A stretch of DNA of 64,000 nucleotides from an uncultured Gammaproteobacteria bacterium. Its GTDB lineage: Bacteria > Patescibacteriota > Microgenomatia > Daviesbacterales > UBA10151. The number at the start of each line of letters is the position of its first letter. The stretch's first letter is position 1. The stretch covers positions 165,585 to 229,584 of the forward strand of contig CAYMRP010000001.1 in assembly GCA_964392925.1 (NCBI GenBank), read 5' to 3'. Below, one piece after another: positions 1 through 64,000 of the stretch. The translations under genes and the position numbers were made by a program. The notes beneath the pieces are model-generated. The model searched no databases. It was not told the DNA's origin and saw only the letters and a program-made list of their open reading frames with translations.

Positions 1-80
1 ACCACACTCTTATCTAACTTCTAAAACTATCTTTCATTAGATATAATCCATTAGTTGATAAAGGGAGTAAGCAGAGCTTT

Positions 81-107
81 CTCCCGCTCATTACATTCGC
101 GGGAGTA
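81..107 (+). repeat. acceptor-stem pseudo-copy of tRNA-Gly (3'-end copy tctcccgctca + 8 nt + 5'-start copy gcgggagta)
   Basis: 11-nt copy of the tRNA 3' end and 9-nt copy of the tRNA 5' end form a hairpin about 30 nt upstream of the tRNA. Confidence 0.5.
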
Positions 108-134
108 AATAAATTTGCTCACCGCAACTCCATT

Positions 135-206
135 GCGGGAGTAGTATAGTGGTAGTATGCTTCCTTCCCAAGGAAGAGGCCGCGGGTTCGAATCCCGTCT
201 CCCGCT
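135..206 (+). tRNA. tRNA-Gly (anticodon CCC)
   Basis: Cloverleaf read directly: acceptor gcgggag/ctcccgc, anticodon stem cttcc/ggaag with loop ttCCCaa, T-loop ttcgaat; resembles E. coli tRNA-Gly(CCC). Confidence 0.8.
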
Positions 207-384
207 CAGGTTATTTTATGATAATTCGTTGCCCTATATCTAATTCCTCCAGGATAAGCTATAGTGCATATACTTAACAGTTGTTTTAACTCAAAGACTT
301 TTCACCTCTTTTTGTACAGGCTTACTTTCACTCAATTTTTAGGCTTATTCAAATCTGGTCCAACCAGTTCTTTTCTTATTAATT

Positions 385-1371
385 ATGATTGCATATTTTA
401 TATTAGTTCACAGATACCCTCTTCAGTTCAAAAGACTATTTAAATCTATTTACGACCCAGAAAATCAATATTTAATTCATATTGATAAAAAAGCTGGACC
501 TGATTTATTAAAAGATATTAAGAAATTCCTTAAAGATTTCCCTAACACCAGCATTTTAAAAAGTCAGAGTGTTGTTTGGGGAGGCTATAGCATGGTAGAA
601 ACCGAACTAAGAGGAATTAAAAGGCTTCTAGAAATAAGTAAAGTTTGGACTCATTTTATAAATCTTAGCGGCCAAGACTTCCCTTTAAAAACTCAAAAAG
701 AAATTAAAGATTTACTTCGAGTTGGTAAAGGTAAAGACTATATGTTGGTATCAGATCAAACTAAAGATCGCCCCAATACTTTAAACCGGATAAAAAACTA
801 TTTTGTTGAATCAGATAGCGGCTTTACTGGAACTCCGGTTAAAAGACCTTTTATGGCAAATGTCATCCCCTACATAGGAGGACAATGGAAAATTCTAAGC
901 CGTAATGCCTGTGAATTTATTTGTTCTGACTCCAAAGTTACCAAAATTAAAAACTTTTACAAAAACACTCTCATCCCCGATGAAAGTTTCTTTCAAACAG
1001 CCTTAATGAATAGCGATTACCCAAACTCAATAATCAACGACGATAAAAGAGCTATTATTTGGATTCCTGATGTAGATGTCAGACTAAACCCAAAAACACT
1101 TACCGCAATCGATACTGAATCTTTAATCGCCAGTGGAAAAATAAAACTCCGACCTAAAACATTCACCCTCCAGGATCGAATATATTTAAGCGAAACTACA
1201 GCCTTCTTTGCCCGCAAATTTGATGAAACTGTTGATTCCGCGATTCTTGATTTTCTTGAGGCGAACCTTAAAATGCTAAATCAACCAAAAAAACTCAAAG
1301 TGAACTTAGGATTGGATAAAATTCTGCCTCTTCCAATTATTACCACTATTACTCCAGCAAGAATTATTTAA
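385..1371 (+). CDS. glycosyltransferase family 14 (core-2/I-branching enzyme-like)
   Basis: N-terminal IAYFILVH...YLIHIDKK motif typical of the Pfam Branch/GT14 family. Confidence 0.55.
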   Translation: MIAYFILVHRYPLQFKRLFKSIYDPENQYLIHIDKKAGPDLLKDIKKFLKDFPNTSILKSQSVVWGGYSMVETELRGIKRLLEISKVWTHFINLSGQDFPLKTQKEIKDLLRVGKGKDYMLVSDQTKDRPNTLNRIKNYFVESDSGFTGTPVKRPFMANVIPYIGGQWKILSRNACEFICSDSKVTKIKNFYKNTLIPDESFFQTALMNSDYPNSIINDDKRAIIWIPDVDVRLNPKTLTAIDTESLIASGKIKLRPKTFTLQDRIYLSETTAFFARKFDETVDSAILDFLEANLKMLNQPKKLKVNLGLDKILPLPIITTITPARII

Positions 1372-2206
1372 TTAAATTAGCAGCTATAAAATCAGCGATT
1401 TTCTTACTTATAAATAACACTCCACTTGGACTTGGGTGAATATAATCATCATTTCTAATTAAATATTGTTTAGCATTTCCAGACGAGTCAAGAGACGGCG
1501 TAAAAATATCAATCACCGGAATCCCCTGAGACCGCGCAAACTCCATATGGTTTTTTATATATGAATCGCGCTCCAAAGCCCATTGTTCTCTAACTTCTGC
1601 GCTTAAATCCTGAGTATTTTTAGCGTAGGTCTCTTTATTCGCGCCTATTGTTCCTACAAAAACTAATTTCTCTTTACCGGAAGTAGTTGCAACAAATTCA
1701 ACTAAATCTTCTAATATCTCAGTTTGCTTCTTTAATCCGCCTTCATTAAACTCCGACAACGGATTATGTCCAAACGATTCAACTAGTAAATAATCAAAAT
1801 CAATATCTTTTATTGGCGCGAAATCCCGTCCGGAATGATAAGTTGTAGAAACCATCCTTTCTTTAGCCGATATAATACTTGTCGCCCCATACCCATAATT
1901 TAACACCTCAAAAGTTTTATCCGGATAATACTCATTTAAATATCCTCTTAGTTCATCAGTATTACCTAATGTTTCAGTCATCGAATCGCCTAAAATCACG
2001 AAAGTGTAGTCATGCGGATATTTAATTTTGCCCGACTGCGTACTGGGTTGTGAATCTACTTCACTTAATTTTTTGAAAGGGGGAGGGGGTTTTAAAGAAT
2101 ATTTTTCTATTAGATCAGGCCCAAACTTAAACGCCACAGCGCTTCCAAACAAAATAACTAGACCAATACAAAATAAAAAAAATTTCGGCAGACGTTTAAT
2201 ATACAT
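1364..2206 (-). CDS. SGNH/GDSL-type hydrolase with N-terminal TM anchor
   Basis: FVILGDSMTE (GDS block) after N-terminal hydrophobic helix. Confidence 0.55.
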   Translation of the reverse strand: MYIKRLPKFFLFCIGLVILFGSAVAFKFGPDLIEKYSLKPPPPFKKLSEVDSQPSTQSGKIKYPHDYTFVILGDSMTETLGNTDELRGYLNEYYPDKTFEVLNYGYGATSIISAKERMVSTTYHSGRDFAPIKDIDFDYLLVESFGHNPLSEFNEGGLKKQTEILEDLVEFVATTSGKEKLVFVGTIGANKETYAKNTQDLSAEVREQWALERDSYIKNHMEFARSQGIPVIDIFTPSLDSSGNAKQYLIRNDDYIHPSPSGVLFISKKIADFIAANLIK

Positions 2207-2223
2207 TACAAACTTAGGAATTT

Positions 2224-3051
2224 CTAGTTTCTGGGGATCTTGATAACTACCCCAACCTCTATACTATCAGGATTGGAGATATTATTTGCTTTAGCAATTG
2301 CATCATATTTGCTGATATCGCCGTATGCTCTGCCTGCGATCTTAGACAACCAGTCATCAGCTTGAATAGTGTATGAATCACCAGTTATCGCTTCACCCCA
2401 TGTTGTTTGATTCATAGCTCCGCCTGTGCCTGCATCTTCCATTTTTGGAGCCTCACTTGCTTCAGCCATAGGTTCTTTGCTTGGCTCAGGAGATGCTTTT
2501 TCTGCAGCTTCCTCAGTAGCAACGGGTGATGCAGCTGGTGTAGCGCTAGCTTCAGTCATAGCTTCAAGTCCTTCAACTTTAGGTATATTTAATTCCTGAC
2601 CAACTTCTATATTTTCATTACTTAAATTATTATCTTTAACTATTTCGGAGTATTTAGAACCCTCTCCGTAGTATTTCTGAGCTATCAGGAATAATGTATC
2701 TCCTTCTTTTACTGTATATTTACCAGGAAGATTTTCCTTTTTAACATCTCCGTTTTCATCCATAGTTTGTTCAGCCATTGGCGTGACGTTGCCGGTCTCG
2801 TCTTCTGATTTATTGAAGTAATTAAAGATTAATACTCCCAGTACAACTACAATTAAAGCTCCTAAAATTAAATTTAAGTAGGATTGATTCTTCTCTAAGT
2901 CATTTTGGATTTTATCAAGAAAATTATTCTCTGATTTTTTAGGAGTGGATTTTGATTCTCCACGGTCAACAGTTACTTTGCTTTCAGAAGCTCTTGTTAC
3001 AGCTGCAGTTCTTTTTGCTGTTTTGGTTTTTTTGTTTGTTTTTGTTGCCAT
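2224..3051 (-). CDS. LysM-repeat peptidoglycan-binding membrane protein (2 LysM domains)
   Basis: Two LysM motifs (YTVKEGDTLFLIAQKYYG..., YTIQADDWLSKIAGRAYG...) after basic N-terminus plus TM helix and acidic/Pro-rich linker. Confidence 0.7.
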   Translation of the reverse strand: MATKTNKKTKTAKRTAAVTRASESKVTVDRGESKSTPKKSENNFLDKIQNDLEKNQSYLNLILGALIVVVLGVLIFNYFNKSEDETGNVTPMAEQTMDENGDVKKENLPGKYTVKEGDTLFLIAQKYYGEGSKYSEIVKDNNLSNENIEVGQELNIPKVEGLEAMTEASATPAASPVATEEAAEKASPEPSKEPMAEASEAPKMEDAGTGGAMNQTTWGEAITGDSYTIQADDWLSKIAGRAYGDISKYDAIAKANNISNPDSIEVGVVIKIPRN

Positions 3052-3189
3052 GTCTGTAACTCCCTATAACTATTTCATTCACATTTGTGAAAAATAACTA
3101 CAGGCAGTGTAGGTTGATTTTTACACTACGCACCACACATCTGTCAACTAGATCAAAATATAGCAATATCTTGACTATCTTTTCCTGTA

Positions 3190-4104
3190 ATGTATATTAC
3201 ACCTATGGCTGACAGAAAAACATTCCATCCTGAATTATATAGAGACGCTGCTATCCCTTTGTGGGAGAGGTCCAGAATTATAAAAGATCATATAGAGAAA
3301 TCCCTAATAACAGAGTCGAGTGAAAGATCTCTCCTTATGGGTTTTTCAGATCTTAGATTTACCTGGGGTCGTTATAACCGTAGCCAGGAGCGGGAGTTCG
3401 AGCTTCTCGAATGGGAAAGGCAAAGACAAGCAGTACTCATTGCAGGTATAGCCTCCGGTTTAGGAATTAAAGAGCAGGATTGCTTCGATTTACTTCCGGA
3501 CAAATTTCCTGAGCGGTTAGAATCTTATAATAGATTAGGACTGGACACCCCTCTACTCGTTCCCAGGTTTACGAGAGTATCATGGGCAAGCGCTGTTCAT
3601 GCAGCAAGCGAGACAACTTTTTATCCTGAGGCGGTAACATTAGATTATGATCTAGATCCTTCTAGGGTTGGGGAATGGCAGGATCCGAGAGGTGTTAAGA
3701 TCCCCCAGCAACCTTTCGCGACATGGATAAAGATCCCTCCTGTTGTTCAGTATGATATTTATCCTGATAAAGACTCTCTCCAGCGAATTCGCAATCCGGA
3801 AATAGACGAAGTTGCCGAAGCTCCGGCAATTGCAAGAGTTATATTAGATCCCGATGCTAGAGGTGCAACTCACTGGGATGGACTAGCCTTGGGCTCTTTG
3901 AGGAGGGAATCAGCCCCCATAAGATTCACAGCAATGAATCTTCATGATCTAATAGGGTCGCGAATAGGAGAATATGGTGTTTTATCCTTACGTAAACCCC
4001 TCTCGGATGGAGGACCTTCCTGGCTAAGCAGGACACACATAGATGATGATCCAGAACAAAGAACGCCGGTTATCTGTAGCAGAGAAGTAACTACGAGACA
4101 ATAA
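3190..4104 (+). CDS. hypothetical protein, G+C-richer orphan (likely real start at 3205 MADRK...)
   Basis: Long ORF with visibly higher G+C than neighbours; TTGACT-16-TATATT promoter-like element just upstream; stop codon fused to a 21-bp copy of the tRNA-Asp 3' end. Confidence 0.5.
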   Translation: MYITPMADRKTFHPELYRDAAIPLWERSRIIKDHIEKSLITESSERSLLMGFSDLRFTWGRYNRSQEREFELLEWERQRQAVLIAGIASGLGIKEQDCFDLLPDKFPERLESYNRLGLDTPLLVPRFTRVSWASAVHAASETTFYPEAVTLDYDLDPSRVGEWQDPRGVKIPQQPFATWIKIPPVVQYDIYPDKDSLQRIRNPEIDEVAEAPAIARVILDPDARGATHWDGLALGSLRRESAPIRFTAMNLHDLIGSRIGEYGVLSLRKPLSDGGPSWLSRTHIDDDPEQRTPVICSREVTTRQ

Positions 4105-4122
4105 ATGCGAGACCGACGGGAC
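4102..4122. repeat. 21-bp direct repeat copy of tRNA-Asp 3' end (taaatgcgagaccgacgggac); second copy 4231-4251
   Basis: Identical 21-mer at 4102-4122 and 4231-4251; the second copy is the genuine 3' end (T-stem/acceptor) of the minus-strand tRNA-Asp. Confidence 0.8.
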
Positions 4123-4201
4123 AACACGCACTTTTCCTGCGTAAAAGCCGAACTCCTCAAACTTTGTTTGATATTTCGACTCCCTTGCTGGTCTAATTTC
4201 C

Positions 4202-4230
4202 AAAAAAGCCCAGACAAGCTGGACTTTTTG
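4202..4230. terminator. bidirectional intrinsic terminator (A-run, short GC hairpin, T-run)
   Basis: aaaaaagcccagacaagctggactttttg lies between the convergent ORF 3190-4104 and tRNA-Asp. Confidence 0.45.
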
Positions 4231-4236
4231 TAAATG

Positions 4237-4508
4237 CGAGACCGACGGGACTCGAACCCGCGACCTCCTCCGTGCATGAAATCCAATACTTTCGTAATGG
4301 CATGGACTATATCTTCACCTTTCCTAAAAGGTTTAGGTGCTTCGGTATCTAGTCTCTACGGCGCTCCGCCAAATTCTGGCGGTTCCCACGGTGTTCACAT
4401 ATCTTTCGACTTAGTCTTCACCGTTATCCCGAAATTATTCATCCTAAAGTTTCCTTTAGAAGCTGCACGTCTACAGGGAGGCGCTCTAACCAACTGAGCT
4501 ACGGCCTC
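4237..4508 (-). tRNA. tRNA-Asp (anticodon GUC) interrupted by a 198-nt group I intron; exons 4473-4508 and 4237-4274
   Basis: Exon 1 gaggccgtagctcagttggttagagcgcctccctgt and exon 2 cacggaggaggtcgcgggttcgagtcccgtcggtctcg-g rejoin to a canonical tRNA with anticodon loop CUGUCAC. 3' half matches E. coli tRNA-Asp (GGUCGCGGGUUCGAGUCCCGUC); discriminator G73. Confidence 0.8.
4275..4472 (-). ncRNA. group I intron (small IC3-like, Azoarcus tRNA-Ile-intron-like) in anticodon loop between tRNA positions 35/36
   Basis: 5' exon ends in U; intron begins AGACGUGCAG with GCAG able to pair with exon CUGU (P1, U-G at splice site); intron ends in G. Contains GUAGAGACUAGA, the element found in the P7/J8-7 region of the Azoarcus intron; no ORF inside. 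Confidence 0.7.
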
Positions 4509-4528
4509 TCGCAACTATGCCATATCCC

Positions 4529-4556
4529 ACGCTCTGCGCGCTGAGCTACGGCCTTA
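4529..4556 (-). repeat. degenerate duplicate of tRNA-Asp 5' region (acceptor/D-arm: ggccgtagctcag..gagcg)
   Basis: ctgagctacggcc and gctct blocks repeated 43 nt upstream of the real tRNA 5' end; overlaps last codons of the LAGLIDADG ORF. Confidence 0.6.
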
Positions 4557-5244
4557 AAATACTTTTCAAACCTTTATCATACTTCAGCCTTTTTCTTTCT
4601 AGGTGAGGTAAAACTAAATTAGGGTATAAAAAGTCATACAATTCTACAACATCCTTTCCACTATAAGCAAGGCTATAGGCACCGCTATGGAAATATAATG
4701 ATCCCACACCTATCCCCAATAATGCTGCTATCTTGGATCGTATGGTTTCCAAAAAAATCCTATTGCCGCATCTAAGATTCAAAATAAAATAATTGATCAC
4801 TCCCGTCCTGTCTTTTCTTGCTGAACTATTAAAGTAAATTGAACCATCTCCATCAAAATATCCTCTGATAAAATGTCCGAGAAATGAGTCTGGGATAGGG
4901 GGGAATATTAACGTTTTACTTTTAGCTGGAGTAAAACCAATCTCACCAAATCTGTTAAATAGTTTCTTGCTTCCAATTTGGAGAGAATAACTAGTTTTAA
5001 AATTACCTGCTCGTTTATAGACCTCTATTTTATTAGTTAATTTTAATAATATTTGGATGGTTAATATAAGCTGATAATCAGTTGAAGTAAAAGCCACATA
5101 ACAAGATCCCCTCTTGTTCTTATACATGCACCCATCAGATGCAAAAAGACCTAAGACATATGCACACTCAGCTGACCAAGTATTAAAGAAGCTTTCCACA
5201 TATCTTGGATTTAGGATCATCCCTTTGCATATTTTACCACTCAA
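4546..5244 (-). CDS. LAGLIDADG homing endonuclease (double-motif, free-standing)
   Basis: Two dodecapeptide motifs: LGLFASDGCMY and IRGYFDGDGSIY; size 232 aa typical of monomeric two-domain LAGLIDADG enzymes. Confidence 0.8.
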   Translation of the reverse strand: MSGKICKGMILNPRYVESFFNTWSAECAYVLGLFASDGCMYKNKRGSCYVAFTSTDYQLILTIQILLKLTNKIEVYKRAGNFKTSYSLQIGSKKLFNRFGEIGFTPAKSKTLIFPPIPDSFLGHFIRGYFDGDGSIYFNSSARKDRTGVINYFILNLRCGNRIFLETIRSKIAALLGIGVGSLYFHSGAYSLAYSGKDVVELYDFLYPNLVLPHLERKRLKYDKGLKSILRP

Positions 5245-5267
5245 ATCTAAAGTGTTATATTGTCAGT

Positions 5268-7013
5268 ATGAAAGGCACATCTAACTCTCATATTTCTGAT
5301 CTTTTAAGAAATGTTGCCGCTTCAAAAACCCTTTCTAAAGATAATTTTTTTGAAATTAGAGCCTATACTAGTGCTGCAGATGCCATTGAACACTTAACTG
5401 CTGAAGTAAAAGATCTATGGCAGGACGGCAGACTAAGCGATATACCTGGTGTTGGCAAAAGTATTCAGGGCCATCTTGACGAATTTTTTAAAACCGGTAA
5501 AGTTGAAAACTTCGAAACTATTTTAAAAAGACATCCTGAAGTCATTTATGATCTGATAAAAATTCCAGGGATTGGTCCGGCCACTGCTCTTGATTTAGCC
5601 AAAAGAGGAGTTGATAGTCTCAAAGACCTAGAGAAAAAAATCAAAGACGGCAGTTTAGTGAAAGAGGGTTTAGGTCAAAAAACTGTTGATAAAATAAGCC
5701 GGGGATTAACTGAAGTTACCGGCCGCGAAAAACGCATGCTTCTGCCTTACGCTTTAGCTCAAGCTGAAAAAATTCTGGAATTTATTAAACAAGATAAAAA
5801 TGTTGTTCATGCTGATCCTTTAGGCAGCTTAAGAAGACAGGTCGCTACCATTGGTGACTTAGATTTCGCAGCTTCCTCAAAAGATCCAAAAGCTACAATC
5901 GAGCGATTCATCAACATGCCGGGAGTAGTAGAGGTTCAGGGGCAAGGTCAAAACAAGGCTATTGTTGTTTTACATTCCGGCATTCATGTTGATCTTCTAG
6001 TCGGAGCACCTGAAACATACGGCGCACTATTACAACACTTCACCGGCTCCAAACATCACAACGTTCATTTAAGAACTTTAGCTCAGGATAAAGGTCTTTC
6101 ATTAAGCGAACATGGAGTTAAAAATTTAAAAACTGGAGAGTTAATTAACTGTCAAACCGAAGATGATCTTTATAAAATGCTCGATATGCAAACTCCTCCT
6201 CCGGAGTTGCGCGAAGATGCGGGTGAAATCGAAGCTGCTATTAAACACACGTTACCAGAATTAGTTAAATTGTCCGACATCAAAGGCGATTTTCATCTTC
6301 ATTCCAATTTTCCAATTGATTCATCCCACGATTACGGAACCGGAAGTCTGGAAGAAATAATTGAAGCCGCAATTAAACTCGGATATAAATATGTCGGTCT
6401 CTCAGATCACTCACCCGGAGTCGGAACTCACACTAAAGAAGAAATTATTAAATTAGTAGAAAAGAGGACAAAATTTATTCATCAATTACAGTTGAAGTAT
6501 AAAAGTATTCGAGTACTAAATGGCCTCGAAATTGATATACTTGCCGACGGATCTTTAGCTGTACCCGAAGAAGGTTTAAAAATGCTGGACTATTCCGTAG
6601 TCGGAATCCACACTGGCCATAGGACTAATAGGGAATCGATAACTAAAAGAATTCTAGCCGCTTTAGAATCCCCATACTCTTCAATTCTCGCCCATCCTAC
6701 TGGCCGGCTCTTAAACGAAAGAGATTCTTATGATGCTGATTGGGAAGAGATCTTTAAAGTGGCCAGCAAAAACAACAAAGCCATGGAAATAAATTCTTTC
6801 CCTAACAGACTCGACCTAAGAGATGATCTAATCCGTCTGGCTCTAAAATACGGAGTTAAATTTAGTATCGATACCGATTCCCACAAAATAGATCAAATGA
6901 CTAATATGCCTTTTGGTGTTTCTGTTGCCCGGCGCGGTTGGGCTTCAAAAAAAGACATTATAAATACCTGGGACTGGAAAGATTTGGCCAAATGGTTTAA
7001 AATGGATAAGTAA
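5268..7013 (+). CDS. polX: DNA polymerase X family protein with C-terminal PHP domain (PolX)
   Basis: HhH motifs ([21 protein letters not shown]), pol-beta nucleotidyltransferase GDLDF, PHP domain [14 protein letters not shown]...; annotated 5205 start overlaps upstream gene so M at 5268 is preferred. Confidence 0.75.
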
Positions 7014-7567
7014 TGGATATGACAATGATTATTATTGGTGTTGTAGTTCTGGTCATCGCTGGCTGGCTTTTGATGAGCTATAACTCGCTGGTTACTTTAA
7101 GAAACAGAGTCCGTGAAGCCTGGAGTCAAATTGATATCCAACTCAAAAGACGTGCTTCTTTAATCCCTAATTTAGTTGAAACTGTTAAAGGCTACGCCAA
7201 ACACGAAAAAGAAGTTTTTGAGAATGTTACTAAAGCGCGTAGCGCCTTGATGGGGGCAGAAGATCCAGCTCATAAAGCCGCAGCGAACGATATGTTAACT
7301 GGAGCCTTAAAATCTCTTTTTGCTGTAGCCGAAGCCTATCCTAACTTAAGAGCTTCTGAGAACTTTAAAGCTCTCCAGGATGAAATTTCTGATACTGAAA
7401 CTAAAGTCGCTGCCAGCCGCCAATTTTACAATACGAATGTCTTAGATCTAAACAACACTATCGAAACCTTCCCAACCATGTTAATTGCCAACATGTTTGG
7501 CTTCAAGCAAGAAGAGTTCTTCAAAGCCACAGAAGAAGAGCGCAAAGACATTGCGGTTAAATTCTAG
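7013..7567 (+). CDS. lemA: LemA family membrane protein
   Basis: N-terminal TM followed by [23 protein letters not shown]... characteristic LemA sequence. Confidence 0.7.
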
Positions 7568-7573
7568 TCTTCA

Positions 7574-8179
7574 ATGAAACTTCTGAAAAAGCAATTGTCT
7601 CTTTTCATCCTAATTCCTTCACTGCTTATTTTTTTAATCGTGGTAACACTAATTTTTTTACCCTACAGCACATTCAATCCTGATGTCTATGAAGGTGATA
7701 AAATTATTAGAGGTGAAGGTATATATAAAGGTGCTGAATACTATTCTCTGGGTCAATATAAGGCCGCTTTGAGAAGTTGGCCGATACTAAAATTCAATTC
7801 AGACTTTAATAATAAACTCAAAAAAGCCGAAGCCCTAAAAGCAGAGCATGTTAAAAATACTCCTGGAATGATTCTGTACTTCAAGGCTATCCCCACGAAA
7901 GAGAGTATATCTCAGATTACAAAAAAGCTAGAAAGTTTTGCGGTGGTGAAAGAAGTTGAATATATCCCTAAGGAAGAAGCTCTCGAAAGATACAAGCAGC
8001 TTCACAAAAACGACCCTTCCATTCTTCAGCTAGTAACTCCGGAAATTCTACCTCCTAGTATGGAGGTCTTTATCAGTGATTGGAGTAAGCTGCAAGAAAT
8101 TAAAGACTCCTTACAAGATAACTCCGACATTCAAGACATTATTCTTTCAAGCGCCCCGAGTGAGGACCTTGTCTTTTAG
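7574..8179 (+). CDS. FtsX extracellular-domain-like protein lacking C-terminal permease helices
   Basis: Single N-terminal TM then VVKEVEYIPKEEALERYKQL...PPSMEVFI resembling FtsX ECD; no further TM segments. Confidence 0.4.
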   Translation: MKLLKKQLSLFILIPSLLIFLIVVTLIFLPYSTFNPDVYEGDKIIRGEGIYKGAEYYSLGQYKAALRSWPILKFNSDFNNKLKKAEALKAEHVKNTPGMILYFKAIPTKESISQITKKLESFAVVKEVEYIPKEEALERYKQLHKNDPSILQLVTPEILPPSMEVFISDWSKLQEIKDSLQDNSDIQDIILSSAPSEDLVF

Positions 8180-8186
8180 CTTTCAT

Positions 8187-8564
8187 ATGTTCTTTAATCA
8201 TAAAATTACAGTTAAAGATTCAGGTGATATGGGCCGTGGCGTTTTCGCCTCAGAAGACATTAAAAAAGGGGAGACCTTAGAAGTCGCGCCTATTCTCGTT
8301 CTCCAATTCGAAGACTTCGTCGAAACCCGCTGGAATCTTTTATTTGAATATTATTTCTGGCTTGATGATGAAGTTGTTCTGGCTCTGGGATATGGCTCAA
8401 TGTATAACCATGCAGTTGATTCAAATGCGGAATATAAAATCGATATCAAGAATAAATCCATAACTTTTAAGGCTATAAGAGACATTAAAGAAGGAGAAGA
8501 AATATTCTTCAACTACAAAGGCTCAACATCCGCTAAAGCCCCCCTTTGGTTCGAAAGAAAATAA
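8187..8564 (+). CDS. SET-domain protein (putative protein lysine methyltransferase)
   Basis: GRGVFA..., NHAVDSNAEY (NHS-like block) and C-terminal EIFFNY motifs of SET domains; upstream in-frame extension overlaps previous gene so ATG at 8187 chosen. Confidence 0.6.
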   Translation: MFFNHKITVKDSGDMGRGVFASEDIKKGETLEVAPILVLQFEDFVETRWNLLFEYYFWLDDEVVLALGYGSMYNHAVDSNAEYKIDIKNKSITFKAIRDIKEGEEIFFNYKGSTSAKAPLWFERK

Positions 8565-8609
8565 CCCCATAGTTTGAAAACAAAGCAATTTTGTACTACA
8601 ATATATACA

Positions 8610-9047
8610 ATGACAAGTGTTGTTGAAGCCAGAGCTGTTATTTTAGACCTCGGCATTGGCAAAGCCGGTTCGTATCTATCCCAGGATGAAGCAAGTGTAA
8701 TGAGAGTCGGTGGAGATATCAGAACTAAGGATCTATCCAGAGTTAGAAGGAAATATAATATCCCTGTTGTAAAGATGGATGCCTTTTTGGAACCATGGGC
8801 TGACCCAAAATCTAAAATCCCAATTCCAAGAGCTTTGCCCTTCAGAGATGCAGTTTTTGACGGTGTTGAAGTAAGGTTTCCTCATGATGAGTTGTTGCAG
8901 GCATTAACGACTAAAGCCTTATGGGCGGATTTAGAAAGGATCGTTAAAGAGGGATCGAGCATCTCAGTCATCTTTGATGTACCGCCTGATGGGTTTAGAC
9001 GATTGAGTATTAAGGGCGCAAATCTTGATATACAAACCAGAAAGTAG
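8610..9047 (+). CDS. hypothetical protein (orphan; own TTGAAA-17-TACAAT promoter)
   Basis: ORF with promoter-like element 8561-8600; no recognisable domain. Confidence 0.4.
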   Translation: MTSVVEARAVILDLGIGKAGSYLSQDEASVMRVGGDIRTKDLSRVRRKYNIPVVKMDAFLEPWADPKSKIPIPRALPFRDAVFDGVEVRFPHDELLQALTTKALWADLERIVKEGSSISVIFDVPPDGFRRLSIKGANLDIQTRK

Positions 9048-9240
9048 GATTTGGGAGACTGCATTAGAAGTTTGCTCACGAGTCCATATTGAAAGACTCA
9101 CGCCTGAAGAGGTTACTAATATTGGAACTCTAAATGCTCAGAGAATTGGCAAAACAATGTTAGCTATCCCCGACCATAAAACATATCGTCTAGAAGCACT
9201 CTCTTAAAAAGTCTTGTATATGTGCTAAAATTAGCTTCAT

Positions 9241-10161
9241 ATGGCAACTGTTAATACTGCTTGGGACCACGTTTCTTCTAACATTTTTAAAACTTATTTA
9301 ATTATGTTCCTTTTCTCTGTTTTCGCTTTCGGAGTGATATATCTATTTGCCGAAATTCTCGGGTTTGGTGACTTAGGATTCATGACAATTTTTGGTTTCT
9401 CCTTAATTTTCATCGGTATTTCCAATTTCATCTCCTGGTTCTTCTCAGATAAAATTGTTCTTTCAATTTCCGGCGCAAAACCCGTCAGCCTAGAATCAAA
9501 TCGTGATCTTTACCGCACAGTCGAAAATCTTTGTATCGCCGCTGGTTTGCCGCTTCCTAAAATCTATATTATGGAAGACACAGCTCCCAACGCTTTTGCA
9601 ACTGGCCGCGATCCAAAGCACGGTGTAATCTGCTTCACAACCGGCATACTTTCTAAACTAAATAAACTGGAACTTGAAGCCGTCACAGCCCACGAACTTT
9701 CGCACATTGGCAACAGAGATACTCTGATGATGAGTGTTGTCTCAGTCCTCGTAGGAACGATTGCTCTTCTAGCTGACTTTTTTATGCGCAGCATGTGGTT
9801 TGGTGGCAACGATCGTGATAACCGCTCTGGATTAATGCTGGCTATGGGAATTATCGCCGCTATCCTTGCACCAATCGTCGCCACGATGATTCAAATGGCA
9901 GTCTCCAGACGCAGAGAATACTTAGCTGATGCCTCAGGCGTACTTTTAACCCGTCACCCTGGAGCCTTAGCTGATGCCCTAAGAAAAATTTCCTCTGACA
10001 AAGAACCTCTAGAAGCCGCTAATCGCGGAACAGCTCACCTATATATCGTAAATCCTCTAAAGGGAAATTCCGCCCTGGAGGGTTTCTCTAGACTATTTTC
10101 GACTCATCCTCCAATAGCTGATCGTATTAAGGCCTTATCTGAAATGGAAGGCAATCGTTAA
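9241..10161 (+). CDS. htpX: zinc metalloprotease HtpX homologue
   Basis: Multi-TM protein with HELSHI (HExxH) motif and typical HtpX layout. Confidence 0.75.
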   Translation: MATVNTAWDHVSSNIFKTYLIMFLFSVFAFGVIYLFAEILGFGDLGFMTIFGFSLIFIGISNFISWFFSDKIVLSISGAKPVSLESNRDLYRTVENLCIAAGLPLPKIYIMEDTAPNAFATGRDPKHGVICFTTGILSKLNKLELEAVTAHELSHIGNRDTLMMSVVSVLVGTIALLADFFMRSMWFGGNDRDNRSGLMLAMGIIAAILAPIVATMIQMAVSRRREYLADASGVLLTRHPGALADALRKISSDKEPLEAANRGTAHLYIVNPLKGNSALEGFSRLFSTHPPIADRIKALSEMEGNR

Positions 10162-10164
10162 TTA

Positions 10165-10728
10165 GTGGATATCCATCTCTTAATAACTCATTCTCTGACA
10201 CTCATTTTTATTGGTTTATTTATCTTTTGGAAACTAACTGATCCTCGCCCCAGAGCCGAACGCCTAAAGCTTTACACTTCAAAAAAAGGTATTCTAATCG
10301 GTCTTTATGGTTTTTCGTTTTTAGTTTTAAATTATCTCTCGGCGTATTATTTTCCAATGGCAGGCTCAGGCTTCGATACCCAAATGGCTTATTTAGGCAT
10401 TATGATCTTTTTAATTGGTACCTCTTTCGCGATCTGGGCCAAGATCACCATGGGTAAGATTTGGGGGATGCCATCAGCCCACGATCATGTCCGTCAGAAT
10501 AAACTAATTAAACACGGACCCTTTAAATATTCCCGCAATCCGATTTATGTTGGGCTAATCATGGCCCTAATCGGTTACGGGTTAGCACTCCAAAGTTATT
10601 TTGCCTTCCTGGCCTTAATACCAATCTTATACTTTCACGAAGCAGCCAAAAAAGAAGAAATATTACTGGAAAAGTTTTTTAAAGAAGAGTTCCTAAAATA
10701 CAAAAAAGAAGTTCCGCGCTTTTTCTAA
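10165..10728 (+). CDS. isoprenylcysteine carboxyl methyltransferase (ICMT/PEMT) family membrane protein
   Basis: KHGPFKYSRNPIYVGLIMALIG motif of ICMT family, multiple TM helices. Confidence 0.65.
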   Translation: MDIHLLITHSLTLIFIGLFIFWKLTDPRPRAERLKLYTSKKGILIGLYGFSFLVLNYLSAYYFPMAGSGFDTQMAYLGIMIFLIGTSFAIWAKITMGKIWGMPSAHDHVRQNKLIKHGPFKYSRNPIYVGLIMALIGYGLALQSYFAFLALIPILYFHEAAKKEEILLEKFFKEEFLKYKKEVPRFF

Positions 10729-10732
10729 AGTT

Positions 10733-11002
10733 CTACTTGTTATTCATTCTAAAGAAAACGATCAAAGATCCAAATAACGCCAGCAAATTTAACATATTAG
10801 TGATAACTGTTCCTTTAAGTAGTCCGCCAATTAAAACCAAGACCACCCCTAACACATAAATCAAAACAAACTGTTTATTAAGTCGGGTATCTTTTTTCTT
10901 AACTTCCACCGCCTGAATTAACCAGGATGCGCCGATAAATAATAACCCGAGCTCAGTAAATCCAATCATCATTAACTCACTGTACCACCACCTTAACAAC
11001 AA
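10733..11002 (-). CDS. small hydrophobic membrane protein, hypothetical
   Basis: 89-aa ORF with 3 predicted TM helices. Confidence 0.35.
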   Translation of the reverse strand: MLLRWWYSELMMIGFTELGLLFIGASWLIQAVEVKKKDTRLNKQFVLIYVLGVVLVLIGGLLKGTVITNMLNLLALFGSLIVFFRMNNK

Positions 11003-11027
11003 GTGTCAAGTATGTTATATTCCGCAA

Positions 11028-11285
11028 ATGTTAGAGAAATTTAGAGGCTCAGTTGTTCGGGTTGTAAATAATGCACTTGAAAGAATGGTAAATAGTGTTC
11101 CTGCAGGTCATTCACAACAAGAAGTTGATGATTTTACGAGGGGTATAATCTCGCTCCCAGAAGCATATAAACGGGTCACAGTTTTAGAGCAAAGATTAAG
11201 TCGTGAGCCTGGAAGCCTGAGAGCAAGGTTTGACACAGCCGTGAAACGTGCTGCAGAAGAGATGGTTAGGCCCTCCCGTTTTTAA
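11028..11285 (+). CDS. hypothetical protein (orphan)
   Basis: 85-aa ORF upstream of gatC, no recognisable domain. Confidence 0.3.
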   Translation: MLEKFRGSVVRVVNNALERMVNSVPAGHSQQEVDDFTRGIISLPEAYKRVTVLEQRLSREPGSLRARFDTAVKRAAEEMVRPSRF

Positions 11286-11328
11286 CGAATCACTTAACAG
11301 AAGCTTCTGTTAAATGTATAATCCACCC

Positions 11329-11625
11329 ATGCGTTTAGATATTGCTCAAGTCCAAAAAGTCGCTAAACTAGCCAGTCTTCCTTTATCCAAAGAAGAGGAA
11401 GAAAAATTCTCTAAAGAGTTAAGCGAGACTTTGGATTATGTTAATCAATTAGAACAAGTTGATACCACCGGCATAGAAACTACCAGTCAAGTCACCGGAC
11501 TAGAGAATATAACCCGCGAAGATGTCATCGGAGAATCTTTATCCCAAGCCGAAGCCCTAAAGAACGCTCCCTCAACTTATAAAGGCTTTATGAAAGTTAA
11601 AGCTGTTTTAGGAGGAGTCGAATAA
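11329..11625 (+). CDS. gatC: Asp/Glu-tRNA amidotransferase subunit C
   Basis: MRLDIAQVQKVAKLASLPLSKEE... GatC-like; immediately precedes gatA (stop/start overlap). Confidence 0.75.
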   Translation: MRLDIAQVQKVAKLASLPLSKEEEEKFSKELSETLDYVNQLEQVDTTGIETTSQVTGLENITREDVIGESLSQAEALKNAPSTYKGFMKVKAVLGGVE

Positions 11626-13034
11626 TGGATTTAACCAATTTAACAATAACTTCGGCTAAAAAAGGTTTAAAAGAAAAAAAGTTTTCTTCGCTTGAATTAA
11701 CAGAAGCTTATTTAAAAAGAATTGCCGAAGTTGATGAAAAAGTTAATGCTTTTGTCACAGTTTCAAAAGACGAAGCTCTTAAAAACGCTAAAGCCGCCGA
11801 TGAGTTAATTTCTAAAGGCGAAGATTTGCCTCTACTCGGAATCCCTTTAAGTATTAAAGATAACTTTAATACCAAAGGCATAACTACTACCGCTTCCAGT
11901 AATGTTCTCAAAAATTTTGTCCCTCCTTACGATGCCACAGTCGTTAAAAAGCTCAAAGAAGCCGGAATGGTTCTTTTAGGAAAAACTAATTTAGATGCTT
12001 TTGCTCATGGCTCCTCAACTGAGACTTCAGATTTTGGTGCCAGCCGCAACCCCTGGAATACTGCTCATTTACCGGGAGGCTCTTCTGGAGGAGCGGCCGC
12101 CAGTATGGCAGCTGGTGAAACCTTAGTTGCTATTGGCTCAGAAACTGCCGGCTCTATCCGCCAGCCTGCAGCCTGGTGTGGAGTTGTCGGCCTTAAACCA
12201 ACATATGGAAGAGTTTCCCGTTACGGAGTTATTGCGATGGCCTCATCTCTTGATTGCCCAGGTCCGATAACCTCAACAGTGGAAGATAGTGCTTTAATTC
12301 TCCAGATTCTGGCTGGCCAAGATCCAAAAGATGCCACCACTTCACCAAAACAAGTACCAAATTATCTGGCAAATATTGATAAAGATCTCTCAGGTCTAAC
12401 TGTTGGAATTTCAGATGAATATTTTATCGAAGGCATCGACCCCGAAGTTGAAAAATCAGTTAAAGATGCAGTAAAAGTTTTTGAACAAATGGGTGCTAAA
12501 GTCAAAACAATTAAATTATTTGATCCCTCGCACTCAGTAGCCGTCTATACAATTCTCCAAAGATCCGAAGTCTCCTCAAACCTGGCCCGTTATGATGGCA
12601 TCCGTTACGGTAATACCCGCGATAACTTTGGCTCAGAAGCCAAACGCAGAATAATGCTTGGAACTTATGCGCTTTCTGCAGGTTATTATGATCAGTTTTA
12701 CAATAAAGCCCAAAGAGTTAGAACTTTGATTATTAATGATTTTAACGAAGCGTTTAAGCAAGTTGATTTAATTCTGGCTCCAACCTCGCCCTCACTAGCT
12801 ATGAAAATCGGTGCTTCTTCCTCAAGTCCTATGTTCGGAGAGCTGGCCGATATGTTAGTCGAACCTTCATCCATCGCCGGCCTTCCTGGTATTAGTGTTC
12901 CCGTTGGTCTCTCAAAATCCGGCCTGCCAATCGGCATGCAAATTATCGGTCCTCAATTCTCAGAAGAACTAATCATCAACGCCGCTCACAAATTCGAAAT
13001 GGAAATTTCATTTAAAGAAAGGCCAAAACTATGA
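11625..13034 (+). CDS. gatA: Asp/Glu-tRNA amidotransferase subunit A (amidase)
   Basis: Amidase signature GGSSGGAAA, length 469 aa, operon context. Confidence 0.9.
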   Translation: MDLTNLTITSAKKGLKEKKFSSLELTEAYLKRIAEVDEKVNAFVTVSKDEALKNAKAADELISKGEDLPLLGIPLSIKDNFNTKGITTTASSNVLKNFVPPYDATVVKKLKEAGMVLLGKTNLDAFAHGSSTETSDFGASRNPWNTAHLPGGSSGGAAASMAAGETLVAIGSETAGSIRQPAAWCGVVGLKPTYGRVSRYGVIAMASSLDCPGPITSTVEDSALILQILAGQDPKDATTSPKQVPNYLANIDKDLSGLTVGISDEYFIEGIDPEVEKSVKDAVKVFEQMGAKVKTIKLFDPSHSVAVYTILQRSEVSSNLARYDGIRYGNTRDNFGSEAKRRIMLGTYALSAGYYDQFYNKAQRVRTLIINDFNEAFKQVDLILAPTSPSLAMKIGASSSSPMFGELADMLVEPSSIAGLPGISVPVGLSKSGLPIGMQIIGPQFSEELIINAAHKFEMEISFKERPKL

Positions 13035-13579
13035 GCGAACGCAGTGGTTGGTTAAAGCGTATTCACACATTAATCAACAGAAAACCTGAAGCTCCTATGA
13101 GCCTAGAGGATCGTATTGGTGGAAGTTTTTTTGGCTGGGGTCAAATTGCTCAATTTGAGATGATAACTGGAGCACAATGGATCGATCTGGTGGGTCCTAA
13201 ATTTAATAGGGATATTGATCTGTCTGGAACCTTAGATCCTGGCGTTCAAAAGCGGATTGGTCTGGTCCTTGTGTCGAATGCTCTAGATCACATAAACGGC
13301 AAACCCAGCATTGCTGAGCCACAAGTATTAGATGATGGAAGAGTTGTTGCCTATCACAGATATGTACTAAGAGGCGGCCGATTCACCGAGGGTTATTATG
13401 CAATCGACCCTAAAAGCCCTGAAACCGAAGACAATTTAGGTGAGATAGGCTCAGCGAAAAAATTTACTGAGCATCTATTCCATGCTGATGAGACATCAGT
13501 GGGTGCGGGTCGAATAATTAGTAATATGCTGGATGTAATGGTAAACGTCTATAAACAAGGAACACCTGATGAAAAATAA
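13031..13579 (+). CDS. hypothetical protein embedded between gatA and gatB (translationally coupled at both ends)
   Basis: ATGA start/stop overlap with gatA at 13031-13034; its stop overlaps gatB start (13569-13579); no recognisable domain; G+C visibly higher than gatA/gatB. Confidence 0.55.
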   Translation: MSERSGWLKRIHTLINRKPEAPMSLEDRIGGSFFGWGQIAQFEMITGAQWIDLVGPKFNRDIDLSGTLDPGVQKRIGLVLVSNALDHINGKPSIAEPQVLDDGRVVAYHRYVLRGGRFTEGYYAIDPKSPETEDNLGEIGSAKKFTEHLFHADETSVGAGRIISNMLDVMVNVYKQGTPDEK

Positions 13580-14894
13580 ATACACTCCTGTCATCGGACT
13601 AGAAGTCCATGTTGAACTTAAAACAAATTCAAAAATGTTCTGCTCATGCAATGCCGATTATTTTGGCAAAGAGCCAAACACTCATACCTGTCCAGTTTGT
13701 CTAGGTCTTCCTGGAGCTTTGCCGGTTCCTAACAAAAAAGCCATTGAATGGTGCGTGCTTATCGGGATGGCCTTAAACTGCACTATTCCTAAAAAAAGTA
13801 AATTCGATCGGAAAAATTATTTTTATCCTGATTTACCAAAAGGTTATCAGATCTCCCAATACGACCAGCCATTCTGTGAAAAAGGCTGGATTGAGCTCTC
13901 AACTGGTAAAAAAATCGGTATTACCCGCGTTCATATGGAAGAAGACACTGCCAAATTAACTCACGCCGAAGTCGAGGGTGAAAATGTTTCATTGGTCGAT
14001 TTTAATCGCGGCGGAGTTCCTTTAGTAGAAATAGTCACAGATCCGGATTTTGAAACCGCCGAAGAAGTCATCGAGTACTTAAAAAAGCTCCAGCAAATTG
14101 TTAGATACTTAAATGTTTCAAACGCCGATATGGAAAAAGGCGATATGCGGCTTGAACCAAATATTTCTTTAAGAAAAGAAGGCCAAACTGATCTGCCTAA
14201 TTATAAAGTCGAAGTAAAGAATATTAACTCCTTCAGATTCGTCGGCAAAGCAATAGAGTTTGAAATTAAACGCCAATCAGAAATCTTAGATAAAGGTGAA
14301 ACCCCAAAACAGGAAACCCGCGGCTTTAATGAGCCGGGCAATAACACCGTTTCCCAAAGAAGCAAAGAAGAAGCTCAGGATTATAGATACTTCCCCGATC
14401 CTGATATTCCGCCAATAGTTTGGGACGACGCTGAGCTTGAGATATTAAAAAAAGTTCTCCCTGAACTTCCAGATACTAAAGTTGCCCGCTACGTTAAAGA
14501 TTATGAAATCTCAAAACAAATTGCCCAAACTTTGGTCGCAGACCAACTAGTTGCCGAACTTTTCGACGGAGCTGCAAAGCTTGGTAAAGAGGAGTCTGTT
14601 GAAGTCAGAGATATAGCAAACTACATAGCCAATCAAAAACCTGATCCTCTCAAAATTACTCCGGATCAAATAATTGAAGCAATCAAAGATAAAAAGTCAG
14701 GCAAAATTGAAGACGAATCTGAACTAACGAAATATGCCGAAGAAGTTATAAAAGAGAATGAAACCTCAGTTGCCGCTTTCAAATCCGGCAAAGAGAATGC
14801 CCTGCAAGCGTTAATCGGCGGCATGATGCGCAAAACCCAAGGCAAAGCCGATGCCGGTAAATCTCTGGAAGTCCTTAAAAAACTCCTTAGCTAA
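13569..14894 (+). CDS. gatB: Asp/Glu-tRNA amidotransferase subunit B
   Basis: N-terminal IGLEVHVEL...MFCSC motif, length 441 aa. Confidence 0.9.
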   Translation: MKNKYTPVIGLEVHVELKTNSKMFCSCNADYFGKEPNTHTCPVCLGLPGALPVPNKKAIEWCVLIGMALNCTIPKKSKFDRKNYFYPDLPKGYQISQYDQPFCEKGWIELSTGKKIGITRVHMEEDTAKLTHAEVEGENVSLVDFNRGGVPLVEIVTDPDFETAEEVIEYLKKLQQIVRYLNVSNADMEKGDMRLEPNISLRKEGQTDLPNYKVEVKNINSFRFVGKAIEFEIKRQSEILDKGETPKQETRGFNEPGNNTVSQRSKEEAQDYRYFPDPDIPPIVWDDAELEILKKVLPELPDTKVARYVKDYEISKQIAQTLVADQLVAELFDGAAKLGKEESVEVRDIANYIANQKPDPLKITPDQIIEAIKDKKSGKIEDESELTKYAEEVIKENETSVAAFKSGKENALQALIGGMMRKTQGKADAGKSLEVLKKLLS

Positions 14895-14989
14895 TTTCCC
14901 ACTTGAAATCCCTATCTCAAATGCTGTTAAAATGATTATCTAAAATTGTCGCGCGGATGAATATTGTTCCCGCAAGAAATTTTTAAGTT

Positions 14990-17900
14990 ATGTCCAAATT
15001 CGTTCATCTTCATACCCATACTGAATATTCTCTTCTTGATGGACTGTCAAAAATCCCTAAGTTAGTTAAAGCTGCCAAAGATTTAGAAATGGATGCTCTC
15101 GCCATTACCGATCACGGCTCGATGTTCGGCGCAATCGAATTCTATAAAGCCTGTCAGGAATCCAATATAAAACCTATTATCGGCTGCGAGCTTTACGTCG
15201 CTCCTCGTTCCCACACCAGCAAAGAAGGCAAAGTCGATGCTGATCCTTATCATTTAACCATGCTAGCTAAAGACTACGAGGGTTATCTTAATCTAATTAA
15301 ATTAGTCTCGATTGCTAATCTTGATGGTTTCTATTACAAACCCCGTGTTGATAGGGAATTACTAAAAAAATACAGTAAAGGTTTAATTTGTTTGTCCGGC
15401 TGTCCCGGAGGGGAGTTTATTAGAAACCTAAAAACCGGGGACTTTAGCAAAGGCGAGCAAGTGGCCAAAGATTATCTGGAAATATTCGGTGAAGGCAATT
15501 ATTACTTCGAACTCCAAAATCACTTCTACAAAGATATCGTCGCCCGTGGTGGATTAGAGCAATCTGTTAAAGCAGATTTAGAAAACATGGCCCAAATTCA
15601 GGATTTAACCTGGGCCGCTTCCAAAGAAATATCCAAAAAACTTGGTATTCCGCTTGTTGCCACCAACGATCTTCACTACATCAAAAAAGAAGATGCAGAA
15701 GCCCAGGATTGCTTAGTTTGTATTCAAACTGGCAAAACAATTATGGAATTTAATCGTTTAAGAATGGTTGATACCCCAGATCTCTACTTGAAATCAGCTT
15801 CGGAAATGATCGCTTCGTTTAAAGAAATCCCTGAAGCGATTGAAGCCTCCGTTAAGATTGCTGAAAAAGTAAATATCGAAATTCCTTTAGGCATTCCGAT
15901 GTTTCCCATTTTTGAAGTCCCAGGCAAAAAAGATCCGATGGAATATTTAAAAGAGCTGACTTACGAAAGAGGCGCGACCAGAATGGAAATGACTACTGAA
16001 CGCAAAGAACGCTTAGATTATGAGCTCTCCGTTATTGAGAAAAAACAATACGGCACGTATTTTCTGGTAGTCCAGGATTTCATCAATTGGGCGCACACTC
16101 AGGGCATTATTACTAATACCAGAGGTTCAGCCGCCGGCTCGCTCGTTCTTTACGCGCTCGGCGTTACCAATATCGATTCAATTCAGTACAACATTCCTTT
16201 TGAAAGATTCTTAAATCCTATGCGCCCCAGTTTACCGGATATTGACTCAGATATGGCAGACGACCGCCGTGATGAGGTTATCCGTTATGTTGCCGAAAAA
16301 TACGGCCAGGATAAAGTCGCTCATATTGTTACTTTTGGAACTATGATGGGTCGGGCTGCAATCCGTGATATTGGCCGGGTTATGGGTGTAGCTTATGGTG
16401 AGGTAGATAGAATCGCTAAACTTGTCCCGCCGCCGCATCAAGGCTTCCATAAGCCTTTACCCGACGCTATTAAAGAAGTTCCTGAACTCGCTGAATTATA
16501 TAGAACCGATGCCCGTTATAAAAAACTGCTTGATCTAGCCTGCAAGGTTGAATCAACAGTTCGCCACGCTTCAGTCCACGCCGCCGGTATTGTTGTTTCG
16601 CCAACCCCTCTGACAGATTTTACTCCGCTCCAAAAAGAGGCTAACGGTGACAGGGTAGTGGCTCAATATGATATGTTCTCCGTTGAAGCTGCCGGCCTGG
16701 TCAAACTCGACTTCTTAGGTATTAGAAATCTTTCAATTCTAGGCCGCGCTGTCGAATTCGTTAAGAAAAACCGTAATATCGAAGTTGACTTAGACAACAT
16801 TCCTCTCGATGACAAAAAAGCCTTTGAATTATTAGCTCTCGGCGAAACCATGGGATTATTCCAACTCGAAGGCTCAGGTATGACTAAATGGCTGGTTGAT
16901 CTAAAGCCCACCACAATTTATGACATCATGGCTATGATTGCTTTATACCGTCCTGGTCCAATGGGCTCAATTCCTGATTATATTCAAAGAAAACACGATC
17001 CTTCCAAAATCCGCTATTACGATCCCCGAATGGAAGATTACATGAAGCAATCCTTAGGAATTTTGGTTTATCAGGAAGATGTTTTGCTCTCAGCTATTAA
17101 TCTTGCCGGTTACACCTGGCTAGAAGCTGATAAATTCCGCAAAGCCATGGGTAAAAAAATTCCTGCCGAAATGGCCAAACAAAAAGATCAATTCCTTAAA
17201 GGGGCAGTCGAACACGGCATGACCAAAGAAAAAGCCGATGGTCTTTGGGCCCTAATCGAACCATTCGCTGCTTACGGTTTCCCTAAAGCCCACGCCGCCT
17301 CTTACGGCATGATCTCCTACCAAACTGCCTATATGAAAGCTAATTTTCCAGTTGAATTTATGGCTGCAGTTATGACCGCTGAGTATGGTAATACTGAAAA
17401 AATTGCTCACGCTATAGAAGAATGCAAAAGAATGGGCATTGTCGTTTTACCTCCGGATATCAATTTCTCAGGAGTTGGTTTTACAATTGAGGACTTAAAT
17501 ACTTTATCTGAAGAAGAATTAAAAAGAAATATTTCCCATTCAAAATCAGAGATAGCACAGACTCAGGGCATTAGATTCGGTTTATCTGCCATTAAAAACG
17601 TTGGTTTACTGGCTATTGAATCACTTATAGCCGGCCGCGGAGATAGGCCTTATAAATCACTAGCTGATCTTTGTTCGCGAGTAGATACTCGCTTAGCTAA
17701 TCGCAAAACCATGGAGAGTCTAACTAAAGCCGGAGCTATGGATTCATTTGGTACCAGGGCTTCGTTACTCGCCGGCCTTGATGATGCGTTGGGTAAAGCT
17801 CATAAAACTGCTAAGTTAATAGCCTCCGGACAAGTCTCAATGTTTGGAGATGATGAAGAAGCCACAGTTATCTCCAGCAAACTGCCGGATTTAGTTGAAC

Positions 17901-18631
17901 TTGAGCTGGATAAACTGCTTTTATTTGAAAAAGAACTTTTAGGTTTTTATCTTCACGAGCCTCCTTACTTAGAAAAACTTAAACAAATGGAAACTGCGCT
18001 TAAAATGCGGATTAGCGAAATCAAAGATCAATCTGTCGGAGGGCGGATTACTTTTGGTGGTGTTATTACCGAAATAAAAAAAGTTTTAACTAAGAAAAAC
18101 GCCTCTGAAATGGCCTTTGTGACTATATCTGATGGAATATCCAGCATCGATACTGTAGTTTTCCCTAAAACATACACCTTGAATAAGCACATTCTCAATA
18201 AAGAGGAAGTCGTTGTTGTTGGTGGAAAGCTCGATAAAAGAGAAGATGAATTCTCAGTCCTGGTTGATACATTTGAGATTTTTAATCCGGATGAATTCTT
18301 TGTTCTTGATATTGATGATTCCGGAAACCGGCCTGGCATGATAGAAGACAGAAATAGGCAGGAATCCTATGCTCCGCTTAATGAAACTCCGTCCGTCAAC
18401 TTTGAGACGAGCCAAACCCCAGGTGTCGAGATTAAAATTCCTCAAAATGCCGGCGGCGATCTCCTTAAACAACTAAACGCCGAACTTAAAAAATACCCCG
18501 GCCAAACCTCGATCTCCTTATTATTACCCTCAAACAAACGCCTAAACCTCCCTTTCACAATAGATCCGGCCGGCGAACTCTTGAATAGCCTGGAGACTCT
18601 CCTTGGCCCAAATGCAGTTAAAATAAACTAG
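14990..18631 (+). CDS. dnaE: DNA polymerase III alpha subunit
   Basis: PHP domain HLHTHTEYSLLDG, polymerase core and OB-fold regions; 1213 aa. Confidence 0.9.
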   Translation: MSKFVHLHTHTEYSLLDGLSKIPKLVKAAKDLEMDALAITDHGSMFGAIEFYKACQESNIKPIIGCELYVAPRSHTSKEGKVDADPYHLTMLAKDYEGYLNLIKLVSIANLDGFYYKPRVDRELLKKYSKGLICLSGCPGGEFIRNLKTGDFSKGEQVAKDYLEIFGEGNYYFELQNHFYKDIVARGGLEQSVKADLENMAQIQDLTWAASKEISKKLGIPLVATNDLHYIKKEDAEAQDCLVCIQTGKTIMEFNRLRMVDTPDLYLKSASEMIASFKEIPEAIEASVKIAEKVNIEIPLGIPMFPIFEVPGKKDPMEYLKELTYERGATRMEMTTERKERLDYELSVIEKKQYGTYFLVVQDFINWAHTQGIITNTRGSAAGSLVLYALGVTNIDSIQYNIPFERFLNPMRPSLPDIDSDMADDRRDEVIRYVAEKYGQDKVAHIVTFGTMMGRAAIRDIGRVMGVAYGEVDRIAKLVPPPHQGFHKPLPDAIKEVPELAELYRTDARYKKLLDLACKVESTVRHASVHAAGIVVSPTPLTDFTPLQKEANGDRVVAQYDMFSVEAAGLVKLDFLGIRNLSILGRAVEFVKKNRNIEVDLDNIPLDDKKAFELLALGETMGLFQLEGSGMTKWLVDLKPTTIYDIMAMIALYRPGPMGSIPDYIQRKHDPSKIRYYDPRMEDYMKQSLGILVYQEDVLLSAINLAGYTWLEADKFRKAMGKKIPAEMAKQKDQFLKGAVEHGMTKEKADGLWALIEPFAAYGFPKAHAASYGMISYQTAYMKANFPVEFMAAVMTAEYGNTEKIAHAIEECKRMGIVVLPPDINFSGVGFTIEDLNTLSEEELKRNISHSKSEIAQTQGIRFGLSAIKNVGLLAIESLIAGRGDRPYKSLADLCSRVDTRLANRKTMESLTKAGAMDSFGTRASLLAGLDDALGKAHKTAKLIASGQVSMFGDDEEATVISSKLPDLVELELDKLLLFEKELLGFYLHEPPYLEKLKQMETALKMRISEIKDQSVGGRITFGGVITEIKKVLTKKNASEMAFVTISDGISSIDTVVFPKTYTLNKHILNKEEVVVVGGKLDKREDEFSVLVDTFEIFNPDEFFVLDIDDSGNRPGMIEDRNRQESYAPLNETPSVNFETSQTPGVEIKIPQNAGGDLLKQLNAELKKYPGQTSISLLLPSNKRLNLPFTIDPAGELLNSLETLLGPNAVKIN

Positions 18632-18634
18632 TAT

Positions 18635-19000
18635 TGTCATACCGGACTTGATCCGGTATCCAGAAACTTTGCTTATGTCGTATAAGACATACTATGTTTA
18701 TATTTTGGCTAGTCAAAGAAACGGAACTCTCTATATTGGAGTCACTAATGATTTAAAGCGAAGAATTTGGGAGCATAAACATGATTTGGTTAAAGGTTTC
18801 ACAAAAGAGTATGGGGTGCATATACTGGTTTATTTTGAGCAGCATGAAGACGTTGAGCAAGCAATATTAAGAGAAAAGAAAATCAAAAGGTGGAGTAGAA
18901 AATGGAAATTAGCACTTATAGAAAAAGATAATCCAGAATGGAAAGATCTTTACTCCAACCTCTTTTAACTGGATCCCGCATCAAGTGCGGGATGACAAAT
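18635..19000. mobile_element. candidate miniature mobile element: inverted hairpin repeats flanking a GIY-YIG nuclease gene
   Basis: Left hairpin tGTCATaCCggacttgatccGGtATcc (18635-18661) and right hairpin GGATcCCgcatcaagtgcGGgATGACa (18972-19000) are reverse-complement family members; element begins 3 bp after the dnaE stop. Confidence 0.5.
18675..18968 (+). CDS. small GIY-YIG nuclease family protein (UPF0213-like)
   Basis: YYVYIL...GTLYIGVTNDLKRRIWEH...EKKIKRWSRKWK GIY-YIG core; ATG at 18675 preferred because the TTG-initiated 5' extension from 18648 is translated from the hairpin. Confidence 0.75.
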   Translation: MSYKTYYVYILASQRNGTLYIGVTNDLKRRIWEHKHDLVKGFTKEYGVHILVYFEQHEDVEQAILREKKIKRWSRKWKLALIEKDNPEWKDLYSNLF

Positions 19001-19035
19001 TTGAAATGGCGATTTTGATATAGTATGATATCTTC

Positions 19036-19392
19036 ATGACTAAGCTTGGTAAAGATAGAATTTGTGAATATATGTTGCCTGCCTGGAATATTCCTTCAGG
19101 AAATGACTCTCCAGCATACGCAATGTGCGGTAGGACTCTATACAATGAGGATTGTATCAATACTGCCCTTGACGAAACAAACTGTCCTAGGGCAGCTACA
19201 AAACCAAAGGGTCTTACTTACGATGGGTTTGAAGCTCGTAGGTCCCGGAGAATATTAGAGATACAGAAGGCTGCAGGTGGTCCATTCTTATATCCCGGTC
19301 TACCTACTAGAGGAGAAGCTGAAGCAAAACTTTCTGAAATTCACCAACGTTTCGAAAATGCATCTACGACTAATAAGAGTCTTGGTGAGTAG
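19036..19392 (+). CDS. hypothetical protein (orphan, Cys-containing)
   Basis: 118-aa ORF preceded by TTGAAA-17-TATGAT promoter-like element; no recognisable domain. Confidence 0.35.
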   Translation: MTKLGKDRICEYMLPAWNIPSGNDSPAYAMCGRTLYNEDCINTALDETNCPRAATKPKGLTYDGFEARRSRRILEIQKAAGGPFLYPGLPTRGEAEAKLSEIHQRFENASTTNKSLGE

Positions 19393-19433
19393 CTGTTGTA
19401 TTTACGCTCAATTTACTGTAAAATTCCAAAAGT

Positions 19434-19772
19434 ATGTTATCAATGCAATTCAAAGACACAAAAATAACTATCGGTGACACGATTAAAGTTAAATATAATA
19501 TAGTTGAAGGTGGTAAAACCCGTGTTCAGGCATTCGAAGGAATCCTGATTTCTGCGCAAGGTAAAACCGAAGATGATAAAACTTTCACAGTCCGTAAAAT
19601 CGGGGACAGGGGAGTTGGAGTCGAAAGAATCTGGCCTCTAACTGCTAACACTTTAGTTGATATTGAAGTTGTTAAAAATTCCAAAAAAGGTAAAAACGGT
19701 AAAGTCGGAGTCCGACGCGCTAAACTTTACTACCTCCGCGACGTTAAAGGTCGAATGGCCACCCGTGTTTAG
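19434..19772 (+). CDS. rplS: 50S ribosomal protein L19
   Basis: Conserved L19 core (KTRVQAFEGILISAQG...FTVRKIGDRGVGVERIWPL). Confidence 0.9.
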   Translation: MLSMQFKDTKITIGDTIKVKYNIVEGGKTRVQAFEGILISAQGKTEDDKTFTVRKIGDRGVGVERIWPLTANTLVDIEVVKNSKKGKNGKVGVRRAKLYYLRDVKGRMATRV

Positions 19773-19791
19773 GTTCAGGATGAACGATTAA

Positions 19792-19842
19792 GGATTAATG
19801 AATTCGAAAAATCTTTAATCTTGAATCTTTAATCATTAATCC
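19792..19842. repeat. imperfect palindrome/inverted repeat (GGATTAATGA ... TCATTAATCC) centred on GAATTC with internal direct repeat atctttaatc x2
   Basis: Read directly in the rplS-rnhB intergenic region; may act as terminator or operator. Confidence 0.4.
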
Positions 19843-19904
19843 TCTAGAATCTGTTTGTGGTATTCGCAGACTTCTCAGTAGAAACACCTCTTTGGTCCCA
19901 AGGC

Positions 19905-20468
19905 ATGAATTTAATTTGTGGTATTGATGAAGTCGGCCGCGGCTGCTTTGCTGGACCCGTTGTCGCTGGTGCTGTAATTTTCCCAAATGGCGCTAAATTA
20001 ATAGAAGGCATCGCTGATTCGAAGTTATTAACCCCAAAAAAACGGGTTGAACTTGCCAAAAGAATAAAAGACAAAGCCTCAGCTTGGGCTATTGGTGAAA
20101 TCTCAGTTCCCGATATTAATCAATTTGGAATTGGCAACGCCACTCAAATGGCCTTCTCTAAAGCCGTTGAAAACTTAGGCAAAGCTGCCGATTATTTTCT
20201 AATTGATGCATTCTACGTAAAAACTCTTGATAAGCTAAAACAACAGCCTATTCCCGGAGGTGACCGCATCTCGGCTTCAATAGCCGCAGCCTCAATTGTC
20301 GCCAAGGTCTATCGAGACGAGCTAATGCAAAAACTCCACTTAGATTTTCCAGACTATGGTTTTGATAAACATAAAGGCTACGGTACTAGCTTCCACCGCC
20401 AGATGATTAAAAAATTCGGCCTCTCAACTCTCCACCGCAAATCCTTCAAACTAGACAAATTTTTGTAG
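19905..20468 (+). CDS. rnhB: ribonuclease HII
   Basis: ICGIDEVGRGCFAGPVVAGAVIF and DSK motifs; start taken at MNLICGIDE. Confidence 0.85.
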   Translation: MNLICGIDEVGRGCFAGPVVAGAVIFPNGAKLIEGIADSKLLTPKKRVELAKRIKDKASAWAIGEISVPDINQFGIGNATQMAFSKAVENLGKAADYFLIDAFYVKTLDKLKQQPIPGGDRISASIAAASIVAKVYRDELMQKLHLDFPDYGFDKHKGYGTSFHRQMIKKFGLSTLHRKSFKLDKFL

Positions 20469-20470
20469 CC

Positions 20471-20569
20471 TGTCATCGTCGCAAATGCGGGAAAGTATCA
20501 TTCCAGCGAAGGCTGGAAGATTTTTAATTGGATCCCTGCCTGCGAAGGGATGACGATTGAGGATGACAA
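20471..20569. repeat. cluster of hairpin-repeat family members: degenerate unit 20471-20495, tATCATTCCAGCgaaGGCTGGAAga 20496-20520, GGATCCCTgcctgcgaAGGGATGACg 20530-20555, half-site gaggatgacaag 20558-20569
   Basis: Same GGATyCC...GGrATGAC-flanked hairpins as around the GIY-YIG gene, here with no gene between the inverted units. Confidence 0.65.
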
Positions 20570-20571
20570 GT

Positions 20572-20949
20572 ATGTCTACTTTTAATAAAGAACAAGGCAA
20601 ATACGGAGAAGACTTAGCCTGCAAATACCTTGCAGGTTTAGATTACGAAATTATCGAGCGCAACTACTTAATCAGGGGCGGAGAAATTGATATTGTAGCC
20701 AGAGAGGGGGACACCACTGTTATCATCGAAGTTAAACTTCGCCAAGGAGACCAATATGGCTCAGCGATTGAATCTATCACTCCCTCAAAAATTAAATTTC
20801 TAATAAGAACCACCAAGGTTTATGCGCTGGAGAAAAATATCAAAGGCGGTTTACGGATTGATTTAATAGCAATTGATTTTAAAAGCGGTAAACTCGAAAT
20901 AGAACATATCAAAGATATTACCGAAGGCTATAGTTCAACAAACTGGTGA
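20572..20949 (+). CDS. yraN: YraN/UPF0102 family endonuclease
   Basis: GEDLACKYL...EIDIVAREGDTTVIIEVKLRQ conserved UPF0102 core; conserved rplS-rnhB-yraN synteny; the annotated upstream start codons lie inside the hairpin repeat. Confidence 0.75.
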   Translation: MSTFNKEQGKYGEDLACKYLAGLDYEIIERNYLIRGGEIDIVAREGDTTVIIEVKLRQGDQYGSAIESITPSKIKFLIRTTKVYALEKNIKGGLRIDLIAIDFKSGKLEIEHIKDITEGYSSTNW

Positions 20950-21033
20950 CCTTTACTTTTCGAAATGAGCCTGCTCATGAGAAAATACATTAGGTATTTT
21001 CTCGCTCCGCTCGAAAAATATAAGGTGCAATTT

Positions 21034-21062
21034 TTGAAACTAGAGGCTAAATAGGGTATAAT
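21034..21062 (+). promoter_or_regulatory. sigma70-like promoter (TTGAAA-17-TATAAT), near-leaderless transcript for ORF 21074
   Basis: Canonical -35/-10 hexamers with 17-nt spacer ending about 11 nt before the ATG. Confidence 0.55.
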
Positions 21063-21073
21063 ATACAACTGCT

Positions 21074-21574
21074 ATGAGACCTGAAGCTGTTAAAGCTAAA
21101 ATTAACTCAGAAGTATATCCCAATAATCCGGGGCCCAATTTTAGTAATCCAAGAGACACATTTCTAAGAGAAAATGCACTAAATCTATCCGGATCTAAAC
21201 CTCTAATAATTAATCCTGAAGCTAAATCCTTTGCCTCAGCCGGAAAATATCCTTTTATTAGACCAATAAATGCTGAAGTTTTTACTCAGACTGCACCTGA
21301 AAAGTCTGTAATTGATCAGGTGAAAGATTCCGAAACCTACAATCCTTCTAAACGCTCAAGAGAGCTAACCAGAACCGAAAAAGGCAAACTAATTATCTTT
21401 AAACGCAAACGCCCCAGCCGCTGCGATAACTCCCACGATCCTGAAACTGATCCTTGCGGCAGCCCAAGATGCAAAACAAAAGGCCGAAGGAAGGTTCTAA
21501 AAGAAAACGCACCAGATAAAAGACGAAAAGCCCGAAGCAGAGTTGTATTTGGCTCCCCTAAGAAAATAAAGTAA
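21074..21574 (+). CDS. hypothetical basic protein (Lys/Arg-rich C-terminus)
   Basis: 166-aa ORF; C-terminal KRKRPSR...RRKARSR basic tract. Confidence 0.4.
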   Translation: MRPEAVKAKINSEVYPNNPGPNFSNPRDTFLRENALNLSGSKPLIINPEAKSFASAGKYPFIRPINAEVFTQTAPEKSVIDQVKDSETYNPSKRSRELTRTEKGKLIIFKRKRPSRCDNSHDPETDPCGSPRCKTKGRRKVLKENAPDKRRKARSRVVFGSPKKIK

Positions 21575-21629
21575 TATTACGCTCAGATTAGTTCTTGCTA
21601 ACAATCTTTAAAAGGTTCAATATGTTTCT

Positions 21630-22043
21630 ATGATAGTCAAAATTGAAGGCGCAGAACCCGGATATAAAGGCTTAAAAGAATTCACTACTGGTCAGAGGAT
21701 TATTGATATATCACTTCCAACTGACAGTTTACCCGATGATATAAAACTGAAAGGATTCTCTGTGGACAGGCATCGCTTCCCCGGAGGATTAAGCTTATTC
21801 ATAGCAGCTATGACTTTAGAGATAGGTGAGCGTAATTTGATAATGACAGGGTCGCCTCGCACAAAAAATGCAGATGCAGAGCCACAGGTAATTTTTGGCT
21901 CCCACTTTCAGGGAAAGTCTATACCGGCTGTTCTTAGACACGAAAATATGCCCTATAACGGCACAATTATTTTCCCCAAGAACACAGTTTCAACGGAGAG
22001 TGTGGATGTGAGGTTTGTGAAACAATTTAAGTGGCCTGTTTAA
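21630..22043 (+). CDS. hypothetical protein
   Basis: 137-aa ORF, no recognisable domain. Confidence 0.35.
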   Translation: MIVKIEGAEPGYKGLKEFTTGQRIIDISLPTDSLPDDIKLKGFSVDRHRFPGGLSLFIAAMTLEIGERNLIMTGSPRTKNADAEPQVIFGSHFQGKSIPAVLRHENMPYNGTIIFPKNTVSTESVDVRFVKQFKWPV

Positions 22044-22056
22044 GAGGTATTCAAAC

Positions 22057-22269
22057 TCAAGAAGTGCCGTATTTTTCATCGACTTCAGCTTTTTCCTGCT
22101 CAGCTGCAGCCTCAGCATCTGCTTGAACTGTATCAGCCTCAGCCTTTAAATTATCAGCCGTAGTCTGTAAATCAGCTGCCGCTCCGCTATCATCCAGCGT
22201 CGCTGCTGTTTGCTCAATCTGAGCCGCTTCATCTCTTTTATTATCTGCCTCTTCTACATTAGGTTCCAT
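22057..22269 (-). CDS. small acidic Ala/Glu/Asp-rich protein (paralogue of 22335-22565)
   Basis: Starts MEPNVEEADNK..., same N-terminal pattern as neighbour MDPNEQEADQK... Confidence 0.45.
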   Translation of the reverse strand: MEPNVEEADNKRDEAAQIEQTAATLDDSGAAADLQTTADNLKAEADTVQADAEAAAEQEKAEVDEKYGTS

Positions 22270-22334
22270 ATTTGTATATATTATTCCTTTCCTGAAAAAA
22301 TAAAGTTAATAAATAGTAAGAAAAAAGTAAGCTT

Positions 22335-22565
22335 TTAGCCTCCGTTTTGCATAGCTGCTTTATTGTGATCCGCAACATTAGCCTCATTAATTTGGGATTC
22401 AGTATCAATCTTTTGCTGTTCAGCAGTCTCCCTTAAATTATTAGCACTTTCATTTAACTCAGAAGCGGTCTTTTCATTGCCCTGATTCCTCATATTCTCT
22501 CCTGTAGCCTCCACCTCTTCGGCTTCCATAAGTTTTTGATCTGCTTCCTGTTCATTAGGGTCCAT
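22335..22565 (-). CDS. small acidic protein (tandem paralogue)
   Basis: See previous; similar upstream A-rich leaders. Confidence 0.45.
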   Translation of the reverse strand: MDPNEQEADQKLMEAEEVEATGENMRNQGNEKTASELNESANNLRETAEQQKIDTESQINEANVADHNKAAMQNGG

Positions 22566-22630
22566 AGTTGAATACTAAATGATAGGGATAAATAAATTGC
22601 AAAAAATAAGTAAGGGAAAAGTTAGAAATT

Positions 22631-23266
22631 TTACTCTACAACCTCTTCACCTTCAAAAATAACCTCTTCCCCCGAAGATGCCCCTGCAGCTGCGGTCTGA
22701 GTAGTCGTATTCTCAGGTGCCGCAAAAGCAAATTCTCCTGTTACCTTTTGATAAACTTCCATCCAAAACATCTCTTCAACCAGAGGCATTTCTACCGTAA
22801 ATAAAATCCCTTGATCCAAAGCGCCTAACATCAAACGATCTGTTGTTCTGACTTCAAAAGCCTTCAATTCTCCTAATTTCTTTTCAGCCGGAACTGTTCC
22901 TTCCGGCAATCCCTGATCCTTAATCCATTCCTGAATATTCTTAAATTTACTATCTACAATCCTCAAATTCAAACTGCCGCTTTTATCTTTGGAAAATAAC
23001 TGCAAATCCGCATACGCATCGGGATCAACAACTGTATCTACCTCCGAAGCCCTATTAGAAATAGAAACATTATCCGGATAACTAAAACTAAATCCCGCCG
23101 GATCGCTATAATCAATAAAAGTTTTGGAGGGCACAACTTCCTTAAGTGTCTCTAAAGATGCATCACTCAAAGGCTTTAAATTTTTAGGCTGAGTAAATAT
23201 ATATAATCCCGCCCCAGCAACTAAAACCACTACTACAACTACTAAACTAAGCGTTTTTGTATTCAC
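22631..23266 (-). CDS. hypothetical N-terminally anchored exported protein
   Basis: N-terminal TM/signal (LSLVVVVVVLVAGAGLYIF) then soluble domain. Confidence 0.45.
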   Translation of the reverse strand: MNTKTLSLVVVVVVLVAGAGLYIFTQPKNLKPLSDASLETLKEVVPSKTFIDYSDPAGFSFSYPDNVSISNRASEVDTVVDPDAYADLQLFSKDKSGSLNLRIVDSKFKNIQEWIKDQGLPEGTVPAEKKLGELKAFEVRTTDRLMLGALDQGILFTVEMPLVEEMFWMEVYQKVTGEFAFAAPENTTTQTAAAGASSGEEVIFEGEEVVE

Positions 23267-23281
23267 AAAAATTAGTATATC

Positions 23282-23740
23282 ATGGTATTCTTTACAAACA
23301 TGAAATTTCTGTCGATGCTTCTTCTAATTCTTTTTTCGCTATTTATATTACCTATCAATGTTGAAGCTAAAGTTCTACCTCAAGCTGGGAAATCAGGCAC
23401 TAAAGCAGTAGTCCGCTCCGGTGGAGGAACTACAATCGGTGTTTATCCGCGCCTCAGAGCCGACAAAAAAGCAGTCATCGTTAATTTCTCCAATCTCCAA
23501 AACGCCAAACTGGTAGCCTATTCACTAATTTATTCCCACGGCGCAGCTGGTCAACAGGAAGGTGCAGGCGGCGGACTTGTCTTAGGCGGCAAATCAAACG
23601 ACACAGCCGAACTTCTATTCGGTACATGCTCCAACAAAGTCTGTCGATATCACACCGGAATTAAAGACGCGAGACTCGAAGTTTCCTATACCTCAACAAA
23701 CGGCAAAAAATACCTCAAAAAATTCAAAATAAAAATCTAA
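23282..23740 (+). CDS. hypothetical secreted protein
   Basis: Signal-peptide-like N-terminus, 152 aa. Confidence 0.4.
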   Translation: MVFFTNMKFLSMLLLILFSLFILPINVEAKVLPQAGKSGTKAVVRSGGGTTIGVYPRLRADKKAVIVNFSNLQNAKLVAYSLIYSHGAAGQQEGAGGGLVLGGKSNDTAELLFGTCSNKVCRYHTGIKDARLEVSYTSTNGKKYLKKFKIKI

Positions 23741-23746
23741 TTAACC

Positions 23747-24229
23747 ATGTCCAAACTTAGCTACCATAAAAAAGACATCTCATTGACTGGGGTGATCTGG
23801 GCGGGAATCCTCACTTCTATTGGAATATTAATGTTCCAAAACCGCGCATACATCACACTTTTTAACATTGAAGAATCCCAATGGGGATTCTTATTCAGAA
23901 TCTTCATGATTAAGTATTATTATGTAGGATTTTCTTTCGGTCTGATATTTGCAGCAATCTTAATCCTCTACAACTCAATTAAATGGGGTCTTCCTAAGGG
24001 TTTAAGGGTACCAATTGATAGTGGAGTTGCCTCATTGGGAAAACAGCGTAGAGACATGCAGGAACGCCAGTATAAAGTAACTTTTAAATCACTAATGATA
24101 TTTATTATTCTAATTCTCTTCTTCATTTTCCTATTCAGCAGCCTGGAGATCTTGGGGATCGCTAGCATGGCGGATTTCGTTTACGATTCAGATACTTTTT
24201 TCAAGGGAGTAGAAACTAGAAATCGTTAG
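23747..24229 (+). CDS. hypothetical membrane protein (4 TM)
   Basis: Hydrophobic segments throughout 160-aa ORF. Confidence 0.4.
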   Translation: MSKLSYHKKDISLTGVIWAGILTSIGILMFQNRAYITLFNIEESQWGFLFRIFMIKYYYVGFSFGLIFAAILILYNSIKWGLPKGLRVPIDSGVASLGKQRRDMQERQYKVTFKSLMIFIILILFFIFLFSSLEILGIASMADFVYDSDTFFKGVETRNR

Positions 24230-24260
24230 GATTCTTCTGGATGAATGTTGTGATTGGGAT

Positions 24261-24288
24261 AAAAACCAGCCCTAGAGGCTGGTTTTTT
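24261..24288. terminator. bidirectional intrinsic terminator aaaaaccagcc-ctaga-ggctggtttttt
   Basis: Perfect GC-containing hairpin flanked by A-run and T-run between ORF 23747-24229 and tRNA-Lys. Confidence 0.7.
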
Positions 24289-24293
24289 AAATG

Positions 24294-24365
24294 TGATCCG
24301 ACTGGGATTCGAACCCAGGACCAAAAGCTTAAAAGGCTTCTGCTCTACCGCTGAGCTATCGGACC
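24294..24365 (-). tRNA. tRNA-Lys (anticodon UUU)
   Basis: Reverse complement folds as ggtccga/tcggatc acceptor, anticodon stem gaagc/gcttt with loop cuUUUaa, T-loop ttcgaat. Confidence 0.8.
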
Positions 24366-24533
24366 ATCGGAGCAAACTTCCTTATAAGTCGATGCTGAAA
24401 GCATCGCAATACAAATAGAGTTTGCGAGATCGCTTGCAAATTGCTTTAGCAATTTGACAAGGGGCGGAGAAGCTTCACTCACGCCAATGCCAATTATACT
24501 TGTTATGAGGCTGAAATATCAACCAAACACAGA

Positions 24534-24557
24534 AAAAGCCCCTCACGGGGCTTTTTC
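24534..24557. terminator. strong bidirectional intrinsic terminator aaaaagcccctcacggggcttttt
   Basis: 7-bp GC-rich stem flanked by A5 and T5 inside the 613-nt tRNA-Lys/tRNA-Glu spacer. Confidence 0.7.
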
Positions 24558-24835
24558 CCTTCTCGCCATACAAAGAATTATTGCTAAATCTTCGTACATA
24601 AACAAACTGAGACAGTCAGAATATGTTTTAGCGAGAAATCCAATTTACATTGGACTATTAAAATAGCGATTTTCACGAAAAACGTCAACTAATCGGCTTT
24701 ATATAAAACATGATCAAAGTGCAGCTAAACTAAACATTAGACTAATTCATTCATATTTGGTAAAATTTACAGGCTCAATCGCTCCGCGCTTTATCTAGGG
24801 TTGTCAGCCCTGATCTGAAAACAGATTTAAAAAAT

Positions 24836-24885
24836 AGAGCCGCGTCTAGTATGAAGTGCCAGACGACAATTACGAGCCGCGTTCG
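24836..24885 (+). repeat. two partial copies of the tRNA-Glu 5' end (agagccgcgtctagt; gagccgcgttcg) upstream of the real gene
   Basis: 12-15 nt matches to the tRNA-Glu 5' acceptor/D region at 24836-24850 and 24874-24885. Confidence 0.5.
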
Positions 24886-24978
24886 GCATTAGAGTGTGGA
24901 GTTGCTCTTTGACAACGATCTAAAGAGCAAACGAAACACTCGCAGACGAAAAGCGGCGAATGGAGCGAAGCGCAATGA

Positions 24979-25051
24979 GCCGCGTTCGTCTAGTGGTTAG
25001 GACGCTGGGTTTTCATCCCAGTAATCACGGGTTCGACTCCCGTACGCGGTA
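24979..25051 (+). tRNA. tRNA-Glu (anticodon UUC)
   Basis: gccgcgt acceptor, 3-bp D-stem GTC/GAC as in Glu tRNAs, anticodon stem ctggg/cccag with loop uuUUCau, T-loop ttcgact; G1-U72 wobble. Confidence 0.75.
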
Positions 25052-25107
25052 CAAGTTTAAAGTCCTATAGTTTGATAAATCCACTTTTGTTTGGTAAAAT
25101 TCATCAC

Positions 25108-25653
25108 ATGAGTGAGTTCTACATTCCAACAGCTAGTGAGCAATTAAGCCTCCCGAGGAGTGGCCTAATTAAGGTTACCCATTCATTTGCCAGAAGAGTT
25201 CGTTCTCTTGTGCAAAGGAAGGGGATAGAATTTTCCGACTCAAAATCCAGAACTAAATCAGAAAAAAGAATGGTAGCCAAAATTAATGCCAGAGGAGGCA
25301 GGCCGCTTGCTGATATTCATGGAATACTCTTTGTAATGGATGAGGATTCTTTCGATCCGGCCTTTGACTTATTAAGACAGGAATACCCCACACCTGATTT
25401 ATTCCCGTCAGGGATGGCGACCAAAAGGGATCGCCGTGATCCGGAAATTAGACGAAGTATAAATTCAGCCAGTGATGACAGGTTCCGTCCCGTGATCTTT
25501 AATCTTTTAATTCCTAATGGAGCCAGGATTGCTGAAGTTCAACTGATGACTCCTGAAACATACCAAATAGGCCGTGAAACCAGATCTCAATATGTGTGGA
25601 CTCAGCAATTTCTAAATCGTAATTTTCAGTACCCTACTAATAATTTAAGATAA
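25108..25653 (+). CDS. hypothetical protein (orphan, Arg/Asp/Pro-rich)
   Basis: TTGATA-17-TAAAAT promoter-like element then ATG at 25108 (MSEFYIPT...). Confidence 0.4.
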   Translation: MSEFYIPTASEQLSLPRSGLIKVTHSFARRVRSLVQRKGIEFSDSKSRTKSEKRMVAKINARGGRPLADIHGILFVMDEDSFDPAFDLLRQEYPTPDLFPSGMATKRDRRDPEIRRSINSASDDRFRPVIFNLLIPNGARIAEVQLMTPETYQIGRETRSQYVWTQQFLNRNFQYPTNNLR

Positions 25654-25726
25654 GACCTATATATTCTTTCTATATATTGACAGAGCGTTCCATTTTGTGG
25701 TTATCTGTTACTTGCATTTATAGGAT

Positions 25727-27655
25727 ATGATAATAAAAATTCTATTTTTTCTGGTCTTAACCATAATTTCCGGCTGTATCTTTTCTAATACTCTAAAAGT
25801 TGGTGCTACAGAAGATCCGCAGCCTTGGGATGGTGTTCCTGATTTGCCAATTAATTACACAGAAGATGCTCTGACTTGGTGGAGTAAACATCCTTTTAAT
25901 AAGGAGTCAGTAAATTTTAGGCCAGAAATTACCTCTCCTGCGAATCAAATCAATGTCTTAACTGAATATAATGGAGATATTCAAGCTGCGATCAACGCAC
26001 TTCCGCTTACCGGAGGCACGCTTATGCTTCCTGAGGCAAGTTACAGTGGTACTTTTAATCTGATAGATCGCGACAATATTCATTTTATTGGTGAAGGAAA
26101 TCCAGTATTAAATTTGACTGGAGAAATAATTATTGCCGGCTGTCAAATGTCGACTATTTATGCAGATATTAGTGCTCAAGTTGCAGCTAAAAATCCTACA
26201 GCTGTTGAATGTATAACTACTGGAAGAACTAAAAATATTTATTTTAAGAATCTAACTTTTGATGGAATGAATACCCAACTTCAGGCGATGTCGATTTCAG
26301 CTTCTAAAGATATTGTATTTGATACTGTTACATTTCAAAACTTTGTTGATCCAAAAACTCATCACCGTGGGCTCGTTTCTGGTAATGCTGTACTTGATAA
26401 TATTTGGTTTAGAAATGTTCGTTTTGCTGGAAAAGAAAGATATGCCCTGTATCTTGATGGATTGCATGGGGGAGGTGTGATTGATTCACAAATTGAGGGA
26501 CCTTTCGGTTCTGGTGGTTTACTATTTTTGACTAATGATGATTTGTCCCGGGACTATAACAATAATGGTTCATTAGAGATGGGAGAGCTTCGAACAGCAA
26601 ATCATGTTGCTGTAGCGTATAACACATTTAGCGGATATTTATATAACGGCATAGCTATTATGGGCCGTGATTCAATTGTTTATAAAAACACTATGCTTGC
26701 CACTATAGGTAATGCTTTTGTTTCAATCGAATCTAAGAGTTCTCATGTAGACCGTAATCTAATATATAAGTATGTCGGGAATATGGTTATTAACAACAAA
26801 GTAAAAAATGTAAAATACTTTACTCAAGTATTTGCCTCTCCAACATGTCCGTTAAGAACTAACTGTGCTGTTCAGGGTCAATATACAATTAAAGATAATC
26901 TAATAGAGAATGCTTCTAATTTTTTGCAGCTGGTTCGTGAAAGTAATACCTCATTCGGAACTGTAAGTGGTCCGAATGTTGTTTCAGGCAACTGCGTTAA
27001 TGATTTAAATTGTGTTATTAATGAAGCTTCAGCTTCGGCAACACCAGTTCCAACTTTTGAACCATCTCCAACTCCTTCAGTTATGCCTGAGCCGAACATT
27101 GAACCTACACCATTACCTACTCCTGAGCCGTCACCAACTCCTAACCCAACACCAGTACCAACTCCAACTCCTACTCCTATGCCTTCAAATTCTCCAGTTC
27201 CTTCTGCTAATAACTTGATCATTAATGGCTCATTCGAGTTGGGAGCCGGTGCGCCTTGGGGGTTGAATAAGACTGTTATAGATAGCAGCATAGCTCAAAG
27301 CGGAAGTAAAAGTTTGTTAATTAACGGACCCTCAGATCTCTACACAAGACAGGATTTAACATTAAAACCTAATACAACATACAGCATGTCTTATTGGGCT
27401 AAAACTGCAAACACCACTGCTAAGGGAATTACCATGAGAATGGTTCAATTGAAACCAACAACAAAGATTTTATCGTTAGGAACTTATATTAACGGCACTA
27501 CAGACTGGATGTATCAAACTCAATCCTTTATAACTCCAGCAAATTATATTGGAGGACGAGTTGATGTTCTATTTACTTTAAATGCTGGTGAGCGTGCTTG
27601 GATTGATAATATAAAATTGTGCGAAGGTCCGCTTAGCTGCTTGGATTCAATCTAA
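25727..27655 (+). CDS. secreted right-handed beta-helix (pectin-lyase-fold) protein with Pro/Thr linker and C-terminal carbohydrate-binding-module-like domain
   Basis: Signal peptide; repetitive beta-helix-like Asn/Gly-rich region; PT-rich linker [21 protein letters not shown]; C-terminal domain starting [10 protein letters not shown] typical of CBM4/9-like modules. Confidence 0.5.
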
Positions 27656-27897
27656 TTATTTAATACTCAATATATTGGTATAATTATCAGATAGACCCTA
27701 ATTTAATTCCTGGAAGCACAGCTCCTACCCAACAACCAAAAGATCTAAAAACCCAATTAACGGAAACCTCTAATGATTTCATAAAAGATAATTATGAAGG
27801 CTTTCTTCATAAACTAATTGGCATTATGTTTTCTATTCTAAAATTTATTAAAAACAGCCTTATAAGTATGATTAATATGGCAATGGGAAAAGGTTAA

Positions 27898-28497
27898 TTA
27901 GCAGGAAGCAGAAGGAATTTCAATTGAAACCTGATTAAATCCAAGCGCCATCAAAAAAGCCGTTAGTTGTTTTCTAGCATTATCACTAGCCTGCTGTAAA
28001 ATCCCTCCTTCGCACGCCGCATCTCTAATCGATTTCTCAGCCGCTTCCCGGGCTTTAGTCTCCAAATCCTTATCTCCTGGATTCAAAATGCCTTTTGAAC
28101 GGTCATATACTTTAGTTTGAGTATTATCAAGCGTCGCCACCAAAATCTGCGGCGCAGGCAAAGACAGCCTAATATTAGTGCCTTCGATCGTAACATCCTT
28201 CTCAGACAACTGTGATAAATCAAATCCGGCTATAACCTGACCGTGAGCAATTAATAATATTTTATCCCCAAAAAGAAATTGTTTAAAAACATTAGTTTCA
28301 GCAGTCCCGCCATCAATAATCTTCTCAATCGTAAATGAAGCTGTTTCCATCCGCTGCAAACTCCGCATTTCTTTGATTACCGCTGCACGATCTGTATTAA
28401 GTTTGATTCCTGAATCCCCAAACCAGTAATACCCCAAAGCTCCCACCACAACGAAAAGTATTATGAAGAATATTAAAGTAACCCTGTTGAAAAACAT
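27898..28497 (-). CDS. N-terminally anchored hypothetical protein (DUF4230-like)
   Basis: Single N-terminal TM, about 200 aa soluble region. Confidence 0.3.
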   Translation of the reverse strand: MFFNRVTLIFFIILFVVVGALGYYWFGDSGIKLNTDRAAVIKEMRSLQRMETASFTIEKIIDGGTAETNVFKQFLFGDKILLIAHGQVIAGFDLSQLSEKDVTIEGTNIRLSLPAPQILVATLDNTQTKVYDRSKGILNPGDKDLETKAREAAEKSIRDAACEGGILQQASDNARKQLTAFLMALGFNQVSIEIPSASC

Positions 28498-28615
28498 TAT
28501 CTATTTAGTCTAGCACAACCATCTTTATCGAAGTATTTTATCTAATTTTTACTATATCCTATAAGTATATCTTTATCTTTTTAGATGATGTATAATTACT
28601 CTTCGTGCGTACAGT

Positions 28616-30400
28616 ATGAATAACTTAAGAAATATCGCTATTATCGCCCACGTTGATCACGGAAAGACTACTCTTGTGGACTCTCTGTTAACCCAAACCC
28701 AGACTCACATGGATAAAGATCTGGTTGGAACAGATCTAATCATGGATTCTAATGAGCTTGAAAAAGAGCGCGGAATCACTATTTTCTCCAAAAATGCTTC
28801 AGTTAGCTGGAATGGAACCAAAATTAATATTATCGATACCCCAGGCCACGCTGATTTCGGAGGAGAAGTTGAGCGTGTTTTGAAAATGGCAGACGGCTGT
28901 CTTCTTTTAATCGACGCTAAAGAAGGTCCAATGCCTCAAACCAGATTCGTTCTCAAACAGGCTCTAAAGATGGGACTTAAAATCATCGTTGTTGTTAATA
29001 AAATCGACCGTCCTGATGCCCGGATCGACTATGTTTTAAATAAAACTTTTGATTTATTTATTGATTTAGGCGCAGACGAAGAATCTGCTTATTTTCCTGT
29101 CATCTACGCCTCCGGAAAACTTGGAAAAGCGGGTCTTGAGCCTGATATAAATACCATGACTGATATCACCCCGATATTCGAAGCAGTTATGAAAGAAATT
29201 CCGGCTCCCAGCGGTGATCCTGAAAAACCTCTTCAACTTTTAATCTCAAACATCAGCGGTGATAATTTTAAAGGCCGTATTGGTATGGGAAGAATTGAAA
29301 ACGGCCGAATTGCCGCTAACGCTGAAATCATGCACATCAATCGTGAAGGCATCCAAAAAAGATACCGCATCTCATCTTTAATGGGATTTGAAGGCTTAGG
29401 TAGGATAGATATTAAAGAAGCTGAAGCCGGAGATATCGTGGCTATATCCGGTATTGCTGACATAACAATCGGTGAAACAATTGCTGATATTAACAATCCA
29501 GTGGCATTACCTCTTCTGGATATCGAAGAACCAACCATCCGGATGTTAATCAGCGTTAATACCTCGCCATTTGCTGGCAGGGAAGGGGAGTATAAAACTA
29601 CTCGCCAAATCCAGGAAAGACTCTATAAAGAATTAGAAACAGATGTCGCTCTAAGGGTTGAAAATGGTCAAAACACTGATTGGATAGTCTCAGGCCGTGG
29701 AGAGCTTCATTTAGCCATTTTAATCGAAAGAATGCGCCGTGAAGGTTATGAATTCCAAGTTTCCCGCCCTCAGGTTATCACTAAAGTTGAAAATGGAGTT
29801 ACTTTGGCCCCTTATGAAAGACTGTTCATCGAAACTCCAGAAGAATTCTCAGGCACAGTTATCCAAAAATTAGGTTTAAGACACGGTCAATTAATCAACA
29901 TGAAAAACGAAGGTGGAATCGTTGATCTTGAATATATTATCCCTACCCGCGAATTATTTGGTTTCCGCTCACAATTCATAACCGACACCAAAGGTTTAGG
30001 CATAATAAATACAATATTCGAAGAATTCAGACCAGATACTGGAGCTAGCTTCAGCAGAGACAGCGGATCTTTAGTAGTCCACGAAACTGGAACTACTAAA
30101 CTTTTCGGACTAGTTGGAGTTCAAAGCCGAGGTACTCTTTTTATTGGTCCTGGAACTGCAGTTTATAAAGGCCAGGTAATCGGTTCAAGCGCCCGATCAG
30201 GAGACATGAGCGTAAACGTCTGTAAAGAAAAGCAGCAAACCAATCACCGCTCAAGCGGAGAGGGTGTTTCCGAACATTTTAATGCCCCCAAATTAATGGA
30301 TCTTGAAGATTCATTGGAATATATTGATGACACAGAATTAGTAGAAGTCACACCTAAAAATATCAGAATCCGCAAAATAAACTTAAACGGCACTCGTTAA
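28616..30400 (+). CDS. typA: translational GTPase TypA/BipA
   Basis: G1 [10 protein letters not shown]3 [11 protein letters not shown]-like domain order, 594 aa. Confidence 0.9.
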
Positions 30401-31732
30401 GAAAAAAGCTCCTAGACTTGAAGCCACAATAAATATTGTTGAAGCCCCAAACTTATAAGCAAAATTCTTCGCTCCGGAAGAATAAGCATAAAAAGTTTTA
30501 GCCGACAAATTTACCGCATTAGCAATTAATATTCCTAAAATCGCTAAGTTTGAATCTATAATCCGGCCGCTTAATTCAGATGCACTTATCACAACGGCAT
30601 CAATACCTGCAAGCGCCCCCAATCCCGAAGTAACTAAAAATCCATTATTGCCAAAAAACACCAGCGATAATTTAGACAAAATATTAATTACTAAAAATAG
30701 CCCCATGAATTTTAAAGCTGGAGTTAAATTAAACATTTTATGCGAACTCTTTTGCTTTTTTCCGGTCTCAGATTCGCTACTGACTTTTCTAAAAAAGAAA
30801 AAGCATCCCGCCAAAAGGGTAGAGATAGTTAATCCTAATATCACCGGCAAACCCTGAATAAAAAGTCCGCTGTTAACCGCTAAAATCAAAATCGAAATCT
30901 GAATAAAACTTGTCATATTAGAAAATAGCGCCGCCCCCACAAATTGATTATTTTGGGTTAATCCTTTGCTTTGTCCGGCCAAAGATTGGGTCGTTGCAGT
31001 TGAAGAAATAAATCCACCTGCCAAACTAGTGATAAGCAAACTTTTCCCTCGTCCTAAAGTTCTTTCTAAAACATATCCCAAAATATCAACTCCAGTCATC
31101 AAAACCACAATCGACCATAATTTATAAGGATTTATTAAACTGATGTCTTTAATTTGATTAAGAAACGGCACCGACGGCAAAATAGCCTCTATATTAGAAA
31201 TACTGCTCAAAGAGAATGAGAAATTAGGCAAAAAAGGCAAAATAACCAAAGCCAAAATAGCAAAACTCACAAACGAATTAACTTCTTTCCGGTCAATGCC
31301 AGCAATCATTCTGTGAATTTTCTGTTTTTTAGATAACAGTAAAACAACGATAACAGTAACCGCTAAAATAATTTGTATCGGTACAATTCCAGCGGCGATA
31401 AGTATTCCGGCAAAATATGTAAAGAACACCGCAATTTCAGTCGTAATCCCTAAATCTTTAGTGTAAATTACTCCTAAAATATAATTTGCCAAAATCATTA
31501 TCAAAACAGCCGATGTAATAATTGCCGATATTACAGCGCCGCCGGAAAGACTTAATCCGCTCAAAGCTCCTAAAATTCCGATCATTGAAAAAGTTCTAAG
31601 CCCCATATCAGTAAGAACCTGTCCTTTTCGAGGTTTATTATCAGGTGTTGGATCAACCTGGCGCTCCAAACCAATAATCGCCCCAATAGCCAGCGGTACC
31701 AGAATCTTAACGAATAAATCTCCAGTTTCCAT
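30383..31732 (-). CDS. MgtC/SapB-family N-terminal domain fused to DUF4010-like polytopic membrane protein
   Basis: N-terminal LAIGAIIGLERQ...GLRTF MgtC signature, then more than 10 TM helices. Confidence 0.55.
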   Translation of the reverse strand: METGDLFVKILVPLAIGAIIGLERQVDPTPDNKPRKGQVLTDMGLRTFSMIGILGALSGLSLSGGAVISAIITSAVLIMILANYILGVIYTKDLGITTEIAVFFTYFAGILIAAGIVPIQIILAVTVIVVLLLSKKQKIHRMIAGIDRKEVNSFVSFAILALVILPFLPNFSFSLSSISNIEAILPSVPFLNQIKDISLINPYKLWSIVVLMTGVDILGYVLERTLGRGKSLLITSLAGGFISSTATTQSLAGQSKGLTQNNQFVGAALFSNMTSFIQISILILAVNSGLFIQGLPVILGLTISTLLAGCFFFFRKVSSESETGKKQKSSHKMFNLTPALKFMGLFLVINILSKLSLVFFGNNGFLVTSGLGALAGIDAVVISASELSGRIIDSNLAILGILIANAVNLSAKTFYAYSSGAKNFAYKFGASTIFIVASSLGAFFLTSAV

Positions 31733-31782
31733 TCATCCTATTCTAAGCTTTTCTTCATAGAATTTGAAGTATAATATTTCCT

Positions 31783-32739
31783 ATGAATTGGGTTGATTTA
31801 GTAATTATTGCGCTTCTCGTATTCTTTATTTATGAATCTATCGGTCGCAACTTTCTTGGCGAAGTTTTAGATTCTTTATCTTTTATCGTTGCCTTTTTTG
31901 CCTCTCTGAGATTTTATAATGAATTCGCTCAATTCTTTTTAACTGCTTTTCAAATTCCTAATTCACTTTCAAAGATATTTGGCTTTCTCTCAGTCTGGTT
32001 TTTAGTAGAAACAGTCTTTTTCGGCATTATCCATTTTGTTCTGTTTCGTTACCTCGGCACAATACATCTCCCAAAGTGGCTTAATAAGCTTTCTGTTATT
32101 CCAGCGATTTTCAGAGGTTTAGTTTTTGTCTCAATAATTTTAGTTTTGCTTGGCACTTTCCCTATTCAGCCAATGATAAAAAAAGATATTCTTGATTCCC
32201 TAGTCGGTTCAGCTATTCTAAATGAAACTCATCGCTTGGAAGGACCTTTAAAAAATGTTTTTGGTGGTATCACGGAGGACACTTTTACTTTCTTAACAAT
32301 AAAACCTCGCTCTGATGAAACTGTTAATCTCGGATTTAAAACCGGCGAATTCTCACCTGACTCCGCTATGGAAGACCAGCTTATTACACTCGTGAATAAA
32401 GAACGTACTTCTAGAAATCTTCAGCCGCTTGAGAAAATCGATAGTTTGACCCGCATCGGCCGGAATCATTCAGCCGATATGTTCACCCGAGGTTATTTTG
32501 CTCATAATTCGCCAGAAGGAGAAAGTGTTGCCAACCGGGCAAATAAAGCCGGCTATCTATATTTAGTCATTGGTGAAAATCTGGCTTATGCTCCAACAGT
32601 TCAGCTTGCCCACAAAGGTTTAATGGACTCCAAAGGTCATCGTGAGAATATCCTGTCTCCTGAATTTAATAAAATAGGAATCGGTATTATGGATGGCGGA
32701 GTTTATGGCTTGATGGTTACTCAAGTCTTCTCAAATTAA
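31783..32739 (+). CDS. CvpA-family membrane domain fused to CAP (SCP/PR-1-like) domain
   Basis: N-terminal CvpA-like 4-TM region; C-terminal HSADMFTRGYFAHNSPEG...GENLAY...HRENIL CAP motifs. Confidence 0.55.
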   Translation: MNWVDLVIIALLVFFIYESIGRNFLGEVLDSLSFIVAFFASLRFYNEFAQFFLTAFQIPNSLSKIFGFLSVWFLVETVFFGIIHFVLFRYLGTIHLPKWLNKLSVIPAIFRGLVFVSIILVLLGTFPIQPMIKKDILDSLVGSAILNETHRLEGPLKNVFGGITEDTFTFLTIKPRSDETVNLGFKTGEFSPDSAMEDQLITLVNKERTSRNLQPLEKIDSLTRIGRNHSADMFTRGYFAHNSPEGESVANRANKAGYLYLVIGENLAYAPTVQLAHKGLMDSKGHRENILSPEFNKIGIGIMDGGVYGLMVTQVFSN

Positions 32740-33336
32740 ATGAATCTAAAAAAAACTTTACTCCTGACTGTTATTCTGCTTACCTCATTTATCGCAGGTT
32801 CTATCTTAATCTGGCAGGGCTTAAATCTTGATCGCAATGATCAAAACGCCCAAGTTCTAGGTAAGCGTACAAATACAGATTTAATTGGTGCTACAGCCTC
32901 AGCTAATTTGCCTACTGGTGATAGATTTTTAGTTACTAAGGTTATTGATGGCGATACTTTTTACGTCAAACTTGATGGCGATACAGTTAGTGTCCGGATG
33001 GTTGGTATCGATACTCCTGAGACTGTTGATCCTAGAAGACCAGTCGGCTGTTTTGGGAAAAAATCCAGTGATGAAACTAAGAGATTAATCGAAGGCAAGG
33101 AGGTCATTCTGACAAAAGATATTTCTGATACCGATAAATATAATCGCCTCCTCAGATATGTTTTCCTGCCTGTTTCAGGAGGGGAGACGCTTTTTATTAA
33201 TGATTATCTAATTCGTCAGGGGTTTGCCAAATCTCTAACTTATCCGCCAGATGTTAAATATAATGAACGTTTCGTAGGGGCTGAGCGCGATGCCCGAGAT
33301 AATCTACGAGGATTGTGGTCTGAATGCCAAAACTAA
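32740..33336 (+). CDS. thermonuclease (staphylococcal nuclease, SNase) family protein
   Basis: VIDGDTFYVKLDGDTVSVRMVGIDTPE SNase core with N-terminal TM. Confidence 0.75.
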   Translation: MNLKKTLLLTVILLTSFIAGSILIWQGLNLDRNDQNAQVLGKRTNTDLIGATASANLPTGDRFLVTKVIDGDTFYVKLDGDTVSVRMVGIDTPETVDPRRPVGCFGKKSSDETKRLIEGKEVILTKDISDTDKYNRLLRYVFLPVSGGETLFINDYLIRQGFAKSLTYPPDVKYNERFVGAERDARDNLRGLWSECQN

Positions 33337-33384
33337 GCCATCTACTATCTGCCTCAGTCGCGTGCCATGCGCTATAATTAATTA

Positions 33385-33921
33385 ATGAAGAAGTTCTGGT
33401 TTCAGCTTTTTGGGTTAGTTTTACTCACCAGTATTGCCATGTTTTTAGCTTTCAATCAAAGCTATCTTGCGCCCTTTGCCAGTATGTTCAAAAGAGCTCC
33501 GACACTTTCTGGCCAAATAGTTCAAAAAACTAATAAACTTGTAATTCTAGGCAGCGACGGCACCCAAAAAGCCCAAATCAATATTGAGCTTGCCAACACT
33601 AAAGAAGTCAGATCTAAAGGTTTAGGATATAGAGATAGTCTGGCAACTACCTCCGGAATGCTTTTTATCCACGAATCTCCACAAAAATATACTTACTGGA
33701 TGAAAGGTATGAGATTCCCAATTGATATTATGTGGATCTCGGGCGATACAATTGCGGACATAATACCAAATATCCCACCACCAATCGAGGGTCAGACAGA
33801 TGATACTCTTGAGCGTTACCAATCAACCGTTGAAGTAGATAAAGTGTTGGAGACTAATGCCGGTTTCGTCATGCAAAACAACATTCTTGAAGGCGATAAA
33901 ATCGTCGTTACCACCAGGTAG
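33385..33921 (+). CDS. DUF192 family exported protein
   Basis: MLFIHESPQKYTYWMKGMRFPIDIMWI conserved DUF192 core after signal peptide. Confidence 0.55.
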   Translation: MKKFWFQLFGLVLLTSIAMFLAFNQSYLAPFASMFKRAPTLSGQIVQKTNKLVILGSDGTQKAQINIELANTKEVRSKGLGYRDSLATTSGMLFIHESPQKYTYWMKGMRFPIDIMWISGDTIADIIPNIPPPIEGQTDDTLERYQSTVEVDKVLETNAGFVMQNNILEGDKIVVTTR

Positions 33922-33924
33922 TTT

Positions 33925-35352
33925 ATGTTAATACTTCCATTAAAATTTATTCGAGAAGAAGATAAAAAAATTATTGGTATAAACTTATTTAATCTGGCCA
34001 AACTTGGCCATCTCGGTCTGCCAGTTGTTGAGTCTGTTATCGCCATCCCGCCTCCTGAAATATTTGAAAGTACTGTTAATAGATATTTAAAAAATCATCC
34101 CAACCTTAAAGACCATATGCTGCACATAAAAGCTGAAATCCTAAAAATTCCTGTTCCCGAAAGCATTAAGACTTTAGAACTTGCAAATAATCACCTGGCT
34201 AAAAATTCTGTTTTGAATATAGAAAAACTTTGGGAAAATTTGCTTGAAAAATGGGCGCTTGAATTGATTTCTAAAATTGAAAGAAATGAAAAAGACCGTT
34301 TTAATTTAACTCCTCAATTAATTATTTTTTCCGCTAACTTTACAGTTTTTGGTAGAGGTTATTTTGACGAAGATCGGGATCACGCCATCATTAAAGTTGA
34401 ACAGGGAAAGCTTGATTTTCACACATCCTCAGCGATTGAAAATTTAATTATTGTAGGTAACAAAAAACTATTAATTCCTCAAATTTATTATTGGGGAATT
34501 GAAGATAATAAAATCAAGATTGTTAAAGTTCAGCCTTATACTCAAAGCTTAGATGAAGATAAAGATCCAACAATAGACAAAGCAGTTTCAACCAGCACCA
34601 CTGTAAAAGTTGTTAAAACTGCAACCAAAATTTTGCTTGATTATCATAATGATGTTCTAACGAATTATGATTCTGACGGAGTCCTTCTTAATATAAAAAA
34701 GCTCGATGCAGAGGAGATCAACGCCCAGCTTACTAAGATCCACATATTCGATACTAATGCAAAAATTATTTTTAACTCAGATAGTAATCTTACTCATCCA
34801 GAGATCTTAGAATTTGCCAAGATATTTATTTTTTTCAAAAACAAAAGAAAACTCGATGCTCAAATTATCTTACCTGAAACTTATTCCAAAGATGAATTCT
34901 TAAGTCTTAAAAGAGACCTCGCTTCGCTCGGAATTTATAGTAAAGGCGGTCTAAAACTTTGGAAACAATTTAATCACCCAGCAGACTTCCTAAATTTTAA
35001 TGATTATTTTGAAGCAGGTTTTGATGGAGCAATTATAGATATTGATAGACTTGCTAAATCAATCACCGGACTTGATTCCGAAATAGTTCTTCGCGATCTG
35101 AAACTTGATTGGATAAATACTATCGAAAAATTCTTTAAAGATTTTGGGTTGTCGAAAGTAATTAAAAGCGGTAAGCAGGTTTTAATAAAAGGCGATCTTT
35201 GCCAAAACGAAGAACTATTAAATTTTTTAATTAGATCCGGAGTTTGGGGCGTTGCTTTTAAGAATAATATCGCCTCCAAATTTAAAGAGCATATAAGCTA
35301 TCTGGAAAAACAAACTATCAAAAAATTATCCCAAAGAGAAGTTCAGCATTAA
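33925..35352 (+). CDS. hypothetical protein with N-terminal PEP-utilising/PPDK-N-like nucleotide-binding segment
   Basis: IGINLFNLAKLGHLGLPVVESVIAIPP resembles the ATP-grasp N-terminus of PEP synthase/PPDK; weak. Confidence 0.3.
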   Translation: MLILPLKFIREEDKKIIGINLFNLAKLGHLGLPVVESVIAIPPPEIFESTVNRYLKNHPNLKDHMLHIKAEILKIPVPESIKTLELANNHLAKNSVLNIEKLWENLLEKWALELISKIERNEKDRFNLTPQLIIFSANFTVFGRGYFDEDRDHAIIKVEQGKLDFHTSSAIENLIIVGNKKLLIPQIYYWGIEDNKIKIVKVQPYTQSLDEDKDPTIDKAVSTSTTVKVVKTATKILLDYHNDVLTNYDSDGVLLNIKKLDAEEINAQLTKIHIFDTNAKIIFNSDSNLTHPEILEFAKIFIFFKNKRKLDAQIILPETYSKDEFLSLKRDLASLGIYSKGGLKLWKQFNHPADFLNFNDYFEAGFDGAIIDIDRLAKSITGLDSEIVLRDLKLDWINTIEKFFKDFGLSKVIKSGKQVLIKGDLCQNEELLNFLIRSGVWGVAFKNNIASKFKEHISYLEKQTIKKLSQREVQH

Positions 35353-36006
35353 GATATACTCACCCTTAGGAATTCTTTTTTTATACTCCTCAATAAACTC
35401 TAAAGTCTTTTTTGATTTTACTTCCTGATGCATTTTGGTTAATTCTTTAGCCAGAACTATTCTTGGATTAATAAATAGTTGGTTAATCTCGTCTAACGTT
35501 TTCTTTAATTTATGAGGTGCCACAAAAATAATAAATGTTGTGGCGATTAAATCATTAATTTGCTTTAGATTCTCTAACTGAGTTTTTCTCCGGCCTTCTT
35601 TCTCTGGTAAATATCCTACAAACATGAATTTATCCGGCGGCATTCCAGATAGTGTTAATGCCGTAGTAACTGACGATGGGCCGGGTAAAGAATCAACTTC
35701 GAGTCCCTGTTCAATCATACTCCGAACAATTTTGTATCCAGGATCAGAAATCAAAGGTGTTCCTGCATCCGACACTAATGCCAAATTCAGACCTGATCTA
35801 AGTTTTGCGGCAATCAGATCTTCTGAGCGAAACTCATTAAAGTCATTAAGAATAATAAGTGGTTTTTTTATTTCGTAATGACTTAAAAGAACCGATGTTC
35901 TTCTTGAGTCCTCACAAATTATTTCATCAACGTCCTTTAAGACTTCAAGAGCTCTTAAAGTTATATCTTTCAAATTACCAATCGGTGTTGGAACAATAGT
36001 TAGCAT
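35326..36006 (-). CDS. rsmI: 16S rRNA (cytidine1402-2'-O)-methyltransferase
   Basis: Tetrapyrrole-methylase-family N-terminus LTIVPTPIGNLKDITLRALEVLK...EDSRRT. Confidence 0.8.
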   Translation of the reverse strand: MLTIVPTPIGNLKDITLRALEVLKDVDEIICEDSRRTSVLLSHYEIKKPLIILNDFNEFRSEDLIAAKLRSGLNLALVSDAGTPLISDPGYKIVRSMIEQGLEVDSLPGPSSVTTALTLSGMPPDKFMFVGYLPEKEGRRKTQLENLKQINDLIATTFIIFVAPHKLKKTLDEINQLFINPRIVLAKELTKMHQEVKSKKTLEFIEEYKKRIPKGEYILMLNFSLG

Positions 36007-36079
36007 GGAGAAATTTTACTCTGAACGAAGTGAATGGGCAAGCTGCGCTTAATAAGCTAGAGTCCCTGTGTGCAATCAA

Positions 36080-36778
36080 CTACTTATCTGCTTTTTTTAT
36101 AGTCTCTTCGAGATCTTTAAAATTGGCATGCTTCATGTCTGCTTTTGATAAACGAGGTCCGCGTTTATGCTGAATAAACTCAATAATCATCGGTAAAACA
36201 GAAATAATAATGATGAAATATACAATATACTCAAAGTTATCTTTAACCCAAGGCAAAGACCCAAAGAAATACCCGGCAAACAACAAACTAGTCACCCAAA
36301 TAAAAGCTCCAATAATATTATAAAGGAAAAATGTGTGGTAATGCATATTTCCCACCCCTGCTACGAATGGAGCAAAAGTCCGCACAATAGGAGCAAATCG
36401 AGCTAAAATAATGGTTTTCTTCCCATGTTTTTCATAGAATTCCCTAGTTTTCTCCAAATATGCTTTCTTGAAAATCATAGAGTTTTCATTTGCAAAAACT
36501 TTAGCTCCCATTTTATGTCCGATCCAATAATTAACTGTATCTCCAATAATGGCTGCCGCAAGTAGAGTAAAATAAGCAACCCAAATATTTAATAATCCGC
36601 TGCCTGACAACGTTCCTATTACAAATAGTAGTGAATCTCCTGGCAAGAAAGGGGTGACAACTAGTCCTGTTTCAGCAAAAATAATAAGGAACAAAATTAC
36701 ATAAGTCCAAGGACCAAACGCATGAACTAAGGTTATTAAGTATTCATCTAAATGAAGTAAAAACTCAAAAATTTCCAT
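36080..36778 (-). CDS. DedA family membrane protein
   Basis: VTPFLPGDSLLFVIG DedA signature, 232 aa. Confidence 0.75.
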   Translation of the reverse strand: MEIFEFLLHLDEYLITLVHAFGPWTYVILFLIIFAETGLVVTPFLPGDSLLFVIGTLSGSGLLNIWVAYFTLLAAAIIGDTVNYWIGHKMGAKVFANENSMIFKKAYLEKTREFYEKHGKKTIILARFAPIVRTFAPFVAGVGNMHYHTFFLYNIIGAFIWVTSLLFAGYFFGSLPWVKDNFEYIVYFIIIISVLPMIIEFIQHKRGPRLSKADMKHANFKDLEETIKKADK

Positions 36779-36850
36779 AAAAAATCAATTACCAATCCCA
36801 AAACCCATTACAGTATTTTAACTGAAAATATTAAATAATCAAAGTGAAGA

Positions 36851-37306
36851 TTAGTTTTCCACCATTCTCACTCTTCTTACCACCCTCGCTCCGACTAAGG
36901 CAGTAGCTTCTAATATACCTTCCTCGCTAAATTTTAGTTCCTGTGCAATTCCTGGAATCATCGGTAAGGCCAACCTCGCGTTAATATTCTGATGTTTATT
37001 TGACGGCAACTCAATTTCTATCTGTGGTAGTGAATTAGCTATAACAGCAAGAGGCACCTCTCTCTCAAGTCGTTTAGCTAGTTTGTCATAACTCTCAACA
37101 TCAAACATAATGCCCTTGCGCGGCCTTATTTGTCTTATTCTGTCTGCAGCTAAATACGCTGCCTCTGCTGTAGCAGTCTTTTCGCTTACGTCTTGCGGTT
37201 CCGGTAGCTCAACTATGACCGTTCTATCTGCTGACTTCCTTTTTCTAAATCTTGGATGTAATTCACTCATCTGGCGAAATATATAACTTCTAACACTATA
37301 AGTCAA
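36851..37306 (-). CDS. hypothetical protein
   Basis: 151-aa ORF between lysA and dedA; no recognisable domain. Confidence 0.35.
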   Translation of the reverse strand: MTYSVRSYIFRQMSELHPRFRKRKSADRTVIVELPEPQDVSEKTATAEAAYLAADRIRQIRPRKGIMFDVESYDKLAKRLEREVPLAVIANSLPQIEIELPSNKHQNINARLALPMIPGIAQELKFSEEGILEATALVGARVVRRVRMVEN

Positions 37307-37307
37307 T

Positions 37308-38561
37308 CTAGAGATTGGAGAAATCGAGCGTACCGAAATAATCTTCTAATGTCTCGGCTCTTCTAATTTGCTCCACTGATCCATCTGATTTAAGTAACAG
37401 CTCGGCACTTCTAAGTTTCCCATTGTAATTAAACCCCATCGAAAACCCATGTGCTCCTGTATCATGAATCACGATTAAATCACCATTTTCAATTTTTGGT
37501 AATGTTCTATCAATCGCGAACTTGTCATTATTCTCGCAAAGTGACCCTACAACATCATAAGTTTCAGTCAATGGCGCATCTTCTTTCCCTAAAACAGTTT
37601 CATGATGATAAGCCCCGTACATTCCAGGCCTCATCAAATTCGCCATACAAGCATCAACCCCAATATAATTTTTATATATTTTTTTCTCATGTATTGCAGT
37701 GGTAATCAAATATCCAAACGGGCCGGTAATCATCCTTCCGCATTCAAAAACAACTTTGAGAGGCTCTAATTTATTTCCGACAATCATCTCTTCATAAAGC
37801 TTTTTAATTCCATCAGAAACCTTAGTTAAATCCATTGCTTCCTGCTCAGGCTTATAAGGAATCCCAATTCCTCCACCCATATTTATAAATTCTAAAGCAA
37901 CTCCTGTCTGTTCCTTAATTTCAGAAACCAACTCAAACAACATTCTTGCAGTCTCCACAATATAATCACCATTCAGCTCATTTGAAGCCACCATTGTATG
38001 AAGTCCAAATCTTTTAACCCCCCGGTTCGATGCAATTTTGTATGCATCCATTAACTGTTCTTTTGTCAGTCCGTATTTTGCTTCTTTCGGATCTCCAATT
38101 AAAACATTTCCAGTTCTGGTAGGTCCTGGATTATATCTAAAACACAAAAGCTCAGGTAACCTTCCTAAAGATTTTTCAAGATATTCTAAATGTGTTATAT
38201 CATCAAGATTAATAATCGCCCCTAATTCAAAAGCTTTTTTATAATCTTTCTCCGGAGTCTCGTTCGATGTAAACATAATTTCCTCTCCCTTAAATCCAAC
38301 TTTCTCAGATAGAATAAGTTCAGCCAAAGATGAACAATCAACACCCATCCCCTCGTTTTTTAGTATTTTAAGAATATATGGATTTGGCAAAGCTTTGACT
38401 GCAAAATAATTCTTAAATCCAGGTGCCCACTCAAAAGCTTTGTAAAATTCTTTGGCATTCTCCCTTATGCCAGCTTCATCATAAATATGAAATGGAGTCG
38501 GGAAGTCACTAACAATTTCACTCATTCGATCTTTTGTAAATGGTAACTTAAGAATCTTCAT
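37308..38561 (-). CDS. lysA: diaminopimelate decarboxylase
   Basis: PLP fold-III decarboxylase (FYAVKALPNPYIL..., GGGIGIPY), terminal gene of the lysine operon. Confidence 0.85.
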   Translation of the reverse strand: MKILKLPFTKDRMSEIVSDFPTPFHIYDEAGIRENAKEFYKAFEWAPGFKNYFAVKALPNPYILKILKNEGMGVDCSSLAELILSEKVGFKGEEIMFTSNETPEKDYKKAFELGAIINLDDITHLEYLEKSLGRLPELLCFRYNPGPTRTGNVLIGDPKEAKYGLTKEQLMDAYKIASNRGVKRFGLHTMVASNELNGDYIVETARMLFELVSEIKEQTGVALEFINMGGGIGIPYKPEQEAMDLTKVSDGIKKLYEEMIVGNKLEPLKVVFECGRMITGPFGYLITTAIHEKKIYKNYIGVDACMANLMRPGMYGAYHHETVLGKEDAPLTETYDVVGSLCENNDKFAIDRTLPKIENGDLIVIHDTGAHGFSMGFNYNGKLRSAELLLKSDGSVEQIRRAETLEDYFGTLDFSNL

Positions 38562-38563
38562 AA

Positions 38564-39757
38564 TTAGATTTTTAAATTTTCTTTTATTGATATAACTGCT
38601 TTATTAATATTTTCTGTTTGTCCAAACGCCGATAATCGAATGTAGCCCTCACCACCAGATCCAAATCCAGATCCTGGTGTTGAGATAACATGGCATTCCT
38701 CAAGCAGCTTATCAAAAAATTCCCAACTAGATAATCCGTTAGGGCATTTAACCCAAATATATGGTGCATTCTCTCCACCAAAACTTATGAGACCCAAGTC
38801 CTCAACAGTTTCTTTGATAATTTTTGCATTGGCCATGTAATAAGAAATCAATTGGCTGCATTCTTGCTGACCCTTTGGAGATAACGCGGCTATTGCACCT
38901 TCCTGAACAATATTTGATGCGCCGTTAAACATTGTTGTTTGTCTTCTGTTCCATAATGAATTAATTTCTCCCTCAGTCGTATCTTCAATAACTAATTCTT
39001 TTGGCACGACCGACCATCCAAGTCTAACTCCGGTAAATCCGGCCGATTTTGAAAGTGATTGAATTTCTATTGCACATTTTTTTGCCCCCTCTATTTCATA
39101 AATGCTTTTTGGTAATGAGTCATCCGAAATATATTCAGAATAAGCAGCATCGAAAATAATGACTGATTTATTCTGCATTGCATAATCGACAAACTCCTTA
39201 AGTTGAGATTTTGTTGCCACAGCCCCAGTAGGATTATTTGGCGAACATAAAAATATCACATCTGCTTTTTCGCTTGGGATTTTTGGAATAAAACCATTCT
39301 CAGCGCTGCAGTCCATTAAAATAATTTTCTTACCGGCGATTATATTTGAATCGTTATATACAGGATAAACTGGATTAGAGACAGCGACTACAGTTTCATC
39401 AGAAAATATCGAAGTTATATTTGCCGAATCAGATTTCGCTCCGTCTGAAATAAAAATTTCCGAAGCATCAAAATTAATTCCCCGATTTTGATACCAGACA
39501 GCAATTGATTCCCTTAGTCTAGCGCTGCCTTGCTCATCTCCGTATCCGCTATAAGTTTTAACATCTCCTAATTTTCCTACACCATCCAACAGCCCTTTTA
39601 AAATTGAATCAGTTAAAGGCAAAGTAGTGTTTCCAATTCCTAACTTTAGTAATTCGACTCCAGGATTCTTTTCAGAAAAAGTTTTAGACCTCCTGGCAAT
39701 CTCAGAGAAAAGATAAGTTTTAGGTAATTTATTATAATTTTGATTAATCTTAGCCAT
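38564..39757 (-). CDS. dapL: LL-diaminopimelate aminotransferase
   Basis: Class I aminotransferase with DapL-like N-terminus (NYNKLPKTYLFSEIARR...LGIGNTT), PLP Lys region SLSKSAGFTGVR. Confidence 0.75.
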   Translation of the reverse strand: MAKINQNYNKLPKTYLFSEIARRSKTFSEKNPGVELLKLGIGNTTLPLTDSILKGLLDGVGKLGDVKTYSGYGDEQGSARLRESIAVWYQNRGINFDASEIFISDGAKSDSANITSIFSDETVVAVSNPVYPVYNDSNIIAGKKIILMDCSAENGFIPKIPSEKADVIFLCSPNNPTGAVATKSQLKEFVDYAMQNKSVIIFDAAYSEYISDDSLPKSIYEIEGAKKCAIEIQSLSKSAGFTGVRLGWSVVPKELVIEDTTEGEINSLWNRRQTTMFNGASNIVQEGAIAALSPKGQQECSQLISYYMANAKIIKETVEDLGLISFGGENAPYIWVKCPNGLSSWEFFDKLLEECHVISTPGSGFGSGGEGYIRLSAFGQTENINKAVISIKENLKI

Positions 39758-39762
39758 ATACT

Positions 39763-39818
39763 TTTAACCATTTAACCATTTAACCATTTAACACTTTAAC
39801 CATTTAACAATTTACACA
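39763..39818. repeat. tandem 9-bp repeat (TAACCATTT/AACCATTTA, about 6 units, 3 perfect) in the asd-dapL intergenic spacer
   Basis: ttaaccatttaaccatttaaccatttaacactttaaccatttaacaattt read directly; in mRNA sense gives repeated AAAUGGUUA immediately upstream of the dapL AUG. Confidence 0.8.
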
Positions 39819-40891
39819 TACCCCTTCTTCACTAAAAGTTCCGCTGTCAAAATAGCACCACCGGCAGCTCCCCGAATCGTGTTATGCGACAGTCCGACAA
39901 ACTTGTAATCTAAAATATTATCATCTCTTAATCTTCCGGCAGCAATGCCCATTCCATTTCCGATATTTCTATCAAGCCTCGTTTGAGGTCTATCATCTGC
40001 ATCAATATAAGTGATAAATGGTAAAGGTGTCGAAGGCAATTCTAAACCAGAAAGTGGATTAAAATTATTCCAGGCCTCGATTATCTGAGCCTTCGTTGGT
40101 TTATCTTCAAATTTAACCGACACACTACCCATATGTCCATCTGAAACCGGCACCCTAATACAAGTTGCTGAAATATTTATACCTTCCCGATTCTGAATGT
40201 TATTATTCTTAACCTCTCCCCAAATCTTCAAAGGCTCTTTCTCAGACTTTTCTTCCTCTCCATTTATATAAGGATTTGCATTATCCTGCATTTCCGCCCA
40301 TCCCTCCAAAGTTTTACCAGCACCTGAAACTGCCTGGAGCATAGTCACAATAATCTTAGTTGGCTTAAATTTTAAAAGGGGAGTAATAAGCGGCACATAT
40401 GACTGAATAGAGCAGTTGGGTTTAACAACAATTAGACCGCTATCCCAGCCGCGATTTTTTCTCTGTGTATCAATTAGACTTAAATGTTCAGCATTAACTT
40501 CAGGTAAAATCATCGGAACATCTGGTGTCCATCTGTGTGCTGAGTTATTAGACACCACTGCAACACCAGCAGCTGCATATTCTTCTTCAATCTGTTTTAT
40601 GGCTTGCTTATCCAAATCCACAGCCGAAAAAACAATTTTTACTTGAGAAGCAATTTCTTCCAAATCATCTTCGACTTTTAAAACATTAATCTCAGAAACT
40701 GCTGCCGGAATTTGAGTTTCCATAACCCATCTTCCCTTAACTACTTTAGAATACTTCTTACCCGCAGAGCGGGGGGAAGCAGCTAAAACCTTTATTTCAA
40801 ACATTGGATGCGCAGACAGCAAAGTTACAAATCTTTGTCCGACCATCCCTGTCGCACCCAATATTCCCACTGGTATTTTATTTGTATTCAT
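39812..40891 (-). CDS. asd: aspartate-semialdehyde dehydrogenase
   Basis: IPVGILGATGMVGQRF Rossmann N-terminus and catalytic-Cys region, 359 aa. Confidence 0.85.
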   Translation of the reverse strand: MNTNKIPVGILGATGMVGQRFVTLLSAHPMFEIKVLAASPRSAGKKYSKVVKGRWVMETQIPAAVSEINVLKVEDDLEEIASQVKIVFSAVDLDKQAIKQIEEEYAAAGVAVVSNNSAHRWTPDVPMILPEVNAEHLSLIDTQRKNRGWDSGLIVVKPNCSIQSYVPLITPLLKFKPTKIIVTMLQAVSGAGKTLEGWAEMQDNANPYINGEEEKSEKEPLKIWGEVKNNNIQNREGINISATCIRVPVSDGHMGSVSVKFEDKPTKAQIIEAWNNFNPLSGLELPSTPLPFITYIDADDRPQTRLDRNIGNGMGIAAGRLRDDNILDYKFVGLSHNTIRGAAGGAILTAELLVKKGYV

Positions 40892-40893
40892 AA

Positions 40894-41796
40894 TTATTTT
40901 ATTAGTTTTAATGCTCTTAAAACTTTTTCTAAAGCTTCCTGATTTATCTCTTCCATTGGCACCAGCGGCAATCGAAAATTCAGTTCAATCTTTCCCATCA
41001 GAAATAGAGCTGTTTTAACCGGAATTGGATTTGATTCAATAAAATTAATATTCATTAAATCCCACATTCTATAGTGCAAACTTCTCGCCTTCGTAAAATT
41101 CCCATCGAGAGCTAAGTGAACCATCTCCGAAAACTCTTTTGGAATTTCATTGCAAACGACTGAAATAACTCCGTGTCCTCCAGCTGCAATCAAAGGTAAG
41201 GTCAACGCGTCGTCTCCCGATAAAACAGAAAAATCCTTGGGTCCTTCCGTAGCCGCCAGTTTAATAATCTCCATCATCTGAGCAATAGATCCTGAAGCCT
41301 CTTTTACGGCTTTTATCGCTGGAACTTCTCTGGCAATCCGGATGATATTAACAGGAGGCACATTAGAGCCAGTTCTTCCAGGTACATTATAAATAATGAT
41401 CGGCAGACCAACTTTCGCCACTTCTTTATAATGAGCAATCAACCCATTAATAGTCGGCTTATTATAAAAAGGAGTAACGTGTAGTAGCGCATCAGCCCCA
41501 GCTCTCTTGGCTATTTTAGACAACTGAACCGCCCGTAATGTATCGTTTGATCCAGCCCCGGCGATGACCGGAATTCTTCCATTAACTGCCTCAACTACAG
41601 TTTTAATAACTGTCTCGTATTCCTCATCACTAAGAGTCGCCGCTTCACCAGTTGAACCGCAGGCAACAATTGCATCAATCCCTCCTTCAATCTGAAATTC
41701 AACAAATTCTTTTAAAGCAGGTAAATCCAGTTCACCATCACTGGTAAACGGCGTAATAATAGCCGGGATAGATCCAAAAAATTTTATCTTCTTCAT
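40894..41796 (-). CDS. dapA: 4-hydroxy-tetrahydrodipicolinate synthase
   Basis: DapA/NAL family TIM barrel, 300 aa, operon context. Confidence 0.85.
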   Translation of the reverse strand: MKKIKFFGSIPAIITPFTSDGELDLPALKEFVEFQIEGGIDAIVACGSTGEAATLSDEEYETVIKTVVEAVNGRIPVIAGAGSNDTLRAVQLSKIAKRAGADALLHVTPFYNKPTINGLIAHYKEVAKVGLPIIIYNVPGRTGSNVPPVNIIRIAREVPAIKAVKEASGSIAQMMEIIKLAATEGPKDFSVLSGDDALTLPLIAAGGHGVISVVCNEIPKEFSEMVHLALDGNFTKARSLHYRMWDLMNINFIESNPIPVKTALFLMGKIELNFRLPLVPMEEINQEALEKVLRALKLIK

Positions 41797-42515
41797 TATT
41801 CAAATAAGCTGTCAAAAGCATAAACTCCTTTCTTTCCCTGTATAAATTCTGCTGCCATAACCGAGCCTTCTGCATATCCGCGCCGCGAATGATTTTGAAC
41901 CTGAATCTTAATTGAATCTGCCTCAGAATCAAAAGTTACCTCATGCATTCCAGGATTTCTTCCGCCTCTGATAGATGCAAAATGCAGTTCATTATTTTCT
42001 ATTTTCCGGTCTAGTCTTCCGGTCTGAAGCGTAGTTTTAGACGGGAAATTCTTCATTATTGCTTCTGCCGTTTTAAAAGCCGTTCCGGAAGGACTATCTT
42101 GTTTCCCAGAGTGATGCGCTTCTACGCCATAAACATCATAATTTCCATACTTTGACATCAACCGCGAAGCCTCTGATACCAGCTTAAAAAATATATTAGT
42201 CCCAATTGCAAAATTTTGACCGTATATTAAGCCTGTTCCTGTCTTCAAAGCAATCTTTTCAACCTCAGAAATTTTGTCATACCAGCCTGATGTTCCCACA
42301 ACCATATTTTTGCCCATCCCAAGCACTGAGCTTATATTTTCCATCACCACTTCAGGACCGGAGAAATCTATCACCACATCAGCACCTTTTATTCCGGCTT
42401 CATCAAATCCTCGTTCCTTCGAGCTAATAGAAACAATCTGATGCTTTTTCCCTTCACGGATAACCTGTTCTATTTCCTTGCCCATATTTCCATAACCAAG
42501 TAATGCGATTTTCAT
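41796..42515 (-). CDS. dapB: 4-hydroxy-tetrahydrodipicolinate reductase
   Basis: MKIALLGYGNMGKEI N-terminus, 239 aa. Confidence 0.8.
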   Translation of the reverse strand: MKIALLGYGNMGKEIEQVIREGKKHQIVSISSKERGFDEAGIKGADVVIDFSGPEVVMENISSVLGMGKNMVVGTSGWYDKISEVEKIALKTGTGLIYGQNFAIGTNIFFKLVSEASRLMSKYGNYDVYGVEAHHSGKQDSPSGTAFKTAEAIMKNFPSKTTLQTGRLDRKIENNELHFASIRGGRNPGMHEVTFDSEADSIKIQVQNHSRRGYAEGSVMAAEFIQGKKGVYAFDSLFE

Positions 42516-42516
42516 A

Positions 42517-43377
42517 TTAATTCTGTACCTCCTGATCAGTAATAACTAAAGTTCCTGCTGATGATAAATTAAAAGTGTTCCTGACTACAACTGGAATACC
42601 TGAATTCATAACCGGAGTCAGACAATCAGGATGTAAAACCTTAGCTCCATTCCTAGCCATCTCTATCATATGATCAATCATAATTCTCTCAACTGTCCGA
42701 GCTTCTTTGTGAAACTTAGGATCATGAGTCATAACCCCATCAACATCTGTCCAGTTCTCATAACTTTCAGCCTGAATTCCTCGGGCTATTACAGCCCCGC
42801 TTATATCAGATCCTCCGCGAGGAAAGGTCTTCACTTGCCGGTCTTCTCCAAGTCCATAAAACCCAGGAATTACTACTCTTCCTTCATAACCGCCTAAAGC
42901 CTCATTAATTAAATCATACGAAATCTCATTAACTGTTCCGTCCTGATTAATTCTTATCACTTCTGCAGCATCCAAAAATCTGGCATCAATTAAATCCGCC
43001 AGCATCCGGGCCGCTAACCATTCTCCCCGCGAAGCTCTAAAATCGCGGTTATGATAATTAAATGTAAAATCCTCAAAAGCCTGTCTTACGATTTCGCCTG
43101 CATTCTTCCAGCCTAAATTCATCCCTTCCTCGAGGAACCGTCGCTCGACATTACCCCAATTCCCATCAATCAATTGGTCGGTAATCTTATTAGGATACTT
43201 TTCATTCTTCCCGGGTGCTGAAACCACCACAATCCGTCGTGAAGCATCCTGATTAATAATCTGTATAACCTGCTTAACGGACGCTGCATCGGCCATCGAT
43301 GATCCGCCAAACTTCGCAACAATTGGTTTTATCTTATTCATTTCAAGAATCATAAAGGCAGTGTAGTGGAGAAGCAA
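42517..43377 (-). CDS. lysC: aspartate kinase, catalytic domain only (no ACT domains); probable start at 43338 (MNKIKPIVAKFGGSS)
   Basis: Amino-acid-kinase family IVAKFGGSSMADAASV..VVVVSAPG; length 286 aa. Confidence 0.75.
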   Translation of the reverse strand: MLLHYTAFMILEMNKIKPIVAKFGGSSMADAASVKQVIQIINQDASRRIVVVSAPGKNEKYPNKITDQLIDGNWGNVERRFLEEGMNLGWKNAGEIVRQAFEDFTFNYHNRDFRASRGEWLAARMLADLIDARFLDAAEVIRINQDGTVNEISYDLINEALGGYEGRVVIPGFYGLGEDRQVKTFPRGGSDISGAVIARGIQAESYENWTDVDGVMTHDPKFHKEARTVERIMIDHMIEMARNGAKVLHPDCLTPVMNSGIPVVVRNTFNLSSAGTLVITDQEVQN

Positions 43378-43760
43378 TTTTTACCGGTAATATGACAACA
43401 TATCTATAATTTGTTAAATATTTAACAAATAAAACATAAAATTTGCCAAAAAAAAGAGCCATGTGTTTGTAATAACATATGGCTCTTCTATCTATTTTGT
43501 TCCAATTACCCACATCTTCTTAAAAGGTACGTTACTCTTTTAATCTGAAACCGCTATTACACACGGCTTTAAGGTAAGTTCTGCAATCCTTCGATAGACC
43601 CAGGATGCTCCGTTTGCTTCCCCAATCAGCATCGTCTGACACACTTGCCTACTGATCTATGGTACTTACTAACATTGAAACTGAAATTGGGATTTAACTG
43701 TCTCCTTCCTTCCAACTTCTAAAAACATCGGAGCTATTTCATCTTACTATTGTGTGAGGG
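43378..43760 (-). promoter_or_regulatory. long structured 5' leader of the lysine operon; candidate riboswitch/attenuator of unknown class
   Basis: About 400-480 nt non-coding between lysC and the next gene, ending in an intrinsic terminator; no L-box or T-box consensus recognisable. Confidence 0.4.
43446..43488 (-). terminator. intrinsic terminator within the lysC leader (agagccat...atggctct followed by U8 on the minus strand)
   Basis: 8-bp stem plus loop followed by uuuuuuuu in the mRNA sense, about 70-110 nt upstream of the lysC start. Confidence 0.65.
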
Positions 43761-43865
43761 TAGTGTGTCAATATACAGGATCTTGGGGGTCACAAATGAT
43801 TGGCACACTAGATCAACAGAATCCATGAGCTTGCTTACAATTAGCAATTTATATATAAGAGTGAA

Positions 43866-44294
43866 ATGCCAAAACCTGAATTCACAAATAGTTCTTACCA
43901 GGCTCAAAGCAGAGAGATGCCAGAGGTTATTTCTCAAGCATTGGATTTTATATCAGATCCACTTGCCCAAGCAAGAACCTCAGAAATAATAATAAAGAGT
44001 GCTCAAGAAGATGCTGTCTTAACTATAGAGGCTTTTAAACTTCCTCCTATATCTCAAAACTATGCCGAGCTTGGGCGCGCAAAGTTAGCAATTGATAAAG
44101 CTCAACAAGAATGGAATAGAGCTCATCCCGAGAGTAAAATTCATGTGAAGAGTAGTGTTGGTAGCAGTCCTGATTTAGTCACCGGAGATAGTTACCAAGT
44201 ACTTCCCTCAGGAGCACTCATAAAAACTACACCCGCTACAGTACATCACCAAACGGCATTTAGAGGCATAAGGAATGTTAATAAGAGGAGTTAG
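43866..44294 (+). CDS. hypothetical protein (orphan)
   Basis: 142-aa ORF, no recognisable domain. Confidence 0.35.
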   Translation: MPKPEFTNSSYQAQSREMPEVISQALDFISDPLAQARTSEIIIKSAQEDAVLTIEAFKLPPISQNYAELGRAKLAIDKAQQEWNRAHPESKIHVKSSVGSSPDLVTGDSYQVLPSGALIKTTPATVHHQTAFRGIRNVNKRS

Positions 44295-44305
44295 TCAGAA
44301 AATAG

Positions 44306-44944
44306 TTATTCAAATCTGCGTATAACCCCGGTACATTTTCCTTGAATTTGAACTTCACCAATATTGACATAAATTGGGTCCATAGCTGAATTCGCTGGCT
44401 CGAGCCTAATCCTACCAGGTTCTTTGAAATACTTCTTCAAAGTTGCGAGCCCTGAATCAAGAAGTGCTACCACAATATCACCATCATTTGCATGATTCTG
44501 CTGCTCAATAATTACATAATCTCCATCTAATATTCCGGATTCAATCATCGAATCTCCTTTAACCTGCAAAACATAAGAATGTTTTTTATCTTTAATCATA
44601 TGTGGAGAAACTGAAACAGTAGCAGAAGGATCTGTATAAGGCATTATTGGTTGTCCGGCTGCAATAAACCCGAGTAGGGGAATCTCGATAGTCCGGGGTT
44701 TAGCATCAAATTCTTCTAATAACTCAATACCGCGGACTGTACCTTCAAATTTTCTGATAGCGCCTTTTTTAACGAGAGCCATCAAATGCTCATGTACAGT
44801 AGCCAAAGATGAAAGTCCCATTGCGTCGGCAATTTCACCTAAAGTCGGGGAGTAACCATACTTATCTATATAGTCACGAACGAAATTTAAAATATCTTTT
44901 TGTCTTTTATATAATACTGCTGGCACTTGATAATCTCCTTTCAA
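44306..44944 (-). CDS. lexA: LexA repressor (wHTH plus S24 peptidase), TTG start
   Basis: N-terminal wHTH (SPTLGEIADAMGLSSLATVHEHL), cleavage-site region and S24 motifs (VKGDSMIESGILDGDYVII). Confidence 0.85.
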   Translation of the reverse strand: MKGDYQVPAVLYKRQKDILNFVRDYIDKYGYSPTLGEIADAMGLSSLATVHEHLMALVKKGAIRKFEGTVRGIELLEEFDAKPRTIEIPLLGFIAAGQPIMPYTDPSATVSVSPHMIKDKKHSYVLQVKGDSMIESGILDGDYVIIEQQNHANDGDIVVALLDSGLATLKKYFKEPGRIRLEPANSAMDPIYVNIGEVQIQGKCTGVIRRFE

Positions 44945-44947
44945 AAG

Positions 44948-44966
44948 CTGTAAACTAATTTACAAC
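44948..44966. promoter_or_regulatory. candidate LexA operator: palindrome cTGTAAAcTAAtTTTACAac
   Basis: Perfect 6-bp inverted repeat TGTAAA/TTTACA separated by 4 bp, 4 nt upstream of the lexA start codon; related GTTTACAA motif near the divergent gene at about 45125. Confidence 0.4.
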
Positions 44967-45146
44967 TCACTGCTCTTACTGAAATCTACTTTACCAAACA
45001 AAACCCAAACCCGTCAAGCCATACAATCTATATCAAACAATACAAAACCGAAGAATAGGCATATTTTTCAAATAAAGCGGCTATTCCCTGAGACATAATT
45101 ATGCATATAGAAAATAAGACCTATAGTTTACAATATAGCCAAAAAG

Positions 45147-46190
45147 TTGTATAATTATAGGATGTTGAGAGAAAAATCAGGCATTTTTATCCCGGAAAAC
45201 CCCCAAATTCTGAATCTGCAGACTGCTGGTAATTCTGATGCTTTTTTAGATAAATGGCTTCGTCAGTCCAGAGGAGAAATCATACCAAATACAAAATTAG
45301 TTTTAGTTCTTACTGCCGGAATGCGCAGAGGTGGAATTACTACGGGAATTTTATCAGGACTTAGGACTCACGGCTTTTCACCAGATGGATTACAGGCAAT
45401 TGTCGGATCTTCTGTTGGAGGTACAGTAGCGAGGGAGTATGCGGGCAATAACCTCGATGCCTTAGAAGGATTGTTTGCCGACGACCGCCGTCCAAATAAA
45501 ACCACCGGAGAGCTTGAAAGGGTCATTTTTATGCCACCAACGAAGCCAAAATTCATAAATTTCGTAAACACTGAAGACTTATTCCGTAAAGAAGGAGCAC
45601 CTGAGGAAGTTGTTAAAGCTGCAAAACCTGAAATTTATGTCGGTCTTCGGGATAAGGGCGAAAAACGATTTATTAACTTAAAAGAAGTGGAGGATTCTGT
45701 TGATTTGGTTATTTCCTCAATGACAATTCAAAAAATTACTGAAAGAAGAAATAGGCGGGTAATTCTAAATACAACTAAAGAAGAAATAATGGGAGCAGAT
45801 CCTTTGCACAAAGATAGTGAATTAATTAAATTTGCCATTAATGAATTGGGTGCAACAGATATAGGAGTTTTATTTACTTCTAATCCATTTGAAAGAAATC
45901 TTGCTGATATAGCCTTTGATTATGGAGTAGCAATCCTTGAGCACATGCATAACAGAGAACACATGTTCAGAGCGCTTTACGATTTAAGACATACTGATAA
46001 AAGTCCGGAACACTTTGAAAAACTATTTTCTGGCTCAGGCAAAGTTGAGATGGCAGGTTTCTATCCGCAGGATATGCCAATTAATCCGAGTGAACTTGAT
46101 TTAGCGCTCATGTCCCGTGTGATTAAAGAATCTAAAGCCTTTGGTGATCAGCAGGGGATGGCAAGTGCCCAAAGACTCTATTCTAGGTAA
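45147..46190 (+). CDS. patatin-like phospholipase family protein
   Basis: Oxyanion-hole-like GMRRGG and nucleophile elbow GSSVG (GxSxG) in patatin spacing; divergent from lexA. Confidence 0.5.
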   Translation: MYNYRMLREKSGIFIPENPQILNLQTAGNSDAFLDKWLRQSRGEIIPNTKLVLVLTAGMRRGGITTGILSGLRTHGFSPDGLQAIVGSSVGGTVAREYAGNNLDALEGLFADDRRPNKTTGELERVIFMPPTKPKFINFVNTEDLFRKEGAPEEVVKAAKPEIYVGLRDKGEKRFINLKEVEDSVDLVISSMTIQKITERRNRRVILNTTKEEIMGADPLHKDSELIKFAINELGATDIGVLFTSNPFERNLADIAFDYGVAILEHMHNREHMFRALYDLRHTDKSPEHFEKLFSGSGKVEMAGFYPQDMPINPSELDLALMSRVIKESKAFGDQQGMASAQRLYSR

Positions 46191-46318
46191 AATGCTGTCC
46201 GAGCTTCCTAGCTCTTCAATTCTTGATTTAACCAAAAAGAAATTCGCTAATTCTCACTTTTATGTTAGCTACTACCCACTATTTGCCAACAGAACAATTT
46301 CTGTTATTATAGTTTCGA

Positions 46319-47152
46319 ATGAATTATCAACTCGGTATCATAGGTTATGGAATTGTTGGTCAGGCTGTTGAATACGGCTTTAAAAGCGAAGATATCCATA
46401 TCTACGATAAATTCAAAAATTACCTTTCCCTCGAAGAAGTTTGTGAAAAATCAGAATTTATCTTCCTGGCTGTCCCAACTCCGATGACAGAAGACTATAC
46501 TAAGATCGATTTAAGTATAGTTAACGAAACTGTCGCCGAAATTGCCGCTCAAATCAAAGGCACTGATAAAGTACTAGTTATAAAATCCACAGTCACTCCC
46601 GGAACAACAGCCAGATTATCCAAAGAACATCCTGATGTTCAATTCGCCTTCAACCCTGAATTCTTAACCGAAGCTAACTTCCTTGAAGATTTTGTAAATG
46701 CTGATCGGACAGTAATAGGCGCTGATAATGATTTAGTCTCCAGGCGTTTAGTCTCGCTCTACAAAAAACATTTCCCTAAAACTCCAGTTCTTCAAACCGA
46801 CCCAACTTCTGCAGAAATGGTCAAATACATGGCCAATTGCTATCTAGCTTCAAAAGTCATCTTTGCAAATGAAATGTTTGATCTTTGCGAGAAGCTCGGC
46901 GTTAAATACGAAGAAGTGAAAAAAATGGTAGTTGCCGATCACCGAATTTACGATTCTCATTTAGATATAACTACCCTTCGCGGCTTTGGTGGTAAATGTT
47001 TCCCTAAAGACATCGTCGCTTTGATTGGTTTATTTAAAGAGAAAGGTGTTGATGCATCTTTTCTCGAAACTGTTTGGAAGAAAAATCTGGAACTTCGCCA
47101 CGCCCGCGATTGGGAGGAAATCCCTGGTGCTGTCGCCAAAAAGAAACCTTAG
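46319..47152 (+). CDS. UDP-glucose/GDP-mannose dehydrogenase family protein, short form lacking the C-terminal domain
   Basis: N-terminal Rossmann IIGYGIVGQAV and central-domain motifs; only 277 aa. Confidence 0.55.
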   Translation: MNYQLGIIGYGIVGQAVEYGFKSEDIHIYDKFKNYLSLEEVCEKSEFIFLAVPTPMTEDYTKIDLSIVNETVAEIAAQIKGTDKVLVIKSTVTPGTTARLSKEHPDVQFAFNPEFLTEANFLEDFVNADRTVIGADNDLVSRRLVSLYKKHFPKTPVLQTDPTSAEMVKYMANCYLASKVIFANEMFDLCEKLGVKYEEVKKMVVADHRIYDSHLDITTLRGFGGKCFPKDIVALIGLFKEKGVDASFLETVWKKNLELRHARDWEEIPGAVAKKKP

Positions 47153-47220
47153 TCTCACGCTCTCTATAAAAACCCCTGTATTAAAATCATTATCAAAAGA
47201 AATTTAACTGTAAAAAGTTA

Positions 47221-47742
47221 TTAGTTAGAGGAATTTATAGGATCAGGTGTCACTGTATCAAGTGAAGCGGCCGTTGTTGTCACATCAGTGGCCGATGGAG
47301 GCACGGGTGAGGTAGTAGTAGTATCTGTCTGAGGAGCAGCTCCTACAGGAGCTTGAGGCTGCGCTTGATTTTGAGCCTGTTTCTTTTGCATGATATTTTT
47401 AACTTCCTGAACAATTTGGTCTGGTGTATAAGCGGCTTTTACTAAATATCCATCAGCCCCCAACTCAAAACCCTGTTTTATGACAGCATCTTGTCCTAAG
47501 TTAGTTAATAAAACTACTGCTACTGATTTAGTATTGGGGTTTTGTCTTATACTTTGAAGAATCTGCAGACCATTAATATCTGGAAGCATTATATCTAAAA
47601 GTACTAAATCGTAGGCATTTTTAGAAATTGCATTGAGTCCATCTTGCCCTGTTCCAAAAGCATCAGTCGTAAAACCGGAAAGATCCAGCTGTCTTTTAAA
47701 CAAATCCCTAATAAATTCTTCATCCTCAACTAAAAGAACCTT
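47221..47742 (-). CDS. receiver-only response regulator with Pro/Thr/Gln-rich C-terminal tail
   Basis: MKVLLVEDEEFIRDL...DLVLLDIMLPDINGL CheY-like REC; tail QAQPQAPVGAAPQTDTTTTSPVPP. Confidence 0.7.
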   Translation of the reverse strand, partial: KVLLVEDEEFIRDLFKRQLDLSGFTTDAFGTGQDGLNAISKNAYDLVLLDIMLPDINGLQILQSIRQNPNTKSVAVVLLTNLGQDAVIKQGFELGADGYLVKAAYTPDQIVQEVKNIMQKKQAQNQAQPQAPVGAAPQTDTTTTSPVPPSATDVTTTAASLDTVTPDPINSSN

Positions 47743-47797
47743 CATAACATCCCTAATATACTCACCAAAGGTCAAAATAGTCAACACTCTGAACTTT

Positions 47798-49306
47798 TTA
47801 CATTCTCTTTGTTAAGACATCAATATCTATATTATTAGCAACAGCCGGCAGACTGAAGCTAAATGTCGATCCTTGGCCTGCTCCTGGAGACTCAGCCCAA
47901 ATCACTCCTTTATGCAGTTCAACGATTGCTTTAGATAAATATAATCCAAGTCCATTGCCTTTTGAAGCTTGCTCAGCCGATCCTCCTTGTACCCTAAAGA
48001 ACTTACCAAACAATTTTGGCAAAGCCTCAGGCGGTATTCCTTTTCCTGTATCTTTAATATGCGTTGACACCATTTCGTCTTTTAAATCAACCCAAACTTC
48101 TATTTTACCCATTGGCTCCGTGTAATTAATGGCATTTGAAATCATGTTATTTAAAACCTCATTAATTCTGACTAAATCTACTTGGACTTGAGGAATTGGA
48201 TCTTTGGGTTCAATAAATTTCAAACTAATCCGCTTTTCATCAGCCCTATGCTCAAATGTATCAACCTGCGATTTCACATTAGTTGCCCAGTCTATTATTT
48301 GGGTATGCAAAGTCATCGCTCCTCTTTCTACCCTCGAAACGCTCAACAAATTTTCAACCAAACCTGCCAGTTGTTGGGTTGAAGTATTTATCCGGGTAAT
48401 AAACATCATTTGATCCGGAGTAAGTTTATCTTTGTTCTCGTTCATAAAAACCGAAATATAGCCTTTAATGGAAGTTAAAGGAGTCCTCAGTTCGTGCGCT
48501 GCCATAGATACAAAATCCAGCTTCATAGCCTCCAGCTGTTTCTCCTTAGTCTTATCCTGCAAAAGAATTACACAAGCAATATTTATCGCATCACCCATCT
48601 CCGGCAAATAAACATTTAAATCCGCAAAACTTTGCTTGTTTATATTGCTAATAATTTTAGTCTCCGGCATAATGAAAATTCCTGAGTCGGTCGGTGCCTT
48701 CTTCTTAGGTATGTACTGGGAACTTAAAATTTCCTGATTCTGCTTATCATAAAATCTGACGACTCTATCAACACTTTTGCCAACCGAATCAACTCTTTTT
48801 ATTCCCGTCACATTCTGCGCTGCATTATTAATAAACACTACCTCCATCTTCTTATTAAGCAAAATTATCGGATCACTAATATTCATCACCGAAGTCTCAA
48901 ATAATTTATTTTGTGCCGCACTAAATTCCGATAAATTAGCTGAGTACCCTTGGTTCTGAGTCATATAGTTTTGAACCTGAGTCAGCATAATATACAGCTG
49001 TTTATAATCTCCCAAATTAGTACTCTCAGGGACTGGTTTAAAAGTCCGGCTCAAAACACTTTGCATTGATGATGTAATAAGCTCAAGTGGTTCCAAATAC
49101 CTCTTACTAATAAATTTTAAGATCAGCTGGCCGCTCAGAATTAACAATGGAACAATAAATATAAATGTCAGTAGGATCTGGCCCAATGATTTAAAATAAG
49201 GGGTATAAATGCTGGCTATCCAGGCTCCGGTTGTTAAGATAACCGCTGGCAAAGCCAGAAAACCAAATAATAAAAGCAGCTTAAAACGGGCAGGTTTTTC
49301 GTTCAC
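47798..49306 (-). CDS. sensor histidine kinase (2 TM, PAS-like, HisKA, HATPase_c)
   Basis: H-box MAAHELRTPLTSIKGY, N/G1/G2 boxes (NAINYTEP, DTGKGIP, GNGLGLYLSK). Confidence 0.85.
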   Translation of the reverse strand: MNEKPARFKLLLLFGFLALPAVILTTGAWIASIYTPYFKSLGQILLTFIFIVPLLILSGQLILKFISKRYLEPLELITSSMQSVLSRTFKPVPESTNLGDYKQLYIMLTQVQNYMTQNQGYSANLSEFSAAQNKLFETSVMNISDPIILLNKKMEVVFINNAAQNVTGIKRVDSVGKSVDRVVRFYDKQNQEILSSQYIPKKKAPTDSGIFIMPETKIISNINKQSFADLNVYLPEMGDAINIACVILLQDKTKEKQLEAMKLDFVSMAAHELRTPLTSIKGYISVFMNENKDKLTPDQMMFITRINTSTQQLAGLVENLLSVSRVERGAMTLHTQIIDWATNVKSQVDTFEHRADEKRISLKFIEPKDPIPQVQVDLVRINEVLNNMISNAINYTEPMGKIEVWVDLKDEMVSTHIKDTGKGIPPEALPKLFGKFFRVQGGSAEQASKGNGLGLYLSKAIVELHKGVIWAESPGAGQGSTFSFSLPAVANNIDIDVLTKRM

Positions 49307-49383
49307 TTCATTTATTATACAAGTTAAAGAGGGCGTTTTACTGGATTAAAAACTTCGGGTTTTATGTGGTAAAATGAAAAACT

Positions 49384-51438
49384 ATGGATTTTAAGATTTC
49401 AAGTCAATTCAAACCCACCGGCGACCAGCCTCAGGCAATTGATAAACTAGTTTCCGGTCTAAATAAAGGTGAAAAAAACCAGGTTCTGCTTGGGGTAACT
49501 GGTTCTGGAAAAACTTTTACTATGGCCAACGTCATCGAAAAAGTTCAAAAACCTACTCTAATAATTTCTCACAACAAAACTCTGGCCGGTCAACTGGCTC
49601 AGGAATTTAAATCCCTTTTCCCCGAAAATGCGGTTGAATATTTTGTTTCATACTACGACTATTATCAGCCCGAAGCTTACATCGCAGCCTCAGACACTTA
49701 CATCGAAAAAGAAACCCAAATTAATGAAGAAATCGAAAAACTTCGACTCTCAACCACAACATCACTCTCAACCCGCCGTGATGTAGTTGTTGTCGCCTCA
49801 GTCTCATGTATCTATAACTTAGGCTCGCCTAAAGAATATATCGGAGCTACCATGGAAATAAAAGCCGGAATGAGTCTGGCAATCGATTCAATAATTAAAA
49901 TGTTAACTAAAATGTTTTATTCAAGAAACGAAATCGACTTTAAACGCTCAACTTTTAGAGTTAAAGGCGACACAATCGATATTTTCCCTTCCTACACTGA
50001 TCACGCTCTTCGTCTGGAACTCCTGGGTAATAAAGTCGAAAGAGTCTCTATTCTCGATCCATTAACAGGTGATATCACTCCAACTTCTCATACCATTACC
50101 TTATATCCGGCCAAACATTACATCACCCCAGAGCAAAGATTAATGCCTGGAATTGCCCAAATTGAAAAAGATTTAGCCAAACGTCTTAAAGAACTAAAAG
50201 ATCAAAATAAATTAATCGAAGCCCAGCGTTTAGAACAACGAACCAATTATGATATCGAAATGATCAGAGAATTTGGTTATTGCAACGGCATTGAAAACTA
50301 CTCCCGTTATTTCGAAGGCCGTGCCCCGGGTGAGCCTCCTTATTCGTTAATGGAATATTTTGCTAAAGATTTCCTGGTGATTATCGACGAGTCGCATATT
50401 ACTATCCCTCAAATAAGAGGCATGTATAACGGTGACCGCGCCCGTAAAACTAATTTAGTTGATTTCGGTTTCCGTCTGCCTTCAGCCCTAGATAACCGCC
50501 CTTTAAAGTTTGATGAATTTTTAAGACGAATCAATCAAACAATTTTTGTTTCAGCCACTCCTGATGAATATGAACTATCACTAGCAGCCGCAGGAGCAGA
50601 TCCTATAAAACCTGAAACTCCTTTTGAAGAAAAGCCAGTTATTAAAATTGGAGATGCTGACTGGTATGCTCAGCCTAATGTTGCCCAGCAATTAATCCGT
50701 CCAACCGGAATCATTGATCCAGAAATCGAAGTCAGAAAAACTGAAGGCCAAATTCCAGATGTTATGAAAGAAGTTGAAGCTCGCGTTGCTAAGGGTGAAC
50801 GTGTTTTAATCACCACTTTAACTAAAAGAATGGCCGAGGATCTCTCCGAATATCTAGCCGAACGCAAAGTTAAAGTCACTTATCTTCATTCCGATATCGA
50901 AACTTTAAAACGGGCCGATATCCTTCAATCATTAAGAATGGGGGAATACGATGTAATTGTGGGAATCAATCTATTAAGAGAAGGTCTCGATTTACCAGAA
51001 GTTTCCCTCGTCATTATTCTTGATGCCGATAAAGAAGGTTTTCTTCGTTCCCGAACCTCACTCATTCAAACCATGGGCCGTGCTGCCCGTCATATTGAAG
51101 GAAAAGTTATTATGTATGCCGACAGGACTACTAAATCTATGGAAGCCGCCATCGAAGAAGTCGCCCGAAGACGCGAATATCAGTTGGCATACAATAAAGA
51201 ACATGGCATCACTCCTAAATCGATCAGCAAAGCTCTAAGAGATAGATTAATCGAAAAAGTTGAAGAGTTAGAAGAGCAGTCAGGTAAAAAGAAAGCTCTT
51301 ACTGTTGATGACATTCCGGAAAAAGATAAAAAAGAAATGATTAAGCTTCTGGAAGAACAAATGCAGGAAGCCGCTTCGCTACTCGATTTCGAACAAGCAG
51401 CCAAAATTAGGGATCAAATAAAAGAATTGGGATCTTAA
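49384..51438 (+). CDS. uvrB: excinuclease ABC subunit B
   Basis: Helicase motifs GVTGSGKTF, beta-hairpin region, C-terminal UVR domain; 684 aa. Confidence 0.9.
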   Translation: MDFKISSQFKPTGDQPQAIDKLVSGLNKGEKNQVLLGVTGSGKTFTMANVIEKVQKPTLIISHNKTLAGQLAQEFKSLFPENAVEYFVSYYDYYQPEAYIAASDTYIEKETQINEEIEKLRLSTTTSLSTRRDVVVVASVSCIYNLGSPKEYIGATMEIKAGMSLAIDSIIKMLTKMFYSRNEIDFKRSTFRVKGDTIDIFPSYTDHALRLELLGNKVERVSILDPLTGDITPTSHTITLYPAKHYITPEQRLMPGIAQIEKDLAKRLKELKDQNKLIEAQRLEQRTNYDIEMIREFGYCNGIENYSRYFEGRAPGEPPYSLMEYFAKDFLVIIDESHITIPQIRGMYNGDRARKTNLVDFGFRLPSALDNRPLKFDEFLRRINQTIFVSATPDEYELSLAAAGADPIKPETPFEEKPVIKIGDADWYAQPNVAQQLIRPTGIIDPEIEVRKTEGQIPDVMKEVEARVAKGERVLITTLTKRMAEDLSEYLAERKVKVTYLHSDIETLKRADILQSLRMGEYDVIVGINLLREGLDLPEVSLVIILDADKEGFLRSRTSLIQTMGRAARHIEGKVIMYADRTTKSMEAAIEEVARRREYQLAYNKEHGITPKSISKALRDRLIEKVEELEEQSGKKKALTVDDIPEKDKKEMIKLLEEQMQEAASLLDFEQAAKIRDQIKELGS

Positions 51439-51743
51439 AAAAGTGGAGGAACTTCCATGCCTCGTTTTCTATAGTATCTAGCTTCAGCTTGAGATACTGG
51501 TAGTTCGCTATCTCCTTTGAGTAAGTTATATTCTCTGTTCCTAGCTCTATCTAATATTCTTCGGAAGTTAACAGGGTCTTTTAAAGCTTCTCTGTATACA
51601 GTCCTGATGCTTGTTTGCTTACTCCCAAACATCCAACTCTCCTGAGCAAATGTATTCAGTTCTTGGTAAACGTTCCATTTTGCGGCTTTATCATTGCACC
51701 TATCAAGCGTTTTTCTTATTCGTCCAGAAATTTCTCTTAACAT
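51435..51743 (-). CDS. hypothetical protein on the opposite strand between uvrB and uvrA
   Basis: 102-aa ORF in a 470-nt gap; Arg-rich; no recognisable domain. Confidence 0.3.
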   Translation of the reverse strand: MLREISGRIRKTLDRCNDKAAKWNVYQELNTFAQESWMFGSKQTSIRTVYREALKDPVNFRRILDRARNREYNLLKGDSELPVSQAEARYYRKRGMEVPPLF

Positions 51744-51908
51744 AATTAAATTATAACCTATAGATGTTTGGCTGTAAATATATGTTCTTACATAATCACT
51801 TATTAATCATATTCCCGCTAACGTTAGGCCTTTCAAAAGTTCCCAAAATCTGTTAGAATTTTCAAATTCTCTTTCGGCTAAAATTCGCATCTCAGCAATA
51901 AATTTACT

Positions 51909-54812
51909 ATGACAAACGACAAAATTATTATCAAAGGAGCCAGGCAGCACAACTTAAAAAATGTTGATTTGGAAATCCCCAAGAACAAATTAGTGGTCTT
52001 TACCGGAATCTCAGGTTCAGGTAAATCTTCTTTGGCTTTTGACACTCTTTATGCCGAAGGCCAACGCCGCTATGTCGAATCTCTTTCCTCATACGCCCGT
52101 CAATTCTTAGGCGTTATGGATAAGCCGGATGTCGATTATATCGAAGGTCTTTCACCAGCCATCTCAATTGATCAAAAAGCCGCATCTCATAATCCTCGCT
52201 CAACAGTCGGCACAACTACTGAAATTTATGATTACATGAGGCTGTTATACGCCCGAATTGGTCATCCTCATTGTCCTGTTTGCGGCCGCGAAGTTTCCAG
52301 AATGAGCGTTCAGCAAATAGCTGAAGCCGCTATTAATAAAATTAAAGCCTCATCAAAAAAACAATATCGCTTTTTCGTTATGGCTCCAGTTGTTAATGAC
52401 CGCAAAGGCGAATTCACCTCGCTTTTTGAAGATTTACGCAAAAAGGGTTTCTCCAGAGTTAGAATCGATGGCCATCTCCGGGAACTATCTGAAGACTTCA
52501 TGCTCCTTAAAAATAATAAACACACTATTGATGTCGTAGTCGATCGTTTAGCTTTGGATAATAAATCTGTTCAGGAACAAAGTAATTACTCAAGACTTTC
52601 TCAATCAATAGAAACAGCGGCTAAAATGGGGGAAGGCTCCGTTATAATCTCTGAAGTATTAGATCCGTCTCTCGATTTCCCTCAAAATCCAAAAAAACTT
52701 GAAGATCATTTATACTCAGAAAGATTTGCTTGTCCCGTCGATAATATTGCTTTATCTGAAGTTGAACCTAGATTATTCTCCTTTAATTCCCCCCACGGAG
52801 CCTGTCCGGAATGTACAGGACTCGGCTCCTTACTCGAAATCGATCCAGAATCAATCTTAAACCCAATTCTCTCAATTCTTGAAGGCGGAATTCTGCCTTG
52901 GAGTAAGCTCGGAACCAGTGAAACTTGGTTCACTAGATTAATCCAGGCTGTTGGGGAAGAATATGGTTTTGCTATGAATACCAGGCTTGGAGAGTTAACT
53001 GAAGAGGCCAGAAAAGTTCTTCTTTATGGTGCCGGCAAAAAAGAATTCACAGTTTCCGGCAAAAACCGTCAGGGCAGAATGACTTCCTTTCATTCAACAT
53101 TCAAAGGCTTAGTTGAAAACCTTAAGGAAAGATACCGTGAAACTGAATCAGAATGGGTCAAAGCTGAAATTGAAAAATACATGGTCCGGGAGATTTGTCC
53201 AAAATGCAAAGGCTCAAGATTAAAAGATGAAGCTCTCTCCGTCACAATTGATCAACTTAATGTCGCCGAAGTCACGACAATGGCTATTAAAGAAGCTTTA
53301 GAGTGGAGTCAGAAACTGGAAATAGGAGTTGTTTTAAATGACCGTGAGCAGCAAATTGCCAAAGCCATCCTTAAAGAAATCATCGCCCGTCTTCAATTCC
53401 TAGTCGATGTCGGACTTGATTATTTAACTCTGGACCGCGCAGCCATGACTTTAGCCGGCGGCGAATCTCAAAGAATTAGACTGGCATCTCAAATAGGCTC
53501 AGGTTTATCCGGCGTTCTCTACGTTTTAGATGAGCCTTCAATCGGCCTGCATCAAAGAGATAACACTCGATTAATAACCACCCTCAAAAAACTCCGGGAG
53601 CTGGGTAACACTGTCATAGTTAATGAACATGATGCCGAAACTATGCTTGAAGCCGACTACATGTTTGAAATTGGACCAGGAGCAGGGGAACATGGCGGAA
53701 ATATTGTCGCCCACGGCACACCTCAGCAAATTTTAGATAACCCGGCTTCTTTGACCGGTAAGTATCTTTCCGGAAAAAAGAAAATCGAAATATTCCCTGA
53801 AACCAAAAGAAACGAAAATGCCGGGGAGTTGGAAGTAGTTGGCGCATCTGAACACAATCTTAAAAATGTTTCAGTCAAATTCCCTCTCGGCAAACTGATC
53901 TCAGTCACTGGTGTTTCAGGATCAGGTAAATCAACTATGGTTCACGATATTCTTTACAAATCTCTGGCGCAAAAGTTTTACCGCTCGAAAGAACGCCCTG
54001 GAAAACACGAGCAAATCCTTGGTTTAGAAAATATTGATAAGGTCGTCATGGTTGATCAATCACCAATCGGTCGAACTCCGCGCTCCAATCCAGCAACCTA
54101 TACTGGAGCTTTCACTTTTATTAGGGAATTATTCGCTAATTCTCCGGAAGCAAAAATCCGCGGTTATGGGCCAGGCCGTTTCAGTTTCAATGTTAAAGGC
54201 GGCAGGTGTGAAGTTTGCGAAGGTGATGGTCAAATTAAAATAGAAATGCAGTTCTTACCTGACGTTTTCGTATTGTGCGAAGGCTGCGGCGGTAAGCGTT
54301 ATAACCGTGAAGCCCTCGAAATCCACTTTAAGGATAAGGATATCTCTCAGGTCCTTGATCTAACTGTTGAGGATGCGCTGGACTTCTTTGCCAAAATCCC
54401 TCAAATTAAGAATAAATTTACAGTCTTAAACGAAGTAGGTTTAGGTTATATTAGGCTCGGCCAGGCAGCCACCACTCTTTCTGGTGGAGAAGCTCAAAGA
54501 ATTAAACTAGCCTCAGAATTATCCAAACGCCAAACAGGCCGGACTGTATATATTCTCGACGAACCCACCACAGGTCTTCACTTTGCAGATATTGAGCGCT
54601 TATTAAAAATCCTGAGAAGATTAGTTGATCTTGGAAACACCGTTATTATCATTGAACATAACCTAGATGTTATTAAAAATGCCGATTGGATCATCGATCT
54701 CGGTCCTGAAGGCGGGGTGGGCGGTGGAACTTTAATTGGCGAAGGCACTCCAAGGCAAATTGCCGATAATCCAAAATCTCACACCGGCACATATTTGGCC
54801 AAGATGCTCTAG
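51909..54812 (+). CDS. uvrA: excinuclease ABC subunit A
   Basis: Two ABC ATPase modules with zinc-finger CxxC pairs; 967 aa. Confidence 0.9.
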   Translation: MTNDKIIIKGARQHNLKNVDLEIPKNKLVVFTGISGSGKSSLAFDTLYAEGQRRYVESLSSYARQFLGVMDKPDVDYIEGLSPAISIDQKAASHNPRSTVGTTTEIYDYMRLLYARIGHPHCPVCGREVSRMSVQQIAEAAINKIKASSKKQYRFFVMAPVVNDRKGEFTSLFEDLRKKGFSRVRIDGHLRELSEDFMLLKNNKHTIDVVVDRLALDNKSVQEQSNYSRLSQSIETAAKMGEGSVIISEVLDPSLDFPQNPKKLEDHLYSERFACPVDNIALSEVEPRLFSFNSPHGACPECTGLGSLLEIDPESILNPILSILEGGILPWSKLGTSETWFTRLIQAVGEEYGFAMNTRLGELTEEARKVLLYGAGKKEFTVSGKNRQGRMTSFHSTFKGLVENLKERYRETESEWVKAEIEKYMVREICPKCKGSRLKDEALSVTIDQLNVAEVTTMAIKEALEWSQKLEIGVVLNDREQQIAKAILKEIIARLQFLVDVGLDYLTLDRAAMTLAGGESQRIRLASQIGSGLSGVLYVLDEPSIGLHQRDNTRLITTLKKLRELGNTVIVNEHDAETMLEADYMFEIGPGAGEHGGNIVAHGTPQQILDNPASLTGKYLSGKKKIEIFPETKRNENAGELEVVGASEHNLKNVSVKFPLGKLISVTGVSGSGKSTMVHDILYKSLAQKFYRSKERPGKHEQILGLENIDKVVMVDQSPIGRTPRSNPATYTGAFTFIRELFANSPEAKIRGYGPGRFSFNVKGGRCEVCEGDGQIKIEMQFLPDVFVLCEGCGGKRYNREALEIHFKDKDISQVLDLTVEDALDFFAKIPQIKNKFTVLNEVGLGYIRLGQAATTLSGGEAQRIKLASELSKRQTGRTVYILDEPTTGLHFADIERLLKILRRLVDLGNTVIIIEHNLDVIKNADWIIDLGPEGGVGGGTLIGEGTPRQIADNPKSHTGTYLAKML

Positions 54813-54815
54813 TGC

Positions 54816-55151
54816 CTATTTTTGCCCACCTAGAACATCTGGATATTGTTTCCTTAAATCAAATGCAGCCCACCAGCTTTCTCCTGAAGTACCTCTCGAA
54901 GACTGTAGCAGTTGGGTTTCTCGGACCTCAAATATTCTTCCTAAGGCTGCAGCGTAATCTTTCTGTGGCGTATCTTTAAAAGTTTTTTTGTTTTTGGATC
55001 TTCTGTCTAGTAAAAAAGCTATATCTGCAAAATCACCATATTTCTCACGAAAGTATAGTCCGATATGTTTTTGCCCAGTGAGGACTTCCTCTGCGTGTTT
55101 TAACCTAATCTGAACAATTTCTTCTCTTCGAACAAGAATATCAGGTGTCAT
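54816..55151 (-). CDS. hypothetical protein on the opposite strand downstream of uvrA
   Basis: 111-aa ORF; no recognisable domain. Confidence 0.3.
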   Translation of the reverse strand: MTPDILVRREEIVQIRLKHAEEVLTGQKHIGLYFREKYGDFADIAFLLDRRSKNKKTFKDTPQKDYAAALGRIFEVRETQLLQSSRGTSGESWWAAFDLRKQYPDVLGGQK

Positions 55152-55224
55152 CTTCCTGAGTATAAAACAAAATAATAATTTAGCAATATTTGATGCTGCA
55201 GCTCTAATTGCTGTACAATTAATT

Positions 55225-55339
55225 TGTCATTCCAGCGAAGGCTGGAATCCAATTTTCAATGATTCTTTGGAATTCAGATTATCCGCATAAAACCATTTCG
55301 CTCGTTTCTAAATGGATCCCTGCCTTCGCAGGGATGACG
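55225..55339. repeat. inverted pair of hairpin-family repeats (tGTCATTCCAGCgaaGGCTGGAATcc 55225-55250; GGATCCCTGCcttcGCAGGGATGACg 55314-55339) with 63-bp spacer and no gene between
   Basis: Same family as 18635-19000 and 20471-20569; the second unit is translated as IPAFAGMTA in the annotated N-terminal extension of ORF 55259. Confidence 0.7.
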
Positions 55340-57178
55340 GCTACGATTCTTGTTCTATTATTCATATTTTCAAAAACTGTTTCCGCTGCCGGTGAATTCT
55401 CCACAACTTATGACATCAATTATTTAGTCCAACCAGATGGTTCGACTGATGTTGTTGAAAAGATAAAACTCAAAAACCTAACTGATCGCTTTTTCCCTTC
55501 CAGTTTTTCAGTTATTCTTCCCGGAACTGAAATCACCGATATCTCAGCCTCTGATAAGCAAGGGCCTCTTCAGGTTGTTTCTGAGCCTGATAGTTCCAGC
55601 ACAAAAGTCACTGTCACTTTTACTAATCAGCAAATAATCGGCCTCAACAAGGAATATGATTGGGAACTGCGCTTTAAAGATAAAGGAGTCACCCGTAATT
55701 TAGGCTCAGTTTGGAATATAAATTTGCCTAAAATAAGTCAGCAGGCTCAGGTAGATGGTCTTAGTTTAACTTTATCAGTCCCAACAAGTTTCGGTGATCC
55801 GGATTATATTTCTCCTCAGCCTTCACGAACTACTGAATCAGGCGGCCGGATTAATCTTAATTTTACCAACAACGAACTCCTAACCACAGGTATTTCTGCT
55901 ATTTTCGGCAACACTCTCAACTTTGAGTTCGAAACCTCCTATATTTTAAAGAACAGCTCGATTCTTCCTAAATACGAAAATATCGTCATTCCCAGCGGCA
56001 GCGCCTATCAAAAAACTTATATCACTAGTATTGAACCCCGTCCGGAAAACACCGAAAGTGATGCCCTCGGCAATTCAATTGCCATTTTTAAAATAGATCC
56101 TAACCGGGAAATAGAAGTTAAAGTCAGGGGCCATATCTCTACTTTTCTTAATCAGCAGTATAAAGATGTTCTTTCTTCAAAAGAAACGGAAATGTACACT
56201 AGTGAAACTGAATTCTGGGATAAAAACAATCCTAATATTCGTAATAAACTTCAGGAAATTATATCCCAAAATAATCCTGAAACCAGTTTTGAAAAAGCTC
56301 GTGTAATTGATAAGTACGTTGCGAACTTCCTAAGATTCGACCGGACCCGTATCGAAAAAAATGACTTCGTCAGATTCGGCTCAGTCACAGCTTTAAATAA
56401 TCCGGAACGCGCTTTAAGTGCAGAATTCCTTGATCTGGAAACTTCACTTTTGCGGGCAGCTGGAATACCTACCAGGCAAGTTATTGGCTTTGCCTTAAAA
56501 AACGGCAGTGTTAAACCATTTTCCTACTCCAATCAAAACCTCCACACCTGGCTCGAATTCTTTGATCCTTCCAAAGGTTGGGTCATTTCTGATCCGGCCT
56601 GGGAAAACACCACCAGCGGTGCCGACTTCTTTGCTTTTAATGATTTGAACCATTTAGCATTAGCCTTCTCTAATGGCGAAAAAGAGGATTATATTTTACC
56701 CACCAATATAAATGTCCAGGTTTATGAAGGCGAACTAAGTGAAAAAAAAGGCGCAGCCTTGGATATTCAGGTTGAAAAACAAATCCTCTCCGGTTTTCCC
56801 TCCAAAGCCAAAATTAAAATTAATAATCTCGGAAACTCTGCTTTTCCAGCCTCAACTTTAGAAATCTCCACCTCAAAAATTCTCCTTGAATTCCCAAACT
56901 CACAACCCGAAACAATTAAGTTAATTGAAACTCCGGAAATTCCGCCTTTCGGAAACTTAGAATATTCATTTAACCTAAAAACCGGCGCTATTTGGCATTC
57001 GTATCAGGATGCTTTTCAAGTCAGATTTACCGGAACTGATGACACCAGAATTATCGATGTCGTCCCGATCCTCTCCTATAAAATCTTTGCGGTGGAAATC
57101 TTCGGCGGCCTTATCATCATCGCCCTCTTCTATATCGTTATTCTTCTAATGCATCATAAATCATCCAAAAAAGAATAA
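55334..57178 (+). CDS. membrane-anchored transglutaminase-like domain protein (catalytic Cys apparently replaced), start at MTATILVLL
   Basis: Signal/TM N-terminus, central region resembling transglutaminase core (RAAGIPTRQVIGFA ... HTWLEFFDPSKGWVISDP), C-terminal TM; upstream extension is repeat-derived. Confidence 0.45.
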   Translation: MTATILVLLFIFSKTVSAAGEFSTTYDINYLVQPDGSTDVVEKIKLKNLTDRFFPSSFSVILPGTEITDISASDKQGPLQVVSEPDSSSTKVTVTFTNQQIIGLNKEYDWELRFKDKGVTRNLGSVWNINLPKISQQAQVDGLSLTLSVPTSFGDPDYISPQPSRTTESGGRINLNFTNNELLTTGISAIFGNTLNFEFETSYILKNSSILPKYENIVIPSGSAYQKTYITSIEPRPENTESDALGNSIAIFKIDPNREIEVKVRGHISTFLNQQYKDVLSSKETEMYTSETEFWDKNNPNIRNKLQEIISQNNPETSFEKARVIDKYVANFLRFDRTRIEKNDFVRFGSVTALNNPERALSAEFLDLETSLLRAAGIPTRQVIGFALKNGSVKPFSYSNQNLHTWLEFFDPSKGWVISDPAWENTTSGADFFAFNDLNHLALAFSNGEKEDYILPTNINVQVYEGELSEKKGAALDIQVEKQILSGFPSKAKIKINNLGNSAFPASTLEISTSKILLEFPNSQPETIKLIETPEIPPFGNLEYSFNLKTGAIWHSYQDAFQVRFTGTDDTRIIDVVPILSYKIFAVEIFGGLIIIALFYIVILLMHHKSSKKE

Positions 57179-57208
57179 ATTTACTAGTAATTCTGATAAA
57201 ATACCCTC

Positions 57209-58534
57209 ATGGTTCCTTCTTTTATAACCCCAGAACTAATTCCTCATAAACCAGGAATTTACATCTATAAAAATAGCCAGGGTAAAGTCATTTATGTTGG
57301 CAAAGCCATAGATCTTTTTAGCCGTGTATCTTCTTACTTTAGTAAATCCTGGCACGATGTTAAAACTACAAAACTTGTAGAGAATATCGCCTCTGCCGAA
57401 ACAATAATCGTTGAATCAGAAATTGAGGCATTAATTCTTGAGGCCAACTTGATTAAAAAATTCATGCCTCTTTATAACATCAAGTTAACCGACGATAAGG
57501 ATTATCTTTACATAGTTGTTACAGATGAAGAGTTCCCTAAAATAGTGACTGCCCGCAAAAAAGATTTAATAAAAGTTAAGAAATGGTTCGGTCCATACCC
57601 ATCTGCAACTACCGTTAAAACCACTTTAAAAAAGCTTAGAAGAGTTTTTCCTTGGTGCTCCAGTAAATATTATGTCTCAAGCAATCAATATCAAGGGAAA
57701 GTTAGACCAAAGCCTTGTTTCTACTACCATATTGGTTTATGTCCTGGGCCCTGTGCTGGAACAATCTCCAAAGAAGACTATTTAAAAATCATTAATAGAT
57801 TCTCCAAATTTCTTGATGGTAAAAAAGCTGAACTTCTAGACGATCTAACTAAAGAAATGACAGTCCTATCAAAAGACCAACATTACGAAGAAGCTTCTAA
57901 AATAAAAAAAATTATGGAAGGAATCAACTACATAACTGCTCCAACAAAAATCTCCAACTATCTAGTAAATCCTAATTTCCTTGAGGATTTAAACCAGAAC
58001 TCTTTAGAAGAACTCCAAAAAGCCCTAAATCTTCCCGAGCTTCCCGCTCGTATCGAAGCCTATGATATTTCTAATTTCCAAGGCCAAGAAGCAACTGGTT
58101 CAATGGTTGTTTTAACTAATGGGGAGATAGATAAGTCTCAGTATCGAAGATTTAAAATTAAAATCACCGGCAAACCCAACGACTTTGCTATGCACGCTGA
58201 AATGATGGGGCGAAGACTAAATCATCCTGAGTGGGGAATCCCGCAGCTGTTTCTAATCGATGGAGGTCGGGGACAAGTGACCTCAGTAGTTGCAGCTATA
58301 AACCAAACTCTAAAAACAAACAGCAATTTAGCCATTAAACCATTTAACAATATCCCAATTTACGGTCTGGCAAAAAGAGAAGAGTGGTTATATCCGGCTG
58401 AAGGCGATCCAATAAAACTTTCTAAAAGAAATCTTGGCTTAAGACTTCTCCAAAAAATAAGAGACGAGTCCCACCGCTTCGCCATAACCTATCACAAAAA
58501 ACTTCGAGCCAAAGCCTTTTTGCCAAAAGAATAA
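57209..58534 (+). CDS. uvrC: excinuclease ABC subunit C, short form without C-terminal HhH region
   Basis: GIY-YIG domain GIYIYKNSQGKVIYVGKAIDL, UvrB-interaction and RNaseH-like endonuclease regions; 441 aa. Confidence 0.8.
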   Translation: MVPSFITPELIPHKPGIYIYKNSQGKVIYVGKAIDLFSRVSSYFSKSWHDVKTTKLVENIASAETIIVESEIEALILEANLIKKFMPLYNIKLTDDKDYLYIVVTDEEFPKIVTARKKDLIKVKKWFGPYPSATTVKTTLKKLRRVFPWCSSKYYVSSNQYQGKVRPKPCFYYHIGLCPGPCAGTISKEDYLKIINRFSKFLDGKKAELLDDLTKEMTVLSKDQHYEEASKIKKIMEGINYITAPTKISNYLVNPNFLEDLNQNSLEELQKALNLPELPARIEAYDISNFQGQEATGSMVVLTNGEIDKSQYRRFKIKITGKPNDFAMHAEMMGRRLNHPEWGIPQLFLIDGGRGQVTSVVAAINQTLKTNSNLAIKPFNNIPIYGLAKREEWLYPAEGDPIKLSKRNLGLRLLQKIRDESHRFAITYHKKLRAKAFLPKE

Positions 58535-58583
58535 TTTAGTCTGATAGGGATTTGACACCTTCGTTCTTACAATTTAGAATTCA

Positions 58584-58910
58584 TTGATGATAGATAACAT
58601 AGAAATTAATAGATCAGAAATCGCGTCTCATCATTCAACCCAAAAAGCCCACAATGCTGAGCTGAAAGATATGATCCCTGGGACTCAATTCCAAAGAACT
58701 AATCTTGTTGGACGAGTTGAAAGATGGAAAGTCATAACAGGTCCATATTCAGAACTTCCAACGAAGGTCATAAAAGTAGAAGTAATGGGTGTAAATGATT
58801 CAAAAATGCATTGTTATCATGCCCTTGATCTCGGTCTGGTTCCTTATGAAAAAAGCGGCTTATGGAATCGCTTAAAAGTGGAAATTATACCCCCAAAACC
58901 TAACACATAA
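58584..58910 (+). CDS. hypothetical protein
   Basis: 108-aa ORF with upstream TTGACA/TAGAAT promoter-like element. Confidence 0.3.
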   Translation: MMIDNIEINRSEIASHHSTQKAHNAELKDMIPGTQFQRTNLVGRVERWKVITGPYSELPTKVIKVEVMGVNDSKMHCYHALDLGLVPYEKSGLWNRLKVEIIPPKPNT

Positions 58911-58949
58911 TTCTTAAAACACCATCACTTCTCATGTATAATATATGCT

Positions 58950-59360
58950 GTGATTAAAACTGCCTTATTAAATTATCTGATTAATCTAATTATTCTTTGG
59001 GGGGTGACCGAAATCTTCCCCGGACTTTACTATACCGGCGGCTTCAAAACTTTAGCAATTGGCGCTCTCGGACTTATGGGTATGAATATAATAATAATTC
59101 CTCTCCTTAAAATTGTTTTTCTCCCTTTAAATATTTTAACTTTAGGGATTTTTACTTGGGTTATTAATGTTATTGCGCTTTACTTGCTAACAACAATTAT
59201 TCCTAACTTTAAATTAGTTCCTTATGATTTCCCTGGTGGTCCTTTTTTGGGAGGAGTGATCCCCGCTACCCATTTAACCGTTCTTTGGGTAGCAATTATC
59301 GCCTCTTTTATGATAGGATTTGCAAGTCACTTTTTTCACTGGCTTACCAGTAAACACTAA
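58950..59360 (+). CDS. Phage_holin_4_2 (YvlD/DUF360) family membrane protein
   Basis: LPLNILTLGIFTWVINVIALYLLTTIIPNF closely matches the family core (cf. B. subtilis YvlD LPLNILTLGLFSLVINGLMLWL). Confidence 0.55.
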   Translation: MIKTALLNYLINLIILWGVTEIFPGLYYTGGFKTLAIGALGLMGMNIIIIPLLKIVFLPLNILTLGIFTWVINVIALYLLTTIIPNFKLVPYDFPGGPFLGGVIPATHLTVLWVAIIASFMIGFASHFFHWLTSKH

Positions 59361-59365
59361 AATAT

Positions 59366-59584
59366 ATGCACAACGCTATACTTGTTATTGAAATAATTCT
59401 TGGGATTGCGCTCGTTGCGCTCGTCGTCATGCAATCCAAAGGAACTGGTCTAGGCTCCACATTCGGAGGAGACATGGGCTTCTACGGCACCAAAAGAGGA
59501 GCTGAGAAAATTCTTTTCGTTCTAACCATTATTGTCTCAGCGCTTTTTCTTTTAACAGCTCTTGTGGGAGTAATAGTTAATTAA
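59366..59584 (+). CDS. secG: preprotein translocase subunit SecG
   Basis: 72 aa, two TM helices flanking a Gly-rich GTGLGSTFGG loop typical of SecG. Confidence 0.6.
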   Translation: MHNAILVIEIILGIALVALVVMQSKGTGLGSTFGGDMGFYGTKRGAEKILFVLTIIVSALFLLTALVGVIVN

Positions 59585-59640
59585 TTTTTCGTATGCCTTT
59601 TACTGCAAAGCAGCAAACCTTCTTTATTATTAACTTTGTT

Positions 59641-60999
59641 ATGACCTTTTTCAGGCGTAAAAAGTGGTTTTTGATCTCTTTAATTGCCGCCATTCTAATA
59701 ATCTTTTCGCTGTTTTATTATTTTCTGGCAGTTAACCACCATGCTCAGGTTTCAGAAGGCATAGTTGGCACTCACGAAGAACGCGACTTACCTGATGTTG
59801 TCTTAAATTTACTCTCCGAACCACTAATAAGAGTCGATAAAACTGGTTCGCCTTCAGCGAAGTTAGCTGAAAGTTGGGAAGTAAATTCTGAAGCAACCTT
59901 GTATCGAGTCAAGTTAAAGCCGGATTTAAAATGGATCGATGGACAGCCGGTTAAAGCCTCTGAGATTTATATCTCTATACCTGATGTCCAAATTAACCCA
60001 ATTGATGATCAAACTCTTGAATTTAAACTAGCTGAATCATTTAGCCCCTTTCCGACATTGCTGACCAAGCCCATTCTTAGAAAAGCTGACAACCAATTTG
60101 GCTTTGAACTAATTGGGGTCGGCCCTTACCAGGTAGATACTATAAAAAAAGATGGCCCGTTTGTAAAAAAATTGAGCTTAGAATCAGCAGACCCAACATT
60201 ACCCTTAGTCGGAATTACTTTTTATCCCAACGAAAAAATTGCTAAAACAGCTTTTAAGTTAGGAGAGGTTCAGGCTTTACTGGGAATCAACGAAACTCGT
60301 GATTTAAATTTTAATAATTTGAGTCAAAAAAGTTTTACCAATTTCCACCAGCTAGTGACAATTTTTCTAAATACCGAAGATCCTAATCTCTCAGATGAAA
60401 ATTTCCGTCTCGGGCTCGCATTCTCAGCTCCGGAAATTGCCAATACCGAAATCGCCAAAACCTCGATAGCTCCTTCTTCTTGGGCATTTAATCCAGAGGT
60501 AAAAGATTTTTTAAATAATCCGGAAAAAGCCAAAGAAGCTTTAGCTAAAGTCCAAAAAGGCAAAGATGAAACTATAACATTAACTTCTACCAGCTCTCTG
60601 GAAGGTGTTGGAGAAAAAGTTGTTGAAGCTTGGAATAATGCCGGTCTGAAAGCCGTTTTAAGAGCAGAATCAGGTATTCCTCAAAACTTCCAAGCCCTTT
60701 TAATCACTCAGAATATTCCTTCAGATCCAGATCAATATTCTTTATGGCACTCAACACAAAGAGCCGGAACTAATATCTCCAAAATTAATAAAGCCAGAAT
60801 TGATAAAGACTTGGAAGACGGCCGTAAGATGACAGATTTAAATACCAGAAAACAAAAATATCAAGACTTTCAAAGAATATTAGCCGATCAATCACCAGCC
60901 ATATTTTTATATTTCCCTAAATACGAAGTAGTCTATATGAAGAAAGTTGAATCAAGTCTCGATAAAGCGCTCACTCTTCAATTGTCTAATCTAAATTAA
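59641..60999 (+). CDS. extracellular solute-binding protein family 5 (peptide/nickel ABC-type SBP-like), N-terminally anchored
   Basis: TM anchor then KLAESWEVNSEATLYRVKLKPDLKWIDGQPVKASEI resembling the SBP_bac_5 N-lobe; no adjacent permease genes. Confidence 0.45.
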   Translation: MTFFRRKKWFLISLIAAILIIFSLFYYFLAVNHHAQVSEGIVGTHEERDLPDVVLNLLSEPLIRVDKTGSPSAKLAESWEVNSEATLYRVKLKPDLKWIDGQPVKASEIYISIPDVQINPIDDQTLEFKLAESFSPFPTLLTKPILRKADNQFGFELIGVGPYQVDTIKKDGPFVKKLSLESADPTLPLVGITFYPNEKIAKTAFKLGEVQALLGINETRDLNFNNLSQKSFTNFHQLVTIFLNTEDPNLSDENFRLGLAFSAPEIANTEIAKTSIAPSSWAFNPEVKDFLNNPEKAKEALAKVQKGKDETITLTSTSSLEGVGEKVVEAWNNAGLKAVLRAESGIPQNFQALLITQNIPSDPDQYSLWHSTQRAGTNISKINKARIDKDLEDGRKMTDLNTRKQKYQDFQRILADQSPAIFLYFPKYEVVYMKKVESSLDKALTLQLSNLN

Positions 61000-61667
61000 T
61001 CTTGATCTAAACCTTGCTTTATTTTAGTTTTATAATTTCGTATAAACTTAGTAAAATCTCGTAAATTTAACTCGTTTACAAAGCCTGCTGCCTCATTATT
61101 AAATAAAGCGTACTCGAAATCTACGACTAGCAATTTCCATGAACCGTCCTCTCTCATTAAAAGGCTTAGCGATTCACTATCTATAGGTAATACTATCTTT
61201 GCCTGTGTCGCCCTGTCCATAATCACACCTGCAGATTCTATAATTTCATCAGTTTCTGTTGCCAGGAACCTTCTATCAGACTCAGAAATGGGGCTGCGCC
61301 TTGGATGATAGTTTCTATAACTGACTTTATCGAATAGTCGGGAACCATCAGCTTCTAAATCTGTCATTAATACAAGACTGTCAGTAGCTATTCTTAATGT
61401 TGGGACAGTAGGGATACGAGCTTCTTTTAGAGCTAACCATATCTCACCATAGGTTTGTGCATAATCATCAAACTGTACTGGAGTTCCGTCTGGTTTCTGC
61501 TGCATGTAATCGGGGCTTTTATGAATTAAGCTTACAGTTTTTGCGCCCGAACCTTCTCCCACAATCGCTTGAACACGACCAACTCTTTCTGTCGAACGTA
61601 TCCGCTTAGCTATATTAACTGCAGTATATTCCGGTCGATTAACTTTATAGAGATTTAATGTCTCCAT
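60996..61667 (-). CDS. hypothetical protein, possible small kinase-like fold
   Basis: LLVVDFEYA resembles the IDxE/DFE metal-binding block of APH/Kdo-kinase-like proteins; weak. Confidence 0.3.
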   Translation of the reverse strand: METLNLYKVNRPEYTAVNIAKRIRSTERVGRVQAIVGEGSGAKTVSLIHKSPDYMQQKPDGTPVQFDDYAQTYGEIWLALKEARIPTVPTLRIATDSLVLMTDLEADGSRLFDKVSYRNYHPRRSPISESDRRFLATETDEIIESAGVIMDRATQAKIVLPIDSESLSLLMREDGSWKLLVVDFEYALFNNEAAGFVNELNLRDFTKFIRNYKTKIKQGLDQD

Positions 61668-61832
61668 ATGGTAATTATATCACTATAGGACTAGATAATA
61701 CCAAAAATCTATAGTTTTAAAAATCCAAACAACTCAAACCCTGCTTTGGATTTAGCCGGTTCTTTTTCTGAAAGTTCTATTAATTTCTCCAAACCTCTTA
61801 CAGTGTTAAAGTCTTCAATTATCTAACCTAAA

Positions 61833-62984
61833 CTAAAACTTCATCCCTAGAATTTGCAAAGCCGCCTTTGACCGTCCAGGTTGTGTTTTTGAAGTAATAA
61901 TAATTCTTTTTAAAGAGAGTTCTGTATTAAAATCCTTTTCTAAATCTATCAATAATTCCTCGACACCAGTATCATCCGTTTCCACAGCCTTAAATGTTCG
62001 TTCCAGCCCCTCCATTATTCTTTTTGCTTCTTCCATATCTGCCTCTTTGTATTCCCAGGTTTTTCTATAATGGTTTAGCAAAAGCATTAAGCGTATTGAA
62101 TTAGCAGAATAAGTTGTTAATAGATCGCCAACTAAAATTAAATTCCCTAAAGACTTACTCATCTTCTGGCCTTGATATGAAACCATTGCTACATGCATCC
62201 AACTTTTAACAAACGGGCGGCGAGTGGTAAAACTCTCTGATTGTGCAATCTCCGATTCGTGATGCGGATAAATTAAATCAAAACCGCCGCCATGAATATC
62301 AATTTGCTCACCCAAAGTTTTCTTTATCATTGCCGAACACTCTATATGCCAACCTGGTCGGCCGCAGCCCCAAGGTGATTCCCAAAAAGGTTCATCATCC
62401 TTCGATTTCTGCCACAATAAAAAATCTAAAGGCGCTTTCTTCTGTGGATCTGCAGGGTCTCCGCCGCGCTCTTTTAAAAGCTTTAACATCTCCTTCTCCG
62501 AATATTTTGATAATTTTCCGTATTCTGAAAACCTACTAACCTGGAAATACACATTTCCGTCAATCTCATATGCAAACCCTTTATCAATTAACTCTTTAAC
62601 CATTTCGACTATCTCATCCATCGCCTCTGTAGCCTTTATGTAGTGATCAGGCATCAAAACATTCAAATCCCTTAGATCCTTCAAAAACTTCTTAGTCCAT
62701 GAATCCCCAAGTTGAACCCAATCTTTTCCATCTCTTTTAGCTCTTTTCAAAATATCATCATCAATATCAGTTACATTTTGCGTATAAGTAACCTTGTATC
62801 CCTTAAATTCAAGAAATCTTTTTAAAACATCAAATTGCACGTAAACAAAGGCATGTCCTAAATGGGTTGTATCATAAGGAGTAATTCCGCAAACATACAT
62901 TTTTACGGCTTTCTCTTTTAAAGTCTGGAATTTTTCTGTTTGGCCTGATAGTGAATTAAATAGCATCATTTGAGGTAAGTGCAT
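61833..62984 (-). CDS. cysS: cysteinyl-tRNA synthetase, short form
   Basis: Class I HIGH (TTHLGHAF) and KMSKS (KMSKSLGN) motifs, MYVCGITPYD N-terminus; only about 380 aa. Confidence 0.8.
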   Translation of the reverse strand: MHLPQMMLFNSLSGQTEKFQTLKEKAVKMYVCGITPYDTTHLGHAFVYVQFDVLKRFLEFKGYKVTYTQNVTDIDDDILKRAKRDGKDWVQLGDSWTKKFLKDLRDLNVLMPDHYIKATEAMDEIVEMVKELIDKGFAYEIDGNVYFQVSRFSEYGKLSKYSEKEMLKLLKERGGDPADPQKKAPLDFLLWQKSKDDEPFWESPWGCGRPGWHIECSAMIKKTLGEQIDIHGGGFDLIYPHHESEIAQSESFTTRRPFVKSWMHVAMVSYQGQKMSKSLGNLILVGDLLTTYSANSIRLMLLLNHYRKTWEYKEADMEEAKRIMEGLERTFKAVETDDTGVEELLIDLEKDFNTELSLKRIIITSKTQPGRSKAALQILGMKF

Positions 62985-63022
62985 AATACCAAAAGCCAGG
63001 AGAATGTATAATACTAACTAAT

Positions 63023-63727
63023 ATGAAAGCGCTGTTTATCTTTGCCCATCCTGACGACGAAACATTTGCCACAGGCGGCACAATTGCTAAATTAACCCGG
63101 GCTGGGAATGAAGTCCAAATAATTTCTGCAACCACCGGTCAGGCCGGAATGACAGGCGAGTATGGTGACATTACCCCAGAAGAGCTCGGTAAAGTAAGAG
63201 AATTGGAGCACGGCAAAGCCGGCTTTATTCTCGGAGTTTCACAAATCCGCTATTTGGATTTAATGGATGGGGAAGTTGATAAAACCAGTGTCGAAGATTT
63301 GGTAAATAAACTACTACCCTTAATCAAAGAAATAAATCCCGACATTGTTATAACTTTTGAAAAAAATGGTATCTCCAATCACCCTGATCATAAACAAATC
63401 TCCAAAGCGGCCACTAAGGCCTTTAAAGACTGGGTGAAAGATATTGAAAAACACGTCCGCCTTTATCATATCGGTGTTCCTCAAAGTTATATGGATGCTT
63501 ACGAAAAGAATGGCCTATCAAATAAGGCCTTTGGCCAAACCCCGGGAGTTCCAGACGAAAACTTCACCACAATTATAGACATCTCAGATGTCTTCGACAT
63601 AAAAGATAAAGCCGCCAAAATGCACATTTCTCAAAAATCAGATTGGGACAGAATAAGTAAGAGAATGGAACACGTTGACCTAAAAAAAGAATTCTTGGAA
63701 CTAATTAGCGAAAACAATCTGGTTTAA
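63023..63727 (+). CDS. PIG-L/LmbE family deacetylase
   Basis: MKALFIFAHPDDETFATGGT and HPDH motifs. Confidence 0.75.
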   Translation: MKALFIFAHPDDETFATGGTIAKLTRAGNEVQIISATTGQAGMTGEYGDITPEELGKVRELEHGKAGFILGVSQIRYLDLMDGEVDKTSVEDLVNKLLPLIKEINPDIVITFEKNGISNHPDHKQISKAATKAFKDWVKDIEKHVRLYHIGVPQSYMDAYEKNGLSNKAFGQTPGVPDENFTTIIDISDVFDIKDKAAKMHISQKSDWDRISKRMEHVDLKKEFLELISENNLV

Positions 63728-64000
63728 GAGATAGTGGTAAGAGATTCAAGAAGCCCCGCTTCTTCCTGAGCCTGCAGTTCCTGTAGTAGTGCAGCTAAAT
63801 CATATTGAGTATTACGGAACTTTTTCCAGCTTCCAGGTTGTACATTTTCCAAATTACTTCCTAAACAAACCCTTAGTCCAGCTTCTAATCTTTCATTAGG
63901 AGTCCAAACTCTTGGCTCATCTTCCCTAGGAGCTCGAATTGCTTCACGACTTGGTATCTCGCTCGCATTATTAACAACTAATCCTCTTAGTTCTAAACTT

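Follow-up and report, generated by a model that had tools for sequence, protein, structure and literature searches.

The 64,000-nucleotide stretch analysed here (the window), which the names on PolX homologs assign to a Candidatus Daviesbacteria (CPR) chromosome, carries on its minus strand a tRNA-Asp(GUC) gene split by a group I intron, with a LAGLIDADG endonuclease gene on one side and, on the other, a terminator-like hairpin, a structured element that we call unit 2, and a variable slot occupied by a plus-strand cargo gene (Table 1). The initial annotation had drawn attention to an exact 21-bp direct repeat, TAAATGCGAGACCGACGGGAC, at 4102-4122 and 4231-4251, and this observation was confirmed: the two occurrences are the only ones in 64 kb when up to 3 mismatches are tolerated, and no chance matches are expected (0 in 100 shuffles). 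The proximal copy is the genuine 3' end of tRNA-Asp, as had been claimed, the exons of the gene matching the intronless tRNA-Asp that ARAGORN calls in relatives, and the first three bases of the distal copy (TAA, 4102-4104) are indeed the stop codon of the open reading frame that starts at 3190 or 3205. Fifteen nucleotides of the 21-mer belong to the tRNA body and six to the trailer CATTTA. Exon 1 is identical to that of intronless relatives at 36 of 36 positions, and exon 2 to the intronless tRNA-Asp of L003, L013, L015, L019, and L021 at 40 of 40. Neither ARAGORN nor Rfam at its gathering threshold called tRNA-Asp in the window, because the gene is split by the 198-nt intron. Among the window's four tRNAs, only tRNA-Asp has duplicates of its ends. 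Both copies of the repeat are present in two independent assemblies of the same strain region (L001 and L002), and the repeat is therefore not an assembly artefact; since these assemblies are identical to the window over 1500-5108, they are uninformative with respect to selection. A small open reading frame at 4105-4233 (43 codons), running from the ATG of one repeat to the TAA of the next, was judged a coincidence because the repeat reads TAAATG and the period is divisible by three.

Table 1. Features of the tRNA-Asp locus, with positions counted from the first nucleotide of the window.
Feature	Position	Strand	Description
Cargo gene ("orphan")	3205-4104	+	299 aa (start at ATG 3205) or 304 aa (start at 3190)
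Variable slot			between unit 2 and LysM promoter
Distal copy of tRNA-Asp 3' end	4102-4122	-	reads GTCCCGTCGGTCTC-G-CATTTA
Structured element (unit 2)	4103-4197 (about 95 nt)	-	covariance model, pairing statistics, MFE folds
Unit 2, 3' arm	4109-4122	-	within distal 21-mer copy
Unit 2, linker		-	GTT, between P3 and 3' arm
Unit 2, hairpin P3	4126-4142	-	ACGCA-GGAAAAG-TGCGT
Unit 2, hairpin P2	about 4147-4180	-	
Unit 2, 5' arm	4181-4194	-	AGACCAGCAAGGGA, conserved
Terminator-like hairpin	about 4202-4229	.	directly after tRNA-Asp; A-run, GTCCAGC/CTGGGC stem, T-run; read from sequence
Proximal copy of tRNA-Asp 3' end	4231-4251	-	T-stem and acceptor 3' strand, discriminator G, 6-nt trailer
tRNA-Asp(GUC) exon 2	4235-4274	-	begins at anticodon position C36
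Group I intron	4275-4472	-	198 nt, between anticodon positions U35 and C36
tRNA-Asp(GUC) exon 1	4473-4508	-	
Partial tRNA 5'-end copy	4541-4554	-	AGGCCGTAGCTCAG; lies 46 bp upstream of its counterpart in the real tRNA 5' end
LAGLIDADG endonuclease gene	4546-5244	-	free-standing, two-domain; immediately upstream of tRNA-Asp

By its sequence, the interruption of the tRNA can be classed as a group I intron, with a catalytic core, a terminal U and G, and precise absence from intronless alleles. It matches the RF00028 model over its full length; the score of 41.5 bits (E 3.9e-9) falls short of the gathering score, which is 50. The boundaries, read from the sequence as ...CTGT/AGAC...CATG/CAC, place a U at the end of the 5' exon and a G at the end of the intron, and precisely this segment is missing from intronless relatives, whose tRNA matches the window exons. 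The neighboring endonuclease contains a LAGLIDADG_3 domain (PF14528; residues 26-101, 4.5e-15) and a LAGLIDADG_1 domain (PF00961; residues 127-207, 1.1e-5) according to Pfam. Homologs overlapping the tRNA 5' end occur at the same site in L005, L006, L009, and L011; the gene is patchy across relatives, and its position is always the 5' end of tRNA-Asp. In lineages with identical tRNA exons, intron and endonuclease are either both present or both absent, and in the more distant L009 and L011 the endonuclease lies beside an intronless tRNA-Asp. The partial copy of the tRNA 5' end includes the TAG stop codon of the LAGLIDADG reading frame, an arrangement shared by L004, and L012 has a similar fragment without a LAGLIDADG gene. 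The combination of an intron with a LAGLIDADG gene whose frame ends inside the tRNA may represent a collaborative-homing unit in a cellular genome. Such a unit would differ from collaborative homing in its host gene, a tRNA in a CPR bacterium rather than a phage protein gene, and in its endonuclease, a LAGLIDADG protein encoded by a frame that terminates within the 5' end of the tRNA. Our literature search, in an incomplete library and hence weak evidence of novelty, returned nothing on group I introns in the tRNAs of CPR or in tRNA-Asp; an intron of the latter kind is apparently unreported.

What lies between the two copies of the repeat? The initial annotation had taken the entire 108-bp spacer for a bidirectional terminator. 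This description fits the hairpin at about 4202-4229, with runs on both sides that make it bidirectional, but not the remaining 75 bp or so, which comprise the 5' arm and the two hairpins of a conserved element. The terminator-like hairpin was not called by a consensus terminator scan; an equivalent hairpin with a T-run follows tRNA-Asp in most relatives read, the exception being L015, in which a convergent open reading frame abuts the tRNA gene. Beyond the hairpin, the distal copy of the repeat supplies the 3' strand of the helix that closes unit 2. In the minimum-energy fold it pairs with 4181-4194, the conserved upstream arm AGACYAGCAAGGGA, closing a three-way junction, and the sequence between the repeats includes the inverted complement of the repeat. 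The overall pattern can be written as tRNA-Asp, about 50 nt, AGCAAGGGA, about 60 nt, GTCCCGTCGG. A covariance model built from six lineages gives the window's unit 2 a score of 79.3 bits (E 2e-17) and finds a single copy per locus and none elsewhere in the 169 kb searched. On this copy number, the idea of a dispersed repeat or MITE was rejected.

Several observations bear on conservation of the fold, although the covariation evidence is thin. The minimum free energy z-scores of unit 2 are -2.6 in the window, -5.2 in L013, -3.4 in L021, and -3.0 in L019. In the RNAalifold alignment (A4) of six sequences, two of them degenerate and all of them the source of the structure under evaluation, 89.5% of cells are paired, compared with 37-55% when partners are slid; the covariation score is 0.322, compared with about 0.1 in slid controls and with 0 of 500 shuffles as high; and 6 pairs have changes on both sides. 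Hairpins P2 and P3, the only inner hairpins of the fold, vary in sequence among lineages yet remain paired, and L019 shows a compensating change, with both strands of the closing helix altered compatibly. Two conserved G-U pairs favor the tRNA strand. Among the four intact lineages, identity amounts to 93% in the linker and 3' arm, 87% in the 5' arm, 69% in the inner hairpins, and 55% in the downstream DNA, and AGCAAGGGA in the 5' arm is invariant across all six lineages. Unit 2 matches no Rfam family, and neither ARAGORN nor Rfam, at any threshold, called a cloverleaf with D, anticodon, and T arms on unit 2 of the window, L013, or L021. A scan for minus-strand promoter-like sites found none between the terminator hairpin and unit 2, and on reading we saw no room for one. 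Transcription of unit 2 would need read-through past a strong terminator-like hairpin, which appears doubtful. L021 has its own terminator after unit 2.

Comparison with related genomes places the repeat in time. A second copy lies at +129 bp from the tRNA copy in L013 and L021 and at +125 bp in L019; in L013 and L021 it is the same 16-mer (17 nt counting the flanking A), and in L019 a variant with one deletion. PolX identity to the window is 82% for L013, 75% for L021, 77% for L019, and 97% for L004, and the 125-129-bp spacing is kept in species whose PolX is just 72-82% identical, L019/L020 included. L013, L021, and L019 have an intronless tRNA-Asp and no LAGLIDADG gene, and L013 is without any cargo gene; the second copy is present irrespective of intron, homing endonuclease, or cargo. 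The repeat is older than the orphan gene, since relatives that lack the orphan have the second copy at this same distance from the tRNA. An integrase-made duplication would enclose foreign DNA that is missing, together with one repeat, from relatives; the 108-bp segment between the two copies is common to L013, L021, L019, L004, and L006 as a conserved element. The 3' arm of unit 2 is degenerate in L006 and in L004, the closest relative; unit 2 is absent from the one-copy genomes L005, L012, and L015, and at most a remnant persists in L003. With degeneration or loss in 6 of 10 lineages, the element is dispensable. The two-copy state nevertheless spans the deepest split, represented by L021. 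In the window, the copies remain identical for 4 more trailer nucleotides than they do in L013 and L021. The trailer of the distal copy in two-copy genomes, GCATTT(T)AT, resembles the tRNA trailer of the one-copy L005 and L012, and that of the proximal copy differs (GCAGAT...) in L013, L021, and L004.

On balance, we lean towards the view that the distal 21-mer, rather than being a fresh scar, belongs as 3' arm to an old structured element of tRNA-Asp origin, which several Candidatus Daviesbacteria species have just behind the terminator of tRNA-Asp. Most likely, this element arose when the tRNA-Asp gene, or only its ends, was duplicated in tandem long ago, since in L004 and L006 the 5' arm (GAGGCTAGC) agrees with the tRNA 5' end (GAGGCCGTAGC) except for a 2-nt gap. 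This argument is partly circular, in that the likeness of the 5' arm partly follows from its complementarity to the 3' strand that both have in common, and only the extra TAGC is independent. The element probably works as an RNA on read-through transcripts from tRNA-Asp. Its acceptor-stem-like helix would end in the tRNA's own 3' sequence, and tRNA end-processing enzymes could recognize it; alternatively, the helix could stabilize or terminate the transcript. Selection for the helix, aided now and then by gene conversion from the tRNA, which lies 129 bp away, would keep the 3' arm identical to the tRNA, a result that gene conversion alone could also produce. The orphan would be one among many genes that can fill the variable slot, where cargo is probably swapped by homologous recombination in the conserved flanks following DNA uptake, and the orphan's stop codon may fall in the AT-rich trailer (TAAAT) simply since the cargo abuts the element.

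The strongest competing explanation, which we regard as possible but not likely, holds that unit 2 has no function and is a tandem pseudo-copy of tRNA-Asp in decay; gene conversion from the neighboring tRNA alone would keep its 3' arm identical, and its inner hairpins would be no more than ordinary terminators separating convergent genes. The degeneration or loss of unit 2 in most lineages, the nearest relative L004 among them, is what such a relic would show, as is the extension of identity into the trailer of the window copies, which resembles a conversion tract. The partial 5'-end duplicate at 4541-4554, seen also in L012, indicates that tRNA fragments accumulate at this locus. A relic does not readily explain, however, why AGCAAGGGA should be invariant in six lineages when the 5' arm is without a donor for gene conversion, why both strands of the closing helix changed compatibly in L019, or why the 129-bp period is maintained despite differing inner sequences. 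Compared with tandem tRNA duplicates and pseudogene fragments, unit 2 is similar in that its ends resemble those of tRNA-Asp and that it lies head-to-tail, 119-129 bp downstream; its interior, in contrast, is unrelated to tRNA, and conserved arms with covarying hairpins would be unexpected for a neutral pseudogene.

Could the duplication instead be the trace of an integrase? Attachment cores in tRNA genes typically consist of a direct repeat that reaches from the T-loop/T-stem to the end of the tRNA. The repeat described here matches the 3' part of the tRNA gene and its trailer exactly, at 21 of 21 positions, and an integrase-based explanation would take GTCCCGTCGGTCTCGCA as the candidate att core of tRNA-Asp. 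As in the attL/attR pairs left at tRNA genes by, for example, P4-type tyrosine integrases, an exact repeat of the tRNA 3' end is accompanied by a strain-specific gene of atypical GC content in an adjoining hypervariable slot. Unlike in those systems, there is no integrase nearby, the cargo lies outside the repeats, the repeat and its spacing recur in cargo-less relatives, and a folded element occupies the space between the copies. We think it improbable, though still conceivable, that a tRNA-targeting element inserted into the 3' end of an ancestral tRNA-Asp, duplicating about 17 bp, and that all but about 110 bp was later lost before the remnant became fixed; an integrase event of this kind, in a distant ancestor, could have given rise to the duplication. 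The trailers fit such a history, the distal one resembling that of one-copy L005 and L012 and the proximal one differing in L013, L021, and L004, as expected of attL and attR, and the slot beside the distal copy is a hotspot for cargo. Against it, the segment between the copies contains covarying hairpins and a conserved stretch complementary to the repeat in inverted orientation, neither of which would be predicted for an island remnant. The initial annotation had suggested a search for an integrase, and we found no integrase or recombinase domain in the 41 open reading frames of the window and no tyrosine or serine recombinase among the genes called at the relatives' loci. No virus bearing an attP was detected either: the 24-mer tRNA end gave 0 hits in IMG/VR, the database to which this search was confined. 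The 16-mer gave 15 matches there, which we attribute to chance as they fall in high-GC phage DNA without flanking similarity, and two matches to the unit 2 pattern in the viral scan, in high-GC phage coding DNA, were likewise dismissed as chance.

In a further scenario, sloppy double-strand-break repair during homing of the LAGLIDADG gene or the intron duplicated the exon ends. The co-occurrence of both elements and the 14-nt duplicate of the 5' exon end, which bears the endonuclease stop codon, are in its favor, and it may account for why the endonuclease gene lies beside the 5' duplicate. As an account of the 3' repeat we consider it very unlikely: L013, L021, and L019 have the 3' duplicate without intron or endonuclease, and L005, with intron and endonuclease, has no 3' duplicate. 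Least credible of all, and close to untenable, is the proposal that an integrase recently inserted the orphan at tRNA-Asp with the two 21-mers as attL and attR; the exact repeat and a GC-atypical, strain-specific gene whose stop codon touches it had made this attractive, but the orphan lies outside the repeats, no integrase is found, and the orphan-less L013, L021, and L019, the first of them without any cargo, keep the same spacing. Of the suggestions in the initial annotation, an att footprint of the orphan's arrival and a collapsed island, if a recent one, are not supported. A duplicated tRNA 3' end beside an odd gene is routinely taken as an island boundary, and here that inference fails, the repeat being ancestral and the cargo lying beside rather than within it.

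If unit 2 is indeed a structured element derived from tRNA-Asp, how does it relate to known RNAs? Elements that are tRNA-like in structure or processing include plant mitochondrial t-elements, the MALAT1 mascRNA, and the tRNA-like domain of bacterial YrlA/Y RNAs. Similar to these, the helix formed by the 5' and 3' strands of unit 2 mimics an acceptor stem, its 3' strand, discriminator, and trailer are those of the real tRNA, and it appears to sit in the tRNA transcription unit. Unlike these, unit 2 is without cloverleaf, T-loop, and D-loop, and its processing is putative. The sole match to YrlA (17.7 bits, E 0.74) falls on the real tRNA exon, not on unit 2. For CPR biology, the locus offers a candidate for a new structured element that derives from a tRNA and is tied to tRNA-Asp. 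A more speculative possibility, which we consider rather unlikely, is that unit 2 functions in CPR bacteria as a mimic of tRNA-Asp not described before. A read-through RNA would then present, in its closing helix, the 3' strand of the acceptor/T-stem, the discriminator base, and the trailer of tRNA-Asp, and RNase P, RNase Z, or the CCA-adding enzyme would act on it. Alternatively, it would be a switch or decoy that controls tRNA-Asp maturation, because the 5' arm can pair in two ways, with the 3' end of the tRNA itself or with the distal copy.

The cargo gene had been described as a G+C-rich orphan, and its composition is unusual as stated (GC 0.449, against 0.389 for the window on average, which places it in the top 1.7% of 900-bp windows). 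A promoter-like site precedes it at 3171-3198. The view of the gene as cargo beside a tRNA gene also holds up: it is strain-specific as well as GC-atypical, and it is absent in 10 of 10 relative lineages. The slot contains in other relatives a 268-aa open reading frame, a DUF218 gene, a 178-aa or a 225-aa open reading frame, a zeta-toxin-like gene with a 200-aa open reading frame, or no gene. A slot with a different gene in almost every species, and no recombinase, bears on the question of how reduced genomes acquire genes. The term orphan is too strong: a word-indexed search returned the protein itself only, but an exhaustive search with phmmer recovered 16 remote homologs, the top one being 48% identical (E 2e-43). 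Conserved motifs are present, and the cargo protein belongs to a rare, uncharacterized family of 17 proteins. Pfam matches no member of this family, and a sequence search of the PDB gave no match. AlphaFold2 prediction from the single sequence was useless (pLDDT 31); with the alignment it reached a pLDDT of 76.9 and a pTM of 0.81, and a Foldseek search with this alignment-based model gave no match in the PDB or BFVD. The homologs are singletons on short contigs.

The 21-bp direct repeat of the tRNA-Asp 3' end reported in the initial annotation is confirmed, but comparative sequence analysis indicates that it is an ancestral, conserved, folded element derived from tRNA-Asp. We therefore reject its reading as the scar of the orphan gene's insertion, and retain from that annotation the proposal that the orphan is cargo, here at a tRNA-linked hotspot. 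The 21-mer, TAAATGCGAGACCGACGGGAC, occurs exactly twice, with no other site in the window when three mismatches are allowed and no match in any shuffled sequence. Its proximal copy is, on the minus strand, the 3' end of tRNA-Asp(GUC), so the repeat consists of 15 nt of tRNA body (through the discriminator G) and 6 nt of trailer; the orphan ORF indeed terminates within the distal copy. Both copies are present in two further assemblies of the same strain region and are thus not an assembly artefact. Among the window's four tRNAs, tRNA-Asp alone has duplicated ends.

Features of the tRNA-Asp region (window coordinates unless a homologous locus, L-number, is named)
Feature	Position	Strand	Remark
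Orphan gene	3190/3205-4104	+	TAA at 4102-4104
Distal copy	4102-4122		3' arm of unit 2
Unit 2	4103-4197	-	
Terminator-like hairpin	4202-4229		directly after tRNA-Asp
Proximal copy	4231-4251	-	true tRNA 3' end
Alternative pairing region	4103-4251; L013 1826-1974	-	
tRNA-Asp(GUC) exon 2	4235-4274	-	exons identical to intronless tRNA-Asp called by ARAGORN in relatives
Group I intron	4275-4472	-	198 nt, ORF-less, between U35 and C36
tRNA-Asp(GUC) exon 1	4473-4508	-	as exon 2
tRNA 5'-end duplication	4494-4554	-	
LAGLIDADG gene	4546-5244	-	two-domain, free-standing, directly 5' of tRNA-Asp
LAGLIDADG gene, relatives	L005 3513-4190; L006 4001-4663; L009 4001-4693; L011 1463-2191		at tRNA-Asp
Inverted tRNA-Asp/unit 2 module	L019 3265-3464; L021 3391-3594		relative to PolX and LysM
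Variable slot	about 3170-4100		LysM promoter to unit 2

Beyond the terminator-like hairpin, the remaining spacer and the distal copy fold into a single unit (unit 2), in which a closing helix surrounds two hairpins, P2 and P3. The helix pairs a conserved 5' arm, (G)AGACY-A-GC-AA-GGGA(C), with (G)TCCC-GT-C-GGTCT(C), the copy of the tRNA end. Folding-energy z-scores are -5.2 (L013), -3.4 (L021), -3.0 (L019) and -2.6 (window), against about 0 and -1.5 for the degenerate units of L004 and L006. The inner hairpins differ wholly in sequence among lineages, P3 being ACGCA/TGCGT, CCAATTTC/GAAATTGG, GCTT/AAGC or CTTTTT/AAAAAG. In an alignment of six sequences, 89.5% of cells are paired (37-55% with partners slid), six pairs change on both sides, and the covariation score is 0.322 versus about 0.1; none of 500 shuffles reaches the observed values. 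The outer helix of L019 carries a compatible change on both strands (GGGACT with GGTCC versus GAGACC with GGTCTC). Read from the opposite strand, the conserved G-U pairs of the GC/GU step and of AGACU/GGUCU would turn into A-C mismatches, which favors an RNA on the same strand as the tRNA. The four intact lineages conserve the segments unequally, mean pairwise identity being 93% for the linker and 3' arm, 87% for the 5' arm, 72% for the trailer and terminator, 69% for P2-P3 and 55% for the DNA just downstream. Searched against 169 kb (whole window included), a covariance model of the six aligned sequences hits each locus exactly once and nothing else, and no Rfam family matches. The 5' arm can pair with either the distal copy or the true tRNA 3' end, the latter enclosing the terminator in a long hairpin (-59 kcal/mol, z -7.8 in L013); an alternative-structure switch is conceivable from these modeled pairings. 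A function as RNA is one possible reading of unit 2, which is dispensable in several lineages and has the terminator before it.

Ten other lineages were recovered with the PolX and LAGLIDADG proteins as anchors. Intact second copies occur in four lineages, the window's own included, whose PolX proteins are 72-82% identical to each other, the deepest branch, L021, among them, which places the duplication, on this distribution, before these species and apart from the orphan gene, intron and endonuclease. In L004 and L006 the 3' arm has decayed, yet the 5' arm and first hairpin are kept. Trailers and terminators of L013 and L021 are 95% identical versus 73% for PolX, a hint of horizontal exchange of the tRNA-Asp module. 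Close to the tRNA the sequence is a mosaic, the window having the 5' arm and P2 in common with L004 but a different terminator.

State of the locus in relatives (PolX identity to the window; cargo between tRNA and LysM gene)
Locus	PolX	Intron	LAGLIDADG	Second copy	Cargo
L013	82%	precisely absent	no	exact, GTCCCGTCGGTCTCGCA at +129	none
L021	75%	precisely absent	no	exact at +129, then own terminator; module inverted	not applicable (inverted)
L019/L020	77%	no (precisely absent in L019)	no	GTCCCGTCGGTC-CGCA at +125; module inverted	not applicable (inverted)
L004	97%	yes	yes	3' arm degenerate	different 268-aa ORF
L006/L007	77%	yes	yes	3' arm degenerate	none
L003	80%	precisely absent	no	at most a remnant	DUF218 gene
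L005	81%	yes	yes	none	178-aa ORF
L012	83%	precisely absent	no	none	225-aa ORF
L015	80%	precisely absent	no	none	zeta-toxin-like gene, 200-aa ORF
L009/L010	more distant	no	yes	none	none
L011	more distant	no	yes	none	different gene context

How did the second copy arise? Tandem duplication of the tRNA-Asp gene would account for the L004/L006 5' arm, GAGGCTAGC, which equals the tRNA 5' end, GAGGCCGTAGC, save a 2-nt gap, for the start and end of unit 2 lying about 119 and 129 bp past the corresponding tRNA positions, and for the second terminator after unit 2 in L021, although complementarity to the shared 3' strand explains much of the 5' similarity. An ancient integrase event would fit distal copies carrying the trailer GCATTT(T)AT of single-copy genomes where proximal copies often have GCAGAT, but no locus holds a recombinase, no attP-like viral sequence was found, and a conserved inverted arm with covarying hairpins is unlike the prediction for an island remnant. 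In the window, the two copies stay identical for four more trailer bases than they do in L013 and L021, which suggests occasional gene conversion.

Homology with relatives stops at about 3169, in the LysM promoter, and restarts in unit 2; the slot between holds another gene, or none, in nearly every lineage (window and L003-L015), its contents ranging from the rare-family protein of the window to a zeta-toxin-like kinase. The opposite tRNA side also varies (87-aa ORF, HicAB, RRM protein, LAGLIDADG). These slot loci showed no recombinase, and a domain scan of 41 ORFs from across the 64 kb revealed no integrase or recombinase either; homologous recombination via the conserved flanking DNA would thus be the most economical route of cargo exchange. 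In L004 a different ORF likewise stops (TGA TAA) exactly at the equivalent trailer, so the stop-codon overlap results from cargo lying against an AT-rich trailer rather than from a functional fusion. The orphan is a real gene of a rare family: exhaustive search returned 16 homologs, the best at 48% identity (E 2e-43), and the family has 17 members among 1.84 billion representatives, with conserved motifs including LPxxFPER, PLLVPxF, WxDPR, HWDG and DLIGSxVGS. It has a promoter-like site at its 5' edge and a GC content of 0.449 (top 1.7% of the window). With an alignment as input, AlphaFold gives a confident model (pLDDT 76.9, pTM 0.81), for which Foldseek finds no counterpart in PDB or BFVD; the family may thus represent a new fold. 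Pfam gave no match either.

The genome belongs to Candidatus Daviesbacteria (CPR/Patescibacteria), from names on PolX homologs, and the surrounding chromosome is housekeeping (GatA/B, Dap pathway, LexA, UvrC, CysRS). From the window start, the order is Branch-family glycosyltransferase, GDSL hydrolase, LysM protein, orphan, tRNA-Asp (-), LAGLIDADG gene (-), PolX-PHP, LemA, SET-domain gene and HtpX. All 188 differences from L001, an otherwise identical contig of the same strain region, lie in the glycosyltransferase gene region (598-1500), and 1500-5108 is identical, a pattern that suggests recombination in a surface-glycan gene variable between strains.

Two by-products stand out: the group I intron of tRNA-Asp and a LAGLIDADG gene ending inside the tRNA. 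Because the intron interrupts the anticodon, neither ARAGORN nor Rfam at its gathering threshold calls the window's tRNA-Asp. A local search aligns the intron to the full length of RF00028 at 41.5 bits (E 3.9e-9), short of the gathering score of 50; boundaries were read from the sequence, U closing the 5' exon and G the intron. In the literature that we searched, neither a group I intron in tRNA-Asp nor any tRNA group I intron from CPR was described. The endonuclease gene is always immediately 5' of tRNA-Asp, its frame closing within the tRNA 5' end (...AGG CCG TAG) and extending 45 nt into the tRNA in L011. Among lineages with identical tRNA exons, endonuclease and intron occur together in four and are both absent from six, which suggests a collaborative-homing unit; in the more distant L009 and L011 the endonuclease lies beside an intronless tRNA. 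In a second duplication, the tRNA 5' end, AGGCCGTAGCTCAG, is repeated 46 bp upstream and contains the endonuclease stop codon. The arrangement is the same in L004, and L012 has a similar fragment, AAGCCGTAGATCAG, with a CGCG-rich spacer and without any endonuclease; compared with L015, the duplication looks like an insertion of ~46 bp.

Follow-up and report, generated by a model that had tools for sequence, protein, structure and literature searches.

A tRNA-Asp(GUC) gene split by an ORF-less group I intron beside a free-standing LAGLIDADG gene in a Daviesbacteria-like Patescibacteria genome

Group I introns interrupting tRNA-Asp(GUC) genes between positions 35 and 36 have been described in Patescibacteria by Nakagawa, Amikura, Omae and Suzuki (mSystems 2026, PMC13011429; preprint 2025, bioRxiv 10.1101/2025.07.03.662931), who likewise described tRNA-Asn(GUU) introns at 35/36; that paper credits the first report of the site to tFind (Williams 2020, bioRxiv 10.1101/2020.01.27.920355). 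Each published interrupted gene supplies the only tRNA-Asp that its complete genome encodes, and a tRNA-Asp intron was present in 3 of 95 complete Patescibacteria genomes (PMC13011429). The tRNA-Asp 35/36 intron of GCA_001029755.1 self-splices precisely in vitro without protein, and mutation of its omega-G to C blocks exon ligation (PMC13011429). Covariance models assigned 25 of 28 introns at 35/36 to subgroup IA and none of the Patescibacteria tRNA introns to IC; endonuclease genes were sought inside the introns only, and limited mobility was inferred (PMC13011429). Here we describe such a locus in a stretch of 64,000 nucleotides (hereafter the window), the intron of which is a further case of this published class and not a novel one. 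The first-pass annotation of the window had regarded tRNA-Asp as an unusual host, a view that no longer stands, as the class is published with in-vitro splicing (PMC13011429) and our scan detected the interrupted arrangement in at least 119 species-level genomes.

We are highly confident that the tRNA-Asp(GUC) gene in the window, whose host belongs to the Patescibacteria and is Daviesbacteria-like, is functional and that a group I intron of 198 nt without an ORF separates its U35 from its C36. The whole feature lies on the minus strand, where 4508..4473 and 4274..4237 join to give tRNA-Asp(GUC). Exon 1 (4473..4508, minus strand, 36 nt; end CCUCC-CUGU) contains the acceptor 5' strand, the D-arm, the anticodon stem 5' strand, and C32, U33, G34 and U35. 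Exon 2 (4237..4274, minus strand, 38 nt; start CAC-GGAGG) contains C36, A37 and C38, the anticodon stem 3' strand, the variable loop, the T-arm and the acceptor 3' strand, with the G73 discriminator at 4237 and no encoded CCA. Both exons were delimited by ARAGORN -i and the spliced cloverleaf. With introns allowed, ARAGORN reported tRNA-Asp(gtc) and placed a 198-nt intron at position 37. The RNA spliced in silico forms a clean cloverleaf with anticodon GUC and with G73, G10 and C38, identity elements of the E. coli type; it is identical at 74/74 positions to the uninterrupted tRNA-Asp of two relatives (L202 and L204, whose positions 1-36 are identical to exon 1) and at 73/74 to that of a third (L201). 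Neither default ARAGORN nor a scan at the Rfam gathering threshold called the locus, and intron-aware or E-value modes were needed. ARAGORN found no second tRNA-Asp gene within the 64 kb of the genome that the search covered, and we infer that this locus is the genome's working tRNA-Asp gene.

The intron (4275..4472, minus strand, 198 nt, tRNA position 35/36) was identified by RF00028 and covariation; it starts with AGACGUGCAG and ends in UUUCAUG. RF00028 (Intron_gpI) matched 4498..4283 on the minus strand (41.5 bits, E = 5e-9, local 901-nt search), a score below the curated gathering score of 50. PMC13011429 and Williams 2020 both remark that bacterial seeds are lacking from this model and that its performance on such introns is poor. 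We further compared the window intron with 114 homologous introns (194-276 nt), extracted at the same tRNA-Asp site from 119 scan loci and aligned with MAFFT (n = 115), using a fold model of 60 pairs in P1-P9. Across the 115 sequences, the model structure was 86.9% paired versus 39-43% with the partners slid, changes on both sides occurred in 42 of 60 pairs, and none of 500 shuffles reached any of these measures.

Individual helices bear out this fold. P1 consists of the internal guide GCAG (4463..4466, minus strand) paired to CUGU of the exon (4476..4473), with a U35.G wobble at the 5' splice site, and all four pairs are invariant in the 115 sequences. The P3 5' strand UUUCGG (4429..4434, minus strand) pairs with CCGAAG (4340..4345); P3 encloses P4-P6 and forms a pseudoknot with P7, with 94.6% of cells paired and compensatory changes in five of its six pairs. 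P4 is 95.1% paired with 4/6 pairs covarying, and covarying pairs number 4/5 in P8 and 6/7 in P9. The P7 5' strand, G-(A bulge)-GACUA (4350..4356, minus strand), pairs with the 3' strand UAGUCC (4304..4309, minus strand) within the conserved AAGAUAUAGUCC element. All six P7 pairs are invariant, with a bulged A, and a G-C pair in the 5' strand is presumed to be the guanosine-binding pair. The invariance of the 5' strand was not forced by the scan, as it lay outside the search pattern, whereas that of the 3' strand among relatives arises partly by construction, since ATATAGTC was in the pattern. The omega-G at 4275 (minus strand), read from the sequence as the last intron nucleotide, is preceded by a 2-bp P9.0; it was also required by the pattern, so its agreement in relatives is not independent. 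P9.0 (4303/4276 and 4302/4277) is 97% paired and shows UA<->CG covariation in 23 sequences.

P2 is only 59% paired in the MAFFT alignment owing to indels, and by eye a GAAA-capped hairpin is present in nearly all rows. In the window intron, L2 and L9 are both GAAA tetraloops, and L9 is GAAA in 103/115 homologs. A canonical 11-nt GAAA-receptor had been expected in P8, and the strict pattern matched 32/115 homologs, the window not among them. We found no convincing P10 (at most 3 bp, not conserved). Subgroup IA introns classically have extra P7.1/P7.2 helices between P7 and P3'. These helices are absent in the window intron, where the P7-P3' gap is about 4 nt, and an insertion between P7 and P3' occurs in seven other loci (L016, L019, L048, L052, L061, L094 and L117).

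Most of what the first-pass annotation had read from the letters alone was borne out by these analyses: a tRNA-Asp(GUC) gene of a reduced-genome lineage split in the anticodon loop by a compact group I intron (ARAGORN -i, RF00028, covariation), exons 198 nt apart (intron 4472..4275 by ARAGORN -i), a 5' exon ending in U, a GCAG guide pairing with CUGU to leave a U.G at the splice site, a terminal G, and no ORF in an intron whose 198 nt are too short for an endonuclease gene. It had also correctly recognized the GUAGAGACUAGA motif, which it described as lying in the P7/J8-7 region of the Azoarcus tRNA-Ile intron; here the motif spans J6/7 and the P7 5' strand. The group I reading was to be given up if neither a covariance-model match nor a P3/P7 pseudoknot could be found, and both were found, the latter supported by covariation. 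Together, the RF00028 match, the covariation-backed P1-P9 fold and the pseudoknot identify a genuine group I ribozyme in this intron, and covariation far above both controls, together with 114 same-site introns elsewhere, excludes chance. Comparison with the close relative L206 revealed 94% identity in the intron against 66% in the adjacent spacer and 67% in the upstream endonuclease gene, which implies strong constraint.

These analyses establish the anatomy, the covariation, the exact exon junction and the conservation of the intron. By analogy with the published homolog, the window intron would catalyze its own removal. The tRNA-Asp gene would be transcribed as a precursor, in which the intron would fold into a canonical group I core: P1 would form from exon CUGU and the guide with its U.G wobble at the splice site, and P2, P3-P8, P4-P6, the invariant P7 with its bulged A, P9.0 and P9 would complete the fold. 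Free guanosine could then attack after U35, the terminal G (4275) would take its place in the P7 pocket, and exon 1 would attack the 3' splice site. The predicted product is a tRNA-Asp identical to the one that close relatives encode without interruption.

On its upstream side, the tRNA is directly adjoined by a free-standing double-motif LAGLIDADG homing-endonuclease gene (4546..5244, minus strand, as the tRNA; Pfam), which the first-pass annotation had not mentioned. Its longest ORF encodes 232 aa, and a public gene call on the identical sequence gives 224 aa with the start at 5220. Pfam returned LAGLIDADG_3 (PF14528; 56.1 bits, cut-off 22.5) and LAGLIDADG_1 (PF00961; 26.7 bits, cut-off 23.1), the nearest solved structure is 2dch (E = 9.5e-9), and NCBIfam gave nothing meaningful for this protein or for the ORF at 3190..4104. 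All of 56 homologs retain the catalytic D37 and D133, and at least 90% also have K108. Homologs lie upstream of 78 of the 99 intron-bearing tRNA-Asp loci, usually with their stop codon, a TAG, within the tRNA, and the gene was undetected at 20. In our literature search, which was incomplete, no account of Patescibacteria LAGLIDADG genes situated at the 5' ends of tRNAs came up, and the main text of PMC13011429 makes no mention of the upstream gene.

Three further elements flank the tRNA. 'Fragment A' is a hairpin (4519..4554, minus strand; MFE -17.5 kcal/mol) that opens with a 13-nt copy (GGCCGTAGCTCAG) of tRNA positions 3-15 and within which the LAGLIDADG stop codon TAG (4548..4546) is located; a relative of it lies upstream of the tRNA in L201, which has no endonuclease gene. 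Just 3' of the tRNA, a hairpin with a U-run (4202..4229, minus strand; ViennaRNA -12.7 kcal/mol, then TTTTTT) is a probable intrinsic terminator that a simple terminator scan did not list. 'Fragment B' (4102..4122, minus strand) is an exact 21-nt direct repeat of 4231..4251, comprising the tRNA 3' end and 4 flanking nt; it is degenerate in L206, occurs in multiple copies in L214, and is also present in L202, without intron or endonuclease gene, and is therefore ancestral and unrelated to the intron. We considered fragments A and B as scars of intron/endonuclease homing or of island integration and rejected this, as each is also found in relatives with neither the intron nor the endonuclease gene.

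The LAGLIDADG gene is most likely a selfish element separate from the intron. Members of the same family also adjoin intact tRNA-Asp genes, and sister subfamilies are found at intron-less tRNA-Cys and tRNA-Leu genes, which suggests that the target is the 5' edge of tRNA genes, not the intron site; judging from gene position, this edge is probably the homing site. The nearby intron may be carried along by co-conversion. In this reading, which we regard as plausible though short of probable, the enzyme homes to the tRNA-Asp 5' boundary regardless of the intron; just 36 bp separate the two (88 bp in the window), and the intron would therefore be co-converted frequently. A donor with both gene and intron would repair a recipient with neither, a route of indirect mobility for an ORF-less intron. 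At 56 of 79 loci the ORF terminates within the tRNA (U8-A9-G10 in 39, position 13 in 8, position 21 in 8 and position 37 in 1), which places the gene exactly against the tRNA 5' end, and the same architecture recurs at the intact tRNA-Asp, tRNA-Cys and tRNA-Leu genes. In the window, the ORF runs up to the tRNA-like fragment A in the register ..AGG CCG TAG, the one in which the L206 ORF meets the true tRNA. Truncated ORFs (about 12/79) are as expected of the gain-decay cycle of homing endonucleases, and genes beside intact tRNA-Asp have an intron-linked nearest relative in 19/46 cases, suggesting that the intron state flips often. The intron was present in 11/57 endonuclease-linked tRNA-Asp loci versus 3/95 in PMC13011429 (odds ratio 7.3, p = 0.002; samples not strictly comparable). 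Against this reading, the target site is deduced from gene position, 20 intron-bearing loci have no detectable endonuclease gene, and a crossover at fragment A in the window would leave the intron behind. The association could also reflect shared ancestry or sampling, as the metagenome sample, picked by endonuclease alone, was ranked by similarity to intron-linked queries.

We had at first preferred a stricter form of collaborative homing, in which the upstream enzyme cuts intron-less tRNA-Asp at the anticodon-loop site and gene and intron spread as a unit; the intron would then shield its own allele by splitting the target site. We now consider this unlikely and downgraded it on finding that the endonuclease-selected metagenome sample consisted mostly of intact tRNA-Asp: the gene stood beside intact tRNA-Asp at 46 loci and beside intron-bearing tRNA-Asp at 11, and an anticodon-loop cutter would cut its own chromosome at these 46. 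Collaborative homing is an established precedent for phage introns, as in the cyanophage psbA intron with its adjacent free-standing endonuclease and in T-even phage cases. Reportedly, a review by Hausner, Hafez and Edgell from 2014 covers it. In favour of the stricter form are the ORF-less intron adjoining a free-standing endonuclease gene whose catalytic residues are intact, the presence of the gene at most intron-bearing loci (78/99), and a PolX-anchored Daviesbacteria sample in which gene and intron occurred together in two lineages (the window and L206), were both missing from seven and were never found apart (Fisher p = 0.028). Across the phylum, loci with one of the two and not the other are common. 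The stricter form is further opposed by the sister subfamilies at tRNA-Cys and tRNA-Leu genes without an intron and by the identities between the window and L206, since 94% in the intron and 67% in the endonuclease gene leave room for separate histories of the two.

Some mitochondrial LAGLIDADG proteins act as maturases. That the window protein similarly acts in trans, aiding folding and splicing of the intron in vivo, is in our judgement very improbable. The gene adjoins the intron-containing tRNA and is probably co-transcribed with it, our scan finding no terminator between them, and its profile gives weak matches to the bI3 maturase (2ab5) and I-AniI. However, the majority of family members stand beside intron-less tRNA genes, the invariance of both catalytic aspartates fits a DNA endonuclease, 20 intron-bearing loci have no such gene, and the homologous intron self-splices in vitro without protein (PMC13011429). 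Finally, we find it scarcely credible that the interrupted gene is a dead pseudogene, a decaying insertion with a working tRNA-Asp elsewhere, for although only 64 kb of the genome are visible and standard tools miss the gene, its exons show 100% identity to the intact, functional genes that relatives carry, its intron is 94% conserved against 66% for neighbouring non-coding DNA, compensatory changes keep every variable helix, and published interrupted genes are the only tRNA-Asp copy of their complete genomes (PMC13011429).

The neighbouring LAGLIDADG gene is the more interesting part of this locus, and the intron itself is of consequence chiefly to annotators. As the gene escapes both default tRNA finders and a scan at the Rfam gathering threshold, the genome would wrongly seem to be without tRNA-Asp, and this would skew completeness estimates and metabolic inferences for Patescibacteria. 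With a LAGLIDADG gene at about 80% of intron-bearing tRNA-Asp loci, a testable route is at hand by which ORF-less tRNA introns could spread in reduced genomes. Our broadest proposal is tentative and, we think, somewhat doubtful as a whole: a family of free-standing LAGLIDADG genes in Patescibacteria may home to tRNA 5' edges, borrow U8-A9-G10 as a stop codon and drag the ORF-less tRNA-Asp intron along by co-conversion. The targets in this proposal would be mostly tRNA-Asp, with tRNA-Cys and tRNA-Leu in sister lineages, and the gene lies 36 bp from the 35/36 site. If it is true, these introns would prove to be mobile, at odds with the limited mobility concluded from the lack of intron-encoded endonucleases (PMC13011429). 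A possible tRNA-edge-targeting endonuclease family would also allow its Asp, Cys and Leu specificities to be compared.

Compared with known systems, the window intron shares the tRNA, anticodon, site, phylum, lack of an internal ORF and U-1/omega-G boundaries with the published Patescibacteria 35/36 introns, and its 198 nt lie within their range of 184-894 nt (PMC13011429). The annotation pitfall reported there, in which the gene is missed or mis-called Ala(UGC), was met here too. Being a draft genome, the Daviesbacteria-like host is not among the three complete genomes with a tRNA-Asp intron (PMC13011429). The Azoarcus tRNA-Ile(CAU) intron and the cyanobacterial/plastid tRNA-Leu(UAA) introns (IC3) are similarly compact (about 200-250 nt), ORF-less and situated in the anticodon loop of a bacterial tRNA. 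The IC3 introns also form P1 from anticodon-loop nucleotides, carry GAAA in L2 and L9 and, like the window intron, have no P7-P3' insertion, but they interrupt other tRNAs at 36/37 or 34/35 instead of 35/36. Presumably, a GUAGAGACUAGA / AAGAUAUAGUCC-type core is common to the window intron and the Azoarcus intron.

For the endonuclease, in the collaborative homing systems too the interrupted gene contains an ORF-less group I intron and has a free-standing endonuclease gene right next to it, and in the window's close relatives gene and intron are both present or both absent. In contrast to those systems, the enzyme here is of the LAGLIDADG type, the genome is cellular and genes of the family overlap the tRNA 5' end; moreover, the gene is commoner beside intron-less targets, which argues against the intron insertion site as its target. 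LAGLIDADG enzymes of archaeal and Patescibacteria rRNA introns (2dch) resemble the window protein in being single chains of about 220-230 aa with two motifs and both catalytic acidic residues, whereas the gene described here is free-standing, lies outside the intron and belongs to a family that draws its stop codon from the tRNA gene downstream.

The interrupted tRNA-Asp(GUC) gene lies on the minus strand, and reading from the reverse complement placed exon 1 at 4508..4473 (GAGGCCGUAGCUCAGUUGGUUAGAGCGCCUCCCUGU) and exon 2 at 4274..4237 (CACGGAGGAGGUCGCGGGUUCGAGUCCCGUCGGUCUCG), separated by a 198-nt intron (4472..4275) that starts with AGACGUGCAG and ends with UUUCAUG. Joined, the exons form a 74-nt tRNA with the anticodon loop CUGUCAC, the anticodon GUC, discriminator G73 and the T-arm of E. 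coli tRNA-Asp. Neither default ARAGORN nor an Rfam scan at gathering thresholds reported the gene at 4237-4508. When introns were allowed, ARAGORN called tRNA-Asp(gtc) with a 198-nt intron at position 37, and the group I covariance-model search proposed in the first-pass annotation, run as a permissive Rfam scan of 3900..4800, found Intron_gpI at 4498..4283 (minus; 41.5 bits, E = 5e-9), under the gathering score of 50. These calls and the sequence reading therefore bear out the coordinates, length and sequence details described there for a group I intron in this gene. The GUAGAGACUAGA motif was likewise present, but it had been placed in P7/J8-7 and here forms J6/7 and the P7 5' strand. At other loci (L009, L014, L039, L041, L044, L136, L139, L183), ARAGORN either missed the interrupted tRNA-Asp gene or assigned it to Ser, His, Tyr or Ala. 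These mis-calls confirm the annotation problem in the literature, where standard tools miss such genes or mis-call them, with tRNA-Asp becoming Ala UGC with an intron at 33/34 (PMC13011429).

We searched GTDB species, each represented by a single genome, for a pattern made up in order of the P7 3' strand motif, G, CAC and a T-arm at tRNA spacing, and found at least 119 matching loci; among the matches listed, almost all titles were of Patescibacteria lineages (Paceibacterota, Saccharibacteria, Daviesbacteria, Zambryskibacteria, Kaiserbacteria and others), and ARAGORN called tRNA-Asp(gtc) with an intron in 105 of the 119. The 114 introns extracted from these loci were 194-276 nt long, and none reached protein-coding length. 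A hand-drawn P1-P9 model, scored on an alignment of the introns with 10 nt of each exon (alignment A1), had standard pairs in 86.9% of cells, compared with 39-43% after the 3' partners had been shifted by 1-3 columns; 42 of 60 pairs showed changes on both sides, and 0 of 500 shuffles reached any of five measures. The P3/P7 pseudoknot, whose absence the first-pass annotation had named as part of a refutation, is supported by covariation, with P3 paired in 94.6% of cells and covarying at 5 of 6 pairs. P4 was 95.1% paired and P9.0 97% paired, and 23 sequences showed a UA/CG switch in the latter. P1 (CUGU/GCAG with a U.G wobble) and P7 (G-C, a bulged A, then GACUA/UAGUC) showed no variation across the aligned introns, an invariance that the scan pattern partly imposed among relatives for the P7 3' strand and omega-G but did not impose for the P7 5' strand and GCAG. 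In the window, the tRNA-Asp(GUC) gene carries a real group I intron that is almost certainly functional.

The named relatives identified by PolX were all 'Candidatus Daviesbacteria', part of the Microgenomates group of Patescibacteria, and the first-pass annotation was right to suggest a host from a reduced-genome lineage. The window and four Daviesbacteria loci (L037, L023, L042, L206) share a gene order of GDSL lipase, LysM protein, tRNA-Asp gene preceded by a LAGLIDADG gene, PolX and LemA. Among close relatives recovered by anchoring on PolX, a neighbouring gene, tRNA-Asp was uninterrupted, and the spliced window tRNA was identical to the intact gene at 74/74 positions in L202 and L204 (PolX identity to the window 82% and 80%) and at 73/74 in L201; therefore, the insertion point is 35/36. 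Intron presence is thus polymorphic among close relatives of the window organism. In L206 (PolX identity 77%), the closest intron-bearing relative recovered in this way, the intron was 94% identical to that of the window, whereas identity fell to 66% in the spacer that follows the tRNA and to 67% in the endonuclease gene that precedes it, which makes a decaying pseudogene untenable. Judged from these alignments, the difference would reflect either very strong constraint or a recent exchange of the intron independent of the endonuclease gene.

Directly after the tRNA, a hairpin with a U-run (4202..4229, minus; identified by folding) is a probable terminator, and a simple terminator scan had no match there. 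The tRNA-Asp 3' end and flank (4231..4251) recur 108 nt downstream as an exact 21-nt direct repeat (4102..4122, minus), and the two copies bracket this terminator and a conserved 'gaccagcaaggga' spacer. The repeat was rejected as an intron scar, since it also occurs in relatives lacking the intron (L202, and several copies in L214); these occurrences and a degenerate one in L206 make it an older lineage feature (noted in L213 as well), reminiscent of an array of att sites or of a repeated module. Its sequence overlaps the stop codon of a 304-aa ORF (3190..4104, plus) that matched no family in Pfam or NCBIfam and was absent from the syntenic interval of L206, L202 and L037, and is thus a window-specific insertion beside the att-like site. 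The interval from tRNA-Asp to PolX is a recombination hotspot. Its cargo differs between close relatives: zeta-toxin-like and HicA/HicB toxin-antitoxin genes in L204 (923-3004), and small uncharacterised ORFs in L201 (1611-2937); tRNA-Asp is inverted in L207, L209-211, L213 and L214.

Directly upstream of the tRNA, a free-standing ORF (4546..5244, minus) encodes a two-motif LAGLIDADG endonuclease (PF14528, 56 bits; PF00961, 26.7 bits) whose closest solved structure is 2dch. Of the 99 intron-selected genome loci whose upstream sequence reached 800 nt or more, 78 carried a homolog upstream on the same strand, ending ~0-300 nt from the tRNA, and none was found at 20. Of 79 homologs, 56 run into the tRNA gene and stop on a TAG inside it (U8-A9-G10 in 39, position 13 in 8, position 21 in 8 and position 37 in 1). 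About 12 copies were truncated, and both catalytic aspartates were invariant in all 56 full-length homologs. The main text of PMC13011429, whose authors searched within introns for endonuclease genes and concluded that mobility is limited, does not mention the LAGLIDADG gene upstream of tRNA-Asp, and our literature searches turned up no other description of it.

Metagenome contigs were sampled by endonuclease family alone, which removes selection on the intron. Among the best 80 of more than 540 relatives, the downstream gene was an intact tRNA-Asp at 46 loci, an interrupted tRNA-Asp at 11 (one recognised by eye only, two mis-called Ala(tgc)), tRNA-Cys(GCA) at 10 and tRNA-Leu at 2. The overlapping-stop layout was alike across the Asp, Cys and Leu loci, and the Cys-linked genes formed a separate subfamily (~40% identity). 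These neighbours with the same overlap indicate that what the endonuclease family is linked to is the tRNA 5' edge and not the intron. The nearest relative of endonuclease genes beside an intact tRNA-Asp was often intron-linked (19/46). At one locus (L156), ARAGORN called a 'tRNA-Arg(gcg)' with a 190-nt intron downstream of the intact tRNA-Asp, ~110-380 nt past the endonuclease stop; the same mis-call has been reported for tRNA-Thr(GGU), where the group I intron is divergent (PMC13011429).

In the window, the ORF abuts not the tRNA but fragment A, a stable hairpin (4519..4554, minus; -17.5 kcal/mol) that begins with a 13-nt copy of tRNA positions 3-15 and contains the endonuclease stop codon, whereas the L206 ORF abuts the real tRNA. 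The reading register is alike in both (..AGG CCG TAG, C-terminal L-R-P). A related hairpin occurs in L201, which lacks the endonuclease gene, and none in L204. Fragment A resembles a pseudo-target, or a tRNA 5' end that was partly duplicated long ago; its layout is as would be expected if tRNA 5'-end sequence defined the right-hand junction of the element, and offers small evidence for this.

Within the Daviesbacteria sample anchored on PolX, the window and L206 carried both intron and endonuclease gene, and L201, L202, L204, L207, L209-211 (one lineage), L213 and L214 carried neither; no discordant lineage had one alone (Fisher p = 0.028). The window's closest PolX relatives are among those lacking both, which implies that intron and gene changed together two or more times. 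Phylum-wide, the intron occurred in 11 of 57 endonuclease-linked tRNA-Asp loci versus 3 of the 95 complete genomes of PMC13011429 (odds ratio 7.3, p = 0.002), although the samples are not strictly comparable, the metagenome one being ranked by similarity to intron-linked queries. Both patterns would fit hitchhiking, in which the intron is co-converted with the endonuclease gene, whose insertion point lies 36 bp away; we regard this as plausible but tentative. Strict collaborative homing, in which the enzyme cuts the uninterrupted anticodon loop, has a low probability because such cutting would be suicidal in most endonuclease hosts. A maturase role is unlikely, given the conserved catalytic residues, the lack of an intron near most family members and the protein-free splicing of a homologous intron. 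A conserved free-standing LAGLIDADG gene that overlaps a tRNA 5' end, and may move an ORF-less intron, is of moderate interest.

The tool tFind raised the number of intron types in bacterial tRNAs from 4 to 21 (Williams 2020) and, according to PMC13011429, first reported the 35/36 site. Nakagawa et al. analysed 95 complete Patescibacteria genomes and described group I introns at 35/36 in 15 tRNA-Asn(GUU) and 3 tRNA-Asp(GUC) genes, with 25 of 28 introns at this site assigned to subgroup IA by covariance model (PMC13011429). Seven of our tRNA-Asp 35/36 loci (L016, titled Pseudomonadota, L019, L048, L052, L061, L094 and L117) carry a second intron type, in which the P3-P6 region differs and ~30 nt are inserted between P7 and P3' (A1 columns ~252-285); the insertion resembles the P7.1/P7.2 typical of subgroup IA. 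The first-pass annotation had considered a tRNA-Asp host unusual, but introns of this kind were described in 2025-26 and occur widely in Patescibacteria (PMC13011429; at least 119 loci here), and the window intron is therefore not in itself surprising. The window genome is a draft and thus not among the three complete genomes with a tRNA-Asp intron. Given that the tRNA-Asp intron of GCA_001029755.1 self-splices precisely in vitro, with an omega-G to C control (PMC13011429), the window intron adds one more case to a class that is already published and validated by experiment.

Follow-up and report, generated by a model that had tools for sequence, protein, structure and literature searches.

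A free-standing LAGLIDADG homing endonuclease gene in the promoter and leader position of an intron-containing tRNA-Asp gene of Patescibacteria

Introduction

Homing endonuclease genes (HEGs) which stand outside introns are best known from phages. SegB of phage T4 is a free-standing, site-specific endonuclease encoded in a tRNA gene cluster, and its cleavage of recipient DNA leads to preferential inheritance of the tRNA gene region and the markers flanking it (PMC2330249). In collaborative, or trans, homing, described for F-CphI and the psbA intron of cyanophages and for MobE and the I-TevIII intron of T4, the double-strand break made by a neighbouring HEG is thought to mobilise a group I intron (PMC6083498, PMC2790892). 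In Patescibacteria, tRNA-Asp and tRNA-Asn were reported by Nakagawa et al. in 2026 to carry group I introns at position 35/36; the tRNA introns there are 184-894 nt long with a mean of 257 nt, and self-splicing in vitro was demonstrated for a tRNA-Asp 35/36 intron (PMC13011429). Three published genomes have an intron in tRNA-Asp, namely GCA_001029755.1 (at 698,633), GCA_030583725.1 (at 183,136, minus strand) and GCA_023898525.1, and 15 introns are known in tRNA-Asn. In that study HEGs were sought only inside the introns; most of the introns had none and their mobility was regarded as limited (PMC13011429). An adjacent free-standing LAGLIDADG gene is not mentioned there. LAGLIDADG HEGs are also present in rRNA insertions of CPR bacteria (PMC11270868).

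In this work we have investigated a LAGLIDADG gene next to an intron-containing tRNA-Asp gene in a 64 kb stretch of DNA, referred to below as the window. Like SegB, the window HEG is free-standing and sited at a tRNA gene. SegB, however, is a GIY-YIG enzyme of a phage, whereas the window HEG is a LAGLIDADG gene on a bacterial chromosome whose ORF, unlike that of SegB, abuts or overlaps the 5' end of one specific tRNA gene, an arrangement conserved throughout its family. As with F-CphI and MobE, it lies beside a gene carrying an endonuclease-less group I intron, but in those pairs the hosts are phage protein-coding genes and the enzymes are Endo VII-like or HNH, whereas here a cellular tRNA gene and a LAGLIDADG enzyme are involved, and most members of the window family have no intron partner at all. 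The window intron shares phylum, tRNA and site (U35|C36) with the introns of Nakagawa et al. and is of similar length; its insertion site had thus already been published for other genomes (PMC13011429). The closest matches of the protein, I-DmoI and I-Tsp061I, are likewise single chains of about 200-230 aa with two motifs, to which its identity is about 20-24%, but they are encoded within archaeal rRNA introns and target rDNA, while the genes of the window family stand outside introns and accompany tRNA genes.

Results

The HEG lies on the minus strand at 4546..5244 and encodes 232 aa when read from a TTG at 5244 to the stop codon TAG at 4548-4546, an ATG at 5220 (224 aa) being the likelier start. 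The protein exceeded the Pfam cutoffs for both LAGLIDADG_3 (4.5e-15, 56.1 bits; cutoff 22.5) and LAGLIDADG_1 (1.1e-5, 26.7 bits; cutoff 23.1), and its two motifs, LGLFASDG and GYFDGDG, contain the catalytic aspartates D37 and D133, which were both invariant when 37 homologues were aligned. I-Tsp061I and I-DmoI were matched in a profile search of the PDB. The AlphaFold2 model (pLDDT 92.6, pTM 0.88) has the doubled alpha-beta-beta-alpha-beta-beta-alpha fold with the secondary-structure elements in the expected order, and its best Foldseek matches in the PDB were I-Tsp061I, E-DreI (an I-DmoI/I-CreI chimera) and I-AniI at E of about 1e-10, with I-DmoI also among the top matches in a set spanning 1e-10 to 1e-8. 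A preliminary description of this DNA had proposed a two-motif LAGLIDADG protein encoded outside the intron, directly upstream of the intron-containing tRNA-Asp gene on the same strand. The Pfam hits, the confident model and the Foldseek matches uphold the first part of this proposal and the gene layout agrees with the second. As judged from the sequence and the model, the ORF is an intact, monomeric two-motif enzyme of the I-DmoI type, which would presumably cleave DNA site-specifically at a long target of about 18-22 bp, as is characteristic of its class.

The tRNA-Asp(GUC) gene begins 38 nt from the end of the HEG (4546 to 4508), with the HEG upstream. Its 5' exon, from G1 to U35 (4473..4508, minus strand), is the same as in the intronless alleles L175 and L179 and terminates in the U needed for the P1 U.G pair. 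A probable group I intron of 198 nt (4275..4472, minus strand) follows in the anticodon loop at position 35/36, and the 3' exon (4237..4274, minus strand) runs from C36 to the discriminator G73 and then CA. The predicted splice junctions read ...CCCUGU|AGAC...CAUG|CACGG; the intron starts with AGACGUGCAGC, its internal guide UGCAG pairs with CUGU|A and its last base is G. Once joined, the exons match at 100% identity the intronless tRNA-Asp of L175 and L179, which ARAGORN recognized as Asp-GUC. The intron has no endonuclease ORF, the longest open frame on its sense strand being 27 codons. With 41.5 bits (E 5e-9) against Rfam RF00028 it did not reach the gathering score of 50; introns at the same site in the HEG-adjacent tRNA-Asp genes of L111, L168 and L173 scored 52.5-82.2 bits. 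On the 3' side of the tRNA a hairpin resembling an intrinsic terminator, AGTCCAG-CTTGT-CTGGGCT followed by TTTTTT, was read by eye (4202..4225, minus strand); a stricter terminator scan of the window did not list it.

Partial copies of the tRNA are present on both sides of the gene. The last codons of the HEG had been described as overlapping a degenerate 25-nt copy of the tRNA 5' end, and this could be confirmed with bounds 4554->4530: the pseudo-fragment (4530..4554, minus strand) corresponds to tRNA-Asp positions 2-26, lies 47 nt upstream of the genuine 5' end and holds the HEG stop codon. It is made up of an exact AGGCCGTAGCTCAG, a CGCGC replacing the D-loop and then AGAGCG. The exact 14-nt core AGGCCGTAGCTCAG was found twice in the whole window (4554->4541 and 4507->4494), where shuffled sequences lead one to expect none. 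Between the pseudo-fragment and the genuine tRNA there is a filler of 21 nt, TGGGATATGGCATAGTTGCGA (4509..4529, minus strand), whose 3' end resembles the ends of native leaders (...cgacga|G) in HEG-less alleles. In the window, then, the stop codon of the HEG is set apart from the functional tRNA by a duplicated tRNA 5' end of 47 nt. A second exact duplication, absent from the preliminary description, is a 21-nt copy of the tRNA 3' end and trailer, GTCCCGTCGGTCTCGCATTTA (4102..4122, minus strand), 129 nt downstream of the tRNA, where it overlaps the stop codon of a plus-strand ORF (3190..4104). No trace of an intron was seen beside either copy. The two fragments occur separately in relatives which lack both HEG and intron: L174 has a homologous 5' pseudo-fragment with the filler and no 3' fragment, and L175 has only the 3' fragment. 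Both are therefore older recombination scars, and the GTCCCGTCGGTCTCGCATTTA copy is independent of HEG and intron. The same distribution led us to reject a nested tRNA, in which an old gene would have been split by a new intron-bearing copy and its outer 5' and 3' fragments left behind. An integrase-type island at the tRNA 3' end was also considered and rejected: the repeat is present, but only 108 nt separate its copies, there is no integrase and the adjoining ORF304 has no family match.

The HEG belongs to a large and apparently undescribed family, for which 917 cluster representatives were counted at E<=1e-30. We compared about 90 related loci, at 31-72% identity, and the ORF was full-length in essentially all of them. 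Of the 93 untruncated HEG loci counted for tRNA adjacency, about 88 have the HEG abutting the 5' end of a tRNA or overlapping it. The partner is an intronless tRNA-Asp in 56 of the 93, an intron-containing tRNA-Asp in about 18, tRNA-Cys in nine and tRNA-Leu in three, and only about five loci have no adjacent tRNA; some 80% of the partner tRNAs are intronless, which ties the HEG to the tRNA 5' boundary and not to the intron. Intronless tRNA-Asp genes adjoin the homologues of L008, L011, L021 and L048 and those of about 50 metagenome loci. The HEGs of the closest relatives, L003 and L007, end ...AGG CCG TAG within the genuine tRNA, the TAG being tRNA positions 8-10, and those of L008, L010 and L011 overlap the tRNA in other reading frames. 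Among database homologues, the C-terminal peptides are translated tRNA 5' ends. The clades of the HEG tree match tRNA species, with separate clades on tRNA-Cys and tRNA-Leu, and each clade is specific for one tRNA species. In L049 and L026 ORFs of a second nuclease family, GIY-YIG, run into tRNA-Asp in the same way, which makes them the nearer analogues of SegB. These data change the picture given in the preliminary description, which had taken LAGLIDADG genes to be normally borne by introns or inteins and so saw the layout as exceptional: in this family the free-standing state is the rule. Its suggestion that the HEG had escaped from the intron or invaded beside it is countered by relatives whose HEG abuts tRNA-Asp with or without an intron and by the sister clades on tRNA-Cys and tRNA-Leu, the constant partner being the tRNA 5' end.

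What does the locus look like without the HEG? The synteny PolX|tRNA-Asp|LysM was found in 41 HEG-less loci and in nine HEG-carrying lineages. A search among relatives for an uninterrupted tRNA-Asp locus had been suggested, and all 41 HEG-less loci proved to be such empty sites, consisting of a promoter followed by an intronless tRNA-Asp gene, two of them (L175 and L179) with exons identical to those of the window. The HEG is present in five of about 50 species-level Daviesbacteria genomes and absent from four of the seven closest relatives. L007, which has both HEG and intron, and L174, which has neither, are 93.6% identical in PolX; their homology stops just after the stop codon of ORF87 and restarts at tRNA -1/+1. 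Close relatives thus differ in whether they have the HEG at this one locus, and its borders are the stop codon of the upstream gene and tRNA -1/+1.

The HEG stands in place of the promoter and leader which the tRNA would otherwise have, and it is flush with, or usually overlaps, the tRNA 5' end. A promoter-like site within 80 nt of the tRNA +1 was found in 27 of 41 HEG-less loci vs seven of 51 HEG-carrying loci (p=3e-7), the two sets coming partly from different lineages. In L007 the HEG begins 13 nt past ORF87, at a place where L174 has a terminator and the tRNA's own promoter. Neither by eye nor by scan was a consistent internal tRNA promoter found in the 3' coding end of the HEG, and the conserved leader element X of the HEG-less alleles had no match in Rfam. 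A consensus promoter within 120 nt upstream of the HEG was present in only 16 of 78 loci. In the window, a sigma-70-like candidate, ATAACA-16-TG-TAAAAT (5231..5258, minus strand), lies in the short spacer between PolX and the HEG; judged by its consensus match only, it would yield a leaderless or nearly leaderless HEG mRNA from near the ATG at 5220.

The 35/36 group I intron occurs only in HEG-carrying alleles of the Daviesbacteria set. In the PolX-anchored loci it is present in five of nine HEG-carrying lineages and in none of the 41 HEG-less loci (Fisher p=6e-5), an association which reflects few independent events, in at least two clades of this set. Since 35 nt lie between the HEG junction and the intron, the two elements would be expected to be inherited together even if no functional link existed. 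Intron-containing partner tRNAs are scattered across the HEG tree.

The divergence of the HEG is incongruent with that of PolX for some genome pairs, as in L010-L011 (HEG 55%, PolX 74%) when compared with L010-L025 (both 73%). Identical copies excepted, HEG pairs share at most 73% aa identity, and in no genome pair was the HEG more similar than PolX, so recent horizontal transfer is not demonstrated; much of the distribution could be the result of vertical descent and many losses. The pseudo-fragment shared by the window and L174 runs against the PolX phylogeny, which indicates recombination at the locus. A classical cycle of invasion, decay and loss predicts some decayed HEG pseudogenes. None was found in the empty sites with the family HMM on six-frame translations, a search which did detect an extra C-terminal HEG fragment in L021; what looked like HEG remnants in L049 and L026 were the GIY-YIG ORFs.

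Discussion

The anatomy of the locus leads us to consider it fairly probable that the window HEG is a free-standing, tRNA-targeted homing endonuclease which is co-transcribed with the tRNA and carries the intron along. The CPR/Patescibacteria HEG family to which it belongs occupies the position of promoter and leader at a particular tRNA gene, in this Daviesbacteria-like bacterium that of tRNA-Asp(GUC). The enzyme may cut HEG-less alleles in or beside the tRNA gene, and repair of the double-strand break would then copy the HEG in, an intronless homing similar to that of free-standing phage HEGs. The intron has no HEG of its own and lies 35 nt from the junction; it could be carried by co-conversion, that is, by trans or collaborative homing. 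A promoter upstream of the HEG would drive transcription of HEG and tRNA together, and the tRNA would be freed by RNase P, whose cut would in most family members remove the stop codon of the HEG.

Could the anticodon loop itself be the target? In classical collaborative homing the enzyme would recognise the 35/36 site of intronless tRNA-Asp, the intron would protect HEG-carrying genomes, and the tRNA 5' end would be merely the nearest neutral site for the HEG. The confinement of the intron to HEG-carrying alleles and the precedents of F-CphI/psbA and MobE/I-TevIII (PMC6083498, PMC2790892) are in favour of this, as is the identity of the exons between alleles with HEG and intron and relatives with neither, since only the intron would then disrupt a 35/36 target. 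We regard it nevertheless as unlikely, because about 80% of the family adjoins intronless tRNAs and the canonical tRNA-Asp genes of L011 and L021 would be self-targets. No consistent protective substitutions are seen: the odd D-arms of some HEG-carrying tRNAs, which we had considered as self-immunity, are of types (GTGAACCGGTCATCAC, GTGTAACGG and others) that are common in HEG-less genomes too. The alternative raised in the preliminary description, a tandem tRNA duplication in which the 25-nt fragment is a second, partly deleted tRNA/intron copy and the HEG incidental, draws on the copying of positions 2-26 at 47 nt upstream and of 21 nt of the 3' end at 129 nt downstream, which on the surface resembles an old tRNA split by a new copy. 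It is, however, largely refuted, and we give it hardly any credence: L174 and L175, both without HEG and intron, have one fragment each, that of L174 with the homologous filler; neither fragment adjoins intron sequence, and the HEGs of L003 and L007 meet the genuine tRNA at this same junction, with the TAG inside that tRNA and no duplicate.

Two further readings concern a HEG that no longer moves. It may have been domesticated, serving the host for instance as a maturase of the tRNA intron or by binding DNA or RNA in the expression of tRNA-Asp. It would then be understandable that its divergence roughly follows that of PolX and is never lower, that the ORFs are intact over about 90 loci, that HEG and tRNA gene are so closely coupled and that the structural matches include LAGLIDADG maturases (I-AniI, bI3). 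Yet a host function sits badly with a gene found in five of about 50 Daviesbacteria species-level genomes and missing from four of the seven closest relatives; both catalytic aspartates are invariant, most partner tRNAs are intronless and homologues of the 35/36 intron need no protein for self-splicing in vitro (PMC13011429), and domestication seems to us improbable. Somewhat less so, if still quite doubtful, is an intact but immobile relic, inserted long ago, inherited vertically and repeatedly lost, with no current homing, which would persist only since its deletion would take the tRNA promoter away. Such a relic is consistent with the HEG being more similar than the flanking genes in no pair, and with the missing tRNA promoter of HEG-carrying alleles, where an imprecise deletion would be lethal. 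Promoter capture leaves unexplained, however, the conserved catalytic residues and the full-length ORFs over 31-100% identity, and both the incongruent HEG and PolX distances and the recombination implied by the pseudo-fragment common to the window and L174 argue against it.

If the tRNA-targeted, co-transcribed homing endonuclease is the correct reading, how far can it be extended? We suggest, quite tentatively, that a widespread CPR family of LAGLIDADG enzymes, specific for tRNA genes, has captured the promoter and leader slot of single-copy essential tRNA genes. In that case the host could not delete the HEG without silencing the tRNA, translation of the HEG, whose stop codon sits in the mature tRNA, would for that reason compete with processing by RNase P, and the same enzymes would spread in trans the "HEG-less" group I introns which Patescibacteria have at 35/36.

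Standard tools miss tRNA-Asp genes split by introns, and the adjoining ORFs are without names in public data, which is of consequence for annotation. The overlap of ORF and tRNA implies an unusual coupling of expression, in which the stop codon of an mRNA lies in the tRNA excised by RNase P. The family also represents a reservoir of natural meganucleases, whose specificity is likely to be for strongly conserved sequences of tRNA genes. Free-standing and collaborative homing, documented mainly in phages, would be extended by this locus to bacterial chromosomes, LAGLIDADG enzymes and tRNA genes, and the adjacent HEG suggests a concrete and testable route by which the "endonuclease-less" tRNA introns of Patescibacteria may have spread.

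Results

We have investigated a homing-endonuclease gene (HEG) that the preliminary description had placed upstream of an intron-split tRNA-Asp, with its last codons in a duplicated fragment of the tRNA 5' end. This arrangement was confirmed by Pfam, a structural model, the two copies of a 14-mer and the identity of the joined exons. The ORF (5244 to 4546, minus strand) matches both LAGLIDADG_3 and LAGLIDADG_1 with scores above the curated cutoffs. Its AlphaFold2 model, made with 37 homologues as input and confident (pLDDT 92.6), has a doubled alpha-beta-beta-alpha-beta-beta-alpha fold, and the top PDB matches are I-Tsp061I, E-DreI (an I-DmoI/I-CreI chimera) and I-AniI, which are matched by sequence profile too. 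Throughout the family alignment neither catalytic aspartate, D37 or D133, varies; judged from sequence and model, this is an intact LAGLIDADG enzyme. A profile search with the family gave 917 cluster representatives at E<=1e-30. In some members of about 310 aa (P0026-P0029, P0032, P0033) about 85 helix-turn-helix-like residues with weak Sigma70_r4_2 and Terminase_5 matches are added at the N terminus, perhaps as an additional DNA-binding domain.

The stop codon TAG (4548-4546, minus strand) lies inside the 14-mer AGGCCGTAGCTCAG, which has exactly two copies in the 64 kb window, with 0 expected by chance; the other copy forms the genuine 5' end of the tRNA-Asp(GUC) gene. This gene is called by neither ARAGORN nor the Rfam tRNA model because a 198-nt group I intron (RF00028, E 5e-9, score below gathering) interrupts the anticodon loop between U35 and C36. 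In minus-strand order, the 5' exon (4508 to 4473), the intron (4472 to 4275) and the 3' exon (4274 to 4237) are followed by a terminator-like hairpin (4225 to 4202). The intron boundaries are fixed by the joined exons, which are 100% identical to the uninterrupted tRNA-Asp genes of two relatives, L175 and L179, where a sigma-70 promoter and a leader precede the tRNA. A plus-strand 87-aa ORF antisense to intron and tRNA (4234..4497) is almost certainly spurious.

Relatives of the flanking PolX/PHP polymerase are encoded in genomes of Candidatus Daviesbacteria (Microgenomates, CPR), and the identical HEG and locus were found in one Logan contig and in GCA_020050275.1. The conserved gene order is PolX(-) / HEG(+) tRNA-Asp(+) ... 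LysM(+). In HEG-less Daviesbacteria species (PolX-anchored loci L016-L067) the tRNA-Asp occurs between LysM and PolX in both orientations (about 15 '+' and about 23 '-'), and by its gene table the HEG-bearing metagenome contig P0007 has the module seemingly inverted relative to its neighbours.

The duplicated fragment is absent from the nearest HEG-bearing relatives, L003 (69% identity) and L007 (72%), where the ORF ends ...AGG CCG TAG CTC AG and the stop falls on positions 8-10 of the genuine tRNA. The overlap extends to more distant homologues: the same TAG is used in L008 (57%), the ORF of L010 (52%) terminates GGG TCG TAG, and that of L011 (53%) extends 23 nt into the tRNA, up to the D-loop TAG. 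Since L008, L011, L021 and L048 lack the intron, the overlap is independent of it. Scanning metagenomes with the family alignment added 80 loci of 31-48% identity. When these were pooled with the earlier loci, the partner at the ORF 3' end in the 93 untruncated ones was an intronless tRNA-Asp in 56, an intron-containing tRNA-Asp in about 18, tRNA-Cys(GCA) in 9 and tRNA-Leu in 3; about 5 had no adjacent tRNA. Offsets between ORF end and tRNA peak at -10, -15 and -23 nt, the first in-frame stops within a tRNA, and the C-terminal peptides of database homologues (RP, GP, GS, GLEV, WGRSSIG, MRS, GVA, HVAK...) are translated tRNA 5' ends. In a neighbour-joining HEG tree the tRNA-Cys and tRNA-Leu(GAG) partners have their own clades and intron-containing partners are scattered. 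What characterises the family is a free-standing LAGLIDADG gene that abuts one particular tRNA gene at the 5' end, and the partners are clade-specific.

A second nuclease family, GIY-YIG, sits at the same tRNA-Asp spot: an 87-aa ORF in L049 (5381..5644, minus; Pfam 2.5e-16) reaches into the tRNA 5' end, its stop after ...LGP being the TAG of the tRNA, and a truncated one lies at the same position in L026 (5105..5290, minus). In L021 an extra piece matching the HEG C-terminal region (1899-1690; HMM positions 189-213) lies directly upstream of the full HEG and overlaps the PolX start region.

Empty sites have sharp boundaries. With the same synteny, 38 species-level genomes have a HEG-less, intronless tRNA-Asp and only L021, L024, L025, L034 and L048 bear the HEG; the window's closest relatives by PolX (80-83% identity) are HEG-less. 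The contrast is sharpest between L007 and L174, which share 93.6% identity in the PolX protein and read ORF87, HEG, tRNA(intron) and ORF82, terminator hairpin, promoter, leader element X, pseudo-fragment, intronless tRNA, respectively. Homology is lost directly after the ORF87 stop and regained at tRNA -1/+1, so the HEG takes the place of the native promoter and leader of the tRNA. A promoter-like site within 80 nt of tRNA +1 was found in 27/41 HEG-less against 7/51 HEG-bearing loci (p=3e-7); HEG-bearing alleles have lost the tRNA's own promoter. The promoter evidence is one-sided, because only 16/78 HEGs have a consensus promoter directly upstream; the window's candidate is ATAACA-16-TG-TAAAAT, just 5' of ATG 5220.

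In one subclade a small conserved ORF of 82-87 aa (L007 1217-1480; L174 3689-3937), membrane-like and without a Pfam match, stands between PolX and the HEG or tRNA. The HEG of L007 begins 13 nt past the stop of this ORF, a spacing that suggests an ORF87-HEG-tRNA operon. In HEG-less Daviesbacteria alleles (L174 3590 to 3496; L178 108 to 14; L179 2466 to 2372; partly L017 and L018) the sigma-70 promoter is separated from tRNA-Asp +1 by the conserved element X of about 85-110 nt, which fills the slot held by the HEG in other alleles. Element X has no Rfam match, and a stem-loop that includes 3 compensatory pairs is predicted by RNAalifold from 3 sequences.

Discussion

What is the origin of the duplicated tRNA fragments? 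The 25-nt pseudo-fragment (4554 to 4530, minus strand), with its 21-nt filler, is homologous to a stretch (aGCCGTAGaTCAGCGCGtAGcGCG...GATACGGCA...) of L174, which has neither HEG nor intron. The X/pseudo-fragment junction of L174 is exactly the X/real-tRNA junction of L178 and L179, and the window's HEG/pseudo-fragment junction is exactly the HEG/real-tRNA junction of L003 and L007; the matching junctions therefore mark the pseudo-fragment as an old duplication of the junction, later joined to different upstream modules. Its presence in the window and L174 and absence from L007 conflict with the PolX tree, a distribution which points to recombination at the tRNA-Asp locus. About 110 nt downstream of the tRNA, its 3' end and trailer are repeated exactly over 21 nt (4122 to 4102, minus strand). 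This copy is conserved in L175 (about 1822-1842), which has neither HEG nor intron, and is decayed in L003; it is independent of the HEG. Right at its end ORF304 (3190-4104; 304 aa, GC 44.6% vs 38.9%, no family match) is inserted. The copy may be an att-like scar or hotspot, but no integrase is present. A partial 3' copy also follows an inserted 287-aa ORF in L010 (about 4452).

The type and site of the window's intron are already published: 35/36 group I introns are known in tRNA-Asp and tRNA-Asn of Patescibacteria, and self-splicing was demonstrated in vitro (Nakagawa et al. 2026, PMC13011429). The search for HEGs in that study was confined to the introns, whose mobility it judged to be limited; its supplement is without flanking information. 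In our comparison the intron is restricted to HEG-bearing alleles, occurring in 5/9 PolX-anchored HEG-bearing lineages against 0/41 HEG-less loci (BLAST and Rfam scans; Fisher p=6e-5). Since these counts represent few independent events and HEG and intron are only 35 nt apart, the pattern indicates linkage, not dependence. The short contig L145 has, just upstream of a HEG/tRNA-Asp pair, another group I intron (297-510; 56 bits) and a tRNA (668-741), so intron-bearing tRNAs may be clustered.

How could such a gene spread? Most probably the enzyme would cut the tRNA gene of HEG-less alleles or the DNA next to it, and repair of the break would then copy the HEG into the cut allele, an intronless homing in which the nearby intron would be co-converted. 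HEG and tRNA would share one transcript from which RNase P frees the tRNA; this cut would take away the HEG stop codon in most family members, and the 47-nt duplication in the window would uncouple the stop codon from tRNA release. HEG and PolX distances are incongruent (L010-L011 55% vs 74%; L010-L025 73% vs 73%). However, HEG identity never exceeds PolX identity in any genome pair and no HEG pseudogenes were seen, and both count against current mobility.

Phages provide known cases of free-standing HEGs and of collaborative or trans homing: SegB of the phage T4 tRNA cluster (PMC2330249), MobE/I-TevIII (PMC2790892) and F-CphI (PMC6083498). LAGLIDADG genes that abut tRNA genes were not described in the full-text literature searched, whose coverage is incomplete, so that an earlier description is possible. 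The chief interest of the arrangement is that the mobility of CPR tRNA introns becomes testable and that the overlap of ORF and tRNA is conserved.
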